A stretch of DNA of 64,000 nt from an uncultured Candidatus Saccharibacteria bacterium (GTDB lineage Bacteria; Patescibacteriota; Minisyncoccia; Phycocordibacterales; UBA9973), in contig CAYSMH010000002.1 of assembly GCA_964432275.1 (NCBI GenBank), positions 9,418 through 73,417 on the forward strand, given 5' to 3'. Position 1 is the stretch's first letter; the number at the start of each line of letters is the position of its first letter. A program made the translations under genes and the position numbers. Under the pieces are notes generated by a model. It was given only the letters and a program-made list of their open reading frames with translations, ran no database searches and was not told the DNA's origin. This document shows positions 1-64,000 of this stretch, in pieces.

Positions 1-282
1 TACCAGGTATCTGTTGGCGACACTATCACTATCGAAAAGCTTGCTGGTGAACACAAAAAAGGTGACACCATCTCTTTTGACAAGGTACTTCTCGTCGACA
101 ACGGCACAGATACAACAATCGGCACTCCCTATATCGATGGCGCAAAAGTCTCTGGTGAAATCACCGTCATCGGCCGCGCTCAAAAGGTAGTTGTCCTCAA
201 ATACAAACAAAAGTCTCGCTACCAAAAGAAAAATGGTCACCGCCAGCCATACTTCAAAGTAAAGATTACTGCGATCAAATAA
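1..282 (+). CDS. rplU: 50S ribosomal protein L21 (5-prime partial; C-terminal ~93 aa)
   Basis: Frame-1 translation ...KVLLVDNGTDTTIGTPYIDGAKVSGEITVIGRAQKVVVLKYKQKSRYQKKNGHRQPYFKVKITAIK* matches the L21 C-terminal consensus (GHRQ..T); runs off window start. Confidence 0.85.
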   Translation, partial: YQVSVGDTITIEKLAGEHKKGDTISFDKVLLVDNGTDTTIGTPYIDGAKVSGEITVIGRAQKVVVLKYKQKSRYQKKNGHRQPYFKVKITAIK

Positions 283-284
283 AA

Positions 285-316
285 ATTCCTCTCATATCGA
301 GAGGAATTTTTATTCT
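285..316. terminator. bidirectional rho-independent terminator between rplU and recR
   Basis: 10-bp stem aattcctctc/gagaggaatt, 5-nt loop, T-run on + strand and A-run on - strand; overlaps recR stop. Confidence 0.6.
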
Positions 317-915
317 CGTTTCTTAAGCGACGCATTGAGGCTCGCTGCATCAGCATACTCGAGTTCGGCACCGGTCGAGAGACCTCGACCGAGACTTGAG
401 ATAGATATTGCATAGGGAGCAAGTGTCTCACGGACGATGGTGTCGGTATGCTCACCGTTGGGTGTAAGTGGGAAGGCAAGGATGACTTCTAGAGACCCTT
501 GAGAAATATCTTTACTATCTTTTTCTACACGAGTCTTGAGTTCAGCAAGGTTGGTGCCCGCCACAATATCTTTTTGTACAATAGCGATCAGTCCTCCAAG
601 TACAAAGAACAGTCCGTGATACTCAGTCTTGGCAAAACTATCGATATCCTGACTTTTTTCTACTACCAAGAGTTGCTGTTGGTTGCGAGTACTGTCGCGA
701 CAGATATCACACATTCCGACAGTGCCTTCATAAATACGTTTACATCGAGTACACGTGTGTGCTTGTCTGCGAGCATCGAGCAGTGCTGCTGCAAGTGATT
801 GTACGTATTGGTCTGGTTGGGTAAGTATGAAATACGCAAGACGAGCCGCTTGTCTGCGACCAATACCAGGGAATTTTAGAAATAGTTGCGCTAAGCGCTC
901 AAGTTCTCGTTGCAT
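310..915 (-). CDS. recR: recombination protein RecR
   Basis: 201 aa; N-terminal HhH (LPGIGRRQAARLAYFIL), C4 zinc finger CTRCKR...CDICRD, Toprim-like region. Confidence 0.9.
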   Translation of the reverse strand: MQRELERLAQLFLKFPGIGRRQAARLAYFILTQPDQYVQSLAAALLDARRQAHTCTRCKRIYEGTVGMCDICRDSTRNQQQLLVVEKSQDIDSFAKTEYHGLFFVLGGLIAIVQKDIVAGTNLAELKTRVEKDSKDISQGSLEVILAFPLTPNGEHTDTIVRETLAPYAISISSLGRGLSTGAELEYADAASLNASLKKRE

Positions 916-929
916 GTAGAAAGTCGTTG

Positions 930-2315
930 TTAGAAATCATCAAACGATACCTTTTTAGGGACATCAATACCTGCAGCATGAGCTTTGTCGAGCGATAAGA
1001 ACGATGTTGTTTTCGCATCAAAGTGAAGCTGTACTGACCCGACTGCACCGTTACGATGTTTTTCAATCAAAATATCGGCAATATTATCCTTTTCGTCTTT
1101 AAATCGATCTTCACGATGAATGAACATCACGAGGTCGGCATCTTGCTCGATAGATCCTGAGTCACGCAGGTCAGAGAGGCGTGGCTTGCCCCCACGAGTT
1201 TCGACCGCACGAGAGAGTTGTGAGAGCGCAAGTACTGGCACGTCGAGTTCACGAGCAAGCTGCTTGAGCGAGCGAGAGACTTCGGTGATCTGGTTGACCA
1301 TAGAATCGTAGTTTTTGGACGTTTGCATGAGCTGGAGGTAGTCGACGACGATCAGTCCAAGTCCGTGTTCACTCTTGAGACGACGTGCGACTGAGCGCAT
1401 TTTGACAATAGAGTTGCCGGCTTGATCATCGATATAAATGGGTGCCTTTTGAAGACGACTTGCTGCTTCTTGAAGCGTAGTGAAGTGCTGGTTGTTGAGT
1501 CCGTGACCTGTACGAATACTCCACGCATCGACACGACTCTCAGCAGAGAGCATACGCTGTACGAGCTGTTGCGCAGACATTTCAAGTGAGAAAATACCCA
1601 CCGGTGTACCCGAGAGTGCTACATTGCGAGCAATATCGAGCGCAAATGTTGTCTTACCCATACTCGGTCGTGCAGCGAGAATGATAAGATCAGACTTTTG
1701 CAAACCAGCCAAAAGGTTGTCGAGATCAGGGAAGCCCGTTGGTACACCACGAATCTCATCTTTGTGATCACGAAGGTGTTCAATCTGCTCAACTGTTTCA
1801 AGGAGTGATTGTTTGATCGAGACAAATGCATTTTTAGTCTGCATACTGGAGGACACTTTAAATATTGCCTTTTCTGCAGTGTCGAGAATATCAGGCGTCT
1901 CCATATCGTTTTCTTCGTAGGCAAGAGTCGCAATAGACTCAGACGCATCGATCAATGAACGGAGGATGAATTTCTTGTAGACGATATCTGCATAGTGGCG
2001 GACGTTGACGGTAGAAGGGACATTAGACATGAGTTCGTTGATGTATGTGTTGCCACCAACATCTGCAAGTTGTTTCTTTTCTTTGAGAGAGTTAGCGATC
2101 GAGAGTACGTCAATTGGTTCATTTTTCATGGATAAATCCATGATATTGCGAAAGATAATCGCATGCTTTTTCGCATAGAACATCTCGGGGATCAGTAGGT
2201 CGACAATCTCATGGATCGCAGCAGGGCGCAGCATGAGTGCACCAAGTACTGCCTGCTCACTTTCGAGGTTGTGTGGGGGGACCCGTAGATGGGCAAGACT
2301 TTGAGCCTTTTGCAT
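930..2315 (-). CDS. dnaB: replicative DNA helicase DnaB
   Basis: 461 aa; N-terminal DnaB domain (PPHNLESEQAVLGALM), Walker A ARPSMGKTTFAL, RecA-like C-terminal motifs. Confidence 0.9.
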   Translation of the reverse strand: MQKAQSLAHLRVPPHNLESEQAVLGALMLRPAAIHEIVDLLIPEMFYAKKHAIIFRNIMDLSMKNEPIDVLSIANSLKEKKQLADVGGNTYINELMSNVPSTVNVRHYADIVYKKFILRSLIDASESIATLAYEENDMETPDILDTAEKAIFKVSSSMQTKNAFVSIKQSLLETVEQIEHLRDHKDEIRGVPTGFPDLDNLLAGLQKSDLIILAARPSMGKTTFALDIARNVALSGTPVGIFSLEMSAQQLVQRMLSAESRVDAWSIRTGHGLNNQHFTTLQEAASRLQKAPIYIDDQAGNSIVKMRSVARRLKSEHGLGLIVVDYLQLMQTSKNYDSMVNQITEVSRSLKQLARELDVPVLALSQLSRAVETRGGKPRLSDLRDSGSIEQDADLVMFIHREDRFKDEKDNIADILIEKHRNGAVGSVQLHFDAKTTSFLSLDKAHAAGIDVPKKVSFDDF

Positions 2316-2414
2316 AGTATTGATTGTACACTAGTGGAACACTGAGACGAAATGCACAAAAAACTACCATTTAAGCCTTATTTTTGATATATTATGCACA
2401 TGTCTTCCACAACT

Positions 2415-3380
2415 ATGGGCACAAAGAAGCGACTTATTTCTGGCGTTAAACCTACCGGTCGACCACACATTGGCAACTACTTTGGCGCGATGAAGCAGTT
2501 TGTAGAGCTCCAAGACCAGTACGATACATTGATATTTATCGCAGATCTTCACGCACTCAATTTCATCCAGAACAAACAAGAAATGCACGAGCTCTCGTAC
2601 AACCTCGTCCTCGACTATCTCGGGATGGGTCTCGATCCTGCCAAAGTCACCCTTTTCAAGCAGTCTGCAGTCCCAGCACACACACAGCTCATGTGGATAT
2701 TTGAGACACTCATCACCGTCCCTTTTATGATGCGCGCACATGCGTACAAAGACGCCGTGGCAAAAGATATCGAACCCACCATGGGACTCTTTGGCTACCC
2801 AGTACTCATGTCGGCAGACATACTCATCTATGACGCAGACGTCGTACCAGTGGGCCAAGACCAAAAGCAGCACATTGAGTATGCACGCGACATCGCAGGC
2901 AAGTTCAACAACGAGTACACCGAGCTGTTCAAACTCCCGAGTGATCTGATCTTGGACAACGTCGCAATCGTCCCCGGCACAGATGGGCAGAAAATGTCGA
3001 AAAGCTATGGCAACACCATTCCATTGTTTGGTACCGACAAGGAAATAGAAAAAGCAGTCATGAGTATCGCCACTGACTCTCGCGGACCTGACGAAGTGAA
3101 GAACCCCGACGACATGGTGCTCTACCAGATCCACAAACTTTTTGATGCTTCAGAAGAACTAAAAGCGCGATACACTCAAGGCCTCGGGTATGGCGATGCC
3201 AAGAAACTATTGATCAAAGACATCATCGCATTTGTTACTCCAATGCGTGAACGTAGAAAGAAATACGAGGATGACCCCAAACTTGTCGAAGAAATCTTAC
3301 TTCAAGGTGCAATGAAGGCAAATGAAGTGGCGATGAAGAAACTGACAAGTGTCTATGAAGCGGTAGGGTTGACAGGGTAG
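2415..3380 (+). CDS. trpS: tryptophanyl-tRNA synthetase
   Basis: Class I aaRS: HIGNYFG (HIGH-like) and KMSKS motifs; ORF extends to 2394, but TrpRS N-termini typically begin near MGTKKRLISG (ATG at 2415); -10-like tatatt at 2383. Confidence 0.85.
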   Translation: MGTKKRLISGVKPTGRPHIGNYFGAMKQFVELQDQYDTLIFIADLHALNFIQNKQEMHELSYNLVLDYLGMGLDPAKVTLFKQSAVPAHTQLMWIFETLITVPFMMRAHAYKDAVAKDIEPTMGLFGYPVLMSADILIYDADVVPVGQDQKQHIEYARDIAGKFNNEYTELFKLPSDLILDNVAIVPGTDGQKMSKSYGNTIPLFGTDKEIEKAVMSIATDSRGPDEVKNPDDMVLYQIHKLFDASEELKARYTQGLGYGDAKKLLIKDIIAFVTPMRERRKKYEDDPKLVEEILLQGAMKANEVAMKKLTSVYEAVGLTG

Positions 3381-3393
3381 CGAAATAATACAA

Positions 3394-5193
3394 ATGACTA
3401 AAACAAAAAGTTTTATAAAAAGATCGCTACATTTTTTCAGACCGTTCTGGAGGTATTTTATTATTACTGTATTACTAATCATTGTTGGTCAGGCTATTTC
3501 GACGTTTACTCCATACTTGTTTGGTAAAGGTGTAGATGCTGTTATTAACGGTAACGTACGTACCACATTTATTTTCCTGGTTGTTTCTTTTTTGCTTACT
3601 ATCTTACAGGCACAGATTATCCAATACATAAAAGAATACATTGATATTAAAAAACTCGATGTAAATATTGAAAAAGCACTTTCAGTTATTTCACTCAACC
3701 GCATGCTCCGGTTTTCTATTGGACAACACATCAACGAACACTCTGGGGTCAAACAAACAATTGTGAACAAAGGTCAAAATGCACTTATCGGTTTTGTAAA
3801 TACTTTGATATACGAAATCTTGCAGATCGGTATTCAAATATTGGTTACACTCACTATTTTGACACTCTTTGATTGGAGAGTCGGAGCAACGGCGTTTGCA
3901 TTTGTTTTACTCCATATCCTCATTTCCAATAGACGTAATAAGAACTTTTATCCCATTATTGACGCTGTGCGGAAAAAGAACCAAAGCCAGTCAAAGCTCC
4001 AATCTGAGCTCTTTCGAAACTCAACACTTGTAATCACAGAGGGACAAGAAGATAAAACTGTACAAGAATTTAATGAATCCTATACAAAAGTTACAAATTT
4101 TACTATTTCCACATGGATCAAATATATAAAGTCTTACTACGGTCAAAAATTTGTATTAATACTTGGTAGGTACGGGACACTCGCAATTGGTATTTATTTC
4201 ATTTTTATGGGCTATCATTCTGTGGGTATGTTTGTTACATTTTATTCATGGACAGGCTCAATTTTTGACAATATAAACAATCTCATGAACACACAACGAC
4301 GTACAATGTCGCAAATTGTTGAGATCAATAAATATTACGATCTTCTTGATATTATTCCTGATATCAACCCCAACATCGGCGGCAAAACTATTGCGGATCT
4401 AAAAGGTGAAATCCAATTCAAAGACGTAAGCTTCGCATATCCATACCGTCAGTCTGCAGAACAAATAGAAAATGAAGAAGAGTCAGAGGGTAACGAACTA
4501 GAGCATACGGTAGAGAACGTAAGCTTCACGATACCCGCCGGAGCAAAAGTAGGATTTGTAGGGGTATCTGGATCGGGCAAAAGTACTATCGTGAACCTCA
4601 TGCGTCGATACTACGACACCACAAGCGGAGAAATACTGATTGATGGTGAACCCCTCAAGGAACTCGATCTCCACTGGCTCCGTAGTCAGATCGGTAACGT
4701 AGAGCAAAAAATTGACCTCTTTGATCGAAGTATCAGAGACAACATATTGTTCGGACTTCCTGCTCATACAGAAATAAGCGATGAGAAGCTACAAAAAGCA
4801 GTCAAAGATGCATCACTGACCGACTTCGTCACCAAACTCAAAGACCACGGGCTCGACACAGTCATTGGTGAAGGTGGTATCAAGGTCTCTGGCGGAGAAC
4901 GACAACGTGTCGGTATTGCACGAGCTCTTGCAAAAGATCCGTGCATTCTGATATTTGACGAGGCGACATCAGCCCTCGACTCGATGAGTGAACACATCGT
5001 GCAGCAGTCGATAGACGAAGCACGGAAAGGAAAGACGGCGATCATCATTGCTCATCGTCTCTCTACAGTGAAAAACTGTGACAAGATCCTTGTGTTTCGT
5101 CACGGTATTCTCCTTGCGCAAGGTTCGCATGATGAACTCATCATGAGTTGCGAATACTATGCCGATCTCGTGGAGCATCAAATGGTTGCGTAA
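3394..5193 (+). CDS. ABC exporter, fused permease/ATPase (MsbA/multidrug-exporter-like)
   Basis: 599 aa; 6 predicted N-terminal TM helices; Walker A GVSGSGKST, signature VSGGERQRVGIARAL, Walker B ILIFDEATSALD. Confidence 0.85.
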   Translation: MTKTKSFIKRSLHFFRPFWRYFIITVLLIIVGQAISTFTPYLFGKGVDAVINGNVRTTFIFLVVSFLLTILQAQIIQYIKEYIDIKKLDVNIEKALSVISLNRMLRFSIGQHINEHSGVKQTIVNKGQNALIGFVNTLIYEILQIGIQILVTLTILTLFDWRVGATAFAFVLLHILISNRRNKNFYPIIDAVRKKNQSQSKLQSELFRNSTLVITEGQEDKTVQEFNESYTKVTNFTISTWIKYIKSYYGQKFVLILGRYGTLAIGIYFIFMGYHSVGMFVTFYSWTGSIFDNINNLMNTQRRTMSQIVEINKYYDLLDIIPDINPNIGGKTIADLKGEIQFKDVSFAYPYRQSAEQIENEEESEGNELEHTVENVSFTIPAGAKVGFVGVSGSGKSTIVNLMRRYYDTTSGEILIDGEPLKELDLHWLRSQIGNVEQKIDLFDRSIRDNILFGLPAHTEISDEKLQKAVKDASLTDFVTKLKDHGLDTVIGEGGIKVSGGERQRVGIARALAKDPCILIFDEATSALDSMSEHIVQQSIDEARKGKTAIIIAHRLSTVKNCDKILVFRHGILLAQGSHDELIMSCEYYADLVEHQMVA

Positions 5194-5211
5194 TGTACTT
5201 TTATTTAACTT

Positions 5212-5240
5212 AAAGCCCGGCAACCCCGGGCTTTTTTTAT
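5212..5240 (+). terminator. rho-independent terminator after ABC exporter
   Basis: gcccgg-caacc-ccgggc hairpin followed by ttttttt. Confidence 0.6.
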
Positions 5241-5269
5241 TGTCCAATTTATGGCACAATGCTGAAACT

Positions 5270-6694
5270 ATGGAACGAACATACATTGGTGATTTGGGCG
5301 CAAAGGCAGGGGAGACTGTACTGATCAAGGGCTGGATCGATGTGCGTCGCGACCAGGGGAAAATGGTCTTTTTTGACTTCAGAGACATGACCGGCACAAT
5401 CCAAGGTGTTGTGCTTCCTATGCGCCCCGAAGTGATCGAGATAGCCAAGACCTGCCGCCCAGAAACAGTGGTAGCCGTCGAAGGTATCGTCAACAAGCGC
5501 CCAGAGAGAAATGTAGTAGCTGATAAACAAAATGGGGATATTGAGCTCGAAGTAACCGGTATCACCATACTCAACCACGCAGAGCCTCTCCCGTTTGAGA
5601 TCAATGTCGACACCAAAGACGTCGGCGAAGAAACACGCCTCACTCACCGATATCTCGACCTACGATCTGCTCGCATGCAACGCAACATTCGTATGCGTGA
5701 TGCAGTGATCAAGCATGCACGAGACTTCTTGCACAATGAAAAGTTCATCGAAGTAGAAACTCCGATCCTTACAAAAAGTACTCCTGAGGGTGCGCGTGAC
5801 TATGTGGTGCCATCACGTATTTATCCTGGAGCATTTTATGCGCTGCCACAATCACCACAACAATACAAACAGCTTCTGATGAGCGGAGGTATCGAGCGAT
5901 ATTTCCAGATCGCAAAATGTATGCGCGACGAAGACGGACGCGGGGATCGTCAGCCAGAGTTTACACAACTCGACATGGAGCTTTCATTTGTGGATCGTGA
6001 AGATGTGATGAAGCTCAATGAAGCACTCCTCATCGATATCGTCACCAAGCTTTTCCCTAAGAAAAAGATCCAAGAAATCCCATTTCCACGTATCTCATAT
6101 GCAGATGCAATGGCAAAATACGGTAACGATCGTCCAGATATTCGCACCGACAAAGAAGACCCGAACCTCCTCGCATTTTGCTGGGTAGTAGACTTCCCAT
6201 TCTTTGAACGCACTGACAAAAGTGACAACCCTCAAGCAGAAGGCGAGTGGACATTTACCCACAACCCATTTTCTCGCCCAATCGAGGATCATATGGAAAA
6301 CTTGATGGAGAAAAAAGATCTCGCATCTATCCTCACTACGCAGTACGATATTTGTCTCAACGGATACGAAATCGGGGGTGGCTCTATTCGTAACCACACA
6401 TTTGAAGCTCTTGCCAAAGTATTTGAAATCCTCGGGTACAAACTAGAAGACATCGAAACAAACTTTGGTCACATGCTCACTGCATTCAAGACCGGTACTC
6501 CTCCACACGGCGGTATTGCCTGGGGTCTCGATCGCTTCTTGATGCTCCTGCTCAATGAACCAAACATCCGCGAAGTCATCGCCTTTCCAAAGACTGGAGA
6601 AGGGAAGGACCCAATGATGCAGGCACCGTCAGAAATTTCTCAGAAACAGTTAGACGAGCTCAATATTGTATTGAAAAAAATTGAGAAGAAATAA
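5270..6694 (+). CDS. aspS: aspartyl-tRNA synthetase, short form lacking the bacterial GAD insertion (possibly non-discriminating)
   Basis: Class IIb motifs: [29 protein letters not shown] (E. coli AspRS has [24 protein letters not shown]), [22 protein letters not shown]; ORF-track start 5159 rejected because it overlaps the upstream gene and terminator; ATG at 5270 (METMERTY). Confidence 0.85.
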   Translation: [474 protein letters not shown]

Positions 6695-6696
6695 AA

Positions 6697-6726
6697 GAAA
6701 CCCGGAATGTTCCGGGCTTTCTTCTG
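6697..6726 (+). terminator. rho-independent terminator after aspS
   Basis: cccgga-atgt-tccggg hairpin with flanking A/T runs. Confidence 0.55.
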
Positions 6727-6727
6727 A

Positions 6728-7075
6728 TTAATTTTCCAATACTATTATTTTCTCTGCAACATATTTAGCGAATAATTTTTCATTCAATATTCGGTAAGTC
6801 CCTGTCATGTTTTTCATTTTCACTGTCCCATTTCTATCATAAACAGCAAGAATTTCTTTTTTAGCAACCTTCTCACTTAAAGATTTATGGCCAACAGCGA
6901 AGTGAAACAGGACGGCGTCGTCTGAGATATTACTCGGACGTCCGATAACAATGCCTGGTGTGTAATTTACATGAGCATGAGGCGAATAGAATATGTATAC
7001 ATGATCTAATGAGAACTGGAATTTCTTGGTTTTTTTGATTGTAAACATCTTTAAAAGTTTTGATATTTTTACCAT
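6728..7075 (-). CDS. hypothetical protein (weak DUF4160-like H-x-H motif)
   Basis: 115-aa ORF with ATG; segment HVYIFYSPHAHVNY loosely resembles the DUF4160 ..MY..EH.PPHFHa.Y motif; no firm assignment. Confidence 0.4.
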   Translation of the reverse strand: MVKISKLLKMFTIKKTKKFQFSLDHVYIFYSPHAHVNYTPGIVIGRPSNISDDAVLFHFAVGHKSLSEKVAKKEILAVYDRNGTVKMKNMTGTYRILNEKLFAKYVAEKIIVLEN

Positions 7076-7491
7076 TTTATATATAAATTGTCAATACATA
7101 ATATATGTAATGCAAAAAAAGCTAGCTCGTCTCTAAAGTGTAGATAGGATAGTATTCTCCATCTACGATTTGTTCATTCCCAAGGGCATATGAACACACT
7201 GAAACTACGAGGGTGATGACATCGATACTCTGTATCTATCTTCACAAAGGAATATATCCTCTCAAACCGGTGTGCTCATAATATGTAATCTTACCCAGAC
7301 TATCTCACGATAGATCTGGCACCAGCGAGCTTTTCTTATTCTGGTATATCTTCTTTACATTCTCTTCTGATATATCTTTTCCACTTTCGCATAGATACAT
7401 TTCTTTGCTCTGTACCCACAACTTCATACCATTGTTCCTTTTAGCCCTTTTCTGACAATCCAATACCACCGCTTATCTATAAGCATCGCCA

Positions 7492-7530
7492 AAGCCCCTC
7501 TTCACTATAGTGATAGGGGCCTTCTTTTTA
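7492..7530 (+). terminator. putative + strand terminator at end of gene-free gap
   Basis: gcccct-(15-nt loop)-aggggc followed by cttcttttta. Confidence 0.4.
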
Positions 7531-7548
7531 TACGTAAAAAATTAAAAA

Positions 7549-7582
7549 GTCTCCTTATAGTAAAAATACTTATAAGGAGACT
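7549..7582. terminator. bidirectional terminator hairpin overlapping stop of the 7570..8313 gene
   Basis: 12-bp perfect stem agtctccttata/tataaggagact with 10-nt loop; A-run upstream and T-rich downstream. Confidence 0.5.
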
Positions 7583-8313
7583 TTGATGGAATGGTCGTTT
7601 TTGAAAACTCGTGCATTTTCCCAAAAATCTTGCGGTGTATTGTGTATCCCGTTGATGAAAATATTTATGATATCAAGATCATACCCGGCTTCATCGCGGG
7701 CATAATTTGTCGATTGTCGAATGGGTTCCTGGCAAGCTTCTGGAATGAAACTTACTAATGTTTTATAGCCCATATCATTAATCAATTTCATAAAAGGGAG
7801 ATACTCACGTGCACAGCCATGTTTGAGATCGCATGCAGCAAACTCAAAGTTTTTCGTATCAAAGCGGTTGCGAAGCAACATTTCCGAGAAAAAATACTTG
7901 TTTCCATGAAAAGAATAGTTCTTTGGTGGGGTTACAAAATTTTTCTCAGTAATATTATAGTTTTCTGCAATCTTCTGAAACGAAATCGGCAGCGACTGGT
8001 TTTCCTTATAAAATTTTTCACGATAAGGATTACCAGGGGCTCCTGAAGAGTTTTTTGGAATGTGCTGCCAATCATTTACCAATATAGCAATTGAAGAATT
8101 TGGTATGCTTGCCAAATTTGCTCCTACTTTGAATGTCTCCACAGGAACAAGTCCTGCATAACTATTGGAACGTACCGCTAGAGCTTTATCTACATCAGTA
8201 ATATCCTGATAAATAGCTGGAACAATTGTTTCTCCAATTGGCATAATGGAAAAGTGACCACACATAATACAGACCGGACCATTTAATTCGGTAATGAGAT
8301 TTTCTAAGAACAT
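7570..8313 (-). CDS. hypothetical protein (no recognisable domain)
   Basis: 247-aa ORF with ATG; ends in a terminator hairpin; composition typical of window. Confidence 0.55.
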   Translation of the reverse strand: MFLENLITELNGPVCIMCGHFSIMPIGETIVPAIYQDITDVDKALAVRSNSYAGLVPVETFKVGANLASIPNSSIAILVNDWQHIPKNSSGAPGNPYREKFYKENQSLPISFQKIAENYNITEKNFVTPPKNYSFHGNKYFFSEMLLRNRFDTKNFEFAACDLKHGCAREYLPFMKLINDMGYKTLVSFIPEACQEPIRQSTNYARDEAGYDLDIINIFINGIHNTPQDFWENARVFKNDHSIKVSL

Positions 8314-8408
8314 AGAGTAATAATTTATTCTTGTACATTATAACAATATAATAATAATTGTCAAATGTCTCAGTAAAATCAATATAAAAAGGTATACTAT
8401 ACCCATCC

Positions 8409-9146
8409 ATGGAACCAACCCTCCAGCAATTCCAGGTTAAACACGATACCTTTGAAGGACCGATCGAAGTCCTTTTGGAATTGATTGAAAAACGTAAACT
8501 TTTTGTCAACGACGTCTCACTGGCATCCGTCACGGATGACTTCATTTCGTACATCCAATCCAAAGGCATGCACCCTGATATGGTTGCAAACTTCTTGGCA
8601 GTCGCAGCAACACTGATATTGATCAAGGCACGATCACTTCTACCAAACCTCGAGCTCACCACAGAAGAATCTGAGTCAATCACAGATCTTGAACGACGAG
8701 TGGCACTCTATCAGATTATTTCGCACATATCAGGCGACCTGATCAAGCAGTATGGCAAAAAAGTCTCCTATGAAGGAACGGGTCTCCAAACAGGTCCTGT
8801 ATTTGCTCCAGACCCAAACCTGCACATAGAAGCACTATCCACACTTATCGATGGACTTGTCGAAAGAATGCCCAAACCTACACCTATCAAACCAGAGGCT
8901 CGAGTAACAGCTACCGTATCTATAGGAGAGGTTATCGATACACTCATAGAGCGCATCTCTCGCATGACATCGGGTACGTTTAACAGTATTCGCATGCATT
9001 CACCAGATGCCGATGATCGAAGTCAAAAAGTCTATACGATCGTATCATTTCTTGGTATGCTAGAGCTTGTCAGACGCGGTCTTTTGGCAGCTGAGCAATC
9101 AAATCAGTTTGAAGATATTCATCTTCAGCGACAACAAACCCTATGA
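8409..9146 (+). CDS. scpA: segregation and condensation protein A
   Basis: 245 aa; N-terminal FEGPIEVLLELIEKRKL matches the ScpA consensus FEGPLDLLLHLI; translationally coupled to scpB. Confidence 0.85.
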   Translation: MEPTLQQFQVKHDTFEGPIEVLLELIEKRKLFVNDVSLASVTDDFISYIQSKGMHPDMVANFLAVAATLILIKARSLLPNLELTTEESESITDLERRVALYQIISHISGDLIKQYGKKVSYEGTGLQTGPVFAPDPNLHIEALSTLIDGLVERMPKPTPIKPEARVTATVSIGEVIDTLIERISRMTSGTFNSIRMHSPDADDRSQKVYTIVSFLGMLELVRRGLLAAEQSNQFEDIHLQRQQTL

Positions 9147-9667
9147 AAAACGCCATCGAAGCCATCCTTCTTGCAACAGGTGAACCGCAGTCATTTGCGG
9201 TCCTTGCCAAACATCTTGATACTGACGTAGATACTATCGGTACAGCGGTACAGGAACTTATCGCAAGTATGGAGGGGCACGGTATTGTGGTCACTGAACT
9301 CAACCAAGTAGTAAGTCTTGTTACTCGTAGTGACCATGCGCCAATCATCGAAAAGATTCGTAAAGATGAACTTTCAAAAGAGCTTTCTAAGGCATCTGCA
9401 GAAACACTTGCGATTATTGCATATAGCCCAGGGGTAACCAAAAGTCAGATTGAGTTTATTCGTGGGGTCAACGTCTCATATAGTTTGAGATCGCTTCAAA
9501 TGAGAGGTTTAATCGAATCTAAAGGTGTAGGGAGAAGTGTCGGATACTACCCAACATCAGACCTACTCAACCATTTTGGAGTGACATCACTTGATGGGTT
9601 GCCTGCCTATACTGAAACCAAGACAAAGCTCGACACCCTCCTTAGCAGTAGCGAACCAGCACAATGA
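9143..9667 (+). CDS. scpB: segregation and condensation protein B
   Basis: 174 aa; tandem winged-helix ScpB pattern (AIEAILLATGEP..., GVTKSQIEFIRGV); ATGA overlap with mraY start. Confidence 0.85.
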   Translation: MKNAIEAILLATGEPQSFAVLAKHLDTDVDTIGTAVQELIASMEGHGIVVTELNQVVSLVTRSDHAPIIEKIRKDELSKELSKASAETLAIIAYSPGVTKSQIEFIRGVNVSYSLRSLQMRGLIESKGVGRSVGYYPTSDLLNHFGVTSLDGLPAYTETKTKLDTLLSSSEPAQ

Positions 9668-10740
9668 TCACGCTTAACGTCATCAAAATTTTCTTACCCA
9701 CTGCACTTGCCTTCCTTATAGGTATTGCGATCACGCCAAGACTCACGGATTTCATGTACAAGCATAAACTCTGGAGACGCCGACCCCGCACCGATGGAGA
9801 AACTATTACCAACACTGATTTTGCAAAACTCAACAACAGCCAAGCTGAAGTTTCAACACCGCGTGTAGGAGGTGTCATTATCTGGCTCTCAGTAACCGCA
9901 ACCATTGCACTTATGTGGATCGTATCACGAGTATTTCCTTCAGACCTTTCTACGAAGCTTGATTTTTATAGTCGTAGCCAAACTTTAGTACCTCTTGCAA
10001 GTCTTGTCTTTGGAAGCTTGCTTGGGCTCCTGGATGACTTTTTTGAAATACGAGGCAGAAGTGGGGTAACTCATGCCAATGACAAAGAGATCAAGTTTCG
10101 GTATATCAAGATTGGATTGATTTGTATCGTGGGGCTCGTTATCGGTGCATGGTTTTATGTGAAGCTTGGTATGACTGGTATTGCAATACCATTTACGGCT
10201 TCTACACTAACGCTTGGTAGTCTGTTTATTCCATTCTTCATTTTGATACTTGTTGCAGTATTTTCAGGAGGGGTGATCGATGGTATGGACGGCCTCGCAG
10301 GTGGAGTGCTTGCCATCATATTTGCTGCATATTCGATTATTGCATTTGGACAAAACCAGATCGACATTGCAGCATTTTGTGGGGTGATTGCTGGGGCAAT
10401 ATTGGCATTTTTATGGTTCAACATCCCACCTGCACGATTCTACATGGGCGAAACAGGTATGATGGGACTCCTTGTCGTACTCACTGTAGTTGCATTTCTC
10501 ACCGATACTGTGTTGTTACTCCCACTTATCGCATTTCCACTTGTTGCCTCAAGCGCATCTTCTCTTATCCAAATCTTTTCATACAAATATTGCGGCAAAC
10601 GACGCGTGTTTCGTGTAGCACCACTTCATCACCATTTCCATGCGATCGGTTGGTCTCGAGAAAAAATCGTTATGAGATACTGGGTTGTTAGTATTATTGT
10701 TGCGATCCTTGGTGTTGTAATCGCACTTATTAGTAATTAA
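9664..10740 (+). CDS. mraY: phospho-N-acetylmuramoyl-pentapeptide transferase (GT4 MraY/WecA family)
   Basis: 358 aa polytopic membrane protein; GLLDDFFEIRG (DDxxD-like), GGVIDGMDGLAGG, C-terminal APLHHHFHAIGW; context with ftsW-murG. Confidence 0.75.
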   Translation: MITLNVIKIFLPTALAFLIGIAITPRLTDFMYKHKLWRRRPRTDGETITNTDFAKLNNSQAEVSTPRVGGVIIWLSVTATIALMWIVSRVFPSDLSTKLDFYSRSQTLVPLASLVFGSLLGLLDDFFEIRGRSGVTHANDKEIKFRYIKIGLICIVGLVIGAWFYVKLGMTGIAIPFTASTLTLGSLFIPFFILILVAVFSGGVIDGMDGLAGGVLAIIFAAYSIIAFGQNQIDIAAFCGVIAGAILAFLWFNIPPARFYMGETGMMGLLVVLTVVAFLTDTVLLLPLIAFPLVASSASSLIQIFSYKYCGKRRVFRVAPLHHHFHAIGWSREKIVMRYWVVSIIVAILGVVIALISN

Positions 10741-10741
10741 T

Positions 10742-11866
10742 ATGCGAACAATTATCACAAAAGAATCTCAAAAACCCTTTGATCGATACTTTCTAGGGAT
10801 TGTGGCAGTTATCACCCTGATTGGCTTGTTTTCATTCGTATCGGCTAGTCTAGGGATTCTTGCAAAAAGTGAGAGCAAGTTTTACGGCGTATTGTTTAAC
10901 CAGTTAGTTCTTGGTCTAGTAGGCGGATCAATAGCGCTATGGGTAACTATGCACATCCCGTATGTACTCTGGCGAAAACATGCCTTTTATATATTCCTTG
11001 CGACACTTATTCTTACACTTCTTGTTTTTATTCCAAGTCTTGGATTTGAGCATGGAGGTGCACAGCGATGGATTTCTATTGGGGCACTCTCTTTTCAACC
11101 AGCAGAATTTCTCAAGCTTGGCTTTGTTATTTATTTTGCGACCTGGCTTGCGTGGACCCACAAACAAAAACAAGAACTACGATTTAAAATTCTACCCCTT
11201 ATCATTCTTTTAGGTATCGTTGCTGCTATTTTACTCAAACAGCCTGATACAAAAAGCCTGATACTGATCACAACCGCTGCATGTGCTATGTTATTTGTCT
11301 CTGGAGTTTCTTGGAAAAAGATAGGGATTATCGTTGCGGTGGGAATTATTGGAATCACTCTACTTGCATTCATTCGTCCATACGTAATGGAACGTATTGA
11401 AACATTTATTAATCCATCATCAGACCCACGCGGTTCATCCTATCAGCTACAGCAATCACTGATCGCTATCGGCTCAGGGGGTATGTTTGGGCGTGGGCTT
11501 GGACAGAGTGTACAAAAATTTGGCTACCTCCCAGAACCACAAGGTGACTCAGTGTTTGCGGTTATAGGTGAAGAGTGGGGGTTTATAGGTTCAGGTATAC
11601 TGGTTGTATTGTATATTTTCTTGGCAGTCCGAGGGCTCAAGATAGCACTGCGTGCACCAGATACCTTCGCACGGTATCTCGTTGTAGGTATCACTACGCT
11701 CATCACTGCGCAGTCATTTCTCAACATCGCATCTCTTCTTGGGCTTTTTCCACTGACCGGTGTGCCACTGGTTTTTATCTCTCACGGAGGTACATCGCTT
11801 GCGATCGCACTTGCAGCAGTCGGTATTATTCTTAATGTGTCAAGATACCAAAAAAAGGTATACTAA
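10742..11866 (+). CDS. ftsW: SEDS-family peptidoglycan glycosyltransferase FtsW/RodA
   Basis: 374 aa; ~10 TM helices; conserved QPAEFLKLGFVIYFATWL and C-terminal SHGGTSLAIA motifs. Confidence 0.85.
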   Translation: MRTIITKESQKPFDRYFLGIVAVITLIGLFSFVSASLGILAKSESKFYGVLFNQLVLGLVGGSIALWVTMHIPYVLWRKHAFYIFLATLILTLLVFIPSLGFEHGGAQRWISIGALSFQPAEFLKLGFVIYFATWLAWTHKQKQELRFKILPLIILLGIVAAILLKQPDTKSLILITTAACAMLFVSGVSWKKIGIIVAVGIIGITLLAFIRPYVMERIETFINPSSDPRGSSYQLQQSLIAIGSGGMFGRGLGQSVQKFGYLPEPQGDSVFAVIGEEWGFIGSGILVVLYIFLAVRGLKIALRAPDTFARYLVVGITTLITAQSFLNIASLLGLFPLTGVPLVFISHGGTSLAIALAAVGIILNVSRYQKKVY

Positions 11867-11873
11867 TAGTCAT

Positions 11874-13010
11874 ATGAAAATCCTACTCACAGGCGGCGGC
11901 ACTGGCGGACATTTCTACCCACTTATAGCGATTGCCGAAGAACTCAACAAGCTGGCAGACGAAGAGCGCATCATCAACATGAAGCTCTATTACATGTCAG
12001 ATAAACCATATGACCCTGATATACTCGAGGAGCAATTCATTACATTTATCCCAATTACTGCAGGGAAGCTGCGCATATATTTCTCGTTTAGAAATATACT
12101 CGACATTGGTAAAACGATCATTGGAGTCATCACGAGCTTGTTCAAGGTGTTTAAACTCTACCCTGACGTTATTATTTCTAAGGGTGGCTATGCAGCATTT
12201 CCAGTACTTGTGGCAGCGAAACTTCTCCGTATACCAACCATTATTCACGAGAGTGATACCGTACCGGGAAGAGTAAACAAATGGTCGGGTACATTTGCTC
12301 GACGTATTGCGCTCTCGTATCCTGAAGCAGCGCAATACTTCGACTCAAAAAAAATAGCAGTAACAGGGCAACCGGTTCGCAAAAACTTTATTCACCCCGT
12401 ACGCGAAGGTGCTAAAGAATTTTTTGAACTTCCCAACAACTTACCTGTAATCGGTATCTATGCAGGATCACTCGGAGCAAAAGCAATCAATGACGTAGTT
12501 GTAAATATCGTTCCTGAGTTAATAAAAAAGTATCAAATTATCCATCAAACAGGGGAGAAAACTTATGACGATGTTACTACTGAAGTACGCATCTCTCTTG
12601 GAGATGACACCAAGCGTAGTCGATACAAGGCATTCAAATCACTCAACAGTGTTCAATCCAAAGTGTTTGCAGGAGCAGTAGATCTCGTCATCGGCCGTGC
12701 AGGTTCTAGTATATTTGAGTTTGCAGCATGGGGTAAACCATCTATTATCATTCCTGGTAGAGGTGAAGTATTTCATGGAGATCATCAACGCAAAAATGCA
12801 TACCACTATGCACGTACCGGTGCTTGTGTAGTCATTGAAGAGACAAACCTTACTGCATCAGTACTATTGAGTGAAATTGAATCTATTTTAAGCAATAAAG
12901 AGCTTTATGAGGCTATGAGTAAGCATGCCCATGATTTCTTTATTCCTACTGCAAGTCGAATGATCGCAACCGAAGCACTAACTATTGCTCTATCTCACGA
13001 GAAACAATAA
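11874..13010 (+). CDS. murG: UDP-N-acetylglucosamine--N-acetylmuramyl-(pentapeptide) pyrophosphoryl-undecaprenol GlcNAc transferase
   Basis: N-terminal MKILLTGGGTGGHFYPLIAIAEEL (MurG G-loop); upstream GTG extension to 11760 overlaps ftsW and is rejected. Confidence 0.85.
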   Translation: MKILLTGGGTGGHFYPLIAIAEELNKLADEERIINMKLYYMSDKPYDPDILEEQFITFIPITAGKLRIYFSFRNILDIGKTIIGVITSLFKVFKLYPDVIISKGGYAAFPVLVAAKLLRIPTIIHESDTVPGRVNKWSGTFARRIALSYPEAAQYFDSKKIAVTGQPVRKNFIHPVREGAKEFFELPNNLPVIGIYAGSLGAKAINDVVVNIVPELIKKYQIIHQTGEKTYDDVTTEVRISLGDDTKRSRYKAFKSLNSVQSKVFAGAVDLVIGRAGSSIFEFAAWGKPSIIIPGRGEVFHGDHQRKNAYHYARTGACVVIEETNLTASVLLSEIESILSNKELYEAMSKHAHDFFIPTASRMIATEALTIALSHEKQ

Positions 13011-13848
13011 AACCTTTTTGCTGTGCGTATACATACGTAAACGATGCTCCCAAGAAAAATATCTGAGCAGAGTAATATATCCATACCAACATACCTACAA
13101 GGGAGGATGCTCCTCCAAAAACGTCTGTGTGTACCAAAAGTTTGATGTACTCTGTAATGAGTATATTTCCTACCATAAACAGTACAGACGTAATACATGC
13201 CCCCATACAGACGACGCTCCACGGCAAGGTACGATTTGGCAGTACTCGATAGATAACCATAAACAAAATAGTACTCAAAACAAGTGGTACAACAACTTGA
13301 AACAGTGAGGCAACAAACGAGAGTTGCGGGAGTAAGTTTACGGTAGACTGTGCAATAGAAATGAAAAAAGTGAGTCCAATTGATACTGCAAGAAGAATTG
13401 CAAGAAGAGGAATGAAGGCTAGTACGGCTATTTTCTCATGAAGAAATATGCCTATCTTGCGAAGGAGAGAAGTATGCTTCTTTTTCAGTAAAGGTGTGAC
13501 ATCCCAAAGTTCATCAAGATCACGATCGAGCTCCGAAAACACACCAATAGCACCGATTAGAAATATTGTCGCACTGACCATGGCTGCACTGACCGAAATA
13601 TCTTGGAGTGGAGTATTGTGAAGTATTTCACTGATATACAACGAAGCATTGCTTCCTACGGTTACTACGAGCTGGTGCATCAATGCATTTTCAACAACAT
13701 CTTTACTAAAAAGTAGTGCTGCAGCACTCACTACCAGCACAATAAGAGGTACGAATGAGAGCATCGCATAGTAGGAGAGTGCTGCACCCATTCTTGGTGC
13801 GTTATGACTATTCCAGTGTCGGAAAGATTTAAGTATGAGAGTTTTCAT
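12982..13848 (-). CDS. YihY/BrkB-family membrane protein
   Basis: Motif GAALSYYAMLSFVPLIVLV followed by multiple TM helices; ORF track extends to a TTG at 13932, but that extension would contain the LexA-box promoter, so ATG 13848 is preferred. Confidence 0.7.
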   Translation of the reverse strand: MKTLILKSFRHWNSHNAPRMGAALSYYAMLSFVPLIVLVVSAAALLFSKDVVENALMHQLVVTVGSNASLYISEILHNTPLQDISVSAAMVSATIFLIGAIGVFSELDRDLDELWDVTPLLKKKHTSLLRKIGIFLHEKIAVLAFIPLLAILLAVSIGLTFFISIAQSTVNLLPQLSFVASLFQVVVPLVLSTILFMVIYRVLPNRTLPWSVVCMGACITSVLFMVGNILITEYIKLLVHTDVFGGASSLVGMLVWIYYSAQIFFLGASFTYVYAQQKGFIVSREIEQ

Positions 13849-13900
13849 ACCTTGTAGTATATATGTTTTTTGAAATTTAGACTTATCCACAGCTTTTTTC

Positions 13901-13929
13901 TTGCATGTGAACGAACGTTCACCTATACT
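13901..13929 (+). promoter_or_regulatory. sigma70-like promoter with an embedded Cheo-type LexA (SOS) box
   Basis: -35 ttgcat (13901-13906), 17-nt spacer, -10 tatact (13924-13929); the spacer is GTGAAC-gaac-GTTCAC, matching GAAC-N4-GTTC; lexA lies ~450 bp downstream on the same strand. Confidence 0.5.
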
Positions 13930-13974
13930 CAATACAGGTCGCGATTATTATAAATAACTTGTCTTACCACTTTT

Positions 13975-14163
13975 ATGACACGACACCAATACACACAAAA
14001 CATTCACAAACAACTACAAGCACTAAACAAAAGGATCGATTATAAAATCATGCACGGACAGAGTTATATAGATGATTCTCGCCGTCACAAAGCACTCTTA
14101 CGTCAAATCAGCCGACAAACAAAGCAAGGATTCCTCGCACGTTTATTTCCAAGTCTCGCATAA
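13975..14163 (+). CDS. small basic hypothetical protein (62 aa), candidate SOS-regulated sORF
   Basis: ATG ORF immediately downstream of the LexA-box promoter; no homology recognised; could instead be part of a long lexA leader. Confidence 0.3.
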   Translation: MTRHQYTQNIHKQLQALNKRIDYKIMHGQSYIDDSRRHKALLRQISRQTKQGFLARLFPSLA

Positions 14164-14168
14164 CTACT

Positions 14169-14354
14169 ATGAACACCCCATTTAAATCACTTATACATCA
14201 AGAAATGCTCCGTCTTGAGCAGTTGGTACACGAAAAAGACTCATTTTCAGGAAGCCTAACCCGATACGCTCGAAAAAACGGTATACTTCTTAACAAGCGC
14301 AAGCCTACATGGGGATGGTTCTCTATGGTTCGCGTTATGCAATTTCTCCTATAA
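14169..14354 (+). CDS. small hypothetical protein (61 aa), candidate SOS-regulated sORF
   Basis: ATG ORF between sORF1 and lexA in a third frame; no homology recognised. Confidence 0.25.
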   Translation: MNTPFKSLIHQEMLRLEQLVHEKDSFSGSLTRYARKNGILLNKRKPTWGWFSMVRVMQFLL

Positions 14355-14368
14355 CAATTATTACCACT

Positions 14369-14932
14369 ATGGATACCGACTACAAGAACAAACTTATCGC
14401 ATTTCATCACAGTCATAAACGTATGCCAACATACACTGAAATGCTGTCACTCTTTGGATTCAAATCCAAAAATGCTGTCGCACGTCTCGTCAATAAAATG
14501 ATTGCAGCAGGTATTGTCACCAAGGATAGGCTTGGAAAGCTTCTTCCTACTTCAATGTTTGATAGTATTCCACTTCTCGGCTCAGTCAAAGCAGGGTTTC
14601 CTTCTGCGGTAGATGAAGTTCTAGAATCGCTCAACCTTGAAGACTACCTAATCAAGAAAAAACGTGAGACGTACATGGTAGAAGTCGACGGAGATTCCAT
14701 GATAGAAGAGCATATCTGTGATGGTGACATTGTAATCGCAGAACGCACCAATATTGCTAAAAACGGTGATATCGTCATCGCAAATATTGACGGAGAATTC
14801 ACTATGAAATACCTACGTATCGATGGCAAAAAAAGTTGGCTCGAACCAGCGAACAAAGCATTCAAAGCTATGCACCCAAAAGAAAGTCTTACGGTGGTCG
14901 CTATTATTAGAGGAGTAATTCGTAAATACTAA
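14369..14932 (+). CDS. lexA: LexA repressor (S24 peptidase family)
   Basis: N-terminal wHTH (PTYTEMLSLFGFKSKNAVARLVNKMIAAGIV), Ala-Gly cleavage site in SVKAGFPSA, Ser in VDGDSMIEE and Lys in FTMKYLR; upstream ORF extension rejected. Confidence 0.85.
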   Translation: MDTDYKNKLIAFHHSHKRMPTYTEMLSLFGFKSKNAVARLVNKMIAAGIVTKDRLGKLLPTSMFDSIPLLGSVKAGFPSAVDEVLESLNLEDYLIKKKRETYMVEVDGDSMIEEHICDGDIVIAERTNIAKNGDIVIANIDGEFTMKYLRIDGKKSWLEPANKAFKAMHPKESLTVVAIIRGVIRKY

Positions 14933-15873
14933 CCGGGAGCTTCAACAGATGCTCGATTTGCAGCCTCCTTCTGTATGACAGGGAGGTTTTCTGTTATCAG
15001 AGTATTGAGTTCATCACTTGTAAGTGTTGTTGCGGTAGGATCTTGGGCAAGTTTTTTCCATGGAGCAGTCTTGTTGTATGCATATTCTCCAAAGACAATA
15101 ACAGGAGTACCTGAGGCAAGTTGTGTACTCTCATCAGATGAAAGAATCCACTGCTTTGCCCAGTCATAGACCCACTGTGCATCTTTTTCTGTCATGCGCA
15201 CACATGAGTGACTTGCAGGGTATCCAGGAAGTTCGTATTGGTGGAGTGAAATACCTTCCATGTTATCGAGGTTGAAATACCACGGCAAAATCCATTCATC
15301 TTGGATACTACTGACAACAAGCTTACCTTTCCAGTTTGTGAAATAGAGTTTGCTTGGAGTGGGGGTGTCTTTTTTGCCAGTACTAGTTACCATCCAGCGT
15401 ACGAGGGTGCCGTTTTCATATGCACCAATTGCTTGAATACGTTGAGAAACAAGCAGGAGTTGTGGGATATCTTTTGCTGCATCAAGGACTTGTGGGAACG
15501 GGGAAAGCGCGTCCCAATTGGTAAGATCTGAAGGAATAGTAATAGTTGTATTTTTAGAAATATGTTTATCATCCAAACGATTAAACGTAAGAACAAACCC
15601 GACATTGGAAAGACCAACCTCACGAGCAATCTCAGCACCTGGAGTATCGGTAGTAACAACTATACTGCGGTACGTAACCTTTGCTGGGGGAGTAATAGGT
15701 GCAGCCGGTTCAATTGGTTTTTCAACCAGCGGAGTATCAAGTACTACCGACACAGCATGATCTGGATGAATAGCTAGAACATACAAACCTGCACCCAGCA
15801 CAACAAGTGCAAGTGTCGAGACGACATGATGTCGTTGTAGCTTTTTATGCTTCATATATGTATTGTAACGCAC
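14929..15873 (-). CDS. L,D-transpeptidase (YkuD domain) with N-terminal membrane anchor and LysM-like segment
   Basis: Catalytic motif SLHQYELPGYPASHSCVRMTEKDAQWVYDWA...GTPVIVFG (His/Cys of YkuD); N-terminal TM helix. Confidence 0.8.
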   Translation of the reverse strand: MRYNTYMKHKKLQRHHVVSTLALVVLGAGLYVLAIHPDHAVSVVLDTPLVEKPIEPAAPITPPAKVTYRSIVVTTDTPGAEIAREVGLSNVGFVLTFNRLDDKHISKNTTITIPSDLTNWDALSPFPQVLDAAKDIPQLLLVSQRIQAIGAYENGTLVRWMVTSTGKKDTPTPSKLYFTNWKGKLVVSSIQDEWILPWYFNLDNMEGISLHQYELPGYPASHSCVRMTEKDAQWVYDWAKQWILSSDESTQLASGTPVIVFGEYAYNKTAPWKKLAQDPTATTLTSDELNTLITENLPVIQKEAANRASVEAPG

Positions 15874-15879
15874 AACGAC

Positions 15880-16491
15880 CTATTTTCTTACACTACGATG
15901 CTCAACCAATTTTCCTGCTGCTATTTCTACTTTGTCAGCCCTGCGTAGTTTGATACCTACTGGGAGAATAGAAATATGAGGACTATCATCAAGATCCGCA
16001 CCAATATCCCACAGATCCTCAACACTCGTGACCCACTCAGTACCGTAGCTGATCAAAGAGAAAGGTTGCGAATAGTCTCGCATAGTCTTTTCGCCTGTAT
16101 CAAGAAAATACTCATGAAAATAAGACAACGCAAGCTCACGAATAGTCTTGTACACAGGTTCTCGATATCGAAGTACTGCATGGTTGGTCTTGGAAATCGC
16201 ACCCCAACATCCATTTTTCTTAAACAGTGCAACAACATGATCAAGATCATTGCGAGTACTGCGCAAATCAAGCAATAGCGGCTTCTCTCCGTGGTACCAC
16301 AACACTGCTGCTGCCAAACATGCCCCCTCCAAACAATGCGCTTTTTTATGAATAAGAACTTCACGAGGAGACCTACAGGTTTCACCATTAGTTTCAAAGT
16401 TATATGGGAGTGTATTGAGAAAATCCTGAATTTTGGCAGGAGTTGAGAGCTTCTTAAACAAACGCTCTTCATCAGATCTAAGACCGAACAT
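15880..16491 (-). CDS. hypothetical protein, possible transglutaminase-like cysteine peptidase fold
   Basis: Cys in HKKAHCLEGACLAAAVL, then DHVVALFKKNGCWGAISKTN resembling the H..W..G.W..DPTN core of transglutaminase-like proteins; tentative. Confidence 0.4.
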   Translation of the reverse strand: MFGLRSDEERLFKKLSTPAKIQDFLNTLPYNFETNGETCRSPREVLIHKKAHCLEGACLAAAVLWYHGEKPLLLDLRSTRNDLDHVVALFKKNGCWGAISKTNHAVLRYREPVYKTIRELALSYFHEYFLDTGEKTMRDYSQPFSLISYGTEWVTSVEDLWDIGADLDDSPHISILPVGIKLRRADKVEIAAGKLVEHRSVRK

Positions 16492-16510
16492 ACTCTAGTA
16501 TAGCAAAAGC

Positions 16511-17215
16511 TTATGCTTTCAGTTGTGCTATATCATTCTCATAGAGCTTTTTCAAAGCACCAGGCTTCATTGTACCTACCAAAAGGTGTCCGATTGCAAT
16601 ACGCGTCAAAGACTCGATTGTAAGTTTACACACATCACACATGCGTCTGATCTGATGTTTACGGCCTTCGTGAAGTGTAATCAAAAATGACGAACGAGAC
16701 TTGCGCACTGCTACCGCCGGCTTTGTTTTTACCTTATCAAGCATGATACCTTTAGCCATTTTTTCTATAGCAGCATCAGAAATGTTTTCTCGGACAACTA
16801 CAAGATATGTTTTTCCAACACGTGAATTGTCTTTAGTTAGTGCCTTTGTCAGCGTTCCATCATTAGTCAGTATAATGAGTCCTGCAGTTTCTTTATCGAG
16901 CCGACCAACAGGTGCAAGATGGCGCAGGGTAGGGAACGTATCGTGTAGATCTTTAGACTTAGGACTTGTTTTAGAGGTTTCGACGCCAATAGGTTTATAT
17001 ACGAGATATGACTCTTTGTTTTTTTGGCCCAAAACTTGTATCACATCTGTACCGACTCTTATACCAAAACCTGGCTCGGTAACAATTTTTCCATTTACTT
17101 GTACCAATTTTTTAGCAATTAGATCTTTTGCCTCGCGTCGTGAAGCTACCCCTTGGTGAGCGATGACTCGCTCTAGTCGTTCGTAACCAAGAGGTAGGGT
17201 AGAGCTAGATTTCAT
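16511..17215 (-). CDS. pseudouridine synthase, RsuA/RluB family (S4 domain + catalytic domain)
   Basis: S4 segment RLERVIAHQGVASRREAKDLIAKKLVQVNG; catalytic PVGRLDKETAGLIILTNDG; start MKSSSTLP at 17215 (ORF extends to 17251). Confidence 0.85.
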   Translation of the reverse strand: MKSSSTLPLGYERLERVIAHQGVASRREAKDLIAKKLVQVNGKIVTEPGFGIRVGTDVIQVLGQKNKESYLVYKPIGVETSKTSPKSKDLHDTFPTLRHLAPVGRLDKETAGLIILTNDGTLTKALTKDNSRVGKTYLVVVRENISDAAIEKMAKGIMLDKVKTKPAVAVRKSRSSFLITLHEGRKHQIRRMCDVCKLTIESLTRIAIGHLLVGTMKPGALKKLYENDIAQLKA

Positions 17216-17289
17216 ACGGTAAGTATAACAAAAATAAAAACATATGTACACAAGAAGTCAAGATGACATACGGTGTATGATACGGCCAT

Positions 17290-17640
17290 ATGCAGACAGA
17301 CACCAATTACAAACCATTTTTAACCGCGCTTATTATCATTGGAATTATCATCATTATCATGCTGGCACGTCCTCGTATAGGGCAGCAGCGCTCATACTCT
17401 ATGAGTGGATACAACCTCAGTGCCAGTACAACGCGCTATATGCCTATAGAGCCTCCACGAGGCACATATAGCGTGATTCGCTACGTTCCTGAGCACCGTA
17501 CCACTCGATACTCTGTACCGACCTCATACAGCTACTCATACACGGACGGATACGCTCCAGATACGAGTGGGACCATGTTTCCAGATGGCTGCACTCTCAC
17601 GAGCCCATACAGTCTCACGACGGGGCTACCGTGTAGCTAA
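17290..17640 (+). CDS. hypothetical small membrane/secreted protein
   Basis: 116 aa; N-terminal TM helix (FLTALIIIGIIIIIML), Ser/Thr/Tyr-rich tail with two Cys; followed by a strong terminator. Confidence 0.4.
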   Translation: MQTDTNYKPFLTALIIIGIIIIIMLARPRIGQQRSYSMSGYNLSASTTRYMPIEPPRGTYSVIRYVPEHRTTRYSVPTSYSYSYTDGYAPDTSGTMFPDGCTLTSPYSLTTGLPCS

Positions 17641-17651
17641 ACATATCAAAT

Positions 17652-17685
17652 AAAAATCCCCGCAATATGCGGGGATTTTTATTAT
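17652..17685. terminator. bidirectional rho-independent terminator
   Basis: aaaaatccccgc-aatat-gcggggattttt; serves the + gene 17290..17640 and the - gene 17682..18260. Confidence 0.65.
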
Positions 17686-18260
17686 GGATTATTGAGCGGT
17701 GCTACATAAGCATTATAGTCAGCACACCAAGCTGCTGCATCTTGTGGTGTACTAAAGTCTGATTTTTTTGCACCTGGTTTAAATTTATAACTACCAAACG
17801 GAAATGCTTTTTTCCATTCTTGCCACCCATAAGTTACAGTGTTACCAACAGCTACACAATGACGTCGATCTGGGCGACTAAAGAAAAGCATTGTTGTAGG
17901 TACTGGGGTAGTAAGGGTTGTTTCAGGGGTCAATACGGAAATACCTCCAATAATTACCGGGGGTGTAAGCACTGTAGATCCTGACGCTGAAAACTTAGAG
18001 CTATTAGTTGAGGTGTTGGTAGTTGTGATTATTGTAGAATTAGAAATATCCACAGGATCTATTGGCTGTCCACTAGATCCAGTGGTCGTGTTCCGCAATT
18101 TTACCGCACCACTGTTATTAGTAGCCGGTTGAATTTTTTGAGAATCTTGCTGTAGTAAGCGACTTGACTGAGCGGGTTGTGCATCAATACCACTAGAGAG
18201 CCCCATAGTAATCACTGCAACTGCAACGATTACAACAATAGTGCCGATTACTTTTTTCAT
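17682..18260 (-). CDS. hypothetical secreted protein (signal/TM anchor, Ser/Thr-rich linker, Cys-containing C-terminal domain)
   Basis: 192 aa; N-terminal hydrophobic helix, low-complexity T/S/N-rich region, C-terminal CVAVG...WCADYNAY. Confidence 0.5.
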   Translation of the reverse strand: MKKVIGTIVVIVAVAVITMGLSSGIDAQPAQSSRLLQQDSQKIQPATNNSGAVKLRNTTTGSSGQPIDPVDISNSTIITTTNTSTNSSKFSASGSTVLTPPVIIGGISVLTPETTLTTPVPTTMLFFSRPDRRHCVAVGNTVTYGWQEWKKAFPFGSYKFKPGAKKSDFSTPQDAAAWCADYNAYVAPLNNP

Positions 18261-18321
18261 TGAAATAAAAACATATTATATTAAACAGATAATGTACATA
18301 TTATACTTTACATGAATAAAA

Positions 18322-18352
18322 CCGTCAAAAAAGCCTCCTAATGTAAGGAGGC
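18322..18352 (-). terminator. rho-independent terminator for the 18370..18852 gene
   Basis: - strand hairpin agcctcc-taatgtaa-ggaggct followed by ttttttgacgg. Confidence 0.5.
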
Positions 18353-18369
18353 TTCAACTCTTGATTATT

Positions 18370-18852
18370 TTAATAAATATAATCAAAAATTTGTACTACG
18401 TTTCGACGTGCTTTCTTAAACAATCTTTTTTTTGACATTAAATGCGTTCGAGCTCTAAGTCTACCAAAAAATAAGAACGTGCGTCTAACTGTGACTACAC
18501 TAACAAACAAACCTTTTGCTTCTATCACATTGTACCCGTCAATTAATAACGCTTGGTGGGTTAAAAACAAATTACAAAATCCAACCGCTTCGTTAATCGA
18601 AAGTGCCGTATCTGGAGAATGATTATACGTCCCAGGAAAATAAAGAATAATTTTTGGTGAAAAAATATTCTTTACTAATGAACCTGAGGGGTGCATTGCA
18701 GCATTTTCCATCATACGCTCCATTTTTCTTCCGTAATCTACGTCCATATTTATAGCCATTTCAGGCAGTACAACAGGGGGTACAACAATGCTGTCTTGAG
18801 CATTTGTTAAAAGCATAGTCAGACAAAGAACTACCGTGAAAAGTGCTTTCAT
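18370..18852 (-). CDS. hypothetical secreted protein with very basic C-terminus
   Basis: 160 aa; cleavable-looking signal peptide MKALFTVVLCLTMLLTNAQD; C-terminal RRTFLFFGRLRARTHLMSKKRLFKKARR. Confidence 0.5.
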   Translation of the reverse strand: MKALFTVVLCLTMLLTNAQDSIVVPPVVLPEMAINMDVDYGRKMERMMENAAMHPSGSLVKNIFSPKIILYFPGTYNHSPDTALSINEAVGFCNLFLTHQALLIDGYNVIEAKGLFVSVVTVRRTFLFFGRLRARTHLMSKKRLFKKARRNVVQIFDYIY

Positions 18853-18952
18853 GATACATAATTTTAGTTTACAACACTATAAAGTGATATAGGTATATTG
18901 TCAATAGATACGCAAATTGCACTGTACGAATACCATTGATACACTTTTATAC

Positions 18953-19618
18953 ATGAACATGCTCATTGTTGAGGATGACGCTGATATACGATCGTATCTT
19001 TGTGAAGCATTTACTGATGAAGGGTTTATAGTCGACGAAGCTTCAGATGGATACGTAGGTCTGCAAAAAGCTCGTATCTCGTCATACGACATAATCGTCC
19101 TTGATTACAACCTCCCACACAAATCTGGTGGAGATATTTGCAAAGAATTACGCCAAAGCAACAGTACGAGTCGTATCATTATACTATCAGTCGTTGGAAC
19201 TATTCCAATAAAAGTTGACTTGCTCAACAGTGGCGCTGATGATTATCTAACTAAGCCGTTTGTATTTGGCGAACTTCTCGCACGAGTACGAGCACTTTTG
19301 CGAAGACCTACCAAACTCAAAGAACGAATGATACGCATCGGCAGTATTACGCTCGATATCGACCGACACCTTGTCACGAAAAAAGACGCTATAGTACTAC
19401 TGACTCCCAAAGAGTTTGCATTACTTGAATATTTTATGTGTCACGCAGGACAAATACTCTCACGCATGACGATACTTGAGCATGTATGGGGAGTAAATGC
19501 AGATCCATGCACCAACACCATCGAAACCCATGTACTAAATCTACGACGGAAGCTCAATGATCAAAACAAAGAGCTTATCCACACGATTCCCGGCGTCGGC
19601 TATAAACTAGTAGGGTAG
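18953..19618 (+). CDS. OmpR-family two-component response regulator
   Basis: REC domain (MNMLIVEDDADIR...DIIVLDYNLP...TKPF) plus winged-helix output (ILSRMTILEHVWG...IHTIPGVGYKL). Confidence 0.85.
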   Translation: MNMLIVEDDADIRSYLCEAFTDEGFIVDEASDGYVGLQKARISSYDIIVLDYNLPHKSGGDICKELRQSNSTSRIIILSVVGTIPIKVDLLNSGADDYLTKPFVFGELLARVRALLRRPTKLKERMIRIGSITLDIDRHLVTKKDAIVLLTPKEFALLEYFMCHAGQILSRMTILEHVWGVNADPCTNTIETHVLNLRRKLNDQNKELIHTIPGVGYKLVG

Positions 19619-19669
19619 TAATACGCTATACTGCACTTATAGAGGATACGTGAGTCCCAAATATGGTTC

Positions 19670-20431
19670 ATGCGCTCCAAAAAACAGGTGCAGACACATA
19701 GTCAGCACACCCGTACACTTGAAAAAATACGCGAACTGTATAAGTTTGCAGAATTTGGCCGATTATCGTCTGGTCTTTTTCATGACATTATCAACCCTCT
19801 TACCGCGATAGTGTTAAACATAGAACAGGCCCGATCAAATCACACCAACATTCCTAAGGTCAAAAAATATTTGGATCAAGCATGTGGAGCAGCGCGACAC
19901 ATGGAACGCTTCGTTGTTGCCATTAAACAACAACTTCACGACACCCAGAAACTTGCATATTTTTGTCCGTGCGCAGAGATTTATTCTGTGGGCAATATTC
20001 TCTCACATAAAGCTCGTGCTGCAAATGTACGATTAGAGTTTTCGCTCAACGCTACTGTACCGCTATTTGGAAATAGTACATATTGGACACAGATCATACT
20101 CAACATTATTAGCAATGCGATTGACGCATACGACAACTCTCACAAGAAAAGTATCGAGCGTGTTGTCACGATCAGCTGCAACAACACTCCAACACTGTTT
20201 TGCTGTAGTATATCTGATCATGGAACTGGAATAGCTCGCTGTCATATACACAAAATATTTAATGCATTCTTTAGTACAAAACTAGGCTGTATGGACAAGG
20301 GGACGGGGGTCGGACTTTCTATTGCAAAACATTTACTAGAAAAAGAATTTAACGGAACTATTACTGTCAAAAGTACCCGTGTTTCAGGAACAACATTTAC
20401 ACTTAGTATTCCCGTACATAGAAAACTTTAA
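19670..20431 (+). CDS. sensor histidine kinase lacking TM/sensor domain (cytoplasmic orphan-type)
   Basis: H-box FHDIINPLTAI, N-box ILNIISNAIDA, G1 DHGTGI, G2 GTGVGLSIAKHL; no hydrophobic N-terminal segments. Confidence 0.8.
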   Translation: MRSKKQVQTHSQHTRTLEKIRELYKFAEFGRLSSGLFHDIINPLTAIVLNIEQARSNHTNIPKVKKYLDQACGAARHMERFVVAIKQQLHDTQKLAYFCPCAEIYSVGNILSHKARAANVRLEFSLNATVPLFGNSTYWTQIILNIISNAIDAYDNSHKKSIERVVTISCNNTPTLFCCSISDHGTGIARCHIHKIFNAFFSTKLGCMDKGTGVGLSIAKHLLEKEFNGTITVKSTRVSGTTFTLSIPVHRKL

Positions 20432-20489
20432 CGAATTTTTATTTTTTATTTATCTTTTCTTTATATCTACAACATATACTTTGTACTAT

Positions 20490-20651
20490 ATGTTGTATAC
20501 CCACGATCTTTATGACTACCGATGCACCTGCGGCAAACTCTTGTGCAAAGGCGCAATTATCCAAGGTATTGTTGAAGTGAAATGTAAACACTGTCACGAA
20601 GTCATGCGCTTTTCTGGAACAACAAAAACACCGTATCCTGTGCTGTATTGA
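20490..20651 (+). CDS. small Com-like zinc-ribbon protein (53 aa)
   Basis: YRCTCGKLLCKGAIIQGIVEVKCKHCHEVMRF fits the phage Mu Com pattern RCpnC.KLL......ieIKCpRC; ORF-track N-terminal extension is low-complexity AT-rich and rejected. Confidence 0.5.
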   Translation: MLYTHDLYDYRCTCGKLLCKGAIIQGIVEVKCKHCHEVMRFSGTTKTPYPVLY

Positions 20652-20705
20652 CTTTATATAATTTTTATGTAAAATACAAAAAAATAAACCCCTTAAATTT
20701 TACGT

Positions 20706-21083
20706 ATGGCTCTTTTACTCAAAGAAATCAAAACACAGAAAATCACAAAAAAACAGTTTGCAGAGTATGTTAAGTGTAAATTATTACCTGAAGAGGAATC
20801 CTACAAACAAGAAAAAATCTTAGAAATTTTTGCATGGTTTGGACCACATTTCTCTGTTCACGTTGCGTGTGTTGTAACATATGGATTACAAGTTACCAGC
20901 TTCCGTACAGTAAAAAGGGAACTGCAGAATTTATTTTTCAGACTCAACCTCAACACGCTCGACAGGTACAAACTTACTGAGACTACAATTGAAACTGTGA
21001 AAAAAGAGTTGCGAATTTGCGCAGCAAATTTTGAAACAAAGGCAAGACAGCAAAAACAATCTGTTGCACAACAAGTAGCCTAA
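20706..21083 (+). CDS. hypothetical protein
   Basis: 125-aa ATG ORF followed by a terminator; no recognised motifs. Confidence 0.4.
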   Translation: MALLLKEIKTQKITKKQFAEYVKCKLLPEEESYKQEKILEIFAWFGPHFSVHVACVVTYGLQVTSFRTVKRELQNLFFRLNLNTLDRYKLTETTIETVKKELRICAANFETKARQQKQSVAQQVA

Positions 21084-21102
21084 GTAACACACCGAAACAA
21101 AA

Positions 21103-21132
21103 TGACCCCGCATCTATGTGCGGGGTTTTATT
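21103..21132 (+). terminator. rho-independent terminator
   Basis: accccgca-tctatg-tgcggggt followed by tttta. Confidence 0.55.
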
Positions 21133-21243
21133 ATGCACACTCTACTGCGTATATAGTGTCGTAAAAGATATATTGTGCGACGTTAGTACTCTAGAGAGAA
21201 CGGGTCTGTAGACCCTCCTCCCTCCTGCAAATATGTCGCGAAG

Positions 21244-22128
21244 TTATCTTGTTTGATATGTCGTTAAACAATCATTAAATGCAGAAACTTGTGCGTTGTA
21301 TTGTTTTATTTTTTCTTGAGAGATGACAAGGGTAGTGTTGTACTGCGAAACAAGTTTGTTGAATGCTTCTACCTCTTTTCTATACTCTTCCCCGCCGGGG
21401 GTACCTGGAGTTTCGAGACGAGCTTTTTCATTTGCAATATATCCTTGTTGAGATTTTAAATCTGCATTCATAGTATCAATTATTTTTTTCAATACCGGAT
21501 CGATCAACGGACACGCACTTCGTCCCGTCCCAAAGTGCTGAACCGCAAACCAAACCTCTCGACCTTGATACTCGGCTTTCATAGTATATACACCTATTTC
21601 TTGATAGTTGGGATTAAGAATGTTGGCACGATGCCCTGGACTTTCCATCCATGCGCGTACCACATCAGCACCGTCTACAAAAGCACCTAGCGCAAGATTT
21701 TCACCCATGACCACATAGTCATACCCTACTTCTCGACCAAGATCAGAGACACCCTTACCTGATGGAGAATCGTGTTCGAAATATTGATAGGTAATCATAT
21801 CCTGTGTTTTCACTGAAGCAGAGGCTTCAAGTTTGGGATTGATTTGTAACGGCAATAGGCCTGCATTTATACGCTCAATGTTGGTTGCATCAACAATCTC
21901 ACTACTTGATATGTTGCCCTGATCATGTTTAGTAAAAAGTGATATGGGCTCAATACTCTGCATGTATGAACGTATCGAACGTGGCACGAGTGCCGATGCA
22001 CGTTCTTTGGGGACGATAGTATCGAGAACTTGGGTGACAACTTGAGTACTAACGTCAGGAACTGCCAAGGTGACGATAAGTATCACAAGAGTGGTACCAA
22101 TAAGAATGTTACTGAATGTTTTATACAT
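21244..22128 (-). CDS. CAP/SCP/PR1-like (YkwD-type) secreted protein
   Basis: N-terminal TM/signal; GENLALGAFVDGADVVRAWMESPGHRANILNPNYQEIGV...WFAVQHFG matches the CAP domain signature (GENIa...W..SpgHr.NIl). Confidence 0.75.
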   Translation of the reverse strand: MYKTFSNILIGTTLVILIVTLAVPDVSTQVVTQVLDTIVPKERASALVPRSIRSYMQSIEPISLFTKHDQGNISSSEIVDATNIERINAGLLPLQINPKLEASASVKTQDMITYQYFEHDSPSGKGVSDLGREVGYDYVVMGENLALGAFVDGADVVRAWMESPGHRANILNPNYQEIGVYTMKAEYQGREVWFAVQHFGTGRSACPLIDPVLKKIIDTMNADLKSQQGYIANEKARLETPGTPGGEEYRKEVEAFNKLVSQYNTTLVISQEKIKQYNAQVSAFNDCLTTYQTR

Positions 22129-22130
22129 AG

Positions 22131-22532
22131 TTAACAGTTGGCGGGTGTATACCCTTGCAGCGTAGCATCTTCTACGGTCTGGAACCAGATACGATTTTCT
22201 GGCTTGATACGTTCAAGTCCTGCACAATCAGGAGTGTAGTACTTAGTCCCATTTTTTGACCCAGCGTATGCTCCTTGGGGAGTATCTGCAGCAGTCGTTG
22301 TAGGTGTAGGAGAGGGTGTTGTGGCTCCCAATACAGTACCTTTTCCCAACTTCTCTACGGGTACAGCGAGGCTTGCGAGAACTTCTGAGGCACAGTGAAG
22401 CTCGACAGTGTCTTGCGCTCGCCCACCCTCAGAACTGCTATATAATATTCCACAATAAAAAGCTAATCCTGCAATAGCTAGGATGAGTATTCCAAAAAGG
22501 GCTTGGTAATACTTACTCAAAAAGGCGTGCAT
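22131..22532 (-). CDS. hypothetical membrane-anchored protein with C-terminal Cys motif (Ada-like Zn-ribbon resemblance)
   Basis: Start MHAFLSKYYQ at 22532 (divergent from rpmA); one TM helix; C-terminal KYYTPDCAGLERIKPENRIWFQTVEDATLQGYTPANC resembles the YC.P.C....eN..fF.s...A...GyrPC..C pattern. Confidence 0.45.
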   Translation of the reverse strand: MHAFLSKYYQALFGILILAIAGLAFYCGILYSSSEGGRAQDTVELHCASEVLASLAVPVEKLGKGTVLGATTPSPTPTTTAADTPQGAYAGSKNGTKYYTPDCAGLERIKPENRIWFQTVEDATLQGYTPANC

Positions 22533-22610
22533 AGTATACCTACTAGTATACCCTACCCTTCTATAGAACGCATTGACAAAAAGCGGTATTTTAGGGTAAG
22601 ATAGGCACCT

Positions 22611-22886
22611 ATGGCACATAAGAAAGCCCAAGGAGCAGCAAAAAACCTTACGGATTCAAATCCACAATATCTCGGCACCAAACTCTATGATGGGCAGTTT
22701 GCAACCGCTGGATCTATCATCGTGCGTCAGCGCGGCACCAAGATTCTTGCAGGTACTGCAGTAGGTATGGGTAAAGACCACACACTCTACGCACTCAAAG
22801 ATGGTACAGTAAAGTTTAGTAGCAAACGCAAACAAAACTTCGACGGTACAGTATCTGTACGCAAAGCAGCAAATATTATTGAATAA
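22611..22886 (+). CDS. rpmA: 50S ribosomal protein L27
   Basis: [12 protein letters not shown]...[34 protein letters not shown] matches the L27 consensus. Confidence 0.95.
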
Positions 22887-22910
22887 CAATACATCCCTCT
22901 GACGAGGGAT

Positions 22911-23357
22911 TTATTGTTGGACGATATCTATCGTAAAGGTAGAGTGATATCCTTCATCAGTAACGTCAACTTGATACTTCCCTACTTTTTTGATCGGGCC
23001 GTGCTGTATCGTCATAAGTTTGGGGTCAAGTGAAATACGGTGGGTATCTACCAAATACGCAGCAATATCAGCTGTATCTATTTTTGAAAAGAGATTGCCT
23101 TGTTCACTTGCCTTGACCCGCATCGTCACTGCCAAATCTCGCACAGTATTGATTGATTCGTCGAGAAGTTTGTGATGCAATGCTCGTTCGCTGGCAACAC
23201 TAGCTTGGTAGCGTTTGAGTTCAGCGAGCGCTTTTTCAGTGGCAAGAATAGCAAGCTTTTTAGGAAACAAAGCATGCTCTGCGTAGCCTTGCGCTACCTC
23301 AACTACTTCGTGCTTTTTACCTACTTTTTGTACATTTTGCTGCAGAATAACTTTCAT
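22911..23357 (-). CDS. rplI: 50S ribosomal protein L9
   Basis: MKVILQQNVQKVGKKHEVVEVAQGYAEHALFPKKLAILAT matches the L9 N-terminus; ORF extension to 23435 rejected. Confidence 0.9.
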   Translation of the reverse strand: MKVILQQNVQKVGKKHEVVEVAQGYAEHALFPKKLAILATEKALAELKRYQASVASERALHHKLLDESINTVRDLAVTMRVKASEQGNLFSKIDTADIAAYLVDTHRISLDPKLMTIQHGPIKKVGKYQVDVTDEGYHSTFTIDIVQQ

Positions 23358-23370
23358 ACTATATCGTTGA

Positions 23371-24603
23371 TTATTTTTTAAACAATTCAATCGCTTTTTC
23401 GAGTTGAATATCTCTTCCATCACTACGCTCCACAAATGGGATCAGTACTGTAGGAGTAAGTCCACTATCTGAAATAGAGACTCCGTTTGGGGTGTACCAT
23501 TTTGCGACCGTGATCTTGAGCGATGTATCCTTGGTGAGTTTGATAACTTCTTGAACCGACCCTTTACCATACGTTTGCTCTCCTGCAAGAATTCCTATTC
23601 CCTGTTCAGAAAGTGCTCCCGCTAAAATCTCAGACGCAGACGCAGACCCCTTATCAACAAGTATCACCAACTTTGACCCTTTGGGAAACAGTGTGGGACC
23701 CTTGCTGGTCTCTACAGATACATCAGCCTCGGTTTTACCAATCTCTTTGACCACCACCTCACCCTCAGGGATAAACCACCCCGCTATTGTCACTGCGGCG
23801 TCAAGATATCCTCCTGGGTTGCCCCGCAAATCAAGCAGAAGGTTAGAATATCCAGAATCACGATACTCACGAAGCGCATCATAAAACAGTTGTGGTGACT
23901 GTGCGGAGAAATTATATAGATGGATTACAAAGGTTTGTGTATCTGCACGCTTTTCGGTGTCTACCGTAGGAAGATCAATATTTTCTCGTGTCACAGTAAA
24001 AACTCGTGGCGCAGTAAACCCTTCGCGAACAATCGTAAGATCAACCGTAGTCCCCGCCTTGCCCCTAATCAGTGAAATAGCTTTGTCGATACCAAGATCG
24101 CTCGTACTTGTTTCCCCGATTGCGATAATCTTGTCCGCAGCACGCAGACCCGCTCGTTCTGCAGGTGTATCCTTCAGTGGAGCAATAACAGTCAATACAC
24201 CATCCTTCTCACCTATTTCGATACCAATACCGTCAAAAGTTCCCGCAATTTCTGATTCAAAAATTTCATTTTCTGAAGGAGTGAAAAACGTAGTGTATGG
24301 ATCATCAAACGATGCGAGCATTCCCTTGATTGCGCCGTACACCCGATCCTCTGGACTCGTTTGATCTGCATCGGCAAACTTCTCATCTACCACAGCCCAC
24401 GCCTTCCAAAACGGGTCAAAATCAGTGGTTTGTGCGACTAATGAGTCTTTGTGAATCACAGAAGTAATGCGTTGTGCAATCGGACGATTTTCATAGCCTA
24501 TATATACACCAACGAAAAATAATACCCCACCCAGAAGAAGAGTCTTGAATACCTGTACTGTTTGGGCTTTTTTATTAGAGTGTTGTTCCATGAATACTCT
24601 CAT
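23371..24603 (-). CDS. ctpA: carboxyl-terminal processing protease (S41 family) with PDZ domain
   Basis: N-terminal TM, PDZ (GIGIEIGEKDGVLTVIAPLKDTPAERAGL), S41 catalytic region (LVILVDKGSASASEILAGAL, GKGSVQ); alternative start 24591. Confidence 0.85.
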   Translation of the reverse strand: MRVFMEQHSNKKAQTVQVFKTLLLGGVLFFVGVYIGYENRPIAQRITSVIHKDSLVAQTTDFDPFWKAWAVVDEKFADADQTSPEDRVYGAIKGMLASFDDPYTTFFTPSENEIFESEIAGTFDGIGIEIGEKDGVLTVIAPLKDTPAERAGLRAADKIIAIGETSTSDLGIDKAISLIRGKAGTTVDLTIVREGFTAPRVFTVTRENIDLPTVDTEKRADTQTFVIHLYNFSAQSPQLFYDALREYRDSGYSNLLLDLRGNPGGYLDAAVTIAGWFIPEGEVVVKEIGKTEADVSVETSKGPTLFPKGSKLVILVDKGSASASEILAGALSEQGIGILAGEQTYGKGSVQEVIKLTKDTSLKITVAKWYTPNGVSISDSGLTPTVLIPFVERSDGRDIQLEKAIELFKK

Positions 24604-24808
24604 CAGTAGGATCTATCGTTTGAGATGCGCCCTGTCGAAGCTCAAAGCGTAGCTTCTTGTATGCGTATCTAAGCCGGTATGTCAGCACAATAAGTAATAC
24701 CCCAATAGCTACTGTAAGCACTGTTTTTACTATATCCACCACACCGAAAAACGGCAGAAAGAGTAGTACGATCCCGATCCAAAGTAGTAGTCGTAATTTA
24801 CCAACCAT
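24575..24808 (-). CDS. hypothetical small membrane protein (77 aa, 2 TM)
   Basis: ATG ORF between rsmI and ctpA on the same strand; two hydrophobic helices; overlaps ctpA N-terminus by ~30 nt. Confidence 0.3.
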   Translation of the reverse strand: MVGKLRLLLWIGIVLLFLPFFGVVDIVKTVLTVAIGVLLIVLTYRLRYAYKKLRFELRQGASQTIDPTDESIHGTTL

Positions 24809-24829
24809 GGTGCCCAGTATACCAAAAAG

Positions 24830-25525
24830 TTAGCCCCTGTGATAGCTTGGAGCAACAACCACCACAAACTCCCCTCTAACCTTGTCTGGATGCTCGGTAT
24901 AGTATGCCAAAAGCTCGACAGCCGTACCCCGAGGATATTCCTCAAATGCTTTGGTCATTTCTCTACCAACCATGAGTTGTCTGTCCCCGAGTATTCCACT
25001 GAGTGCTTCGAGGGTCTTGAGGATCCGATGTGGAGATTCATAAAAAATGACCACATGTTCACTCTCCGCAATATGCGCAAAGAGTGTCTGTCTCCCCTTT
25101 TTGTGCGGAATAAATCCCAAAAATTCAAAATGATTTCCAGGAAAACCTGATACCGACAACGCACTGACGACAGCCGATGCGCCCGGTATTGGCACCACTG
25201 TTGCATCTGGATATGCCTTTCGAAATTCATCTATAAAAAGTGATCCCGGATCAGAGATCGCCGGAGTACCTGCATCAGTCACAAGTACAATATGCTCGTG
25301 TTCGGCACATCGCTCAAGTGCTTTTGTTACTGCTGTGTCACTACTTTGTGCATGACTTGATACATATTCCTTTTTCTCACCGCCAATACCTAAAAGCTTA
25401 AACAACTGCCCAGTCGTACGTGTGTCTTCTGCGAGCACGAGCGTTGCCTGCTCAAGCACTTCTTTTGCGCGAAGCGTGATATCTTTGAGGTTCCCTATTG
25501 GAGTTGCGACAACAGAGAGAATCAT
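24830..25525 (-). CDS. rsmI: 16S rRNA (cytidine1402-2-prime-O)-methyltransferase RsmI
   Basis: MILSVVATPIGNLKDITLRAKEVL...AEDTR...TDAGTPAISDPG (tetrapyrrole-methylase fold, RsmI signature); start 25525 chosen so as not to overlap the tRNA. Confidence 0.85.
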   Translation of the reverse strand: MILSVVATPIGNLKDITLRAKEVLEQATLVLAEDTRTTGQLFKLLGIGGEKKEYVSSHAQSSDTAVTKALERCAEHEHIVLVTDAGTPAISDPGSLFIDEFRKAYPDATVVPIPGASAVVSALSVSGFPGNHFEFLGFIPHKKGRQTLFAHIAESEHVVIFYESPHRILKTLEALSGILGDRQLMVGREMTKAFEEYPRGTAVELLAYYTEHPDKVRGEFVVVVAPSYHRG

Positions 25526-25526
25526 G

Positions 25527-25598
25527 TGCGTGTACATGGAATCGAACCATGGACCTCTGTCTTATCAGGACAGCGTTCTACCACTGAACTATACACGC
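25527..25598 (-). tRNA. tRNA-Ile (anticodon GAU), no encoded CCA
   Basis: Cloverleaf folded by hand: acceptor gcgtgta/tacacgc perfect, D stem gttc/gaac, anticodon stem ctgtc/gacag with loop ctGATaa, T arm catgg-ttcgatt-ccatg, discriminator A. Confidence 0.8.
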
Positions 25599-25659
25599 GT
25601 GGTGGCATTATTATACTTATTTAGATCAAATATTCAAGCTGAGACGAGTGCCGAAGCAT

Positions 25660-26595
25660 TTATTCGTCATCTGCCTCCCCTACTTCTCCAACCTGCATCG
25701 CATCGATAATCTTGTCGATTTTGCCGAGCATGATACCTTCGATGTTGGAGAAATTTTGGCGGATGCGGTGATCGGTGACGCGGTCTTGGGGGAAGTTGTA
25801 GGTGCGGATCTTTTCGGAACGATCAGCAGTACCGATCTGGTTCTTGCGGTCCCCTGAATACTTTGCTGCTTCTTCTTCCTCTTTGAGCTGCTGAAGCTTG
25901 GCAGTGAGGATCATAAGAGCTTTTTCACGGTTATCTACCTGACTACGTTCAGCAGTAGATCGTACATCAATACCTGTTGGTTTGTGAATGAGACGTACTG
26001 CAGTTTCAACCTTGTTGACGTTTTGTCCCCCTGCACCTCCTGAGCGTGAGTACTCCATTTCCAAGTCTGCAGGGTTGATCACAAACTTCACTTTTTTACG
26101 AATCGGCAAAATAGCAATCGATGCAGTCGACGTGTGAATGCGTCCCATCTTTTCAGTGACCGGTACACGCTGCACACGGTGCACTCCTGTCTCAAAACGG
26201 AAAAGTTTGTATACATCTTTACCATGTATTTCAAGCGTATATGGGTCAATATGCTTTGTCTTCCATCCACGTGTGTCCGCAAATCGTTCATACATATCCA
26301 CAAGTTCTGTCGCAAAGAGCGCCGCCTCATCTCCACCAGCACCCGCACGAGCTTCGAGAATGATTTCGTTTGGAAATTCTTCTTCCTCTTTTTCACTTTC
26401 CTCGATCGCTTTGATCTGATCTTCGATCGCAGTTTTTTGCACAGCAAGCGCTGCGAGTTCATCTGCAGCAATATCTTTCATGCTTTCATCACTTGCAATA
26501 AGTGTATGCACTTCTTCTTCTTGTTTCAAAAGACGCTCGTATTCAGATGCGAGGTATTGGGTCTTGTGATTTTTTTTCAGTTCTTCGAGATTCAT
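25660..26595 (-). CDS. prfA: peptide chain release factor 1
   Basis: GGQ motif [18 protein letters not shown]; RF1-type tripeptide region [22 protein letters not shown] (PxT); ATG at 26595 (ORF-track start 26607 is TTG). Confidence 0.9.
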
Positions 26596-26706
26596 AAAAA
26601 TAGACAAGATGCCTCACCAGACATTACTATCTTTTCCGAAAACTCGCTTCGCTCAAACAGTTCTCCAAAGATAGCAATGCCTGCCTCGGCACCTCGTAGT
26701 ATGTCG

Positions 26707-26958
26707 TTATTTCTTTGCAGCTGCCGCACGCTTTTTGAAGCGGTCTACACGTCCTGCGGTGTCGATCACCTTTTCGTTTCCAGTATAGAACGGGTGTGAT
26801 GCACTTGAGATTTCGACGCGGTACGCATCGTACTCTGTGCCCTTGTAGGTCGCCTTTTCAGAAGTTTTGACAGTAGAGCCGATCAAAAACTGAGTATCAG
26901 AAGAGTTGTCGATAAAGACGACAGGTCGGAAGTTGGTTGGGTGGATATCCTTTTTCAT
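26707..26958 (-). CDS. rpmE: 50S ribosomal protein L31
   Basis: MKKDIHP...[24 protein letters not shown] matches L31. Confidence 0.9.
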
Positions 26959-27003
26959 AGGGGCTCAGTATAGCACAGGCGTATTGAAAATCAATACTCT
27001 GTA

Positions 27004-28374
27004 TTATCGCCTAGAAACACCATACTGTACGAGATAGTCAATATCTGCCTGAATCGCTCGAGTATGTGCCATAACAGAGTTACCGTACCCCGCAACAGCA
27101 GCACTTGTTGAGCATGCGCGTCCAGAGTAGTAGCGACATGCTGCGGTTCGCTCATTGGCCTCCCCTCCTACTGCGCCATTTGCCTTGTGCAGCATACCAG
27201 ACGCCATGATCGCATCTCGAGCAATCCATGGGTTTGATGTCGCCTTTCCAAGAGCTGCTGCAACTTTTCCTTGATACATTTCCCAGGTTGAAGGAATAAA
27301 TTGTGACGGCCCCATCGCGCCTCCCCATCCGAGGTTTCCAATACGGCAAGAAATAGGTGTAGTTTCTGGGTTAAGTCCGAGCGCTTTGGTGATACGCAAA
27401 AACGGTGGGATATCTCGAGTAGGATGCATCATAGCTGTATAACTCTTGGATGGTGGGTCCCCCGCTCTGTTACAAGTACCGACATTAGCACCAAGGTTGG
27501 ACTCTTGCTTGAGAGTACCGAGAATAAACGCAGCTCGTACCCCCGTTGCAGCTTCTGCCTCTTTGGCATATGCATATGCTTCTTTAAATGGAATAGCTTT
27601 GGTCGCACCTCCCGCAAAACTAAAAAGTTTACTTTCGATCGCAGAAACTTTCTTTTGCTGTTCTGCTACTGTTGCTGCTACTCGTTGCTCTTCAGTCTTA
27701 CTCGTATCAAGAAGCACCTTTGCTTCTTTTTGAGATGCAGTGAGTTTACTCTTTTCACTTTCAAGTGCATTTTTTGCGTCTTTTGCTTGCTCTTGCTTAT
27801 CGAGAAGTTGAGTTTTTTGTTCTTCGGTAGCTGAACGAATCCGCTTGATTTTATCGAGTGATGCGTAGAGTGACTTTTTGACCGCCATAAAGTCATCGAG
27901 ATCTTGATAGAAATCAGTTACGGACTGAGCTGAAAGTACGACATATGCGGCACCTTTTTGGTCAAGTTCGTTGGTACGCTTGACCAACTGCTCCATAGAC
28001 TGTCGCTCCCGATCAAGTTCCCCTGAAAGACTTGTAATCGCCTTTTCTTTTTCACCAATCTGCTTTGAAAGTGTTCCGATCGACGTGATCTGGTTCTTGA
28101 TCTTGGTTTGTGTACTGTTTATCTGTGAGATGATTTTGTTGACGTTGGACTGGAGCGCGCCACTTTTTGACTTTTGTGCAGCAAGCTGTGTTTGAAGTTC
28201 TTTGAGACGAGCAGTTTCTACTGCATAGTCACGACATGCTTGTGCAATATCTTCTGATGTAGGATTGAGACATACTGCCGGTTGTGTATCTGCAGCTTCA
28301 GTGGGTACAAGCCATAACGCTGAAACCCCGATCGAAACAACAACAAGTACTGCAATAAAAAACTTTTTTACCAT
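27004..28374 (-). CDS. secreted coiled-coil protein with C-terminal MltB-like lytic transglycosylase domain
   Basis: Signal/TM N-terminus, ~250 aa heptad-rich region, then FILGTLKQESNLGANVG and GAMGPSQFIPSTW resembling MltB motifs. Confidence 0.7.
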   Translation of the reverse strand: MVKKFFIAVLVVVSIGVSALWLVPTEAADTQPAVCLNPTSEDIAQACRDYAVETARLKELQTQLAAQKSKSGALQSNVNKIISQINSTQTKIKNQITSIGTLSKQIGEKEKAITSLSGELDRERQSMEQLVKRTNELDQKGAAYVVLSAQSVTDFYQDLDDFMAVKKSLYASLDKIKRIRSATEEQKTQLLDKQEQAKDAKNALESEKSKLTASQKEAKVLLDTSKTEEQRVAATVAEQQKKVSAIESKLFSFAGGATKAIPFKEAYAYAKEAEAATGVRAAFILGTLKQESNLGANVGTCNRAGDPPSKSYTAMMHPTRDIPPFLRITKALGLNPETTPISCRIGNLGWGGAMGPSQFIPSTWEMYQGKVAAALGKATSNPWIARDAIMASGMLHKANGAVGGEANERTAACRYYSGRACSTSAAVAGYGNSVMAHTRAIQADIDYLVQYGVSRR

Positions 28375-28450
28375 ATATGAAATAAGACTCTCAGTATACC
28401 AAGAGTCTTACATCGCGATCTATTGATTTGCTATTGAATCTATTGCGTAC

Positions 28451-29083
28451 TTATTCAGCAGCAGGTTCAGCGTCTTCGTCTTTCTTGCCTTTTTCTACTA
28501 CTTCGATAGCGCTAAGATCCATTGGAGCTGATTCTTTTTCTTCTTGGAATGCCGCAACGAGTGCAACCACTTCTTCACCATCAGTCACCATAGTCACACC
28601 CTTAGGAAGTACAATGTCTTTAACATTGATCTGCATATCAACAGATGCAAGTGAGGTCACGTCGACCTCAAACGCATGTGGTAGGTCTGCAGGAAGTGCG
28701 CGTACTTGTACTTCGTGAAGCACCTTCACAAGTGTGCCGAGTCCACCCTTTTCTGCTTCTGCGAGTCCTGTGAACTCGATCGGTACCGCAACCTCAATCT
28801 CTTTCTTCATGTCGATAACGAGAAAGTCTACGTGTGTTGGCACGTTCATGATCGGGTCAAGCTGCATGTCGTGGATCAATGTGGTCACCTTTTCACCAGC
28901 AACATCAAGTGTCACTGCAGTAGTCTCACCTGCCTGTTTCCATACTTTTGCAAAATCTTTGGAAGATATAGCGATCGATACCGCGTCTTTGCCCATGCCG
29001 TAGTACACAGCGGGGATCTGGTCAGCAGCACGGAGTGTCGCAGGGGTCTCGGTGCCTCGTTTGGTTGCAGTTAATGTAATCAT
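28451..29083 (-). CDS. rplY: 50S ribosomal protein L25 / general stress protein Ctc
   Basis: MITLTATKRGTETPATLRAADQIPAVYYG... L25 N-terminal beta-barrel pattern with Ctc-type acidic C-terminal extension; ATG 29083 (29101 is GTG). Confidence 0.85.
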   Translation of the reverse strand: MITLTATKRGTETPATLRAADQIPAVYYGMGKDAVSIAISSKDFAKVWKQAGETTAVTLDVAGEKVTTLIHDMQLDPIMNVPTHVDFLVIDMKKEIEVAVPIEFTGLAEAEKGGLGTLVKVLHEVQVRALPADLPHAFEVDVTSLASVDMQINVKDIVLPKGVTMVTDGEEVVALVAAFQEEKESAPMDLSAIEVVEKGKKDEDAEPAAE

Positions 29084-29149
29084 AGTGGGGATACTATACA
29101 CAATAAGGCCGGTTTTGTAAAATGAGAAATACTTGACACTATACTCATA

Positions 29150-29551
29150 TTGTTATATTATGATAAAAATTTTAAAATGAAAATAAGTAAAAATACTCAA
29201 GCCTACATTGTTGCTTTTCTTACCCTATTATTTGCAAGCGGTTATGCATCTCTCTTCTACCATGATCAGATGCCTGAATTATTAAAGATTGACTTAAAAC
29301 CTTACCATGAAAATAACCGGTTATTGGCCGACTCAATTACACAAAAAGAGAAAAGGTTGGGAGAAGTTAAAAAACTCCACAAAGCTGCTGAATGTTTAGG
29401 TGAAAGTACGAATGGTATTGACATTGAATCAAAAGAGATTGAACAGGTAATCATCCGCTTGGATAGGAAAATCAAATCAAATAATCGATATATCGATTCA
29501 CTGACAATTCGTCGAAACAAGTATCCTTGGATAGGATGGCTAGTACCGTAA
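29150..29551 (+). CDS. hypothetical membrane-anchored protein
   Basis: 133 aa, one N-terminal TM, AT-rich; followed by hairpin at 29566-29595. Confidence 0.4.
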   Translation: MLYYDKNFKMKISKNTQAYIVAFLTLLFASGYASLFYHDQMPELLKIDLKPYHENNRLLADSITQKEKRLGEVKKLHKAAECLGESTNGIDIESKEIEQVIIRLDRKIKSNNRYIDSLTIRRNKYPWIGWLVP

Positions 29552-29591
29552 ATTATTTTAAAATTAAAAGCACCACATCTGTGGAGCTTTT

Positions 29592-31265
29592 TTATTTCTT
29601 CGTCACCTCTCCGTAGTCCCCTTTCGACAGATACTTCGCGATATCGTCTTTGGCCACGCCCACTTTTTTATGAGGGTTGAAGATATACATAGGGTCAAAG
29701 ATTTCTTTGGTTTCTTGGAAGAGGTTGGTGACGATGGAGCCGTACTGTTTCTCGAGGTATGGTGAGCGAATAATGCCGTCGTTGTGCTCTGCTGTGATAG
29801 AACCCTTGAACTCAAGTACAAGATCGTACACTTCATCAGAGAGCGTCAGGATAATCTCTCGCGTCTTGGGATCCTTGAGATCCATGAGTGGGATAATGTG
29901 AAAGTTGCCATCTCCAGGATGTCCTGCGATCGTGTATGTGAGATCGTATTTTTTCAATATCGTATCGAGTTTGGGCAAGAACTCTGGCAAATACTCAGGC
30001 TTGACCACAAAGTCATCGATAAACGGTGCAGTGTGCTTGCCTTTGACATGCTTGCGCAGGAGGTTGAAGCTCTCGTGACGCACATCCCAGTATTTGCCTT
30101 CTTCGGCTTCACTTTGGGTGACGTGAGTAAGTACACGAAACTGATCTTTGAGTACACGCGAGAGTGATGTTGCCTTTTGTTGGATGACTTCATGATCATC
30201 TCCGGCAAACTCGATGAGTAAGATCATTTTAGGAATACCGCCTGCAAGCGTCATAAAGAACTCAGGGATAAATGAGAACATAAACTTGATCATGCCCCAG
30301 AGCTTCTTTTTCTTGAGGAAGTCTCCAAAGAACTTCACCGCTACTTTGAGTGTGTTGTCATCGTAGCTTTCGATACTTTCGGGATGCTGCGTGAGCGCCA
30401 CGTTTACGATCCGCCCGATATCTTTCATGTCTTTGAGAAAGACAACACACAGTGTAGAGAACTTCTTGACCGGTACGAGCTTGAACGTGATCTCTGTGAC
30501 GATGCCGAGCGTACCTTGTGAACCGACGATAAGTCTGCAGAGGTCAAATGTTTCTGTTGTAGGATCCCAGACGTTCCAGAGGTAGTATCCGGCAGAGTTT
30601 TTAGATACATCAGGCTTTGCACCGGTGATCGTCTTGATATTGTCAGTTATGAGCTTGTACAAACGTCTGTACATATCTGCTTCAAATCCGACTTCCCCCA
30701 CCTTGGTCATGAGCTCTTTGCGCGTCATCGGTCGTACGGTGTACTCATAGCCGTCGGTGAACACGACCTTGAGCTCCTTGATGTAGTTTTCTACCTTTCC
30801 ATAATAAATAGACTTCTCTCCGCCTGAGTTGTTGGCAACCATACCACCAACCGCACACAGATCGCGCGATGCAGTATATGCAGGCATGATGAGGCCTGCT
30901 TTTTTCGTTTCAGTATCAAAATCTCGATAGTACGTACCTGGCAACACTCTCGCCCACTGCTCGACAGCGTTGACCTCCAGTGTCCCTGTCATGTAGCGAG
31001 TCGTATCGATAATGATACTCTCGCCAAGTGCGCCCCCACTCATACAGGTACCTGCAGCACGCATTGTGATCGACAGTGTTGGATCATTCTTTTTCTCAGT
31101 TGCAACGTATTTCACCACAGCTGCAATGTCAGCACTGTCTTTGGGGAAAACCACCACCTGTGGTCGCATTTCAAACAGTGACGCATCACGCGATGCCTTG
31201 TCGAGTGCTAGTTCACTTGTATCGACATCTCCTTTGATTATGTTTTTGATATCGTCTGCAATCAT
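29592..31265 (-). CDS. FAD-linked oxidase (PCMH-type FAD-binding domain; GlcD/D-lactate dehydrogenase-like)
   Basis: 557 aa; FAD-binding segment RAAGTCMSGGALGESIIID...AVGGMVANNSGGEKSIYYG and C-terminal oxidase domain. Confidence 0.8.
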   Translation of the reverse strand: MIADDIKNIIKGDVDTSELALDKASRDASLFEMRPQVVVFPKDSADIAAVVKYVATEKKNDPTLSITMRAAGTCMSGGALGESIIIDTTRYMTGTLEVNAVEQWARVLPGTYYRDFDTETKKAGLIMPAYTASRDLCAVGGMVANNSGGEKSIYYGKVENYIKELKVVFTDGYEYTVRPMTRKELMTKVGEVGFEADMYRRLYKLITDNIKTITGAKPDVSKNSAGYYLWNVWDPTTETFDLCRLIVGSQGTLGIVTEITFKLVPVKKFSTLCVVFLKDMKDIGRIVNVALTQHPESIESYDDNTLKVAVKFFGDFLKKKKLWGMIKFMFSFIPEFFMTLAGGIPKMILLIEFAGDDHEVIQQKATSLSRVLKDQFRVLTHVTQSEAEEGKYWDVRHESFNLLRKHVKGKHTAPFIDDFVVKPEYLPEFLPKLDTILKKYDLTYTIAGHPGDGNFHIIPLMDLKDPKTREIILTLSDEVYDLVLEFKGSITAEHNDGIIRSPYLEKQYGSIVTNLFQETKEIFDPMYIFNPHKKVGVAKDDIAKYLSKGDYGEVTKK

Positions 31266-31267
31266 GG

Positions 31268-32137
31268 TTAGATCATTCGGTTAAACTTCTTGAGCTTCTC
31301 GGTCACAACAGCTTCCATTGCGAGAGATGCATTGGTGCCGTACTTGTATGGAGCAATGTCTTCGGGGTTGTTCTCCATGTACGACTTGAGTGCGCTTGTA
31401 TATGCACGACGTATCTCAGTGTTGACGTGAACGATTGCGATACCCGCTTCGATCGCCGCATCAAAGTCTGCATCTTCTCCACTTCCTCCATGAAGCACGA
31501 GTGGTGTCACAGGGAGTGCAGCAGTAATCTGCTTGATACAGTCAATATCAAGTCGTGGTTTGTTGCCCACTTTCAACATACCGTGGAAGTTACCCACTGC
31601 AGGCGCGAGCATGTCGGCACCTGTCTCTGCTATGAACTTCTGTGCTTCAGCCGCACTCGTAGTCACAGCGACTCCTTCGGGGATAGCATCGCGCATTTTG
31701 GAACCTTCACCGATATACCCGAGCTCGATCTCTACAACAATATCGCGACCAGTTGCAGCGGTCACAGATCGTGCGTACTCGACACACTGTTTGGATACTT
31801 GAACATTTTCTTCGTAGCTATGCGCTGCGCCATCATAGATCACGCTATCAAAGCCTGCATCGATCGCATCCTTCACAGTCGCAAATGAGTAATGATGATC
31901 AGCATTGAGATAGATATCGATCCCCCAGTGTTCACGGATCGTTTGTACCAATGCGACTGCTTGGTGTGTCCCGACTGCTTCTTGCTCACCTTCTGAGAGT
32001 CCGACGATCACCGGTACACCCAAGGTCTTGGCAGCACGAGCGATGGCATAGAGACCTTCGAGGTTGGAGAAGTTGAAATGACCAATAGCGACCTTTTTCG
32101 CTCGAGCTTCAGCAACGCACTGACGGAGGGATTTCAT
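31268..32137 (-). CDS. fba: class II fructose-bisphosphate aldolase
   Basis: MKSLRQCVAEARAKKVAIGHFNFSNLEG..., LNADHH, HGGSG motifs; start 32137 chosen (ORF extends to 32179 across the upstream terminator). Confidence 0.85.
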   Translation of the reverse strand: MKSLRQCVAEARAKKVAIGHFNFSNLEGLYAIARAAKTLGVPVIVGLSEGEQEAVGTHQAVALVQTIREHWGIDIYLNADHHYSFATVKDAIDAGFDSVIYDGAAHSYEENVQVSKQCVEYARSVTAATGRDIVVEIELGYIGEGSKMRDAIPEGVAVTTSAAEAQKFIAETGADMLAPAVGNFHGMLKVGNKPRLDIDCIKQITAALPVTPLVLHGGSGEDADFDAAIEAGIAIVHVNTEIRRAYTSALKSYMENNPEDIAPYKYGTNASLAMEAVVTEKLKKFNRMI

Positions 32138-32149
32138 AGGTGAAGTGTA

Positions 32150-32178
32150 GCATAAAAAAATGGATAAATATTTATCCA
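32150..32178 (-). terminator. rho-independent terminator of 32193..32456 gene (18-nt perfect palindrome)
   Basis: tggataaatatttatcca perfect palindrome followed on - strand by ttttttt. Confidence 0.5.
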
Positions 32179-32192
32179 TTTTTTACATAATC

Positions 32193-32456
32193 CTACAAAG
32201 TTCCACCATATGTTTTATATTTTCTTGACAACCCAAAGGCGCAAATTATCACAAAAACAAAACCAATGATACATACTAACGAAAGATCATTAACTATTTG
32301 ATCTAAGGGTTTATTTTTATTGTCATAAATGGTCTTAAAAAAAATAGTTATACATACAATTACTACAGTGTAGGAGAAGATAATTAATTTATTCATATCC
32401 AAAGATTTCAATAACTTTAAACTATTATTAGATAATATGTCAATAGTATCAAACAC
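32193..32456 (-). CDS. hypothetical small membrane protein (87 aa)
   Basis: AT-rich ORF with two hydrophobic helices; own terminator. Confidence 0.3.
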   Translation of the reverse strand: MFDTIDILSNNSLKLLKSLDMNKLIIFSYTVVIVCITIFFKTIYDNKNKPLDQIVNDLSLVCIIGFVFVIICAFGLSRKYKTYGGTL

Positions 32457-32481
32457 TCCTTATTTCCTCTATAATTGACCC

Positions 32482-33474
32482 ATGGATACCCAAATAGACT
32501 TCCTCGCCATTGGCGACATTGTGACCGATGCATTTATTCGCATCAAAGATGCTGAAGCAACCTGCGACCTCGACAAACACAACTGCAAACTCTGCGTTCG
32601 CTTCGGCGACAAAGTCCCCTACGAGTCTATGACCGAGCTTCGCGCGGTGGGCAACTCCGCCAACGCCGCTGTCGCAGCTGCACGACTCGGGGTGAAAAGC
32701 GCACTCCTGACTCATCTGGGCAAGGATCTCAATGGAGAAAACTGTATCGCCGAGCTCAAGAAAAACAACGTCGACACGCACTTCGTCTACGCCCACGAAG
32801 GCATGAAGACCAACTACCACTACGTACTATGGTACGACGTCGAACGCACGATCCTCATCAAGCATGAGTCCTACCCGCTCGTTTTCCCAAGTATCCCAGT
32901 CGCACCTAAAATGCTCTATCTCTCTTCTCTCGGAGATCACACAGAGAAATACCATCAAGACATCGCAGACTACATCAAGGCACACCCGGATATGAAGGTG
33001 GTGTTCCAACCAGGAACGTTTCAGATCAAGCTCGGTGCCGAGACACTCAAGGATATTTATGCAAACACCTACGCATTCTTTTGCAACCTCGAAGAAGCAA
33101 AACGAATCCTCAACACTGACGAACACGAAATCCCAATGCTGATCAAGGCACTGCACAAGCTCGGCCCCAAGCTCGTATTTATCACCGATGGTATCAATGG
33201 TGCGTATGCATCAGACGGTGTAGAGGCATGGTTTATGCCAGTGTATCCACATGATCCCTACGAGCGCACGGGTGCAGGTGATGCATTTGCATCGACCGTG
33301 TCAGTTGCACTGCTCAAAGGCAAGTCACTTGCAGAAGCGCTATCATGGGGGCCGGTGAACTCGATGTCAGTCGTGCAGTACGTCGGTGCACAAGAAGGTC
33401 TCCTTTCCGAAGAAAAGATTGCAAAATATTTATCAGAAGCACCAGTGAGCTACGCTGCGCAGCCACTTTTTTAA
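32482..33474 (+). CDS. PfkB-family carbohydrate kinase (ribokinase-like fold)
   Basis: 330 aa; C-terminal GAGDAFAS anion-hole motif, N-terminal Gly-rich substrate lid; -10 tataat at 32471. Confidence 0.8.
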   Translation: MDTQIDFLAIGDIVTDAFIRIKDAEATCDLDKHNCKLCVRFGDKVPYESMTELRAVGNSANAAVAAARLGVKSALLTHLGKDLNGENCIAELKKNNVDTHFVYAHEGMKTNYHYVLWYDVERTILIKHESYPLVFPSIPVAPKMLYLSSLGDHTEKYHQDIADYIKAHPDMKVVFQPGTFQIKLGAETLKDIYANTYAFFCNLEEAKRILNTDEHEIPMLIKALHKLGPKLVFITDGINGAYASDGVEAWFMPVYPHDPYERTGAGDAFASTVSVALLKGKSLAEALSWGPVNSMSVVQYVGAQEGLLSEEKIAKYLSEAPVSYAAQPLF

Positions 33475-33484
33475 TTAGTATATT

Positions 33485-33907
33485 ATGAGCATATTTGAAA
33501 ATTTCGAAAATTATTTTAACAACAAAGATGTTAAAAGTGAGAGCGCTCAAGAAGAAATGAATGATCTATTGAAAAATAAACAAGTGCACACAGAAGCTCG
33601 ACATGCTATCTATCAAGAATTTGAAACTCTCCAAACAAATATAGATAGATTAAATAGTGAGATTGATGAACTTATTCCGCAACAAAATAAGGCTGGGGTT
33701 TCTGTAGCTATTGCTCAAAAACATGGAGAGCTTAGTATATATGAAGACAGGTTAGAAGATTTTATAAAAAAATATCCCAAGATGACAGAAATGGAATATT
33801 CTATGATAGACACTATACGTCAAAAACTAGATGAGAAAAAGAAAATTCTCGCAAGTCTACAAAATAACGAAATTGAAAGTGTGAATTCAATAGCTCGCAG
33901 GAACTAG
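33485..33907 (+). CDS. hypothetical coiled-coil protein
   Basis: 140 aa AT-rich ORF, heptad-like pattern; no motifs. Confidence 0.4.
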   Translation: MSIFENFENYFNNKDVKSESAQEEMNDLLKNKQVHTEARHAIYQEFETLQTNIDRLNSEIDELIPQQNKAGVSVAIAQKHGELSIYEDRLEDFIKKYPKMTEMEYSMIDTIRQKLDEKKKILASLQNNEIESVNSIARRN

Positions 33908-34899
33908 CCCTTTCTCTCTATCACTTTCATCACTGCAGCAGTGATCGCATCGCGCCCCATGCCGTAGTGTTCGATGAGCTGGTTTGGTGTACCCGACTGA
34001 CCAAACTGATCTTTAACTCCGACAAACTCCATGGGTACTGGGTATGTCTGTACAAGCACTTCTGCAACAGCGCTTCCTAGTCCTCCTGCGATCTGATGTT
34101 CTTCTACTGTAACGATGCATTTGGTCTCTCGCGCACAAGTCAGAAGCAGATCTTTGTCGATTGGTTTGATCGTGTGAATGTTTACCACAATCACTTTGAT
34201 ATGTTTTGCTTCGAGGTCTTTTGCAACCTTGAGCGCAGTGGCGACAAGTGCTCCTGTGGCAACGATCGTCACATGTGCAATACCTTCTGGACGAAATAGT
34301 ACTTGCCCTTTCCCTATTTCAAATGGAGTTTCTTCTGTAGTAATCACAGGAGTTTTCTCACGAGCAAGACGCAAGTATGCAATACAAGGTTTGTTAGATA
34401 GCGCGAGAGTTGCCCGCTTTGCCTGGATAGCGTCGCATGGAGAGATGACCGTCATCCGAGGGATCACGCGCATGAGCGCAATGTCTTCGACCGCTTGGTG
34501 TGTGCCACCGTCTGGACCCACAGAGATACCAGCATGGGAGCCAACCACGACTGCTGGGCGGTCGTTGTACGCGATCGTGGTGCGGATCTGTTCCCAGTTG
34601 CGTCCGGGGCTAAACATGGCGTACGAAGAAAAGAATGGATATTTACCCATCGCTGCCATACCACTTGCGACTGTTGCCAAGTTTTGCTCCGCAACACCGA
34701 TCTCCACAAACCGCTCTGGGAACTTATTTTTAAACAAGTGCATCTGCGTACTCTCTGTCAGATCGGCACATAGTGCAACAATGTTTTTATGTGTATCTCC
34801 AGCTATCGCCAACCCTTCGCCAAAACCTTTGCGAATAGGAACTTGCTCGACATCGTCGGCAAATACTTTGGGGTTGAGTTTGAGGTCAGGGTTGAGCAC
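33904..34899 (-). CDS. tkt: transketolase, C-terminal (pyrimidine-binding) subunit of split enzyme
   Basis: FVEIGVAEQNLATVASGMAAMG..., GSHAGISVGPDGGTHQAVEDIALMR; probable GTG start. Confidence 0.85.
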   Translation of the reverse strand: MLNPDLKLNPKVFADDVEQVPIRKGFGEGLAIAGDTHKNIVALCADLTESTQMHLFKNKFPERFVEIGVAEQNLATVASGMAAMGKYPFFSSYAMFSPGRNWEQIRTTIAYNDRPAVVVGSHAGISVGPDGGTHQAVEDIALMRVIPRMTVISPCDAIQAKRATLALSNKPCIAYLRLAREKTPVITTEETPFEIGKGQVLFRPEGIAHVTIVATGALVATALKVAKDLEAKHIKVIVVNIHTIKPIDKDLLLTCARETKCIVTVEEHQIAGGLGSAVAEVLVQTYPVPMEFVGVKDQFGQSGTPNQLIEHYGMGRDAITAAVMKVIERKG

Positions 34900-34901
34900 G
34901 A

Positions 34902-35171
34902 TTATCGTCTCGATTTTGCTTCTAATTTGGAAACACGAACTGTAAGTGCGTCAAACTTTTGATTGGAAGGAAACTTATCATGGAGAGCAAGGATATCAGA
35001 TCGAAGCTTTTGCTGACCTTCTTCGAGATTTTGTAGTCGATGTTCAACAGTACTAAATCGGGTATCCATCGTATCTTGTAATGAAGAAAAACCTGTCGCC
35101 ATAGCGCGCGCCAAATTATCAATTTTGTCTTCGAGAGACTTTGGTTTTTTTGTGCCAAATTCTTTTATCAT
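34902..35171 (-). CDS. hypothetical coiled-coil protein (89 aa)
   Basis: ATG ORF inserted between the transketolase halves; AT-rich. Confidence 0.35.
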   Translation of the reverse strand: MIKEFGTKKPKSLEDKIDNLARAMATGFSSLQDTMDTRFSTVEHRLQNLEEGQQKLRSDILALHDKFPSNQKFDALTVRVSKLEAKSRR

Positions 35172-35188
35172 ACATCTAGTATATACCC

Positions 35189-35404
35189 CTACACTTCAGA
35201 AACAAGAACAAATCGTGGTACAGTGCCGCCTTCCCACTCCACATCATTAAAAAATAAATTCATCGGGCGAATATAGATCTTGCCACTATGCATCTGTTCG
35301 TACACAACCATATCTTCTCCTGTTTCAGAATGCTTTCCCAAAATAATGATCTTATAATCATTTCCCTTATAGTGCTTCCAAATTTGTCCGGGTTTGAGTT
35401 CCAT
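35189..35404 (-). CDS. DUF1653-family protein (71 aa)
   Basis: GQIWKHYKGNDYKII...VVYEQ...KIYIRPMNLF matches the DUF1653 pattern KHYKG..Y.v....VvY....RP...F. Confidence 0.55.
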   Translation of the reverse strand: MELKPGQIWKHYKGNDYKIIILGKHSETGEDMVVYEQMHSGKIYIRPMNLFFNDVEWEGGTVPRFVLVSEV

Positions 35405-35406
35405 TA

Positions 35407-35670
35407 CTATGTTCTAATCTTTAGTATAGATCTTATTGATATAAATATAATACCGATATAATAAGGTACTAAAGTTATAGCCCCGAGTAACCAGATAACC
35501 CCTGATTTAAAATCAGGCAAATTTATATTTTTTATAAACACAGGAAGAAAGTAAATAGTAACCATTAGAGTCCAGAAAATAATTCTAGATGAGGGCTTAT
35601 GCGAAGTATACTTTCGGTCAATCACCGTGAGTAGGAAAAATATTACAACTATATAGACTAATAAAATCAT
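35407..35670 (-). CDS. hypothetical small membrane protein (87 aa, 3 TM)
   Basis: Hydrophobic ORF, AT-rich. Confidence 0.4.
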   Translation of the reverse strand: MILLVYIVVIFFLLTVIDRKYTSHKPSSRIIFWTLMVTIYFLPVFIKNINLPDFKSGVIWLLGAITLVPYYIGIIFISIRSILKIRT

Positions 35671-35673
35671 AAT

Positions 35674-36540
35674 TTATTTATGCTCGCTCTTAATCTTGCC
35701 TCCCAATGTACGCAGCTCATCTAGTGCCATGGTTGCTTCTTCTTTGTTGGGAGCTTTGCCATGCCATTCAAACTTTCGTTCAAACTCACGGACGCCGCGA
35801 CCTGGGATCGTGCGCGCAATGATGACTGATGGCTTTTCGAACACTGCTTTTGCTTTGTTCACCGCATTGATCACCGCCTCGATGTTGTTGCCATCTATTT
35901 CTTGGACATGCCAGTTGAACGCTTCCCATTTCTCGGTGAGACTGTCGAGCGGCATGATGTCTTCGGTATAGCCGTCAATCTGTATGTTGTTGCGATCCAC
36001 TATTGCGATCACGTTGCGTAGCTTTTCTTTGCCAGCAAGCATGATAGCCTCCCAGTTGTTGCCTTCGTTGAGTTCACCGTCTCCGAGTAAGCAATAAAAA
36101 TATTTGGACGATGTAACCCCAAAGTCCATGCGATCTGCAATCGCCATGCCCACAGCCTGCGAAAGTCCTGAGCCAAGCGGACCGCTCGAGTTTTCAAGCA
36201 TCGGCAAGTATTCGCGATGCGGATGCCCTTGCAAGCGCGAACCAAACTTGCGCAGTGTTTGCAATTCTTCTAGTGGGAAATACCCTGCATGCGCCATAGT
36301 CGCATAGAGCACTGGGTTGATATGGCCATTTGAGAGTACTAATCTGTCGCGATCTGCCCATGCTGGATCTTCGGGTTTGTGTCGCATGATATCAAAGTAC
36401 AGTGCAGTGAACACATCGGCCATACCGAGTGGTCCCGCAGTGTGTCCACTTCCCGCTTCAAGCAACATCGAGATGATTGATTGTCGTATCTCGTTTGCCT
36501 TGATCTCTAATTCTCTAATGGTGAAGTCGCCTGATGACAT
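35674..36540 (-). CDS. tkt: transketolase, N-terminal (TPP-binding) subunit of split enzyme
   Basis: GSGHTAGPLGMADVFTALYF, GHINPVLYA, CLLGDGELNEGNNWEA (TPP GDG motif). Confidence 0.85.
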   Translation of the reverse strand: MSSGDFTIRELEIKANEIRQSIISMLLEAGSGHTAGPLGMADVFTALYFDIMRHKPEDPAWADRDRLVLSNGHINPVLYATMAHAGYFPLEELQTLRKFGSRLQGHPHREYLPMLENSSGPLGSGLSQAVGMAIADRMDFGVTSSKYFYCLLGDGELNEGNNWEAIMLAGKEKLRNVIAIVDRNNIQIDGYTEDIMPLDSLTEKWEAFNWHVQEIDGNNIEAVINAVNKAKAVFEKPSVIIARTIPGRGVREFERKFEWHGKAPNKEEATMALDELRTLGGKIKSEHK

Positions 36541-37220
36541 ATAGATTTGAACTTCTGTATTGTACCGTGCAAATCATTTGATTGAAAGATAGCAGAGCCC
36601 ACAACAAGCATGTCGGCACCTGCTTGGACCAATGTCGCAGCGTTATCAAGTGATACCGCACCATCAACTGCAATATGTTTATCTGGGAAAAGTTGTCGCG
36701 CCTTTTTCACTTGCTCAATAACGCGCGGATCAAATGCTTGCTGCTGGAAGCCGACGTTTTGTATTCCCATACACTGCACGGTATTGATATATTCACTATA
36801 GGGTTGTACCAAGGCAAGATCAGTATCAACACCAACCGCTATTCCAAACGATACAGTAGAGCGCACAATCTCTGGCAAGTGTTGAAAATACGCAAGCATC
36901 TTTTCTGTATCGAGTCCTTCTGCATGGAAAATGATCTTGGATGGACCAAGCGCGATAAACGTATCGATATGTGTGAGCGGGTCCTTGATCATGAGATCAA
37001 ATTCGTAATCAATTTCTTCCCAATGCGGCAAGCCTTCTTCTTGGGTGAGAAATGCTTCGAGTACGTCTTCGTTTTTGTTGTTGAACCACCAGGTGCGGTT
37101 GGTTGCAAAGTGTCCATCCACAAAGTCGACCTGTACGGTGTGCACGGCACCATATATTTTCTCGACACCATCTTTGATGTCGTAGTAGCGCATGGGTAGT
37201 ATAGCGGGGATTATTTTCAT
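36507..37220 (-). CDS. rpe: ribulose-phosphate 3-epimerase-family protein
   Basis: VDFVDGHFATN, C-terminal AVDGAVSLDNAATLVQAGADMLVVGSAIF (RPE pattern); contains an insertion relative to canonical Rpe. Confidence 0.7.
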   Translation of the reverse strand: MKIIPAILPMRYYDIKDGVEKIYGAVHTVQVDFVDGHFATNRTWWFNNKNEDVLEAFLTQEEGLPHWEEIDYEFDLMIKDPLTHIDTFIALGPSKIIFHAEGLDTEKMLAYFQHLPEIVRSTVSFGIAVGVDTDLALVQPYSEYINTVQCMGIQNVGFQQQAFDPRVIEQVKKARQLFPDKHIAVDGAVSLDNAATLVQAGADMLVVGSAIFQSNDLHGTIQKFKSICHQATSPLEN

Positions 37221-37221
37221 A

Positions 37222-37659
37222 TTAAAACTTGCTTATTCTCCGCACATGTCGCTCTTCATTGGTAAATGCTGTCGCAAGCCATAGAGTGACTGCTTGTATA
37301 GATTCTTGGGGTGTTATAAACCGCGCACTGAGTGAGAGCATGTTGGCACCGTTATGCTCACGCGAGAGTGTGAGTATCTCTGTCGGACCTCCATAGTACA
37401 CTGCACAACGTACACCAGATACACGGTTGGCACACATTGCCTCACCTTGACCTGAACCACCAAACACTATACCCATACTCTCTATATCACTAGCCACGGC
37501 TTGCGCGCACGGCAACACATAGTCTGGATAATCATCCCCTTCGACAAGCTCATTTGCACCATGATCCACGACTTCCACACCTTCTTGCGCAAGCAAGAAT
37601 TCTTTTACCGCTTCTTTGTGTGCATATCCTGCGTGATCGGTAGCGAGATGAATGATCAT
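37222..37659 (-). CDS. rpiB: ribose-5-phosphate isomerase B (RpiB/LacAB family)
   Basis: MIIHLATDHAGYAHKEAVKEFL...DYPDYVLPCAQAV...GIVFGGSGQGEAMCANRVSGVRCAV...HNGANMLSLSARF. Confidence 0.85.
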   Translation of the reverse strand: MIIHLATDHAGYAHKEAVKEFLLAQEGVEVVDHGANELVEGDDYPDYVLPCAQAVASDIESMGIVFGGSGQGEAMCANRVSGVRCAVYYGGPTEILTLSREHNGANMLSLSARFITPQESIQAVTLWLATAFTNEERHVRRISKF

Positions 37660-37660
37660 A

Positions 37661-38308
37661 TTATCGGATAGGTACAGTCACGCGCAACTCTACTGTCTCG
37701 TTTGCAAATGTCTGGTCGATACCAAACTGTTTCAGATCAAGAGTAAATGTCGCTGCAAGCTCGTTTGCACTACGAGTCACCGGGAATGAAACTGCCTTGG
37801 TCACACCGTGGATCGTGAAGTTGCCCGAGAGAAATGCTGCCTCACAGATATCTGCAGGACCACATGAGGAGAGGTCTGCCATTGTGTTGTCCTTGGTCAC
37901 AACAAATGTTGCAGTTGGATACTTTGCGGTATCAAAGAAGTCATCTGTTTTCAAATGCTCAGTCACTTTTTCAGTATCAGTCGAGAGGCTGTTTACATTG
38001 ACCACTATCTTGCCGCTGATTGCACCCTTGGCATCTAGCGCAAGGCTGGAGTTCACTACAGCAAATGATCCGACATGTTTCTTGCCAGGACCAAAGCCGG
38101 TGAACCCGACAGTAACCTTGCTGTTGTCGACTTGCTTGCCTGCACTACTGACAGGAGTCGTAGGTGTAGGTGTTGTACTATCCCCTGTTGCAGGTGTTTC
38201 CTCAGTAATAGTAGCTGCTGGGGTTGCAGCGTCAGGCTGTGTCTGGATCTTTTGCCATCCGAAATAGCCGAGTACTGCGATAATAACGATAAGTAAAAAT
38301 GTTTTCAT
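37661..38308 (-). CDS. YceI-like domain secreted protein
   Basis: Signal/TM N-terminus, Thr/Pro-rich linker, then ...HLKTDDFFDTAKYPTATFVV...GNFTIHGVTKAVSFPV matching the YceI fold signature. Confidence 0.75.
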   Translation of the reverse strand: MKTFLLIVIIAVLGYFGWQKIQTQPDAATPAATITEETPATGDSTTPTPTTPVSSAGKQVDNSKVTVGFTGFGPGKKHVGSFAVVNSSLALDAKGAISGKIVVNVNSLSTDTEKVTEHLKTDDFFDTAKYPTATFVVTKDNTMADLSSCGPADICEAAFLSGNFTIHGVTKAVSFPVTRSANELAATFTLDLKQFGIDQTFANETVELRVTVPIR

Positions 38309-38319
38309 AAAAATAGTAT

Positions 38320-38400
38320 ACCTTATTTAGTAATAGTCTTCCCTGTCTTAATCACATGATCAACGAGCGTATACGTATATATCATTTCGTTATCATACCA
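38320..38400 (-). pseudogene. duplicated fragment of gap 3-prime end (encodes WYDNEMIYTYTLVDHVIKTGKTITK*)
   Basis: ~80% nt identity to 38713-38790, including an identical 26-mer gtcttccctgtcttaatcacatgatc; lies immediately downstream of the MazG-like gene. Confidence 0.55.
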
Positions 38401-38402
38401 TG

Positions 38403-38708
38403 TTACTGGTATGACCCTTTTAGTATAATTTTCTGATCAAATCCTCCTCGTTCTTCCTTTTTCTTCAATCGAATCGCTTCGACACCTGAGTATTCAGGAA
38501 GTTGTTTAAGGGCTTCAATCACTTCTACAATATCTGCCAATTCTTCCAAATCACCAGCTTCAGCAAATTCCTTAATTTCTTCACCAAGTTTTTTTATGAG
38601 CTCAGTTTTATATTCCTCTGGAGAAGCAAGTCGCTTTTCGTAAGAAATATTCTTTGCATCTAGAATTTCTGGAATTTTATCTCTGACTAATTTGTTGTAG
38701 TTTTCCAT
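38403..38708 (-). CDS. MazG-like nucleoside triphosphate pyrophosphohydrolase domain protein (101 aa)
   Basis: NYNKLVRDKIPEIL...EFAEAGDLEELADIVEVIEAL...KKKEERGGFDQKIIL, typical of short MazG/PRA-PH-like house-cleaning NTPases. Confidence 0.65.
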   Translation of the reverse strand: MENYNKLVRDKIPEILDAKNISYEKRLASPEEYKTELIKKLGEEIKEFAEAGDLEELADIVEVIEALKQLPEYSGVEAIRLKKKEERGGFDQKIILKGSYQ

Positions 38709-38712
38709 AAAA

Positions 38713-39738
38713 TTATTTTATCGTCTTCCCTGTCTTAATCACATGATCTACCAACGTATACGTATACCCCATTTCATTGTCGTACCACCCCATGACTTTC
38801 ACGAGGTTGCCGCCGACGACGCGAGTCATTTCGAGATCAGCGATCGATGCATGTGAGTTACCGAGAATATCGCTCGAGACGAGTGGTTCATTGGTCACTG
38901 CAAATATCCCTTTCCAACGGTCAGTCATTGACGCCTTGGTCAGTATGTCGTTGACCTCTGCTGCAGTCGTATCCTTTTTAGAAATAAATGTCACGTCGAC
39001 AATCGAGCCCGCAGGTACTGGTACTCGGATAGAAATACCATCGAACTTGTCAGTGAGCTCAGGGTACGCCTTGGTCACTGCGATCGCAGCTCCGGTAGAT
39101 GACGGCACGATGTTTTGTGCAGCGGCGCGGCCTTCACGCAAGTCTTTCTTGCTTGGGCCATCGACGAGTGACTGTGATGCAGTGTAGCCGTGGACTGTGT
39201 TGAGGATCGCCTTTTCGATACCAAGTGCGTCGTGGAGGATACCGATCAGTGGAGATGCAGCGTTGGTGGTACAGGATGCATTACTCGTGATATCGCAGGT
39301 ACCAAATTTCTCTTCGTTGACACCGAGCAGTATCGTCTCACCTGGAAATGACCCGTCACCTTTGCTTGGTGCAGAGATCACGACCTTTTTTGCACCTTGG
39401 TCGAGATGGAACTTCGCCTTTTCGTATGCAGTAAAGAGACCGGTGGATTCGACGACGACATCAATACCGAGCTCGCGCCATGGCAACTTGGTTGTGTCTT
39501 TTTCAGAGATGAACTTCACGGTCTTGCCATCGATCACCAGATCGGTGCCACTGACTTCTACCTTGTGTCCCCACTTCCTATACACTGTGTCGTATCGCAA
39601 GAGATATGCGAGACTTTCGATCGAACCGAGGTCGTTGACCGCGACGATCTCGATCTCGGGGCGCTCCCATGCGATCTTGAGAAATGCTCGACCAATGCGT
39701 CCGAAACCGTTGATAGCTACCTTGATTGTTTTATCCAT
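38713..39738 (-). CDS. gap: glyceraldehyde-3-phosphate dehydrogenase
   Basis: MDKTIKVAINGFGRIGR (NAD-binding), ASCTTNA active-site Cys region, C-terminal WYDNEMGYT. Confidence 0.9.
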   Translation of the reverse strand: MDKTIKVAINGFGRIGRAFLKIAWERPEIEIVAVNDLGSIESLAYLLRYDTVYRKWGHKVEVSGTDLVIDGKTVKFISEKDTTKLPWRELGIDVVVESTGLFTAYEKAKFHLDQGAKKVVISAPSKGDGSFPGETILLGVNEEKFGTCDITSNASCTTNAASPLIGILHDALGIEKAILNTVHGYTASQSLVDGPSKKDLREGRAAAQNIVPSSTGAAIAVTKAYPELTDKFDGISIRVPVPAGSIVDVTFISKKDTTAAEVNDILTKASMTDRWKGIFAVTNEPLVSSDILGNSHASIADLEMTRVVGGNLVKVMGWYDNEMGYTYTLVDHVIKTGKTIK

Positions 39739-39828
39739 AGCTAGAGTATACCAGAAATAAAAAGAGCGCTTCTTTAGAAAAAGATGCGCTCCTTACCCAG
39801 TGTGCTGCCAAAAACGGCATTAGAGCTA

Positions 39829-41259
39829 TTAAATCATTTCTTTGAGTATTTGCAAGGTGAGCGCTGGGTTTGCTGCACCTTTGGTTGCTTTCATCACCTG
39901 CCCTACCAGACCTTGGAGCGCGGCTTCCTTTCCAGACTTATAGTCTGCAACTATTTTTTCGTTGTCTTTGATGACTTGTTCGATGATAGGTTTCAGGTCG
40001 TCCGCGTTGTTTTGCTGAAGAAGGCCTTTATCTTCTGCGATTTTTCTTGGTGATGTTTGTCTATCTGCAGGAAGTCTAGATTCTTCAGAAAGAATAACCA
40101 TGATATCTTTTGCACCACGAGAAGAGATCTCGTTTTTTGCAATCAAGTTAATGAGTTCTGCAAAATGCTTTTCATCTGGATAAAATAGCATCTGATCTTT
40201 TTTCATAAGAGATAAATAATCAGTAAGCATGTAGTTTGCAAGCAATTGAGCTGAAGACTTGTCTTCCAAAAGTGATGCTGCTTTTTTAAAATAATCCCCA
40301 CCAGCCTCATCCACCACAAACTGTTCAGCATCTTCAGATTTTATACTGTAATCTTTTGCAAATATTTCTCGCTTCTCCCATGGCAACTCTGGCAAATCTT
40401 TTTTCATTACATCGAGATCAAATGCGCTATGCAGCTGCATTTTTGGCAGATCTGGGTCTGGGAAGTAGCGATAGTCATTTGCATTTTCTTTGGAGCGCTG
40501 ACTAAAGGTGGTTTGTTTGTTCTCGTCCCATCCGCGCGTCTCTTGGACGATCTCATCTTGTCGTCCTGCTTCGTAGAGCGCCTGCATGCGTGCGAGCTCA
40601 TACTCGATCGCTTTTTCTACTGACTTAAATGAGTTGAGATTTTTTACTTCTACTTTCGTTCCAAACTTCTCAGGATCATCGCTCAGTGAGATATTGGGCT
40701 CGACACGCATCTCACCCTTTTCAAGGTTGGCTTCGGACACACCAAGCGTACGCAGCAGTAGCTGCAACTCTTTTGCAAAATCTGCAGCATCCTTTGCAGA
40801 GTGAATGACTGGCTCAGTGACAAGCTCCATCAGTGGCACCCCTGCGCGGTTGTAGTCGACAAGTGTGAAGTCTCCTCTATCATGTTTGGACAGTCCAGTG
40901 TCTTCTTCGAGGTGTACACGAGTAATTTTGAAACCATTGAGCGCTCCACCTGAAACGATCGGGTACTTGTATTGAGAGATCTGATAGCCTTTGGGAATAT
41001 CAGGATAAAAGTAGTTTTTGCGGTCAAACTCTGAGAAGTCTGCAATCGTAGAGCCGAGTGCAAGCCCAACCTGGATCACCTTTTTGATCGCGTCATTGTT
41101 TGCCACAGGTAGGGTACCCGGGTGTGCCATACATATAGGACAAATATTTACATTTGGTCGAGTCTCATCGGGGTCGTTTTTGCACCCGCAAAACATCTTG
41201 CTCTGGGTTGCAAGCTCAGCGTGTATTTCCAAGCCAATAACGGGATAGTACGTCTTCAT
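39829..41259 (-). CDS. gatB: aspartyl/glutamyl-tRNA(Asn/Gln) amidotransferase subunit B
   Basis: MKTYYPVIGLEIHAELATQSKMFCGCKNDP...NICPICMAHPGTLPV (GatB N-terminus), C-terminal YqeY-like tail. Confidence 0.9.
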   Translation of the reverse strand: MKTYYPVIGLEIHAELATQSKMFCGCKNDPDETRPNVNICPICMAHPGTLPVANNDAIKKVIQVGLALGSTIADFSEFDRKNYFYPDIPKGYQISQYKYPIVSGGALNGFKITRVHLEEDTGLSKHDRGDFTLVDYNRAGVPLMELVTEPVIHSAKDAADFAKELQLLLRTLGVSEANLEKGEMRVEPNISLSDDPEKFGTKVEVKNLNSFKSVEKAIEYELARMQALYEAGRQDEIVQETRGWDENKQTTFSQRSKENANDYRYFPDPDLPKMQLHSAFDLDVMKKDLPELPWEKREIFAKDYSIKSEDAEQFVVDEAGGDYFKKAASLLEDKSSAQLLANYMLTDYLSLMKKDQMLFYPDEKHFAELINLIAKNEISSRGAKDIMVILSEESRLPADRQTSPRKIAEDKGLLQQNNADDLKPIIEQVIKDNEKIVADYKSGKEAALQGLVGQVMKATKGAANPALTLQILKEMI

Positions 41260-41356
41260 AAGGCCTCAGTATAGCATATGCTGTAAAGGACTTGACTTTT
41301 TATAGAATATAGGTAGTATAAAGAAAAATTAAATTTCATTCTTTAAAACTACATTT

Positions 41357-42769
41357 ATGGCAGCAACACTTTTCAAAATCACCGACGAAGCAAAACGGGA
41401 AATGCAAAAACCAAACCATGCACTTTCCTCTCTAAATGGTAAGAGCAAAGAAGCCGAGCAGTACATCGTACCTAAAAAGTTTTCTAATGCTATTGAAATT
41501 GAAACAGCATTGAGAGATTATTCTGGAAACGCAGTAGGTGCAATGGCATTCAACAACGAAAACAATTACCTGGGTGAGGCTCCACTGATCAAGAGTGAGC
41601 TCATGCCCCACATGACACCAAAAGCATCTTTTGATTTCTTGAAAGCAAAAGATGACGTTACGAAAAAAGAAATCATTGAAAAAGTGATTAGCTTTTTAAC
41701 TGCCCTGGATTCTGCTGAATCCGAATCTGAAAAAACAAAACAATCTAAAGAATTGGCGGAAAAAGCAGTTAAATCTGCTCAAGAAATTTTGAGCAAAGTA
41801 CGTAATGCTGATCCTGGTATTGAAAAAAAGGTTTTAGATGCAATCAAAAACCTCAATACTGAGATTAGTGCCGACCAACCCAGTTCCGCAAAACTGAAAA
41901 GCCTTACAGGTATCCTGGATACCATTGCTGGTGAACTCACTGACGACACGCAGATCACAGACGCTCGTGGAAAGGCTACAGAGTTCATCTTGTACACAGA
42001 AAAACAGCTGGAAGCAAGCGACCTCCCTCCTGGTACAAAAGAATTTTTTGTACCGAAGTTAGAAAACCTAAAAGAGCTGGCAAAAAGGAAAAACCCTTTT
42101 GCTATTGAAGCTGAGATTGAAAACCTAGGAAAAGAACTTCATCAAAAAACCTCAAAAGAGTTGTTGACGAAAGATATTTGCCTGGATTTCATCATCGCTT
42201 CAATGGTGCGTATGATTGTACAAAGTTTATTCAAAATCACCGATCAGACGACCTTTACCGGGGTAATGCAGGGACTTCTTAGTAAACACATTAAGCCACA
42301 ACACACTCAATACATAGCAGGGTTGGGTCGGGTGGCAAAAAGTAGCACCAAAAAAGAAGAAGTGTACGCGGACATTTGTTTGCACACATTTCGTCTTATT
42401 GTTGACGAATTACTAAAAGTACTCAACGGGAACAAGGATTTATCTATTACACTCGAGATACCGCATGAGGTACCGTTTAATGTGGTAGACAAAATCTTCA
42501 GCGATCTTCAGATTGTTATTCTTGAATTAAAACCTGACCAGATCGATTCGGATACCCACAGGTACACGGCATCTGTGAAATTACTCGATGAAACACGCAC
42601 TTTCATCGCTAAAGATTTCACAGACCATGCGAACCTGGCTAAGTCACAAATAGATATCCTAATCAATGGGCCAGCATTTGAAAAAGCATTAAAATCAATT
42701 CCTCAGTATGTCTCAAATATTTTCATGGAATCTATAGAGCCTGCCGAGAAAAAAGAAGCTGTATCATAA
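41357..42769 (+). CDS. hypothetical large alpha-helical protein (470 aa)
   Basis: Long ATG ORF, Lys/Glu-rich, no recognised motifs; terminator downstream. Confidence 0.5.
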   Translation: MAATLFKITDEAKREMQKPNHALSSLNGKSKEAEQYIVPKKFSNAIEIETALRDYSGNAVGAMAFNNENNYLGEAPLIKSELMPHMTPKASFDFLKAKDDVTKKEIIEKVISFLTALDSAESESEKTKQSKELAEKAVKSAQEILSKVRNADPGIEKKVLDAIKNLNTEISADQPSSAKLKSLTGILDTIAGELTDDTQITDARGKATEFILYTEKQLEASDLPPGTKEFFVPKLENLKELAKRKNPFAIEAEIENLGKELHQKTSKELLTKDICLDFIIASMVRMIVQSLFKITDQTTFTGVMQGLLSKHIKPQHTQYIAGLGRVAKSSTKKEEVYADICLHTFRLIVDELLKVLNGNKDLSITLEIPHEVPFNVVDKIFSDLQIVILELKPDQIDSDTHRYTASVKLLDETRTFIAKDFTDHANLAKSQIDILINGPAFEKALKSIPQYVSNIFMESIEPAEKKEAVS

Positions 42770-42788
42770 GTGTACAACCTACACTTCC

Positions 42789-42820
42789 AAAACCGTCTTT
42801 ATCTAAGGACGGTTTTTTAT
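42789..42820 (+). terminator. rho-independent terminator
   Basis: aaaaccgtc-(10 nt)-gacggtttt followed by tt. Confidence 0.55.
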
Positions 42821-42904
42821 TCCCCTATTGACGAAAACCATAAAAAAAGTATAGTAAAAGAAAGTACAGCCCATTCTTTCACCTTTTAACCCCTCCTAGT
42901 TTTT

Positions 42905-43111
42905 ATGGCTAAAAAATCGTCACCAAAACCGATTAAAAAGTATGGCCCTTTGTGCCAGGAATTAGTCCTGAGCGCACTCGAGTCAAAGTTTAGAAGAATG
43001 TTTTCTGAAGAAACCGTTGTACAACAATCGAAACAATCGTTTACAAAAAGGAGAACTGATTTCAACTATGACATGAGTCGCCTGCCAAATGTGCGCCTTG
43101 GAATTCATTAA
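42905..43111 (+). CDS. hypothetical small basic protein (68 aa)
   Basis: ATG ORF bracketed by terminators on both sides with a putative promoter (ttgacg ... atagta) upstream. Confidence 0.3.
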   Translation: MAKKSSPKPIKKYGPLCQELVLSALESKFRRMFSEETVVQQSKQSFTKRRTDFNYDMSRLPNVRLGIH

Positions 43112-43138
43112 TTACAATGATTTTTAGCTCTTAAAATC

Positions 43139-43170
43139 TACCCCGGTGTTGCCGGGGTTTATTTATTTTT
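43139..43170. terminator. bidirectional rho-independent terminator
   Basis: ccccgg-tgttg-ccgggg followed by tttatttattttt; overlaps obg stop. Confidence 0.6.
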
Positions 43171-44134
43171 GGAGAAACTTCACGAGTTCATCTTTGAAAC
43201 CTTTTACTACTCCTTCATCAAACAGTGTCACGGTATACACCTTTTTACCCAATGCTTCAAACTTCTGCTTCATCGCGGTGATCGTTGCCTCATCTACGAC
43301 GTCTGTTTTTGTAAGCAAAATAATTTCTTCTTTTTCATCGAGCCCATTGCCATACTTGGCAAGCTCTGCGCGAATAGTCTCATAACTTTTCATCATGTTC
43401 ATCCCGTTTTCAAATGAGATCAGGTGTAGGAGTACCTTGGTACGAGAAATGTGTCGGAGGAACTTGTGCCCCAAACCTTTGCCTTCACTTGCGCCCTCGA
43501 TGATACCAGGGATGTCTGCGATGATGTACCCGTACAAATCTCCGAGGTTGGGGTCAAGTGTCGTAAATGCATAGTCACCTACTTTGGCTTGTGCGTTGGT
43601 CAGCGCGTTCAGTAGTGAGCTCTTGCCTGCGTTGGGGAAACCTACGAGTCCGACATCTGCAATAAGCGATACTTCAATATGCAGCTGCGCTGCTTCACCT
43701 GGTTTGCCAAGTGTTGATTCAGTCGGTGTCTGGTTCGTAGAAGCCTTGAAGTGTTCATTGCCGTAGCCACCTGCTCCACCATGCAGTATTTCTATCTCTT
43801 CTTTTTCTTTTGTAAGGTCGTACTTGATACCAGTATCGATATTGGTTATTGTGGAACCGATTGGAAACTCGAGGTACAGATCTGCACCGTTGCCACCCTT
43901 GAGCGAGCGACTACCCCCTTCTTGACCATCCTCTGCGGCGTACTCTTTCTTGCCTTTGTACAGATCAAGCACACGCAAACTGCGCACTGCACGGATATAG
44001 ACGTTGCCACCTCGGCCGCCATCACCACCAGCAGGTCCACCCTTGGGGATGAACTTCTCCTGTCTCCAGCGTACGACACCGTCGCCTCCTTTACCTGCAG
44101 CTGCATGAATTGTGATTTCGTCGAGAAATGCCAT
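43163..44134 (-). CDS. obg: GTPase Obg (short form without C-terminal extension)
   Basis: N-terminal Obg fold MAFLDEITIHAAAGKGGDGVVRWRQEKFIPKGGPAGGDGGRGGNVYI; G1 GFPNAGKSSLL, G3, G4 LLTKTD. Confidence 0.9.
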   Translation of the reverse strand: MAFLDEITIHAAAGKGGDGVVRWRQEKFIPKGGPAGGDGGRGGNVYIRAVRSLRVLDLYKGKKEYAAEDGQEGGSRSLKGGNGADLYLEFPIGSTITNIDTGIKYDLTKEKEEIEILHGGAGGYGNEHFKASTNQTPTESTLGKPGEAAQLHIEVSLIADVGLVGFPNAGKSSLLNALTNAQAKVGDYAFTTLDPNLGDLYGYIIADIPGIIEGASEGKGLGHKFLRHISRTKVLLHLISFENGMNMMKSYETIRAELAKYGNGLDEKEEIILLTKTDVVDEATITAMKQKFEALGKKVYTVTLFDEGVVKGFKDELVKFLQK

Positions 44135-44138
44135 AGAC

Positions 44139-45023
44139 CTATGTTATAGCAGCTTTTTGTGCAAGCGCATAGGCACCATCTTTAGTGCGCGCAACAGCAA
44201 TGAACCCCCCGTCGTGACAAAAGACCGCATCAGTGACTCCTGATACTTGGGCAAACTCTTGATCTCGAAGACCTCGCCAACTTTCGGGAAATGCTTTGCG
44301 GGGAGCAAATTCAACTGGATTGATACGGGTTGTTTTTGCGCTCCATTTTCCATCGCTTCGTTCATAGATAACAAAAAGAGGTTCTGGGTGTCGAGCCATT
44401 GCTTCATACCATCCTGGATACTCTGTACCTATCTCAATAATCTGCTTGTTTGGAGCGCGATCATATGCATCTTCGAGAAGCTGTTCTGCATTTTTAAATG
44501 CAACTGCATGGTTTACAAGTCGTACAATCACAGTGCGTGCAAATGCAACTGCTTCTAGAAATGCATTGAACAACGATTTCTTTTCTTGCCACGTGGGACG
44601 AAATGCAATAATCGTATCGATAATCGAATACGTGTAGACACCGTTGTCAGCGACTTTATCTACCACTCCAGTATCTGCACCATCGATACCTTGTACGAGT
44701 TGCTCATCGATGAATGCCGCGTTTTCCACGCTCCCCGCAACCATGTGTCCATATTCTTTCCATACAAGCCCAAACGACGCGTACGGTATGCCATTTTCTC
44801 GTGCACCTGCACCACCCTTTTGGTGATGATCAAACCTGCCAGCAGCAGGATCATATACACCGCCAACATCAAAGACGATGTTACCTCGAGCGATATCTCG
44901 CTCATCACGCGAACGAACAATTTCTATATCATGATCAGCAAATATCAACGAAAGAGTTGCGTACGCAAAAACATCGTCGGTGTGAAATGTACCGTCATGA
45001 GTTACTACTGTCAGCTTCTTCAT
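44139..45023 (-). CDS. MYG1/UPF0160-family metal-dependent hydrolase
   Basis: VTHDGTFHTDDVFAYATL...VRSRDERDI...FDVGGVYD...FDHHQKG matches the MYG1 signature. Confidence 0.75.
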   Translation of the reverse strand: MKKLTVVTHDGTFHTDDVFAYATLSLIFADHDIEIVRSRDERDIARGNIVFDVGGVYDPAAGRFDHHQKGGAGARENGIPYASFGLVWKEYGHMVAGSVENAAFIDEQLVQGIDGADTGVVDKVADNGVYTYSIIDTIIAFRPTWQEKKSLFNAFLEAVAFARTVIVRLVNHAVAFKNAEQLLEDAYDRAPNKQIIEIGTEYPGWYEAMARHPEPLFVIYERSDGKWSAKTTRINPVEFAPRKAFPESWRGLRDQEFAQVSGVTDAVFCHDGGFIAVARTKDGAYALAQKAAIT

Positions 45024-45032
45024 ATAGGTGTA

Positions 45033-45368
45033 CTAATCGTTGACGAAATGACTAACGATCCAGTTGATCACCGAGATCACAAGTGCGCCGACTACCGCTG
45101 CGGTGAACGATACAACCGTGAAGCCTGAAATGATCTGTGCGACGAACCAGAAAAATACCCCATTGAGTACGATAGAGAAAAGTCCAAGCGTGAGAATATT
45201 GATCGGGAGCGTGAGTATAGTCACGATCGGCTTGATCACCATGTTGATAAAGACGAGACACGCTGAAACGATGAGTGCAGTAACGATCGATTGTACTGCG
45301 ACCCCATCGACAAAATATGGTAATGCAAATATAGCGAGCGTTGTTATAAACCAGCGAAGTAATATCAT
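45033..45368 (-). CDS. YvlD/DUF360 (phage holin 4_2 superfamily) membrane protein
   Basis: 111 aa, 4 TM; INMVIKPIVTILTLPINILTLGLFSIVLNG closely resembles the B. subtilis YvlD core (NTLIRPILLVLTLPFTILTLGLF). Confidence 0.75.
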   Translation of the reverse strand: MILLRWFITTLAIFALPYFVDGVAVQSIVTALIVSACLVFINMVIKPIVTILTLPINILTLGLFSIVLNGVFFWFVAQIISGFTVVSFTAAVVGALVISVINWIVSHFVND

Positions 45369-45381
45369 AGGGATAAGTATA

Positions 45382-45834
45382 TTATAGAAATAGATCTTCG
45401 ACTACTTTTTTCACCAGTACACCATCTGCATTACCCGCGCACTCTTTCATCACTGCACCCACAAGTATGCCGAGCTTGCTCGTATCGGTTACACCGAGCT
45501 CTGCTTTTTTCTTTTCGGCGATTGCCTTGATATCGGCCTCACTCATCTGTGCTGGCATGAACACTTCAAGAAGTGCGAGCTGCGCTCTGTCTGCATCTGC
45601 CAGATCAGTACGTCCTGCTGCGTCAAACTGAGCGATCGCATCTTTGCGTTGTTTGATTGTTTTCTTGATCACGGAGAGCGCGATGTCGTCAGAGACTTCG
45701 TCTTGTGGAGTTTTGCCCGCAGCAACTAGCTCGTTGGTAAATGCAGTGATCAGTCCGCGATAGGTATCAAGTGCGGTCTGGTCCTTATTTCTCATAGCGT
45801 CTTTGAGTTTTTCTCGGATGTCGGTGGAGATCAT
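45382..45834 (-). CDS. GatB/YqeY-domain protein
   Basis: MISTDIREKLKDAMRNKDQTALDTYRGLITAF... typical YqeY; ORF-track extension to 45921 is hydrophobic junk overlapping the divergent promoter. Confidence 0.8.
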   Translation of the reverse strand: MISTDIREKLKDAMRNKDQTALDTYRGLITAFTNELVAAGKTPQDEVSDDIALSVIKKTIKQRKDAIAQFDAAGRTDLADADRAQLALLEVFMPAQMSEADIKAIAEKKKAELGVTDTSKLGILVGAVMKECAGNADGVLVKKVVEDLFL

Positions 45835-45910
45835 GTATCTATCATACCATATACATAATTGTTGTTGACAAAATACATTTTTAATGTAAATTACATAAAA
45901 ATATAAAACT

Positions 45911-46522
45911 ATGGTAAACAAGAAAAATTGGCTTGAAGGTTTTGTTTCCGATTACAAAGGAACTATTATTGAAGTACTTTCTAAAAACAATAACGGAAAA
46001 ATCAGAGAAGTTGCTCGCAGAGCTCCGGGTGTACGGGCAATAGTTGTCACGAAAGACAACAAATTCATTATTACCCGTGAGTACCGCGAATATCTTGAAA
46101 AAGAAATTGACTATCGACTTCCAGGAGGAAAAGTTGTTGATACACTATCCGAATATCACGGACTACTCGCACGAAATCATCTCGCAAGCCATATTCGATA
46201 TGCAGTCAATAAGGAGCTTGAAGAAGAAACTGGCATACGTGCAAAATCAGTAGAAAAATTTACTGTTTCAAATTCAGGTGGAACAATTGATTGGGATCTT
46301 CACTACTTTGAAATGAAAGATCTTTCATTTGGTGAATCTCGCCCAGAAGACGATGAGAAAATAGAAGTGCTCCAGCTCACCGTAAAAGAAACAGTCGACA
46401 TTATAGTGCTAAAACAAATGTCTGAAGACCGTAGTAGGATAATACTGATGGATTATTTATTACAACATTATCCAATGGAAGTGACTGAACGTATCCAGGA
46501 ACTAAACACAAATGATGCTTAA
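45911..46522 (+). CDS. NUDIX hydrolase
   Basis: Nudix-box-like LPGGKV...ARNHLASHIRYAVNKELEEETGI (contains an insertion); size consistent with ADP-ribose pyrophosphatase-like enzymes. Confidence 0.65.
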   Translation: MVNKKNWLEGFVSDYKGTIIEVLSKNNNGKIREVARRAPGVRAIVVTKDNKFIITREYREYLEKEIDYRLPGGKVVDTLSEYHGLLARNHLASHIRYAVNKELEEETGIRAKSVEKFTVSNSGGTIDWDLHYFEMKDLSFGESRPEDDEKIEVLQLTVKETVDIIVLKQMSEDRSRIILMDYLLQHYPMEVTERIQELNTNDA

Positions 46523-46530
46523 TTTTTTAC

Positions 46531-46566
46531 CGAACCTGCAGATTATATCTGCAGGTTCTTTTTTGT
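46531..46566 (+). terminator. rho-independent terminator
   Basis: 12-bp stem gaacctgcagat/atctgcaggttc, 3-nt loop, tttttt. Confidence 0.6.
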
Positions 46567-46578
46567 TATACTACCCCT

Positions 46579-47295
46579 ATGAAAATCTACTTTTTCGACA
46601 CCGAAACTACAGGCAACACCCACGACGATCGACTGTGTCAGCTCGCGGTCAAGGAGCACGGTGTGACGGAGCCATTGATCAATGAGCTGTTCAAGCCACC
46701 ACTCTCTATCCCCTACGAAGCAAGTGCAGTCCATCACATCACCAACAAAATGGTTGCTGACAAACCGAGCTTCCGGGAGTCTCCACGCTACAACGAAATC
46801 AAAACACTCTTTGAATCCCCTGACACCATAGTCGTCGCACACAACGCATCGTTTGATGTGGGTATGCTGATTGCCGAAGACATACACCCAACCAACGTCA
46901 TCTGTACGTACAAAACCGTACACTTTCTCGACGGACACGGGCAGTTCAAGCAACACAAGCTCCAGTACTTGCGCTACGCACTCGACATGGAGCTCGACGT
47001 CCCTGCACACGATGCATTTGCCGACGTACTCGTGCTTGAGCAACTCTTTGACTACCTCCTCGCTCGTCTCATAAAAGACGGCAAGACTGAACAAGAAGCG
47101 CTCGATGAAATGCTGCGTATCAGCAGCGAGCCGATGTTTATGCGAGAGCTCACCTTTGGCAAGCACAAAGGTATGCGCGTCGAAGACGTGGCACATGTCG
47201 ATCCAGGGTATCTCTCATGGCTGTTGTCAGAGAAGCTCAAGAATCCAAGCGGCGAAGAAGACTGGATCTATACATTGAAAAAGTTTGTGAAGTAG
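46579..47295 (+). CDS. DEDDh 3-prime-5-prime exonuclease (DnaQ/ExoX-like) with C-terminal DUF3820-like tail
   Basis: Exo I YFFDTETTG, Exo II VVAHNASFDVGML, Exo III HDAFADV; C-terminal LTFGKHKGMRVEDVAHVDPGYLSWLL motif. Confidence 0.75.
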   Translation: MKIYFFDTETTGNTHDDRLCQLAVKEHGVTEPLINELFKPPLSIPYEASAVHHITNKMVADKPSFRESPRYNEIKTLFESPDTIVVAHNASFDVGMLIAEDIHPTNVICTYKTVHFLDGHGQFKQHKLQYLRYALDMELDVPAHDAFADVLVLEQLFDYLLARLIKDGKTEQEALDEMLRISSEPMFMRELTFGKHKGMRVEDVAHVDPGYLSWLLSEKLKNPSGEEDWIYTLKKFVK

Positions 47296-47344
47296 TTTGA
47301 CAAAACTCTAAAAATATGTAAAGTAGAATAAAACTATTTTACAT

Positions 47345-47818
47345 ATGAACAATGATACGATCATCGGATACTCCGGTATAACTTTTACAAAAAGTAAACT
47401 AACTTTCGAACAAGCATTGGATAAGTACGTAAATAAACGCCTCGAATTTGATGAATTTCTAATTTATCCAGAGCGTACTACGGTGGAACCACATCCCCCG
47501 TCTTGCACATATCATCTTTTAGATTTTAAAGCAGATAAGGGTATGCGTGGGGTGCATTTGGTGGTGGAAACATTTCCATTTATTCAAGAACAATCTGCAA
47601 AAGCCGTACACGTCGGCATGAGTAATCATTTTGAGATTAGCTTTGGCGACGGTTTTTGCACTCATACACCTCAAGAAATTGCGCAAGCGATACGATCTGT
47701 CGAAAAAAAGGTTATTACTCAAAATGAATTTGAAGCCCCCCTTTTCTCTGGTAGAAATGGGTACGAGTTTTTTTATTGGGGATTAATGTTCCAACTTGAT
47801 CGTGTATTAAGAAAATAA
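47345..47818 (+). CDS. hypothetical protein (157 aa)
   Basis: ATG ORF between exonuclease and rmuC with own terminator; no motifs recognised. Confidence 0.4.
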   Translation: MNNDTIIGYSGITFTKSKLTFEQALDKYVNKRLEFDEFLIYPERTTVEPHPPSCTYHLLDFKADKGMRGVHLVVETFPFIQEQSAKAVHVGMSNHFEISFGDGFCTHTPQEIAQAIRSVEKKVITQNEFEAPLFSGRNGYEFFYWGLMFQLDRVLRK

Positions 47819-47835
47819 CACACAGTAGCTGCACC

Positions 47836-47864
47836 TGCCGGACTTCATCAGTCCGGCTTTTTTG
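47836..47864 (+). terminator. rho-independent terminator
   Basis: gccggact-tcatc-agtccggc followed by tttttt. Confidence 0.6.
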
Positions 47865-47883
47865 CGCATGGTACAATCCTCGT

Positions 47884-48933
47884 ATGCAAATCATATTGAT
47901 CATTATTGGTATCGCTATCGGAGGCCTCGTCGTATACCTCCTCACGCGCAAACCTGCGGCACCTGCTGCCGACACCACCGGTTTCTCGCTACTCATGCAA
48001 CAAGTCGCCGATCTCCAGAAGGTCGTTGATCACAAGCTCTCACAAAGTGAGCAGTCTATGCGCGAGAGTATGCGCGATCAAAGTACACAGAGCGCGCGTA
48101 TCATTTCTGATATCACGGAACGTCTGACACGACTCGATGAGGGCAACAAACAAGTACTCGGATTTGCCGAAGGACTCCAGCAACTCCAAGACATTTTGAA
48201 AAATCCGAAACAGCGCGGTGTACTCGGTGAGTACTATCTCGAGACATTGCTCAAGAACATCTTGCCGCCGTCTGGCTACATGATGCAGTACAGCTTCCCC
48301 GACGGCACAATCGTCGACGCAGCAGTGTTTGTTAAAGACAAAGTGATCCCTGTTGATTCCAAGTTCTCGCTCGAGAACTACAACCGCATGACCGAGGAAA
48401 AAGAACCTGCTCGCAAACGAGACCTCGCAAAAATATTTGAAAACGACCTCAAGAACCGCATCGCCGAGACATCCAAATACATTCAGCCCGAGAACAACAC
48501 CATGGACTTCGCATTTATGTTCATCCCGCACGAAGCGATCTACTACGATCTACTCGTCGGTACTGTCGGCGCAGGCGAAGAAGCCGAGAACCTCATCCAG
48601 CGTGCAGCATCCAAATACCGCGTGATCATTGTCTCCCCCACCTCGTTCCTTGCGTATCTCCAGACCGTCCTCCAGGGACTCAAGGCGCTCCAGATCGAAG
48701 AGAGCGCCAAAGAGATCCGCAAGCGAGTCGATGAGCTCGGTCGCCACTTGGCAAGCTATGAGGAGTACCACAACAAGCTCGGTACAACACTCAAGACAGT
48801 AGTAAACCACTACAACAGCGCTTCCAAAGAACTCAAAAAGGTGGACAAAGATGTCATGCGCATCGCCGGTACCGAAGCGGCACTGGAGCCATTGATCCTC
48901 GGAGAAAGTGAGATCGAGCGAACCATAGAATAA
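47884..48933 (+). CDS. rmuC: DNA recombination protein RmuC
   Basis: N-terminal TM, long coiled-coil, C-terminal RmuC nuclease-like core (KQRGVLGEYYLETLL..., VIPVDSKFSLENY, FMFIPHEAIY). Confidence 0.85.
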   Translation: MQIILIIIGIAIGGLVVYLLTRKPAAPAADTTGFSLLMQQVADLQKVVDHKLSQSEQSMRESMRDQSTQSARIISDITERLTRLDEGNKQVLGFAEGLQQLQDILKNPKQRGVLGEYYLETLLKNILPPSGYMMQYSFPDGTIVDAAVFVKDKVIPVDSKFSLENYNRMTEEKEPARKRDLAKIFENDLKNRIAETSKYIQPENNTMDFAFMFIPHEAIYYDLLVGTVGAGEEAENLIQRAASKYRVIIVSPTSFLAYLQTVLQGLKALQIEESAKEIRKRVDELGRHLASYEEYHNKLGTTLKTVVNHYNSASKELKKVDKDVMRIAGTEAALEPLILGESEIERTIE

Positions 48934-49040
48934 TAAAAAATAAAAGAGCTTTTGGAGTCGCGTAATTTTCTAGTGAAAATTCGCTGATACTCGGACCAGT
49001 CGTCCTGCGTAACACTCCAAAAGCTCTTTTATTTTTTATC
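48932..49040. repeat. ~110-nt inverted-repeat element between convergent genes (27-bp near-perfect arms, structured 55-nt core)
   Basis: Arms ataaaaaataaaagagcttttggagt / actccaaaagctcttttattttttat (17 bp perfect, 26-27 bp with flanks); core contains sub-hairpins gcgtaattttc/gaaaattcgc and ggac-cagtc-gtcc. Confidence 0.5.
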
Positions 49041-49804
49041 TATTTAGCGAACAATTCCGGATTGGCAATACCTTTAAATGCTGAGGTCGGCACGAGTATA
49101 CTCTGTGTACCTGCTGAGTACGGTGCAACCTGATATGCATCAAATATAAACGTTACGCCGTTGTCGATGATAACGAAGTTCTGGTAGTTGTCAGTGACCG
49201 GACGAGTACCTTCGGCGATCCACGATGCATCACTGATATTTTTCTTGACGAGTTCTCGTTCTACAAATGTCGCAATAGTCTCGAGCCCTTTGGCACCGTT
49301 GGTAAAGAGCTTCTCAAGTGTGATGACTTCCCCTTTTTCATTAAATGCGTACGTACGAGTCGCCTGCAGTCCGTGTGCACCACCAGTGTATGATGCAATC
49401 GTAAACACATAGGTGTTGGCTCGAGTCGCAATTGTTTCTTGATACGTAATATCGAGCGAAAGTACACCTCGTGAACTACTATCTATTGATGGATCCATGA
49501 CCCACGACGTATCCTCTATAAACTGAGCGATCTGGTCTTCTACAAACGCCTTCAAAATATCGCTTGTACGCGCATCACGTGTGACGGGATACTCCGCCGT
49601 TATTGCATAGTACTGGTTATCTTGACGAAGTATTTCTTTGCGTACTTGTAGTGACGGCCAGCTCGCAACCTGATCACTCGGTGATGGGACTGCAGCTGGA
49701 TCAGGGGTACGATGCTTGCCAACCATGACCAGCCACACGACAAGCCCTACGACAACAATCGTAATCAATATACTTATAACAGATGGTTTATGTGTAGTAT
49801 TCAT
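49040..49804 (-). CDS. DUF3298/DUF4163 (RsiV/PdaC-like) domain membrane-anchored protein
   Basis: N-terminal TM; SYTGGAHG motif characteristic of DUF3298. Confidence 0.65.
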   Translation of the reverse strand: MNTTHKPSVISILITIVVVGLVVWLVMVGKHRTPDPAAVPSPSDQVASWPSLQVRKEILRQDNQYYAITAEYPVTRDARTSDILKAFVEDQIAQFIEDTSWVMDPSIDSSSRGVLSLDITYQETIATRANTYVFTIASYTGGAHGLQATRTYAFNEKGEVITLEKLFTNGAKGLETIATFVERELVKKNISDASWIAEGTRPVTDNYQNFVIIDNGVTFIFDAYQVAPYSAGTQSILVPTSAFKGIANPELFAK

Positions 49805-49812
49805 ACAGATAT

Positions 49813-50283
49813 CTAGAGTGTGATTTGCACTTCAAGCGAGTCATCAAACTGTGGCTCACCGCTTGCGTTATTTTTTTTCAATATAAGAAAGCCGCGACGA
49901 TACGGTGTCTCAGATGGCAGCGTGTACTCGATACTCGCCGTAAACGGTACGTACTCAGTTGTCATCCACTCCCCTTGTGCAGTGGCATACCCTTCGGCAA
50001 TGATGAGTCCGTCCCAGTTGGTAAGGATAATAGGAAACGATCCCTCAAAGAACCAGTTACCTCGAGCCTTACCCTTGATCACCAACGGTGACGTTACAGT
50101 TGCTTGTGGACGTGGAGTCTCGAGAATGATCAGGTCACCCTTTTGTGCAGGCGGAGCCTCAGGAGCGAGTGTCGGCTGTGGCAGAGGTTGTATTACCACC
50201 GGTGCACTTGCATCACGCAACAGTGCCCAAAATACTGCTGCAAACCCTATAATCAGTACTAGTACTAGATATCGTTTTTTCAT
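49813..50283 (-). CDS. Gmad2 immunoglobulin-like domain secreted protein
   Basis: Signal peptide; GKARGNWFFEGSFPIILTNWDGLIIAEGYATAQGEWMTTEYVPF matches the Gmad2 pattern. Confidence 0.6.
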   Translation of the reverse strand: MKKRYLVLVLIIGFAAVFWALLRDASAPVVIQPLPQPTLAPEAPPAQKGDLIILETPRPQATVTSPLVIKGKARGNWFFEGSFPIILTNWDGLIIAEGYATAQGEWMTTEYVPFTASIEYTLPSETPYRRGFLILKKNNASGEPQFDDSLEVQITL

Positions 50284-50347
50284 ACCCTTGAATTATACAC
50301 CTCTGTCGGATATAGTATGCAAGCACTTATATATGTCGCCACACACT

Positions 50348-50422
50348 GGCCCTATCGTCTATCGGTTAGGACGGAAGCTTCTCAAGCTTCAAAGCGGGGT
50401 TCGATTCCCCGTAGGGTCACCA
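50348..50422 (+). tRNA. tRNA-Glu (anticodon CUC) with encoded CCA
   Basis: Hand-folded: acceptor ggcccta/tagggtc (one G-U), D stem gtct/ggac, anticodon stem gaagc/gcttc with loop ttCTCaa, T arm cgggg-ttcgatt-ccccg, discriminator A then CCA. Confidence 0.8.
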
Positions 50423-50433
50423 TTTAGAGCTAG

Positions 50434-50447
50434 CCCGAGAAGGCTCA
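50434..50447 (+). repeat. att-like repeat copy 0 (cccgagaaggctca) 11 nt after tRNA-Glu
   Basis: Degenerate copy of the tRNA 3-prime end ccccgtagggtcacca. Confidence 0.45.
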
Positions 50448-50494
50448 TTAAGAGGTATTCTTGATTTAATTAAAATGCTAGGATTCCATTTGTA

Positions 50495-52885
50495 ATGAAA
50501 TTCCTAATTAACGAAATTAAAGAATGGAAGCATGGTTGGCTTCAATACCTCAAATACAGCTGGAAACTCACTGTATGGCTCTATATAAGCAGGTGGCGAC
50601 GACTTACCACTTTTCTCAATAAGCACTCTGGTCTAATACGGCGTAGCTTGTTTTTAGTAGTTGGTCTAATTGTGGCACTAGTTGTAAATCGTTTCAGTGG
50701 CATAAACTTCACACAAGACATATTGAGTAATTACCTGATTGCTCTTGGTGCAATGATTGGTGGCACAATTGCGATTGTATTCACGATTTCCATCTTTCTC
50801 ATTCAGAGCGCCGCGGAACTTTACTCATCGCAGTACTTTGAAGTATTTATACACGATTGGAGAGAAAAGTTTGTGTATTTTGTTGTAATAATAATCACAC
50901 TCGCTTTCTTTGGAGGCGGTCTATACATTGGAAGCCTGGTGGCCATTTCACTACTGGTTAGCTCTATTACTGTAATTGGATCCCTTATCCTGACAGGTGC
51001 AGTGTTTGCCTTGATAGACTGGCAATATAAAAATGTTCGTCAAAAACTGAACCCTTCCGAAGCAATAGCTTTCTTGGAAAAAGAAGGTGTGCGCTTCTTA
51101 AATAAATTACAATCTGATGCAGAAAAATTGGCTGATATCTTGCGCGCGAGGAATAGCGAGATAACTAAAGATATGGCACTCGCACAAGCATATAATCAGT
51201 TCTTACAGTCATTCATAACCAATCTCGATAGACAGCTTGAAAACCTCGTAGAAATATCTATGAAGCTTGCCGATAAACAGGAAGTTGCTACAACGAAGAG
51301 AGGTTTTACCGCAATTTACAATATCCTCGCGCGTTTCTTCGAGGCTAGAAAAACATCATCCTTAATTATTCCTTCGGGTATCGCATTTTTGGCTGTAGCA
51401 AGCGACAGTCAAACATTCTTGAATAAGAATTTTGAAAGACTAAACAAGGCTGGCGAAAAGTTTATAAAAGAAGGTAAGGATGAAGTAGCAACCTATATAA
51501 TCGACGTATACAAAGCTCTAGCCTTGAAAGCAAAGGATATTAACTTTGTCAGTGGCAGAAATGAGAACCCTGTACTCGAACAATTGGTCGGCAATCTCGA
51601 TTTCTTTATTCAAAACGGCGAAAGAGCAAAAAATGTGGAAGTTGTATTTCAAGGCGCACGTGTTCTTACCGATATCGCTGTAATTGCTGCTGACAAAGGA
51701 CTTGATGCAATGCTGCGAGGTATTCAACAGAAGTTATTGCGAATAGCTATCTTTGCAATTACAGAAAAGCAAGGTGTCATTATAGATAGATGTAATACCT
51801 CATTCCAAACAATAATCGGCGCAGTTTTTGGAAGCTCTCGAATTGCTCGTAGATTTCATTTTGATGACAGCTTGAAGAATATCGCTACCATAGCAACATA
51901 TCTTTCTAATTTTATAAAAAGCGGGCTGTACCCAAATGATATAGGTTCAAAGTTTACATTAAGTAAGGCATACGATGAGTTGTACGTCCTTATTGTGAAT
52001 ATATACAATCACTACCCCGAGATTACAGGAGTCAGAGAAAAAGACAGATACCGAGGTGACTTTGTGGAATTTCTTGAAGAACTATACTCAAGCTTGAGAA
52101 ACCTATCAGAGAAAATAAAAACTGCCGACAATACGCTCACAGACAGTATTGGACGACTACTTTTCAATATAAATAATCTTATTGCTGTCGCCATTGAAAA
52201 CCCAGAATATGCATCAAATAAAGTCGAGCTATTAAGACGATTAAGCTGGAATATCTATCTTCCAACTTGGTTCGCGAGTCACAGCGATAAATTCGATGCT
52301 GGTTCAAACGCATTTAATACGTTTGTGGATGGTATAGCAAAAATAGGTATTATAGCTGCACAAAATCTTGGCGACAAAAAAGTAGTAAGCGCTTGTGTCG
52401 AAAGTATTTTTTCACTTACAAAAACAAGCCTAGAGAAAAATACCGACAGTCACGGCTACGATGAGCCTCGTATTCTGGAAAAAGCGTGCTATCTAGGGAT
52501 TCTAGCTCTTAAAAAAGATTGGGATGATATTTTTGTTGATGTTGCAATGAAGATATATGAATTTGAGCCGCTCTACGCAGCAAAGTACTTCTCAAACATT
52601 CCTGCTGGTATCGATCCAGAAAGACTTTCCCCGAAAAAGAAGCAGTTGACTATCGAGCTTTGGAAGTGGCGACACGATTTCGATAGAGAGCTTATGAACG
52701 GTATGTTGCGGATAAGAGACGATGCCGAAGCAATGATGTATGAAGTAATTGATACTTACGACATAGATAAATTTATTTTTAAGGTTTGGCAAACTTATGA
52801 TGTAAATACGAAATTTGGACAAGAAATGGAGTTAAAATTAGCAAGAGAAGCACTTATCAAGGTTCTGAAAAAACTTAAGAAGTAG
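50495..52885 (+). CDS. hypothetical large membrane protein (796 aa): N-terminal 4-5 TM helices plus ~600-aa helical cytoplasmic domain
   Basis: ATG ORF, AT-rich; first gene of island; no recognised catalytic motifs. Confidence 0.55.
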   Translation: MKFLINEIKEWKHGWLQYLKYSWKLTVWLYISRWRRLTTFLNKHSGLIRRSLFLVVGLIVALVVNRFSGINFTQDILSNYLIALGAMIGGTIAIVFTISIFLIQSAAELYSSQYFEVFIHDWREKFVYFVVIIITLAFFGGGLYIGSLVAISLLVSSITVIGSLILTGAVFALIDWQYKNVRQKLNPSEAIAFLEKEGVRFLNKLQSDAEKLADILRARNSEITKDMALAQAYNQFLQSFITNLDRQLENLVEISMKLADKQEVATTKRGFTAIYNILARFFEARKTSSLIIPSGIAFLAVASDSQTFLNKNFERLNKAGEKFIKEGKDEVATYIIDVYKALALKAKDINFVSGRNENPVLEQLVGNLDFFIQNGERAKNVEVVFQGARVLTDIAVIAADKGLDAMLRGIQQKLLRIAIFAITEKQGVIIDRCNTSFQTIIGAVFGSSRIARRFHFDDSLKNIATIATYLSNFIKSGLYPNDIGSKFTLSKAYDELYVLIVNIYNHYPEITGVREKDRYRGDFVEFLEELYSSLRNLSEKIKTADNTLTDSIGRLLFNINNLIAVAIENPEYASNKVELLRRLSWNIYLPTWFASHSDKFDAGSNAFNTFVDGIAKIGIIAAQNLGDKKVVSACVESIFSLTKTSLEKNTDSHGYDEPRILEKACYLGILALKKDWDDIFVDVAMKIYEFEPLYAAKYFSNIPAGIDPERLSPKKKQLTIELWKWRHDFDRELMNGMLRIRDDAEAMMYEVIDTYDIDKFIFKVWQTYDVNTKFGQEMELKLAREALIKVLKKLKK

Positions 52886-52899
52886 AAAGCTTCAACTTC

Positions 52900-53349
52900 T
52901 TATTCCTCAACCCCACCATCTGAGGAGTAAATCTTCTCGTATAGAATTGTGAGAAAGCGTTTGGTGTGTTCAGGTATAGAAATAGATTGAAGTGTCTCCT
53001 TGAATACCTCTGGAAGCATTGTCATACCTAGCAAATCCATTTTCGCATTTGTACTATCAGGACCATTCTGATTTGCAGTCAAGAAGTGGTTAATTGCGAT
53101 TAAAAATTCATGAGAAGTAATGATGTCTTTGGAACGATACTGATCAAGCACGGCGGCAAGTTCACTCTCCATGTCTTGAGTTGTTTGATACACCATCTCA
53201 AGGTCATTAATTTCTTTGGTATCGAGCTGCCCCTGTTCAAGTAGCTTTTTAGCGCAGTCATTTAGCACAAAGCGAAATTCAGCCTTGATGCTTGGAATAA
53301 CCTCTATCTTTGCTTGATCTATCTGATATTGTTCAAATTTTGGATTCAT
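52900..53349 (-). CDS. hypothetical protein (149 aa), downstream partner of the 1008-aa ORFan
   Basis: ATG ORF 5 nt downstream of the large gene on the same strand, implying an operon. Confidence 0.4.
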   Translation of the reverse strand: MNPKFEQYQIDQAKIEVIPSIKAEFRFVLNDCAKKLLEQGQLDTKEINDLEMVYQTTQDMESELAAVLDQYRSKDIITSHEFLIAINHFLTANQNGPDSTNAKMDLLGMTMLPEVFKETLQSISIPEHTKRFLTILYEKIYSSDGGVEE

Positions 53350-53354
53350 AGGAT

Positions 53355-56327
53355 TTATGCAGCTATTGATTCAACTTCTCTAGTAACTCGTTGCACTCCT
53401 TTATGCTGAAGCAATTTGTCCATATGATGATTGAAGCGATTGAGCAATATCTGCGATTTATGAATAATCATTTCTTCTGACGCTCCTTGCGTATAGTAAT
53501 ACCCCTCTCGCAAGGCACCTGTATCAAAGATTGATTGCTGTGGACTGCCGTCCATAATATCTCCATAATTTTCTTGCTTCATAGTATCGAGGACAGCTTT
53601 TGCATTAACGGGACTATTACTATCTTCCTGTGGCGGCTTCAAGAAGAAGTTATTGATATGAGTGAGCGCGTTCACAAAAGACTCGGTCTGTCTTCCGAAC
53701 ATATCACCACCGACTATCTGTATAGTAGCTGTAATATCCTTAACTTCTTTTCCTTCGGTGAGCTTTCTATTGCGTACAATATCAATATGCTCAGCTGTAT
53801 CAATATAGGAACCGTCCTTGGTAAGAACGTATCCATTGAGTTCGCTATCCACAAAAGAGGTGTTGTGCTGTTTAATAGCCTCCACAGTATCTGTCACTAA
53901 AGAAACCCATTCATAGAGAATGTCTCGCTCCTGGTCACTTTCAAATGGCTGTTGCAGCCAGCCATTATCAACCAGCATTTTCTCAAATTGGTCTGCAGTA
54001 GTAGGTATAGTGCCAAGGTCTGCAGTTTCTGATATGTATTTGTTGGCAATCTGCATGGCAATACCCGCATGATGTGACGTGAGAATTGCCTTTTCAAACT
54101 GCTCTACACTATCGGTTGCCATACCCTTGATTTCACAGCGACGACCTTTTTGTTCGCTATCCTCAAAATGATCAAAGTTCTTACTATGGATATCTTTTGT
54201 GTTGTTCACATCCTTACCAGCAGTTATTCCTGTAAGCTGTGCCATAGTCATAACGTTGTTCAAGAAATACATTTGACCATCTACTTCTAGCCCTCCATCC
54301 CCAACGAGTGATAGGTGGTACCCTCGAGCAGCCTTATCATACCGATCAAAATTAAAATCAAGGAAACCTGCATCTTGTAAAAGCTTAACCTCCGCCATGA
54401 GCATGTAGGGATTATAGTTAGGTCGTAGAGCAATTTCGTGAATACCATCATTACCTCTTCCAATATTTGCGCTCTTGCTCACTAGTTGGATATCTTTTTT
54501 GTATCCCAACATGCTCGTATTGCCATATTCCTCGCCAACAGACCCTGTGACTTCATATTCTATACCCATCGAAACTCTGGCATCTTTCGGGATTGCGTCG
54601 TGGTTATATTTGTTGAGCACGGTTTCTATTGATTCCATTTTCCCGACGAATTGATCAGGATTCTCTGTGCCGTACGCAGACAGTGCAATAGCGATCAGGT
54701 TCTGCCCCTTTTTGCCGTGTTGACTCTCAAACCGCTCCAAGATTTCCAAAATGCTTTTTGGCAGTCGCTCTCTATTTTCAGACGCCCAAAAAGATTCTTG
54801 AATGTGTTTATTGTTTAGTATCTTTTCCTCATTATTAATTCCGTTTTTTTCTTTATCCTGTATCTTTTCAAAGGCAATGTCATATACGGTAGACTGCTCT
54901 GAATAGCCATCTCTAAGGAATGGGAAGTTCTCGATAGTTCGTGCAGCTTCCTCAAAGTTTAACTCTTGCGCACGTATGTCTAATACATTCTTTATTTTCT
55001 CTTTGACTTCTTCAGACTCAAGAATCTCCTGCGGGATGCCATAGTGATCAATAAAATCAACTAATGTTTCTGGTCGTATAGATGCAATGCTTGGCAGAGA
55101 ATTGTATATGGTTTTTGTTATAACTTCTTTTTGTAAATCGAATTTCCTAATGATGTCATCAATGTCGCTACGGACAGAACTATCAGACCCATATTGTGTG
55201 ATTCTTGCCTCTATACATTTCAAGGCAGATCCCTGCATCTCCGGAGATGCAAGTGCTTCTCGAGAAAAATCAAAATATTCCAAAATCCTCTTTGTTTGGA
55301 AATAATGCTCTCCTCTTGGTAGAAATTTTAGCAACCCTTCCAATACTTTACTCTTGGTCTCTTCTGAGTTTTTCTCTTTTTCAAGGTTCTCAAATTTTGT
55401 AGCGATATTGAAGAAATCATAAAATCTACCTGTTGTTAGATAATCATTCAGAACATGCTTCAAAATTTCAGTTTTTACTTCACTGCTGAGATTCTTTGAT
55501 TTTTTTACGTATTCTATGGTTGCTTCAACTCGGCCATCTTGTATATCATTCTTGAGTACAGTAAAATCTTCTGCATCGATGCCTTGGAACTTATCCACAA
55601 ATTCCATTACATACCTTCCATATCCGAGCGCAGCAAGTTGATGAAATGCATCTTTGCTGTATTTGCCATCTGGCGCATTTTCAAGCGCACCATCAACTTG
55701 ATAGGTGTTTCTTTCTTTTGATTCCGCAAGTGCAATAAGAAATGACTCCGGTGCTGTGGTACAGGTACCATAACTTCCGAAGTAATTACCATGATCGGAA
55801 TCAGTGAGATTATTTTTGAATTTCGTCTTCAGCAGCGCCTCAATGTCTGATTCTGAGAATCTGTGTTTCTCCCCGTATCCCACTACATAGTCCCGAATAT
55901 CGCGTATGTTCCAGTTCTCATTTTCATAACTTTTGCTATATTTTTTTACATCGGAATAGTCCTCCTCATAGAGTAGCGCAATTTTTGCTTTCTTTACTAG
56001 CTCAGGATCAACTGGGATCTTTCTCGTGTAGTCACGACTATCTTCCAGTACTTTTCTAATTCTAAAATTCAACAAGTCTTTTGCCGCTACAATAGTTTCT
56101 TCCGGACCTTCGGTAAGTTGGTTATCTGCGGTCTGGATCGTCTTTACGTCCTCATACAAGCGATCCATAGTCTCCTGCTCATACTGCTCGAGCGATACTC
56201 CATCTGGTTTCATAATCTCCAAAAGTGGAACTATTTCTTTGTGATATATGGCTTCCGCCCTATCTGCAGCCGTTTCTTGGCTTTCCAGAGGGGTAATTTC
56301 TTCGAGCTGAGGGAGTGATTCTTTCAT
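53355..56327 (-). CDS. hypothetical very large soluble protein (~990-1008 aa); weak, unverified resemblance to GS-like amidoligase strands in one segment
   Basis: Continuous ORF to 56381 (alternative ATG; the first 18 codons look non-native, so MKESLPQ at 56327 is preferred); no Walker, HExxH or GxSxG motifs; segment RVSMGIEYEVTGS...NDGIHEIALRP...GYHLSLVGDGG has a GxExE-like pattern. Confidence 0.55.
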   Translation of the reverse strand: MKESLPQLEEITPLESQETAADRAEAIYHKEIVPLLEIMKPDGVSLEQYEQETMDRLYEDVKTIQTADNQLTEGPEETIVAAKDLLNFRIRKVLEDSRDYTRKIPVDPELVKKAKIALLYEEDYSDVKKYSKSYENENWNIRDIRDYVVGYGEKHRFSESDIEALLKTKFKNNLTDSDHGNYFGSYGTCTTAPESFLIALAESKERNTYQVDGALENAPDGKYSKDAFHQLAALGYGRYVMEFVDKFQGIDAEDFTVLKNDIQDGRVEATIEYVKKSKNLSSEVKTEILKHVLNDYLTTGRFYDFFNIATKFENLEKEKNSEETKSKVLEGLLKFLPRGEHYFQTKRILEYFDFSREALASPEMQGSALKCIEARITQYGSDSSVRSDIDDIIRKFDLQKEVITKTIYNSLPSIASIRPETLVDFIDHYGIPQEILESEEVKEKIKNVLDIRAQELNFEEAARTIENFPFLRDGYSEQSTVYDIAFEKIQDKEKNGINNEEKILNNKHIQESFWASENRERLPKSILEILERFESQHGKKGQNLIAIALSAYGTENPDQFVGKMESIETVLNKYNHDAIPKDARVSMGIEYEVTGSVGEEYGNTSMLGYKKDIQLVSKSANIGRGNDGIHEIALRPNYNPYMLMAEVKLLQDAGFLDFNFDRYDKAARGYHLSLVGDGGLEVDGQMYFLNNVMTMAQLTGITAGKDVNNTKDIHSKNFDHFEDSEQKGRRCEIKGMATDSVEQFEKAILTSHHAGIAMQIANKYISETADLGTIPTTADQFEKMLVDNGWLQQPFESDQERDILYEWVSLVTDTVEAIKQHNTSFVDSELNGYVLTKDGSYIDTAEHIDIVRNRKLTEGKEVKDITATIQIVGGDMFGRQTESFVNALTHINNFFLKPPQEDSNSPVNAKAVLDTMKQENYGDIMDGSPQQSIFDTGALREGYYYTQGASEEMIIHKSQILLNRFNHHMDKLLQHKGVQRVTREVESIAA

Positions 56328-56469
56328 ATTTTCTCTGGTGACCTCAGTATAACAACAGAGTATAAAAACACCATAAGGCATTAAAAGTCTCTATCTGTTA
56401 TAGGCTCACCTTTTAGAGAGCGCTCGAGTAGTGTCAAAGTTCTCTTATTTTATCTGTCTAAGATATAAT

Positions 56470-56904
56470 ATGTTTATGGAAATAATTGAAATGACATCAG
56501 AGCAAGAATCTGAATTAAAGATTTTCAAAGGACTTGTATGGCCTGAAGCCGACAAGGACCATTATGGCGAAAATCAACCAAATTTTTCTCGAGATGAATT
56601 TACATTGATTGCAAAAGAAGACAGTGAAATTGTCGGATACATCTCAGTTGTTATTGACACTGGTGTTGCACAAATTGAACCACTTATGGTTAAAACTGAT
56701 TTGAAAGGAAAAGGGATAGGAACAAAACTACTTCAAAGTGCTGAAGAAAAAGCAAAGGAGTTGGGGGTTCATAAGGTGTGGCTTGAAACCGGTTCTGACT
56801 GGCAAGCGAAAGGCTTTTATGAAAAACATGGCTATCAAGTTCGTAGTGTACTACCAAACCATTCAGGAGGAAAAGAATTTGTGTTAATGGATAAAATGAT
56901 CTAA
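56470..56904 (+). CDS. GNAT-family N-acetyltransferase
   Basis: IVGYISVVIDTGVAQIEPLMVKTDLKGKGIGTKLLQSAEEKAKELGVHKVWLET (acetyl-CoA-binding motif A); tataat immediately upstream; ORF-track GTG extension to 56431 rejected. Confidence 0.7.
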   Translation: MFMEIIEMTSEQESELKIFKGLVWPEADKDHYGENQPNFSRDEFTLIAKEDSEIVGYISVVIDTGVAQIEPLMVKTDLKGKGIGTKLLQSAEEKAKELGVHKVWLETGSDWQAKGFYEKHGYQVRSVLPNHSGGKEFVLMDKMI

Positions 56905-56907
56905 CAC

Positions 56908-56921
56908 CCGAGAAGGGTCAA
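56908..56921 (+). repeat. att-like repeat copy A (cccgagaagggtca)
   Basis: Identical to copy 0 except one base; lies right after the GNAT stop codon. Confidence 0.45.
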
Positions 56922-57056
56922 TTTAAAATCCAAGATAATAGTGAAATAACCTTACAGGGTAATGGATCAAAAGGTTCTATCTCGAAAAGGTTCACAGAAT
57001 CTGAGAAAGAAAAAAGCCGAACGGTTAGGTTCGACAAAAAATAATTAATTCCATAT

Positions 57057-57638
57057 CTACTCTGGTGAAAGCTGCAATCCTGCCTCTACTAACGCTTGGC
57101 TTATCTCGCTTGCAAACCGTTGCGCAAAGTTTCTGAATTTTATCAGGTCACTTTCTTTGTACTGAACTAAATCTCTCAGTTGAAATATTTTTGCCGAATT
57201 TAAGCAATTCTTTGCACGTACTGATATATTCAGATCATCGATCGTTAGCTTAGCAAGGATGTCTTCCTGTTCCTGAGTAAATCCATCTTCTGATAGTACC
57301 GAAGTCCAGAAACCACTTGGACGATTAAATGAGTACACAAAGCAACTTACCCTTTCAGCTGTAGGAATTTTGTGTTGAATAACAGTACCCAGAGCTTTGG
57401 CAAGCTTTTGTTTGACTGTAGAAGTACACATCGGTTTTTCGAACACCGTCGCTTCAACGACAATATCTGTTCCGAGACCGTATTGCATCAAATCAGATGG
57501 GTACAAGAGCGTCATATCTTTTTCGCTTTTGTAACCGAGTTCTTCAATACTGACAACTGCCGCAACAAGTGCGTTATGGAGGTCGTGCAGTTCCTTTTCT
57601 TCCATTTTCGGAAGACACCATGTTTTGATTACAGGCAT
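57057..57638 (-). CDS. fusion protein: tautomerase-superfamily-like N-terminal region (Pro-1) plus RNA polymerase alpha-CTD-like HhH domain
   Basis: Starts MPVIKTW...KELHDLHNALVAAVVSIEELGYKSEKDMTLLYPSDL (4-OT-like beta-alpha-beta with a Pro after Met); C-terminal LNISVRAKNCLNSAKIFQLRDLVQYKESDLIKFRNFAQRFASEISQALVEAGLQL matches the alpha-CTD pattern. Confidence 0.45.
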   Translation of the reverse strand: MPVIKTWCLPKMEEKELHDLHNALVAAVVSIEELGYKSEKDMTLLYPSDLMQYGLGTDIVVEATVFEKPMCTSTVKQKLAKALGTVIQHKIPTAERVSCFVYSFNRPSGFWTSVLSEDGFTQEQEDILAKLTIDDLNISVRAKNCLNSAKIFQLRDLVQYKESDLIKFRNFAQRFASEISQALVEAGLQLSPE

Positions 57639-57741
57639 ATAGAATAGTTTTGAGTTTAAAATGAATTTGCTCCCACTCTACCGTATTTATTGACAAAGTC
57701 AAGGTTGGGTTGTAATGTAATAAAAACTAAAACTTTTACAT

Positions 57742-58332
57742 ATGGTTAACGCAAGCAAAGTAAAGCAGCAACGCTTCTGGAATATGTGGCGCACATCTGG
57801 CGCCATAGGCACCATTACCACCTACCCCTCTGCGGTAGTTCGGGAAATTGACGGCCAATTAGTATTAGATGATCCAATGGCAGCCGCAATGATCCGGGCG
57901 ATAGAAAAGGATAACTGTAAAAATACATTCATCGTTCAAAAAGATCGGGTTGAACATTTCAAAAATAGAATGGCTCAAAAACAACTATCTCCGCAGGATG
58001 CAGTGATTGTACTGATTAATGCTGATGATGTTCACGGCACCGACCTTGCGGAGCACTTAATGCCTGGGACTGATTGGCAAGCCATGCGTGATAACGGCGA
58101 AATACCGTTCGCACACGGACTTACTACAAAGGAAGGTATGGTGGGCATCCTAAAACTCTTTGACAAAGAAGCATCAAAGAAATTAGAAAGAATGACGACC
58201 ACAGCTGTTGTGGTTGTCGATCACGGAGTTGCGGAGGTTTTTGATGCAGATAACCCGAATGGCGAAACAGTTATTCCATCTAGGCTGCCTGGGAGAATGA
58301 GACAGTTTATGAACGGCGACGGCGATTGGTAA
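57742..58332 (+). CDS. hypothetical protein (196 aa), divergent partner of the tautomerase/alpha-CTD gene
   Basis: ATG ORF; promoter ttgaca-17-taatgt with palindrome ttgacaaagtcaa in the shared 100-bp intergenic region. Confidence 0.4.
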   Translation: MVNASKVKQQRFWNMWRTSGAIGTITTYPSAVVREIDGQLVLDDPMAAAMIRAIEKDNCKNTFIVQKDRVEHFKNRMAQKQLSPQDAVIVLINADDVHGTDLAEHLMPGTDWQAMRDNGEIPFAHGLTTKEGMVGILKLFDKEASKKLERMTTTAVVVVDHGVAEVFDADNPNGETVIPSRLPGRMRQFMNGDGDW

Positions 58333-58457
58333 AAAGCCAAACAAAAATTTTGAGCCTGATTTTTTAGTCAGGCTCTTTTTATTGAAATATGGATTGTGAC
58401 AGATAGGTCTAACTTTATAAGGCAATTCCGTGTCACTTTTGTCACTTTTTATAGACG

Positions 58458-58471
58458 CACGAGAAGGGTCG
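58458..58471 (+). repeat. att-like repeat copy B (cacgagaagggtcg)
   Basis: Shares the 11-mer cgagaagggtc with copies A and C. Confidence 0.4.
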
Positions 58472-58516
58472 GTACGGAATATGGAAAATGGTAGAACGGG
58501 CATTGTGGGGCAAGGC

Positions 58517-58553
58517 GGAGCGGGGTTCTATCTCGAGAAGGGTCACCATTTTA
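58517..58553 (+). repeat. att-like repeat copy C / degenerate tRNA-Glu 3-prime half (gcggggttctatctcgagaagggtcacca)
   Basis: Aligns to the tRNA T-arm and acceptor 3-prime strand plus CCA (gcggggttcgattccccgtagggtcacca), but the T-stem no longer pairs; preceded by a D-arm-like tggtagaacg at 58488. Confidence 0.5.
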
Positions 58554-58565
58554 GAAAAAAAATCC

Positions 58566-58590
58566 TCACGAGGAGGATTTAAAAAATTTT
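58566..58590 (-). terminator. terminator hairpin downstream of 58589..59002 gene
   Basis: tcctc-acgag-gagga flanked by A/T runs. Confidence 0.4.
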
Positions 58591-59002
58591 ATTTCTTTTG
58601 AGTAGTAAAAACACCTGACAAGCTATAATATAGTACAGCTATAATCGAACTCCCAAAAAACAATGCCTTCAGTATGTTGAAAAAGTCCAGAGAATGAAAT
58701 AATTTTTCAATACTTACATTCATAATAAACATACTCCATAAACCAAACAAAATTATAGCTATACTCAATACATATAAGAGACTCCGAAATAACCTTGCTG
58801 TTGTCGATCGTTCTTTTTGATTCTTTTTTATTTTTGGAGACCCGTACACGACTATTGAAATGGTGATTATACAATAATTGAGTACAAAAAATAATGCAAC
58901 AATTTCCGCAATGTTTTGATTATTGGTAATATATGCAAATATTGCAACTATAATACTTAAACAAAAGAAAAATACACTGATATAAAACTGTTTAATGTTC
59001 AT
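58589..59002 (-). CDS. hypothetical small membrane protein (137 aa, 4 TM)
   Basis: AT-rich hydrophobic ORF. Confidence 0.4.
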   Translation of the reverse strand: MNIKQFYISVFFFCLSIIVAIFAYITNNQNIAEIVALFFVLNYCIITISIVVYGSPKIKKNQKERSTTARLFRSLLYVLSIAIILFGLWSMFIMNVSIEKLFHSLDFFNILKALFFGSSIIAVLYYSLSGVFTTQKK

Positions 59003-59095
59003 TTTTTATTTTTTTATAACACTATCATTTTTCTTGCATAAGTCAACACCATTCGACATCTGGAAGGAAAATCAAAAAATGAGTCCGCAAAAAAA

Positions 59096-59121
59096 CAAAC
59101 CCCCTTTTAAAAGGGGGTTTA
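59096..59121 (-). terminator. rho-independent terminator (24-nt perfect palindrome)
   Basis: aaacccccttttaaaagggggttt. Confidence 0.55.
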
Positions 59122-59139
59122 TGTAATCATGTTGTTCGG

Positions 59140-59562
59140 TTAGGCAACGGCCTGATGAGGGGTTGATTCATATTCTTCGATTTCTGTAGTAAATACCACT
59201 CTTCCCTTTTGCCATTTCGCAGTAGGAACAGTAGCAAGTATGAGCTCGGTAAACGAACGTTTGACGTACGGACCAATAGTGATACTTTGAAGTTGAAAAT
59301 AAAAATCGATAACCGTCGTAGGATCCGTAGCAGCATGTGATTTTACAAATCTTTTTGCTGCGGATATCCCACTGGTGCGAATCATATGTTCGATCGATAA
59401 AAAAAGTACTCCTATGGCAACGATATTGCATAGTATGGACACGATTATGGGGTGAATGAGTCCAATACGGATATTCAAAAGTGTTACCAATAGTATCGAA
59501 ATACCGAGTGAAATGCTAGAGCGATACCGCAGCAGACGAATGATTGTTTTCTCTGTATTCAT
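59140..59562 (-). CDS. hypothetical membrane protein (140 aa; 2 TM plus C-terminal soluble domain)
   Basis: ATG ORF with terminator; no motifs. Confidence 0.4.
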   Translation of the reverse strand: MNTEKTIIRLLRYRSSISLGISILLVTLLNIRIGLIHPIIVSILCNIVAIGVLFLSIEHMIRTSGISAAKRFVKSHAATDPTTVIDFYFQLQSITIGPYVKRSFTELILATVPTAKWQKGRVVFTTEIEEYESTPHQAVA

Positions 59563-59682
59563 GTTGTTAATAAGGGGTTTAAGGTTTGTTTCCTCTACAT
59601 TATCATATTATATTTATTTGTCAAGTATTCCCTGTCTCACTTTTTGACAACCGTTATTTATACGATATAGTAAAGAAAAACA

Positions 59683-60150
59683 ATGCTCATGGAAAATCAA
59701 ATAGAAAAACCTGTATACGAAACTGAATCTGCTATTCTTTCTTTTTCAGGAAGTGGTAACCTTTTTCTTTGTGACGACTATAATGCACCTATAAAAATAG
59801 GTAGCATCGTCTATCAATCAGTGCGCGCTGCAATGTTAGCGTACAAAACGAAAAACCCTCGTATAAAAACAAAAATTCGTAACGCAATCACTCCTGCAGA
59901 TCTTAAGGTACTAGAAAGAAGTATTAGTACCCCTTCATATTGGACCAAGGAGTACATTATTGCAAAAATGACTGAGCTTACAATACAAAAATTTATTCAA
60001 CATCCTCAGTTAAAAGCAAAATTCCTTGATACAAAACCTAAATCACTAAAAAACAAAACTGAACCAACACTTCAACGATTTGAGATCGATGAGGTGTGCG
60101 ACGAACAAACATACGCAGACATACTGATGAATGTTCGTGAACAACTCTAA
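59683..60150 (+). CDS. NADAR/YbiA (DUF1768)-like domain protein
   Basis: SIVYQSVRAAMLAYK, YWTKEYIIAKMTELTIQKFIQHPQLKAKFLDT and C-terminal YADILMNVREQL fit the NADAR pattern (yQA.Kf ... W...vM...l..KF.q...L...Ll.T ... LG.iLM.vR..L); promoter with 7-bp inverted repeat ttgtcaa/ttgacaa upstream. Confidence 0.55.
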   Translation: MLMENQIEKPVYETESAILSFSGSGNLFLCDDYNAPIKIGSIVYQSVRAAMLAYKTKNPRIKTKIRNAITPADLKVLERSISTPSYWTKEYIIAKMTELTIQKFIQHPQLKAKFLDTKPKSLKNKTEPTLQRFEIDEVCDEQTYADILMNVREQL

Positions 60151-60153
60151 ACC

Positions 60154-60178
60154 AAAACCGCCTTTCGGCGGTTTTTTA
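60154..60178. terminator. bidirectional rho-independent terminator
   Basis: aaaaccgcc-tttc-ggcggtttttt. Confidence 0.6.
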
Positions 60179-60179
60179 A

Positions 60180-60860
60180 TTATGCAATATTTGCTTCTTT
60201 GAGTTCAGTAGGAAGTTCGGTGACAGGTTCCACAGTGATATCTTCGGTACCTCGGCGAGTAAGTGTGCGATACAGGTATGCGAGGAGAAGTGTCGCAAGT
60301 GGGTACGCGACGATGATACCAATACCAAACAGCACCATCCCTACTATCACCAGACACACAACAACAAGTATAGTCAGTAACACCGTCCAAAACACATCTC
60401 GACTGACAAGTCTCCATGAATCCTTGATCGCAGCGATTGCACCGCCTTTGTTATCCACAAGTGAGAGCTGAGAAAACACAAATCGCGTCATGAAATAAAT
60501 ACCAGGAATAATCAAAAGAAAGAATCCACCAATCACCATCAGTGCAGTCAAAAGTGCGACTTTAACAAGAAGAATAAATTGACGAAATGTCGGCAAATGT
60601 TTGCCTAGTGCACGAAACGAAAGCAGATCATGCTTGGCATCTACCGCAGCAAGCGACACAGATAGCCATACGTACGAAAAAATCAGAGACAGTATCATCC
60701 CAGCTATTTGCAAAAGAATATAGCGACCATCCTCGATTTGACCAGGTGCACTAAGAACAATAAGTATCACTGTCATACCTATGTAAAACCAAGGTCGTTC
60801 TTTAAATATGCCCCAGCAGGTACGGAGCGCTGTTTTGATAGAAAAGGTAAATGGAGTCAT
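60180..60860 (-). CDS. hypothetical polytopic membrane protein (DUF975/YciC-like topology?)
   Basis: Start MTPFTFSIK at 60860 (4-nt overlap with ftsI stop); ORF-track extension overlaps ftsI and is rejected; ~6 TM helices. Confidence 0.5.
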   Translation of the reverse strand: MTPFTFSIKTALRTCWGIFKERPWFYIGMTVILIVLSAPGQIEDGRYILLQIAGMILSLIFSYVWLSVSLAAVDAKHDLLSFRALGKHLPTFRQFILLVKVALLTALMVIGGFFLLIIPGIYFMTRFVFSQLSLVDNKGGAIAAIKDSWRLVSRDVFWTVLLTILVVVCLVIVGMVLFGIGIIVAYPLATLLLAYLYRTLTRRGTEDITVEPVTELPTELKEANIA

Positions 60861-60864
60861 AAAT

Positions 60865-62583
60865 TTAGCGGTCAGGTGGTAGCTCGTAATAGTTACCCAA
60901 GAATTGTACCATATCAAAGAATGGATCACCGAGGGTTTGTATTGCAAAGAGTGCTTCTTTGGGGTAGACGTTAAACAAGTACAAGACAAAACGAGGCTGT
61001 GATGCAGGGAAAAATCCGATAAGTGAGTGTAGGTTACGGTCAGTATAGTAGCCCGTACCATCAGGACGTGCTATCTGTGCGGTTCCTGTCTTTGCGGCCA
61101 CACTATAGTGTGGCAGCCCTCTATCATAGCCTTCATCCACGACTCGCACAAGCATACTTCTAATTGTAGTAATCGTCTCGGGTTTGAGTAACTGCTTACT
61201 CGATGGCTCTGGTTCTATAGTGCGTTCATAACCGCTTTGTTCTATGATCGATGTTGCAATATGTGGCGTTACGAGCTTGCCACCATTGGCAAGTGTTGCA
61301 AATCCGCGCACGATATTGATCGGGCTCGTCGCGATACCCTGTCCAAATGATGCGGCTGCAAAGTTGATATCGTTGCCCCCTTTAATACTACCCACTGAGC
61401 CGTTGACTTCTCCCGGGAGATCGATACCTGTTTTTTCTCCGAGCTTGTATCTATCGACAATATATTCACGGAACTTTTCCTTGCCCATTTTTTGCTCGAC
61501 AAAGATCATGCCAGTGTTGAGAGATTCGTTAAGCACCTGTTGCATAGATACGCCATTACCGCGACCCTTTTTGTCAAAGTTGTTAAGCGTCTTGCCGTCG
61601 ATTGTGACTGACCCCGAGTCGTTATAACTCGTCGTCGGCGTGACAACACCCTCATTAATCGCACCCGCCATTACGAGTGGCTTTACGATGGACCCCATTT
61701 CGTATCGAGCCTGCGCAAAAGGGTTGGTATAGACACTTGGATTTTTAACTCCCCCGTACTCATTGAGATCAAAGGTTGGAACTCCAGCCATAGCAACAAT
61801 CTCCCCGGTATACGGATCCATCACAATACCACCTACTACATCACTACTCCACGCGCGCTCAATACTAGCGATGGTTTGTTCAAGTTGTGACTGTACGGTT
61901 GGCTCAATAGATGTAACCACATCTCCAGTAGATGTTGTGTTTTTAAATACACCACTTTTTACATTGGCAAATATTTCTGCGAAAAAGTTTACATAAAAGT
62001 TGTTCGCATCGCGAGAAAGTATATCGTTGTAGTACTCCTCAAGCCCGTTGTTACCCGAGAGCAGATCCTTCTTGTACGAAACAAAGCCGATCACGCGGGC
62101 CGCTAGATCGTTGCCTGGATAAAAGCGCCATTTCTCTCGATAGAGCGAGACACCTGGGAGTCCGAGCTCAGTGAGACGTGCAGCATTATCTTCAGTAATA
62201 CGGTTTTCTATTTCTTCGTATGGGTCATTTTTCTTGGCAGCTTTGGCAAGAAATACATCACGATCGATTGGAACAATCGCATTGATCAAGTCATACGCAC
62301 GCTCGGGATCAACCAATGTACTTGGATTAATCGCAAGCTTAAACCCGCTCACAACAGTCGCAGCCGCAACTGTTGTCGCGTCTTTGGTAGTCATATAAAT
62401 ATTACCCCGATCAAAACTAGCCGTGGTCGGAGTTATATAGTTGCGCTGTGCTTTTTCTTTATATCCAGTTGTGTTGATGATTTGTAATACAAAAAGACGC
62501 ATCACAACAACAGCTCCGATGCATACAACAACACCAATAAGAGTACGAATACGTGATCGATGTATCGTATTAGCGTCCGACAT
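60865..62583 (-). CDS. ftsI: penicillin-binding protein 2 / FtsI-type peptidoglycan D,D-transpeptidase
   Basis: N-terminal TM, dimerisation domain, transpeptidase motifs (SIVKP region for SxxK, SYN for SxN, KTGTAQ for KTG); ATG 62583 (MSDANTIHRSRIRTLIGV). Confidence 0.85.
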   Translation of the reverse strand: MSDANTIHRSRIRTLIGVVVCIGAVVVMRLFVLQIINTTGYKEKAQRNYITPTTASFDRGNIYMTTKDATTVAAATVVSGFKLAINPSTLVDPERAYDLINAIVPIDRDVFLAKAAKKNDPYEEIENRITEDNAARLTELGLPGVSLYREKWRFYPGNDLAARVIGFVSYKKDLLSGNNGLEEYYNDILSRDANNFYVNFFAEIFANVKSGVFKNTTSTGDVVTSIEPTVQSQLEQTIASIERAWSSDVVGGIVMDPYTGEIVAMAGVPTFDLNEYGGVKNPSVYTNPFAQARYEMGSIVKPLVMAGAINEGVVTPTTSYNDSGSVTIDGKTLNNFDKKGRGNGVSMQQVLNESLNTGMIFVEQKMGKEKFREYIVDRYKLGEKTGIDLPGEVNGSVGSIKGGNDINFAAASFGQGIATSPINIVRGFATLANGGKLVTPHIATSIIEQSGYERTIEPEPSSKQLLKPETITTIRSMLVRVVDEGYDRGLPHYSVAAKTGTAQIARPDGTGYYTDRNLHSLIGFFPASQPRFVLYLFNVYPKEALFAIQTLGDPFFDMVQFLGNYYELPPDR

Positions 62584-62911
62584 TCCACGCAACAGCACGC
62601 TGAGATGGTGCAAATGAAATTGTTGAAGGTTCGACAAACCCTTTTTCTCGAGCGTAGCTTTCGGTCAACACTTTTTGTGCAGAGAGAAACTCCAGCTCTT
62701 CTGCTCCCATTGATGAGATAAGTGCGCGTGTTTCCTGCTGCAATTCTTTTTCTTTCACCACTGAAAATGTGATTGCTCCAACGAAATACACATACCCGAC
62801 AAAGAGTACGCCAGCGGCGATCCAAGTATAGAGCGTGATTGATTTCAATGTTTTGTTGATATCAAATGCTCCGTGATGAGCGGTATGGGTATGTCGGAGT
62901 GTGGTGTTCAT
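62570..62911 (-). CDS. ftsL: FtsL/DivIC-like cell-division protein (single TM plus coiled coil)
   Basis: 113 aa; TM helix ITLYTWIAAGVLFVGYVYFVGAITF then coiled-coil; position between rsmH and ftsI. Confidence 0.5.
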   Translation of the reverse strand: MNTTLRHTHTAHHGAFDINKTLKSITLYTWIAAGVLFVGYVYFVGAITFSVVKEKELQQETRALISSMGAEELEFLSAQKVLTESYAREKGFVEPSTISFAPSQRAVAWNVGR

Positions 62912-63780
62912 GCGAAAGTATGTTTTTCTATAATACGAAGTTTTGCGCTTCGTGAACGAGGGTTAGTTGATAATTCAAGAGTACTAGGAATAATAGGTTT
63001 TTTTGTGATAACGCGTTCATGCGATTTCATCCAGTGCTTTACGATACGATCTTCGAGACTATGAAAAGTAATTACGGCGATACGTCCACCTTCGGACAAT
63101 ACGTTCCACCACGCAGTAAGCGCAGTTTCGATCACTGCGAGCTCATCGTTGACCGCGATACGCAGAGCCTGGAAGGTTTTGGTTGCAGGATGTAGCTTGC
63201 CTCGTCGTGGCACACGAGCCAGAATAACTTGTGCAAGGTGTGCAGATGTAGTGATGGGTCCATTTATACGAGCCTCAACTATAGCTTTTGCTATTTTGCG
63301 AGAAGCTCTATCTTCACCATAGGCATAGATAATGTCAGCAATAGACTCTTCGCTCCATTCGTTGACAATATCCCATGCGGTAAATCCAGTGTGCGATCCA
63401 TCCACTGAAAACGTCATACTAAGTGGTGTATCAGACATAAACGAAAATCCTCTTGTATCATCTAGTAGTTGAAATGTGCTCGTCCCTAAATCGAGCAACA
63501 CCTTATCTACCTGTGAGAGTCCTGCTTGTGTGAGGATAGTATCTACGTCTTTGAAGTTGGTATGGACAAAGGTTGCCCGTGATCCAATACGTGTCTGGAA
63601 ACGCTCTCTCGCTGCTTCATCGAGGTCAACACATACGAGTGTAATACCAGGATGTCGCTCAAGTATGGCAGTAGAGTGTCCTCCACCACCAAACGTACCA
63701 TCAACTACTCGATCACTCTCAGAAAGTGCGAGTCCATCAATACTTTCTTCTAAAAGAACCGAGATATGGTGAGTCTGCAT
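62908..63780 (-). CDS. rsmH: 16S rRNA (cytosine1402-N4)-methyltransferase RsmH (MraW)
   Basis: HISVLLEESIDGL...VVDGTFGGGGHSTAIL. Confidence 0.9.
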   Translation of the reverse strand: MQTHHISVLLEESIDGLALSESDRVVDGTFGGGGHSTAILERHPGITLVCVDLDEAARERFQTRIGSRATFVHTNFKDVDTILTQAGLSQVDKVLLDLGTSTFQLLDDTRGFSFMSDTPLSMTFSVDGSHTGFTAWDIVNEWSEESIADIIYAYGEDRASRKIAKAIVEARINGPITTSAHLAQVILARVPRRGKLHPATKTFQALRIAVNDELAVIETALTAWWNVLSEGGRIAVITFHSLEDRIVKHWMKSHERVITKKPIIPSTLELSTNPRSRSAKLRIIEKHTFA

Positions 63781-63781
63781 A

Positions 63782-64000
63782 CTAGAGCACTCCTATTCCA
63801 CCAAGTCTCTCTGCGAGTTCGTCTGCACGAGTCTCCACAGTACGCTTGTACATCTTCCATGTATCTTCGTCCCAGAGTTCGACACGAGTATGAACACCGA
63901 CCACTGCTATCTTGCCACTGAGCCCTGCCCTATCCCGCAAGAAATCCGGGATAAGTATGCGTCCGTTTTGATCGACCGAGACTTCAGTTGCACCTCCGAG
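63782..64000 (-). CDS. mraZ: transcriptional regulator MraZ (3-prime partial in window)
   Basis: Reverse translation ...GRILIPDFLRDRAGLSGKIAVVGVHTRVELWDEDTWKMYKRTVE... matches the MraZ second repeat; runs off window end. Confidence 0.8.
   Translation of the reverse strand, partial: LGGATEVSVDQNGRILIPDFLRDRAGLSGKIAVVGVHTRVELWDEDTWKMYKRTVETRADELAERLGGIGVL

Follow-up and report, generated by a model that had tools for sequence, protein, structure and literature searches.

ORF A, located in the 64-kb stretch of DNA analyzed here (the window), encodes a two-domain accessory protein in which a tautomerase-superfamily fold is combined with a helix-hairpin-helix of the type found at the C-terminus of the RNA polymerase alpha subunit (alpha-CTD). 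With a sigma-70-like promoter and a terminator of its own, the gene forms a self-contained unit, and it is cargo of mobile DNA: it lies in a recombinase-less cassette of 1.55 kb between two copies of a ~97-nt repeat (Table 1). In the literature, we found no description of a tautomerase-type fold combined with the DNA-binding domain of the RNA polymerase alpha tail. An initial inspection of the DNA without database searches, hereafter referred to as the sequence-only reading, had proposed a protein of 193 aa starting with MPVIKTW, and both the length and the start were confirmed, the Met being the first possible start codon following a stop. The two domains are joined by a short, acidic linker, the amino acids of which are 100% identical across three orthologues despite 83-88% nucleotide identity. 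Purifying selection acts on both domains (dN/dS 0.06-0.18), and the coding regions in the three loci (the window, L001 and L010) differ by 14-21% at the protein level.

Table 1. Features of the ORF A/ORF B cassette and its surroundings, in window coordinates.
Feature	Position	Strand	Remarks
tRNA-Glu(CTC)	50348-50422	+	ARAGORN; array anchor; bacterial attachment site presumed at its 3' end (GTAGGGTCACCA)
Left-end (P'-type) motif TTTAGAGCTAGCCCGAGAAGGCTCA	50423-50449	+	directly 3' of tRNA-Glu
Repeat copy A	56903-56999	+	R1 covariance model, 90.7 bits, E=7e-23
Terminator-like hairpin 3' of ORF A	57016-57035	-	terminator scan; within the cassette's degenerate left-end region (CTGAGAAAG + hairpin)
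ORF A	57057-57638	-	193 aa
ORF A C-terminal domain, residues 128-193	57060-57257	-	RNA polymerase alpha-CTD-type helix-hairpin-helix
ORF A linker, residues 114-127, VLSEDGFTQEQEDI	57258-57299	-	predicted disordered, pLDDT 49-57
ORF A N-terminal domain, residues 1-113	57300-57638	-	tautomerase-superfamily fold with Pro-1
Overlapping divergent sigma-70-like promoters and palindrome	57675-57718		P_A on the - strand, P_B on the + strand
ORF B	57742-58332	+	196 aa, divergent from ORF A
Intrinsic-terminator-like hairpin 3' of ORF B	58352-58375	+	terminator scan
Repeat copy B	58454-58550	+	R1 75.9 bits; with upstream GTCACTTTT x2 leader, 58430-58550

Fold comparison showed that the N-terminal domain of ORF A (N-domain, ~113 aa) has the fold of the Pro-1 enzymes. 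Like members of the tautomerase superfamily (4-oxalocrotonate tautomerase (4-OT) and fused 4-OT, cis-CaaD, CHMI, MIF, DUF1904), it consists of two consecutive beta-alpha-beta units, the building block of this superfamily, within ~110 aa, and its Pro directly follows the initiator Met. Two such units per monomer of ~110-130 aa are found in the fused 4-OT, MIF, CHMI, cis-CaaD and MSAD groups. The tautomerase-like nature of this part of the protein, as suspected initially, was therefore supported at the level of the fold, but sequence-only links to solved tautomerases failed. ORF A did not match PF01361, PF14552, PF14832, PF01187, PF02962 or PF08921, and, in contrast to the known superfamily, the N-domain family does not reach the threshold of any Pfam or NCBIfam tautomerase-superfamily model. 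A weak sequence echo of the fold was detected as sub-threshold PF01361 matches in 11 of 121 relatives (best E=4.9e-4). The best profile match to a 4-OT among PDB sequences had an E-value of only 0.31, and hhalign of the family to 4-OT and MIF was not significant; this includes the alignment in which FPxD..M.YGLG and GFW of the N-domain are in register with VPDQLMAFGG and GW of human MIF.

The N-domain family comprises 888 clusters and has no Pfam model. All 17 organism-named loci belong to CPR bacteria (Patescibacteria), which sets the family apart from the known superfamily, in a scan that used peptide patterns from close relatives and is thus biased toward these. The locus scan for relatives was run with the closer alignment A1 because the family profile was too diverse. 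Most members are stand-alone proteins of ~115 aa, scattered among mixed housekeeping genes, and no conserved neighbours of their genes were found. Pfam detected an alpha-CTD fusion in 7 of the 121 family representatives (~6%), and further fusions are present at the Saccharibacteria and Paceibacterota loci L019, L020 and L023. The unusual architecture proposed for ORF A was thus found again in divergent CPR lineages, which argues for its having been selected. Other C-terminal modules on the N-domain include Zn-ribbons, GNAT and unknown domains. This variety of fused domains, one of them DNA-binding, distinguishes the family from the known tautomerase superfamily, and a word search of the 2017 survey of that superfamily returned nothing on multidomain architecture, other domains or DNA-binding.

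Conservation of Pro-1 depends on the distance considered. It is kept in 7 of 7 close homologues and in 6 of the 7 alpha-CTD fusions, but across the 121 representatives Pro-1 is present in 71% and Leu in 24%. By comparison, only ~3% of the known superfamily are non-Pro-1 members (346 of >11,000 sequences; PMC5818174). The Leu forms are scattered among the Pro forms, the nearest neighbour being a Pro form for 21 of 28, and no position that co-varies with the Pro/Leu swap was found in the family alignment. The frequency of Leu makes an enzymatic tautomerase activity doubtful. Hence, of the fusion originally perceived, the alpha-CTD and the recurrence of the architecture in CPR stand, whereas the notion of a tautomerase enzyme is weakened, which leaves the assignment of the fold untouched. 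Together with the varied C-terminal modules, the toggling between Pro and Leu is more in keeping with a module for scaffolding or binding than with an enzyme that strictly needs Pro-1.

The earlier view of the C-terminal domain as an alpha-CTD was upheld by sequence and by fold. PF03118 matched residues 124-183 over profile positions 6-65 of 67 (E=1.7e-17, 63.3 bits versus a gathering cut-off of 23.8), and the domain adopts the compact helix-hairpin-helix fold. The likeness to the RpoA alpha-CTD extends over the whole ~65-aa domain, includes a VRxxNCL motif with equivalents of R265, N268 and C269, and amounts to 37% identity with the B. subtilis alpha-CTD in 1z3e (complex with Spx). As in RpoA, a flexible linker precedes the domain; unlike in RpoA, this linker is conserved in sequence, and the gene is carried on mobile DNA. 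We rejected the possibility that ORF A is RpoA itself: no N-terminal assembly domain (RNA_pol_L / RNA_pol_A_bac) was found, the N-domain has a different fold, and the NCBIfam rpoA models match by their last ~70 positions only (60.9 versus a cut-off of 227.8 bits). Since a tautomerase-fold domain takes the place of the alpha-NTD assembly domain, the product cannot be an RNA polymerase subunit. With respect to the UP-element DNA contacts (R265, N268, C269, G296, K298 and S299 of E. coli, the reference sequence being checked by residue identity at these positions), the window copy keeps the first three and has changed the others (G296->A, K298->R, S299->F), so that its second hairpin reads NFAQRF as opposed to N(L/F)GKKS in RpoA. 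The orthologue P0003 keeps all six equivalents, while P0002 keeps those of R, C, G and S with N268->Q and K298->R. The equivalents of G296, K298 and S299 are kept in most other fusions, and the L019-type fusions lack those of R265 and N268.

Short phage proteins designated 'RNA polymerase alpha subunit C-terminal domain' resemble ORF A in being alpha-CTD-based, encoded by mobile elements and distinct from RpoA. The best viral structural matches were BFVD entries of uncultured Caudovirales and of Rhodococcus phage Finch. Unlike a true counterpart of ORF A, however, these proteins match its C-terminal domain only, and no viral protein with a tautomerase-fold N-domain was found in IMG/VR, phage records or BFVD; IMG/VR likewise contained no member of the N-domain family or relative of ORF A. 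The matches obtained by tblastn against phage records were confined to the alpha-CTD part, none involving the N-domain; the annotated ones are rpoA genes (two of the records being Salmonella genome contigs), and most others are in unannotated records. A functional study of the short phage proteins was not found in the literature.

ORF A and ORF B are separated by 103 bp. In this region the sequence-only reading had noted ttgaca-17-taatgt with an overlapping palindrome, and both are indeed present. The promoter of ORF B on the + strand (P_B) reads TTGACA (57690-57695)-17-TAATGT (57713-57718), and that of ORF A on the - strand (P_A) reads TTGACT-16-TAGAGT (57702-57675). Because the palindrome, TTGACAAAGTCAA at 57690-57702, is shared by P_A, a simple reading of it is that two -35 boxes of opposite orientation overlap here. 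By itself it does not exceed chance, as TTGACNNNGTCAA with at most one mismatch has 3 matches in the window versus 3.24 expected. Together with the 30-nt ORF A leader it is invariant in L001 and L010, and only this invariance in two orthologous loci lends the palindrome support. Upstream of 17 other family members it does not occur. ORF B, which had been regarded as an ORFan, is nothing of the kind: it has at least 347 homologues at E<=1e-3, with ~60% identity across several CPR lineages. No PDB fold match was found for it, and by its sequence relatives it is a member of a conserved CPR family and the second cargo of the cassette. The divergent arrangement of the two genes is real, but it is conserved in no other locus examined; we thus have no evidence for a functional pair and rejected the idea of a conserved one.

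Our leading, albeit tentative, interpretation, which is drawn by analogy, is that the ORF A protein may be an oligomeric DNA-binding or transcription-modulating accessory protein. Proteins of the tautomerase superfamily form homo-oligomers (trimers of two-unit chains, or hexamers) with active sites at the subunit interfaces, and, by analogy with all solved two-unit members, the N-domain would trimerise. Such a trimer would display several flexibly tethered alpha-CTD modules, just as the alpha-NTD dimer of RNA polymerase presents two alpha-CTDs. With these modules the protein could bind A/T-rich DNA resembling UP elements, or the usual docking partners of the alpha-CTD, and so modulate the transcription of host or mobile-element genes. 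UP elements as well as many activators use the alpha-CTD as the hub for recruiting RNA polymerase, and the short phage proteins indicate that mobile elements deploy this domain outside RpoA. On the other hand, the changes of G296 and S299 in the window copy deviate from the DNA-binding consensus, no member of the N-domain family was found in IMG/VR, phage-record matches were limited to the alpha-CTD, and the Pro-1 retained in the ORF A clade leaves catalysis possible. Moreover, with most family members standing alone and without conserved neighbours, the ancestral role of the N-domain need not involve DNA.

The same observations bear on the alternatives. It is somewhat unlikely that the tethered alpha-CTDs act without binding DNA, as decoys or mimics that sequester proteins docking on the host alpha-CTD (activators, phage-encoded binders or modifiers), be it as a takeover factor of a mobile element or as an anti-phage decoy in an accessory, defence-like array. 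The close resemblance to the alpha-CTD of the Spx complex, the cargo status of the gene and the degraded second hairpin of the window copy are compatible with this role. So is the mosaic nature of the C-terminal domain, which between the window and L001 has diverged far more than the N-domain (dS 1.47 versus 0.27), as would be expected if it tracked a changing partner; yet its dN/dS of 0.14-0.18 gives no sign of diversifying selection, the R265 and N268 equivalents are kept, and there is no PADLOC or PHROG match. A working Pro-1 catalyst, recruited by the alpha-CTD to DNA or RNA polymerase for a tautomerase reaction or for iminium/Schiff-base chemistry such as an AP-lyase-like reaction, appears unlikely. 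The fold, the Pro next to the Met at the only possible start codon, and the retention of this residue in the closest homologues and nearly all fusions are in its favor, but the free exchange with Leu described above is not. Nor are the best-conserved residues of the N-domain (L9, P10, F46, P47, D49, W111), which look structural, the replacement of the family-consensus Arg at position 71 by Cys in the ORF A clade, or the lack of a significant sequence match to any characterized enzyme of the superfamily.

That the ORF A protein binds the palindrome over both -35 boxes and represses its own and the divergent promoter seems quite improbable. Palindrome and adjacent leader are unchanged in three loci despite the divergence of the proteins, and the similarity of L010 to the window ends just past the palindrome, which indicates that the palindrome travels with ORF A and not with the divergent gene. 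Nonetheless, a palindrome of the 5-3-5 type is expected by chance, the overlapping -35 hexamers explain it fully, it is not found upstream of other family members, and a trimer is mismatched to a dyad. In UP-element recognition the target of the alpha-CTD is the minor groove of A-tracts rather than a palindrome, and we know of no alpha-CTD-type domain that reads a palindrome. Finally, it is barely conceivable that ORF A is a functionless chimera, formed by chance from a small CPR protein and a captured rpoA fragment and now decaying in a degraded prophage. The cassette does lack a recombinase, the window has only ORF A and the repeats in common with the L001 prophage, and some residues of its alpha-CTD are non-consensus; but the reading frame is undisrupted over its full length, purifying selection acts on both domains and on the linker, promoter and leader are conserved, and the architecture is maintained in distant lineages.

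Proteins known to belong to the tautomerase superfamily are regarded as small enzymes or cytokines that consist of a single domain organized around Pro-1. The present relative of ~900 clusters departs from this picture twice, by free Pro-1/Leu swapping and by fusion to DNA-binding and other modules, which suggests that the fold has roles other than catalysis, as a scaffold or sensor. A mobile, probably multivalent alpha-CTD outside RpoA would be a plausible new way to interfere with transcription, and it would offer a handle on transcription control in CPR bacteria, to our knowledge a scarcely explored subject.

The att-like repeats that the sequence-only reading saw on both sides of the unit proved to be real, and both belong to the ~97-nt element that marks cassette and prophage ends. 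CGAGAAGGGTCA at 56909-56920 and CGAGAAGGGTCG at 58460-58471 each represent its 5' part, and the window contains 4 occurrences of the motif CGAGAAGGSTCA versus 0.46 expected, all of them on the + strand and between 50.4 and 58.5 kb. Copy A closes the upstream 6.5-kb unit on its right side and at the same time delimits the ORF A/B cassette on the left, and it is 80% identical to the copy at the prophage end in L001. The cassette ends on the right in copy B, which matches L001 with 74% identity over 148 nt and whose last 33 nt imitate the end of the tRNA-Glu gene: the 3' 33 nt of the latter recur at 58519-58551 with 82% identity (local alignment score 43 versus a shuffle mean of 16.8). Direct repeats that stem from a tRNA 3' end thus flank the inserted DNA, which lies downstream of the tRNA and in the same orientation, as is characteristic of att sites. 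No recombinase homologue was found in the 64-kb window and no integrase match among the island proteins, so that the unit would either depend on mobilisation in trans or be fixed. We rejected the repeat as a tRNA or tmRNA, and as a dispersed MITE because the copies are co-oriented and clustered, the only two full copies of the window lying in the tRNA-Glu island. Neither the window repeats nor those of six other loci had a match in Rfam. The 11-bp stem of the repeat is 92% paired with 6 doubly changed pairs, which exceeds all 500 shuffles and all slid controls in an alignment that was fitted to the model and had one stem side fixed by the search pattern. Scans of IMG/VR for the repeat produced only chance matches (7 with a gapped pattern; one, in coding sequence, with an 18-mer).

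The ~97-nt element separates tightly packed cassettes in co-oriented arrays downstream of tRNA-Glu. Six other repeat-bearing loci have a co-oriented tRNA-Glu 0.9-9.4 kb upstream. The cassette ORFs are mutually unrelated, and tandem paralogues were therefore rejected as an account of the arrays. The element also marks a prophage end in a related genome (L001), with an ORF A homologue of 86% identity at 1.4 kb from the repeat and genes for TerS, TerL and a ParB-methylase adjoining the prophage-borne homologue. The similarity between L001 and the window spans exactly promoter and ORF A (57058-57732). ORF A could be a phage moron, an accessory transcription unit that is autonomous within a prophage: promoter-like and terminator-like sites lie on its two sides, and a homologue is in a prophage with TerS and TerL. 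A large serine recombinase gene is found at a distance of 0.8 kb from a homologue of 79% identity; such recombinases adjoin one homologue each of ORF A (L010) and ORF B (L011), and related ones are present in 6 other array loci. The repeat coincides with the edge of conserved element DNA in different genomes: L001, L002 and L003 share 99.9% identity as far as ...GGCTCACAAA, and the DNA past this point is unrelated. Judging from these sequences, the bracketing repeats probably behave as recombination sites or element ends.

The arrays are reminiscent of integron cassette arrays in their co-oriented, tightly packed, mostly single and mutually unrelated ORFs, and of attC-separated cassettes in that a ~100-nt repeat with conserved ends, variable centre and hairpin potential follows 5-25 nt after each ORF. 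The likeness is confined to this organization. Unlike attC, the repeat lacks an R/L-box consensus and, by reading, a GTTRRRY core at its ends; the anchor is a tRNA-Glu 3' end rather than attI beside intI; the arrays are linked to a large serine recombinase rather than to the tyrosine recombinase IntI; units range from 0.26 kb to a prophage of >8 kb; and the window cassette has its own promoters. Tandem accretion is known from CIMEs beside ICEs at tRNA genes and from SCC composite islands formed by Ccr large serine recombinases. These systems share with the arrays units bounded by att-type repeats from a target-gene 3' end, some of them without a recombinase and presumably mobilised in trans, and, for SCC, the link to serine recombinases. 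They differ in that many array units are of single-gene size, that the ~97-nt repeat far exceeds a simple core direct repeat in length and is also better conserved, and that the hosts are CPR bacteria in which array mobility is putative.

Taken jointly, the data could reflect an undescribed integron-like gene-capture system of CPR bacteria whose alpha-CTD display cargo mimics RNA polymerase alpha, a combination that we regard as unlikely in its entirety. In such a system, large serine recombinases would move cassettes in arrays anchored at the tRNA-Glu 3' end, the ~97-nt, possibly folded, element would be the recombination site between cassettes, and the recurrent cargo would be a trimeric protein with a tautomerase-fold scaffold and the RNA polymerase alpha-CTD. 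By competing for UP elements or alpha-CTD-binding factors, this protein might reprogram transcription in conflicts between mobile elements and hosts. Through the repeats on either side of ORF A, arrays of single-gene cassettes came to light that are anchored at tRNA-Glu and linked to large serine recombinases. If active, these arrays would provide organisms with tiny genomes with an integron-like route of gene capture, and could be a source of new att-site pairs for serine integrases.

The left-end motif lies 3' of tRNA-Glu in 5 of 7 loci. Its type (..GCTAGC.CGAGAAG..) directly follows tRNA-Glu in L036, L044, L063 and L064, and a repeat end in L033, L043, L049, L057/58 and L065. The region of CTGAGAAAG and the hairpin downstream of ORF A resembles, by reading of the sequences, the left-end motif plus hairpin of L044, L064 and L065. 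The putative att junction in the arrays reads ...GGTTCTATCTCGAGAAGGCTCACCA+ACTCGTGCTAGCACGAGAAGCAT.

ORF A, which opens with MPVIKTW as the sequence-only reading had it, at the first start codon past an in-frame stop, ends in the predicted alpha-CTD (Pfam RNA_pol_A_CTD at residues 124-183, E=1.7e-17) and matches RpoA among the PDB sequences down to E=1e-10. Unlike RpoA, it has no alpha-NTD, and for this reason it was ruled out that ORF A is RpoA itself. The AlphaFold model (mean pLDDT 82) consists of an N-domain, a disordered linker (residues 105-121) and a helical C-domain, the elements of the N-domain following in the order b(3-7) a(14-29) b(43-45) b(58-66) a(73-90) b(96-104). The model shows an N-domain of the b-a-b type. 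At the level of sequence, alignments of this domain to 4-OT or MIF by hhalign were not significant, though they were in register, and nothing significant was found for it among the PDB sequences. Of 121 relatives, 11 gave matches to PF01361, all below threshold (E=4.9e-4 at best), and as judged from sequence the link to tautomerases amounts to no more than this recurring faint echo. The tautomerase-like assignment stands as to fold and Pro-1, but no curated sequence model of the tautomerase superfamily (TSF) recognises ORF A, and the protein is most fittingly placed in a distant family of this fold that is new and has a new domain architecture.

As modelled, ORF A tethers a tautomerase-fold domain with Pro-1 to an alpha-CTD that keeps most DNA-contact residues. 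The window copy retains the equivalents of R265, N268 and C269 and carries the changes G296 to A, K298 to R and S299 to F; among its orthologues, P0003 retains all six contact residues and P0002 shows N268 to Q and K298 to R. What the sequence-only reading observed is largely right, and its central proposal, an unusual tautomerase-like/alpha-CTD fusion on a cassette bracketed by att-like repeats, is upheld. In the literature, the coverage of which was incomplete, no account of such a fusion turned up, so that this is absence of evidence only. Within the same incomplete coverage we found neither characterised stand-alone alpha-CTD proteins nor a description of such cassette arrays in Patescibacteria.

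A word-indexed search returned only seven relatives, three of them full-length (100, 86 and 79% identity) and four consisting of the N-domain alone (114-121 aa), and a profile search of a 1.84-billion-protein representative library gave 888 clusters at E<=1e-3. All 17 GTDB species-genome loci with the N-domain family belong to CPR/Patescibacteria (Kaiser-, Nomura-, Campbell- and Nealsonbacteria, Saccharibacteria, Paceibacterota), a sample that is biased because the scan patterns were derived from close relatives. Most members stand alone (~112-125 aa), and their neighbours are unrelated housekeeping genes. The domain-architecture search that had been suggested did yield fusions, with alpha-CTD or similar HhH tails in 7 of 121 representatives by Pfam and at loci L019, L020 and L023. 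Judged by these matches, the fusion recurs across divergent lineages. Other C-terminal modules of longer members are Zn-ribbons, one GNAT, and a ~160-aa and a Cys-rich ~100-aa domain, both of unknown type. The best-conserved N-domain positions are L9, P10, F46, P47, D49 and W111, and the clade of the window has Cys where the consensus is Arg71. Pro-1 is partly conserved among the homologues: Met is followed by Pro in 71% of the family and by Leu in 24% (position 2 of an alignment of 121 representatives). The Leu forms are scattered (the nearest neighbour is a Pro form in 21 of 28), and no co-varying position was found in this alignment. Such alternation with neither phylogenetic clustering nor a co-varying site is unusual where the chemistry of a fold is defined by Pro-1. 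Only 346 of more than 11,000 catalogued TSF sequences lack this residue, and the authors of that survey consider that such proteins may be non-enzymatic (PMC5818174).

Comparison of the orthologues in the window, the prophage-type locus L001 and L010 gave dN/dS values of 0.06-0.11 in the N-domain and of 0.14-0.18 in the CTD; the amino acids of the 14-residue acidic linker are invariant despite changes in 12-17% of its nucleotides. These sequence comparisons show purifying selection on both domains and on the linker. Between the window and L001, dS is 0.27 in the N-domain versus 1.47 in the CTD (DNA identity 94% and 69%; linker and CTD lie at 57060-57299 in the window, compared with 6340-6579 in L001), which indicates that ORF A is mosaic and that its two halves differ in history, with the joint at the linker. 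Despite a prediction of disorder, the 14 amino acids of this joint do not vary.

Features of the ORF A/B locus and of related loci
Feature	Position	Strand	Remarks
tRNA-Glu(CTC) gene	50348-50422		start of the low-GC stretch that includes ORF A/B
Upstream 6.5-kb island unit	50495-56381		genes for 796-aa membrane protein, 149-aa and 1008-aa proteins
Repeat copy A	56903-56999		covariance model
ORF A	57057-57638	-	193 aa
ORF A leader	57639-57668	-	~30 nt
Palindrome TTGACAAAGTCAA	57690-57702		made up of both -35 boxes together
ORF A promoter-like site TTGACT-16-TAGAGT	A-B spacer	-	promoter scan
ORF B promoter-like site TTGACA-17-TAATGT	A-B spacer	+	sequence
ORF B	57742-58332	+	196 aa; divergent to ORF A, 103-bp spacer
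Repeat copy B	58454-58550		covariance model
Prophage-like element	L001 4579-12582		also L002, L003
Serine recombinase family	L064 7443-8900; L044 2979-4088; L046; L033; L045; L070		repeat-bearing loci
Serine recombinase family	L010 1519-2172; L011 1124-1327		beside ORF A / ORF B homologue
L019 array	3817-5290		repeat ~120 nt
L019 fusion gene, tautomerase-fold/HhH	4001-4558

The GC content is 0.34-0.42 across 50.5-60 kb of the window versus ~0.43-0.50 outside. A terminator scan placed terminator-like hairpins 3' of both ORFs, and ORF A would have its own promoter and terminator, both predicted. ORF B had been taken for an ORFan, wrongly. At the loci examined, no close ORF B homologue adjoins an ORF A homologue or vice versa, and in L001 a 97-aa gene takes the place of ORF B at the conserved bidirectional promoter. 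The A/U-rich ORF A leader has no Shine-Dalgarno sequence, GGAGG being present in most other family members, and it is near-constant across three loci despite diverged coding regions. The three proteins of the upstream unit had no significant match in Pfam, NCBIfam, PHROGs or PADLOC; they are followed by the gene for a GNAT acetyltransferase, which ends with its stop codon right against repeat copy A.

Each of the two att-like motifs noticed earlier proved to be the 5' portion of a longer element, of ~97 nt, with the consensus GC[A/T]CGAGAAGGGTC, about 35 variable nt followed by (A/G)CCTTAC.GGG.AATGAAT, and GGTTCTATCTCGAGAAGGCTCAC(CA) at the 3' end. Its final ~30 nt are similar to the tRNA-Glu 3' end, and its 3' 23-mer has exact matches in 41 metagenome contigs. 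A covariance model detected 67 copies in the DNA collected for analysis, and Rfam gave no match. RNAalifold predicts a possible fold in which CGAGAAGGGTC and GGTTCT.TCTCG form an 11-bp stem that includes three G-U pairs; the pair counts of this stem exceed all controls, in an alignment that was itself fitted to the model. Three contigs (L001-L003) are 99.9% identical through ...GGCTCACAAA and unrelated past it, their shared side carrying an 86% ORF A homologue 1.4 kb from the repeat and, beyond it, a ParB-methylase and then the small and large terminase subunits. By these junctions and by the tRNA, array and recombinase contexts described below, the element acts like a site of recombination or the end of an element, in keeping with the supposed att-like brackets, and the gene contexts show ORF A to be carried on mobile DNA. 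In these contigs, which belong to MAGs of Candidatus Pacebacteria, the end of the prophage-like element coincides exactly with the repeat; its cargo comprises a ParB-like/N6_N4 DNA methylase, the TerS and TerL subunits and an S66 LD-carboxypeptidase.

At seven loci a co-oriented tRNA-Glu gene lies 0.9-9.4 kb upstream of the repeat, and the motif ..GCTAGC.CGAGAAG.. follows the tRNA in five of these and also follows many repeat copies. Many loci have 2-4 co-oriented copies spaced by 260-2000 nt, usually with one ORF between them that has the orientation of the repeat (16 vs 5) and stops 5-25 nt short of the following copy. The ORFs bear no relation to one another, their types being histidine phosphatase, HD domains, UbiA-like, nucleotidyltransferase-like and unknown. 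Such tightly packed arrays of single-gene cassettes 3' of tRNA-Glu are present in many CPR metagenome contigs, as seen from the window and the loci L033-L073 and L001-L003. Their layout recalls integrons and their logic the accretion of CIME or SCC, but in site and recombinase they differ from both. Homologous large serine recombinases (Resolvase, Recombinase and Zn_ribbon_recom domains) were found in six repeat-bearing array loci, another lies at a distance of 0.8 kb from the ORF A homologue of 79% identity, and a remnant lies near an ORF B homologue. The homologue search found no recombinase in the 64-kb window, and the 1.55-kb ORF A/B unit has a degenerate left-end motif with a hairpin on one side and the repeat on the other; because of these features, the best reading of this unit is a putative mini-element that lacks a recombinase and forms part of a tandem array. 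Read by eye, the junction ...A[TCTCG]AGAAGGCTCAC-CA-ACTCGTGCTAGCA[CGAGA]AG has the dyad symmetry expected of a serine-integrase attP and is a candidate for such a site.

At L019, in a Saccharibacteria genome, two small cassettes next to tRNA-Ala, the first of them a homologous fusion gene, are bounded by a repeat of another kind, which begins within the tRNA-Ala 3' end; the last 45 nt of this repeat correspond to that 3' end and a terminator hairpin. These cassettes are an independent parallel to the tRNA-Glu arrays. L018 has similar partial copies of a tRNA-His 3' end, and in L020 and L024 a tRNA precedes the gene of the N-domain family by ~100-115 nt.

Our preferred reading, a tentative one, is that ORF A is a DNA-binding protein or transcription modulator. 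By analogy with other two-unit TSF proteins, the N-domain would oligomerise and display several alpha-CTD modules, which might attach to A/T-rich DNA or to partners of alpha-CTD and change transcription in this way. The free exchange of Pro and Leu in the family and its promiscuous fusions speak for a scaffold or binding module rather than for Pro-1 catalysis. Catalysis may still occur in the Pro-bearing clade of the window; a DNA-targeted enzyme we consider doubtful, and that ORF A serves as a protein decoy is unlikely too, if slightly less so.

Autoregulation through the palindrome is improbable. The spacer does hold the TTGACA-17-TAATGT site and the palindrome that had been pointed out, and the palindrome and the 30-nt leader are invariant or almost so in the window, L001 and L010, the similarity of L010 to the window ending just past the palindrome. 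However, such palindromes are expected by chance, this one occurs once in the window, and it was not found 5' of 17 other family members. That ORF A is a dead chimera we regard as scarcely credible. Compared with these alternatives, a modulator remains the reading we prefer.

BFVD contains phage proteins of 105-240 aa annotated solely as 'RNA polymerase alpha subunit C-terminal domain' (A0A6J5M7I6, A0A6J5L490, A0A6J5NZM6, A0A2P1JY10), for which the literature yielded no functional study. Mobile elements seem to use the alpha-CTD domain repeatedly outside RpoA.
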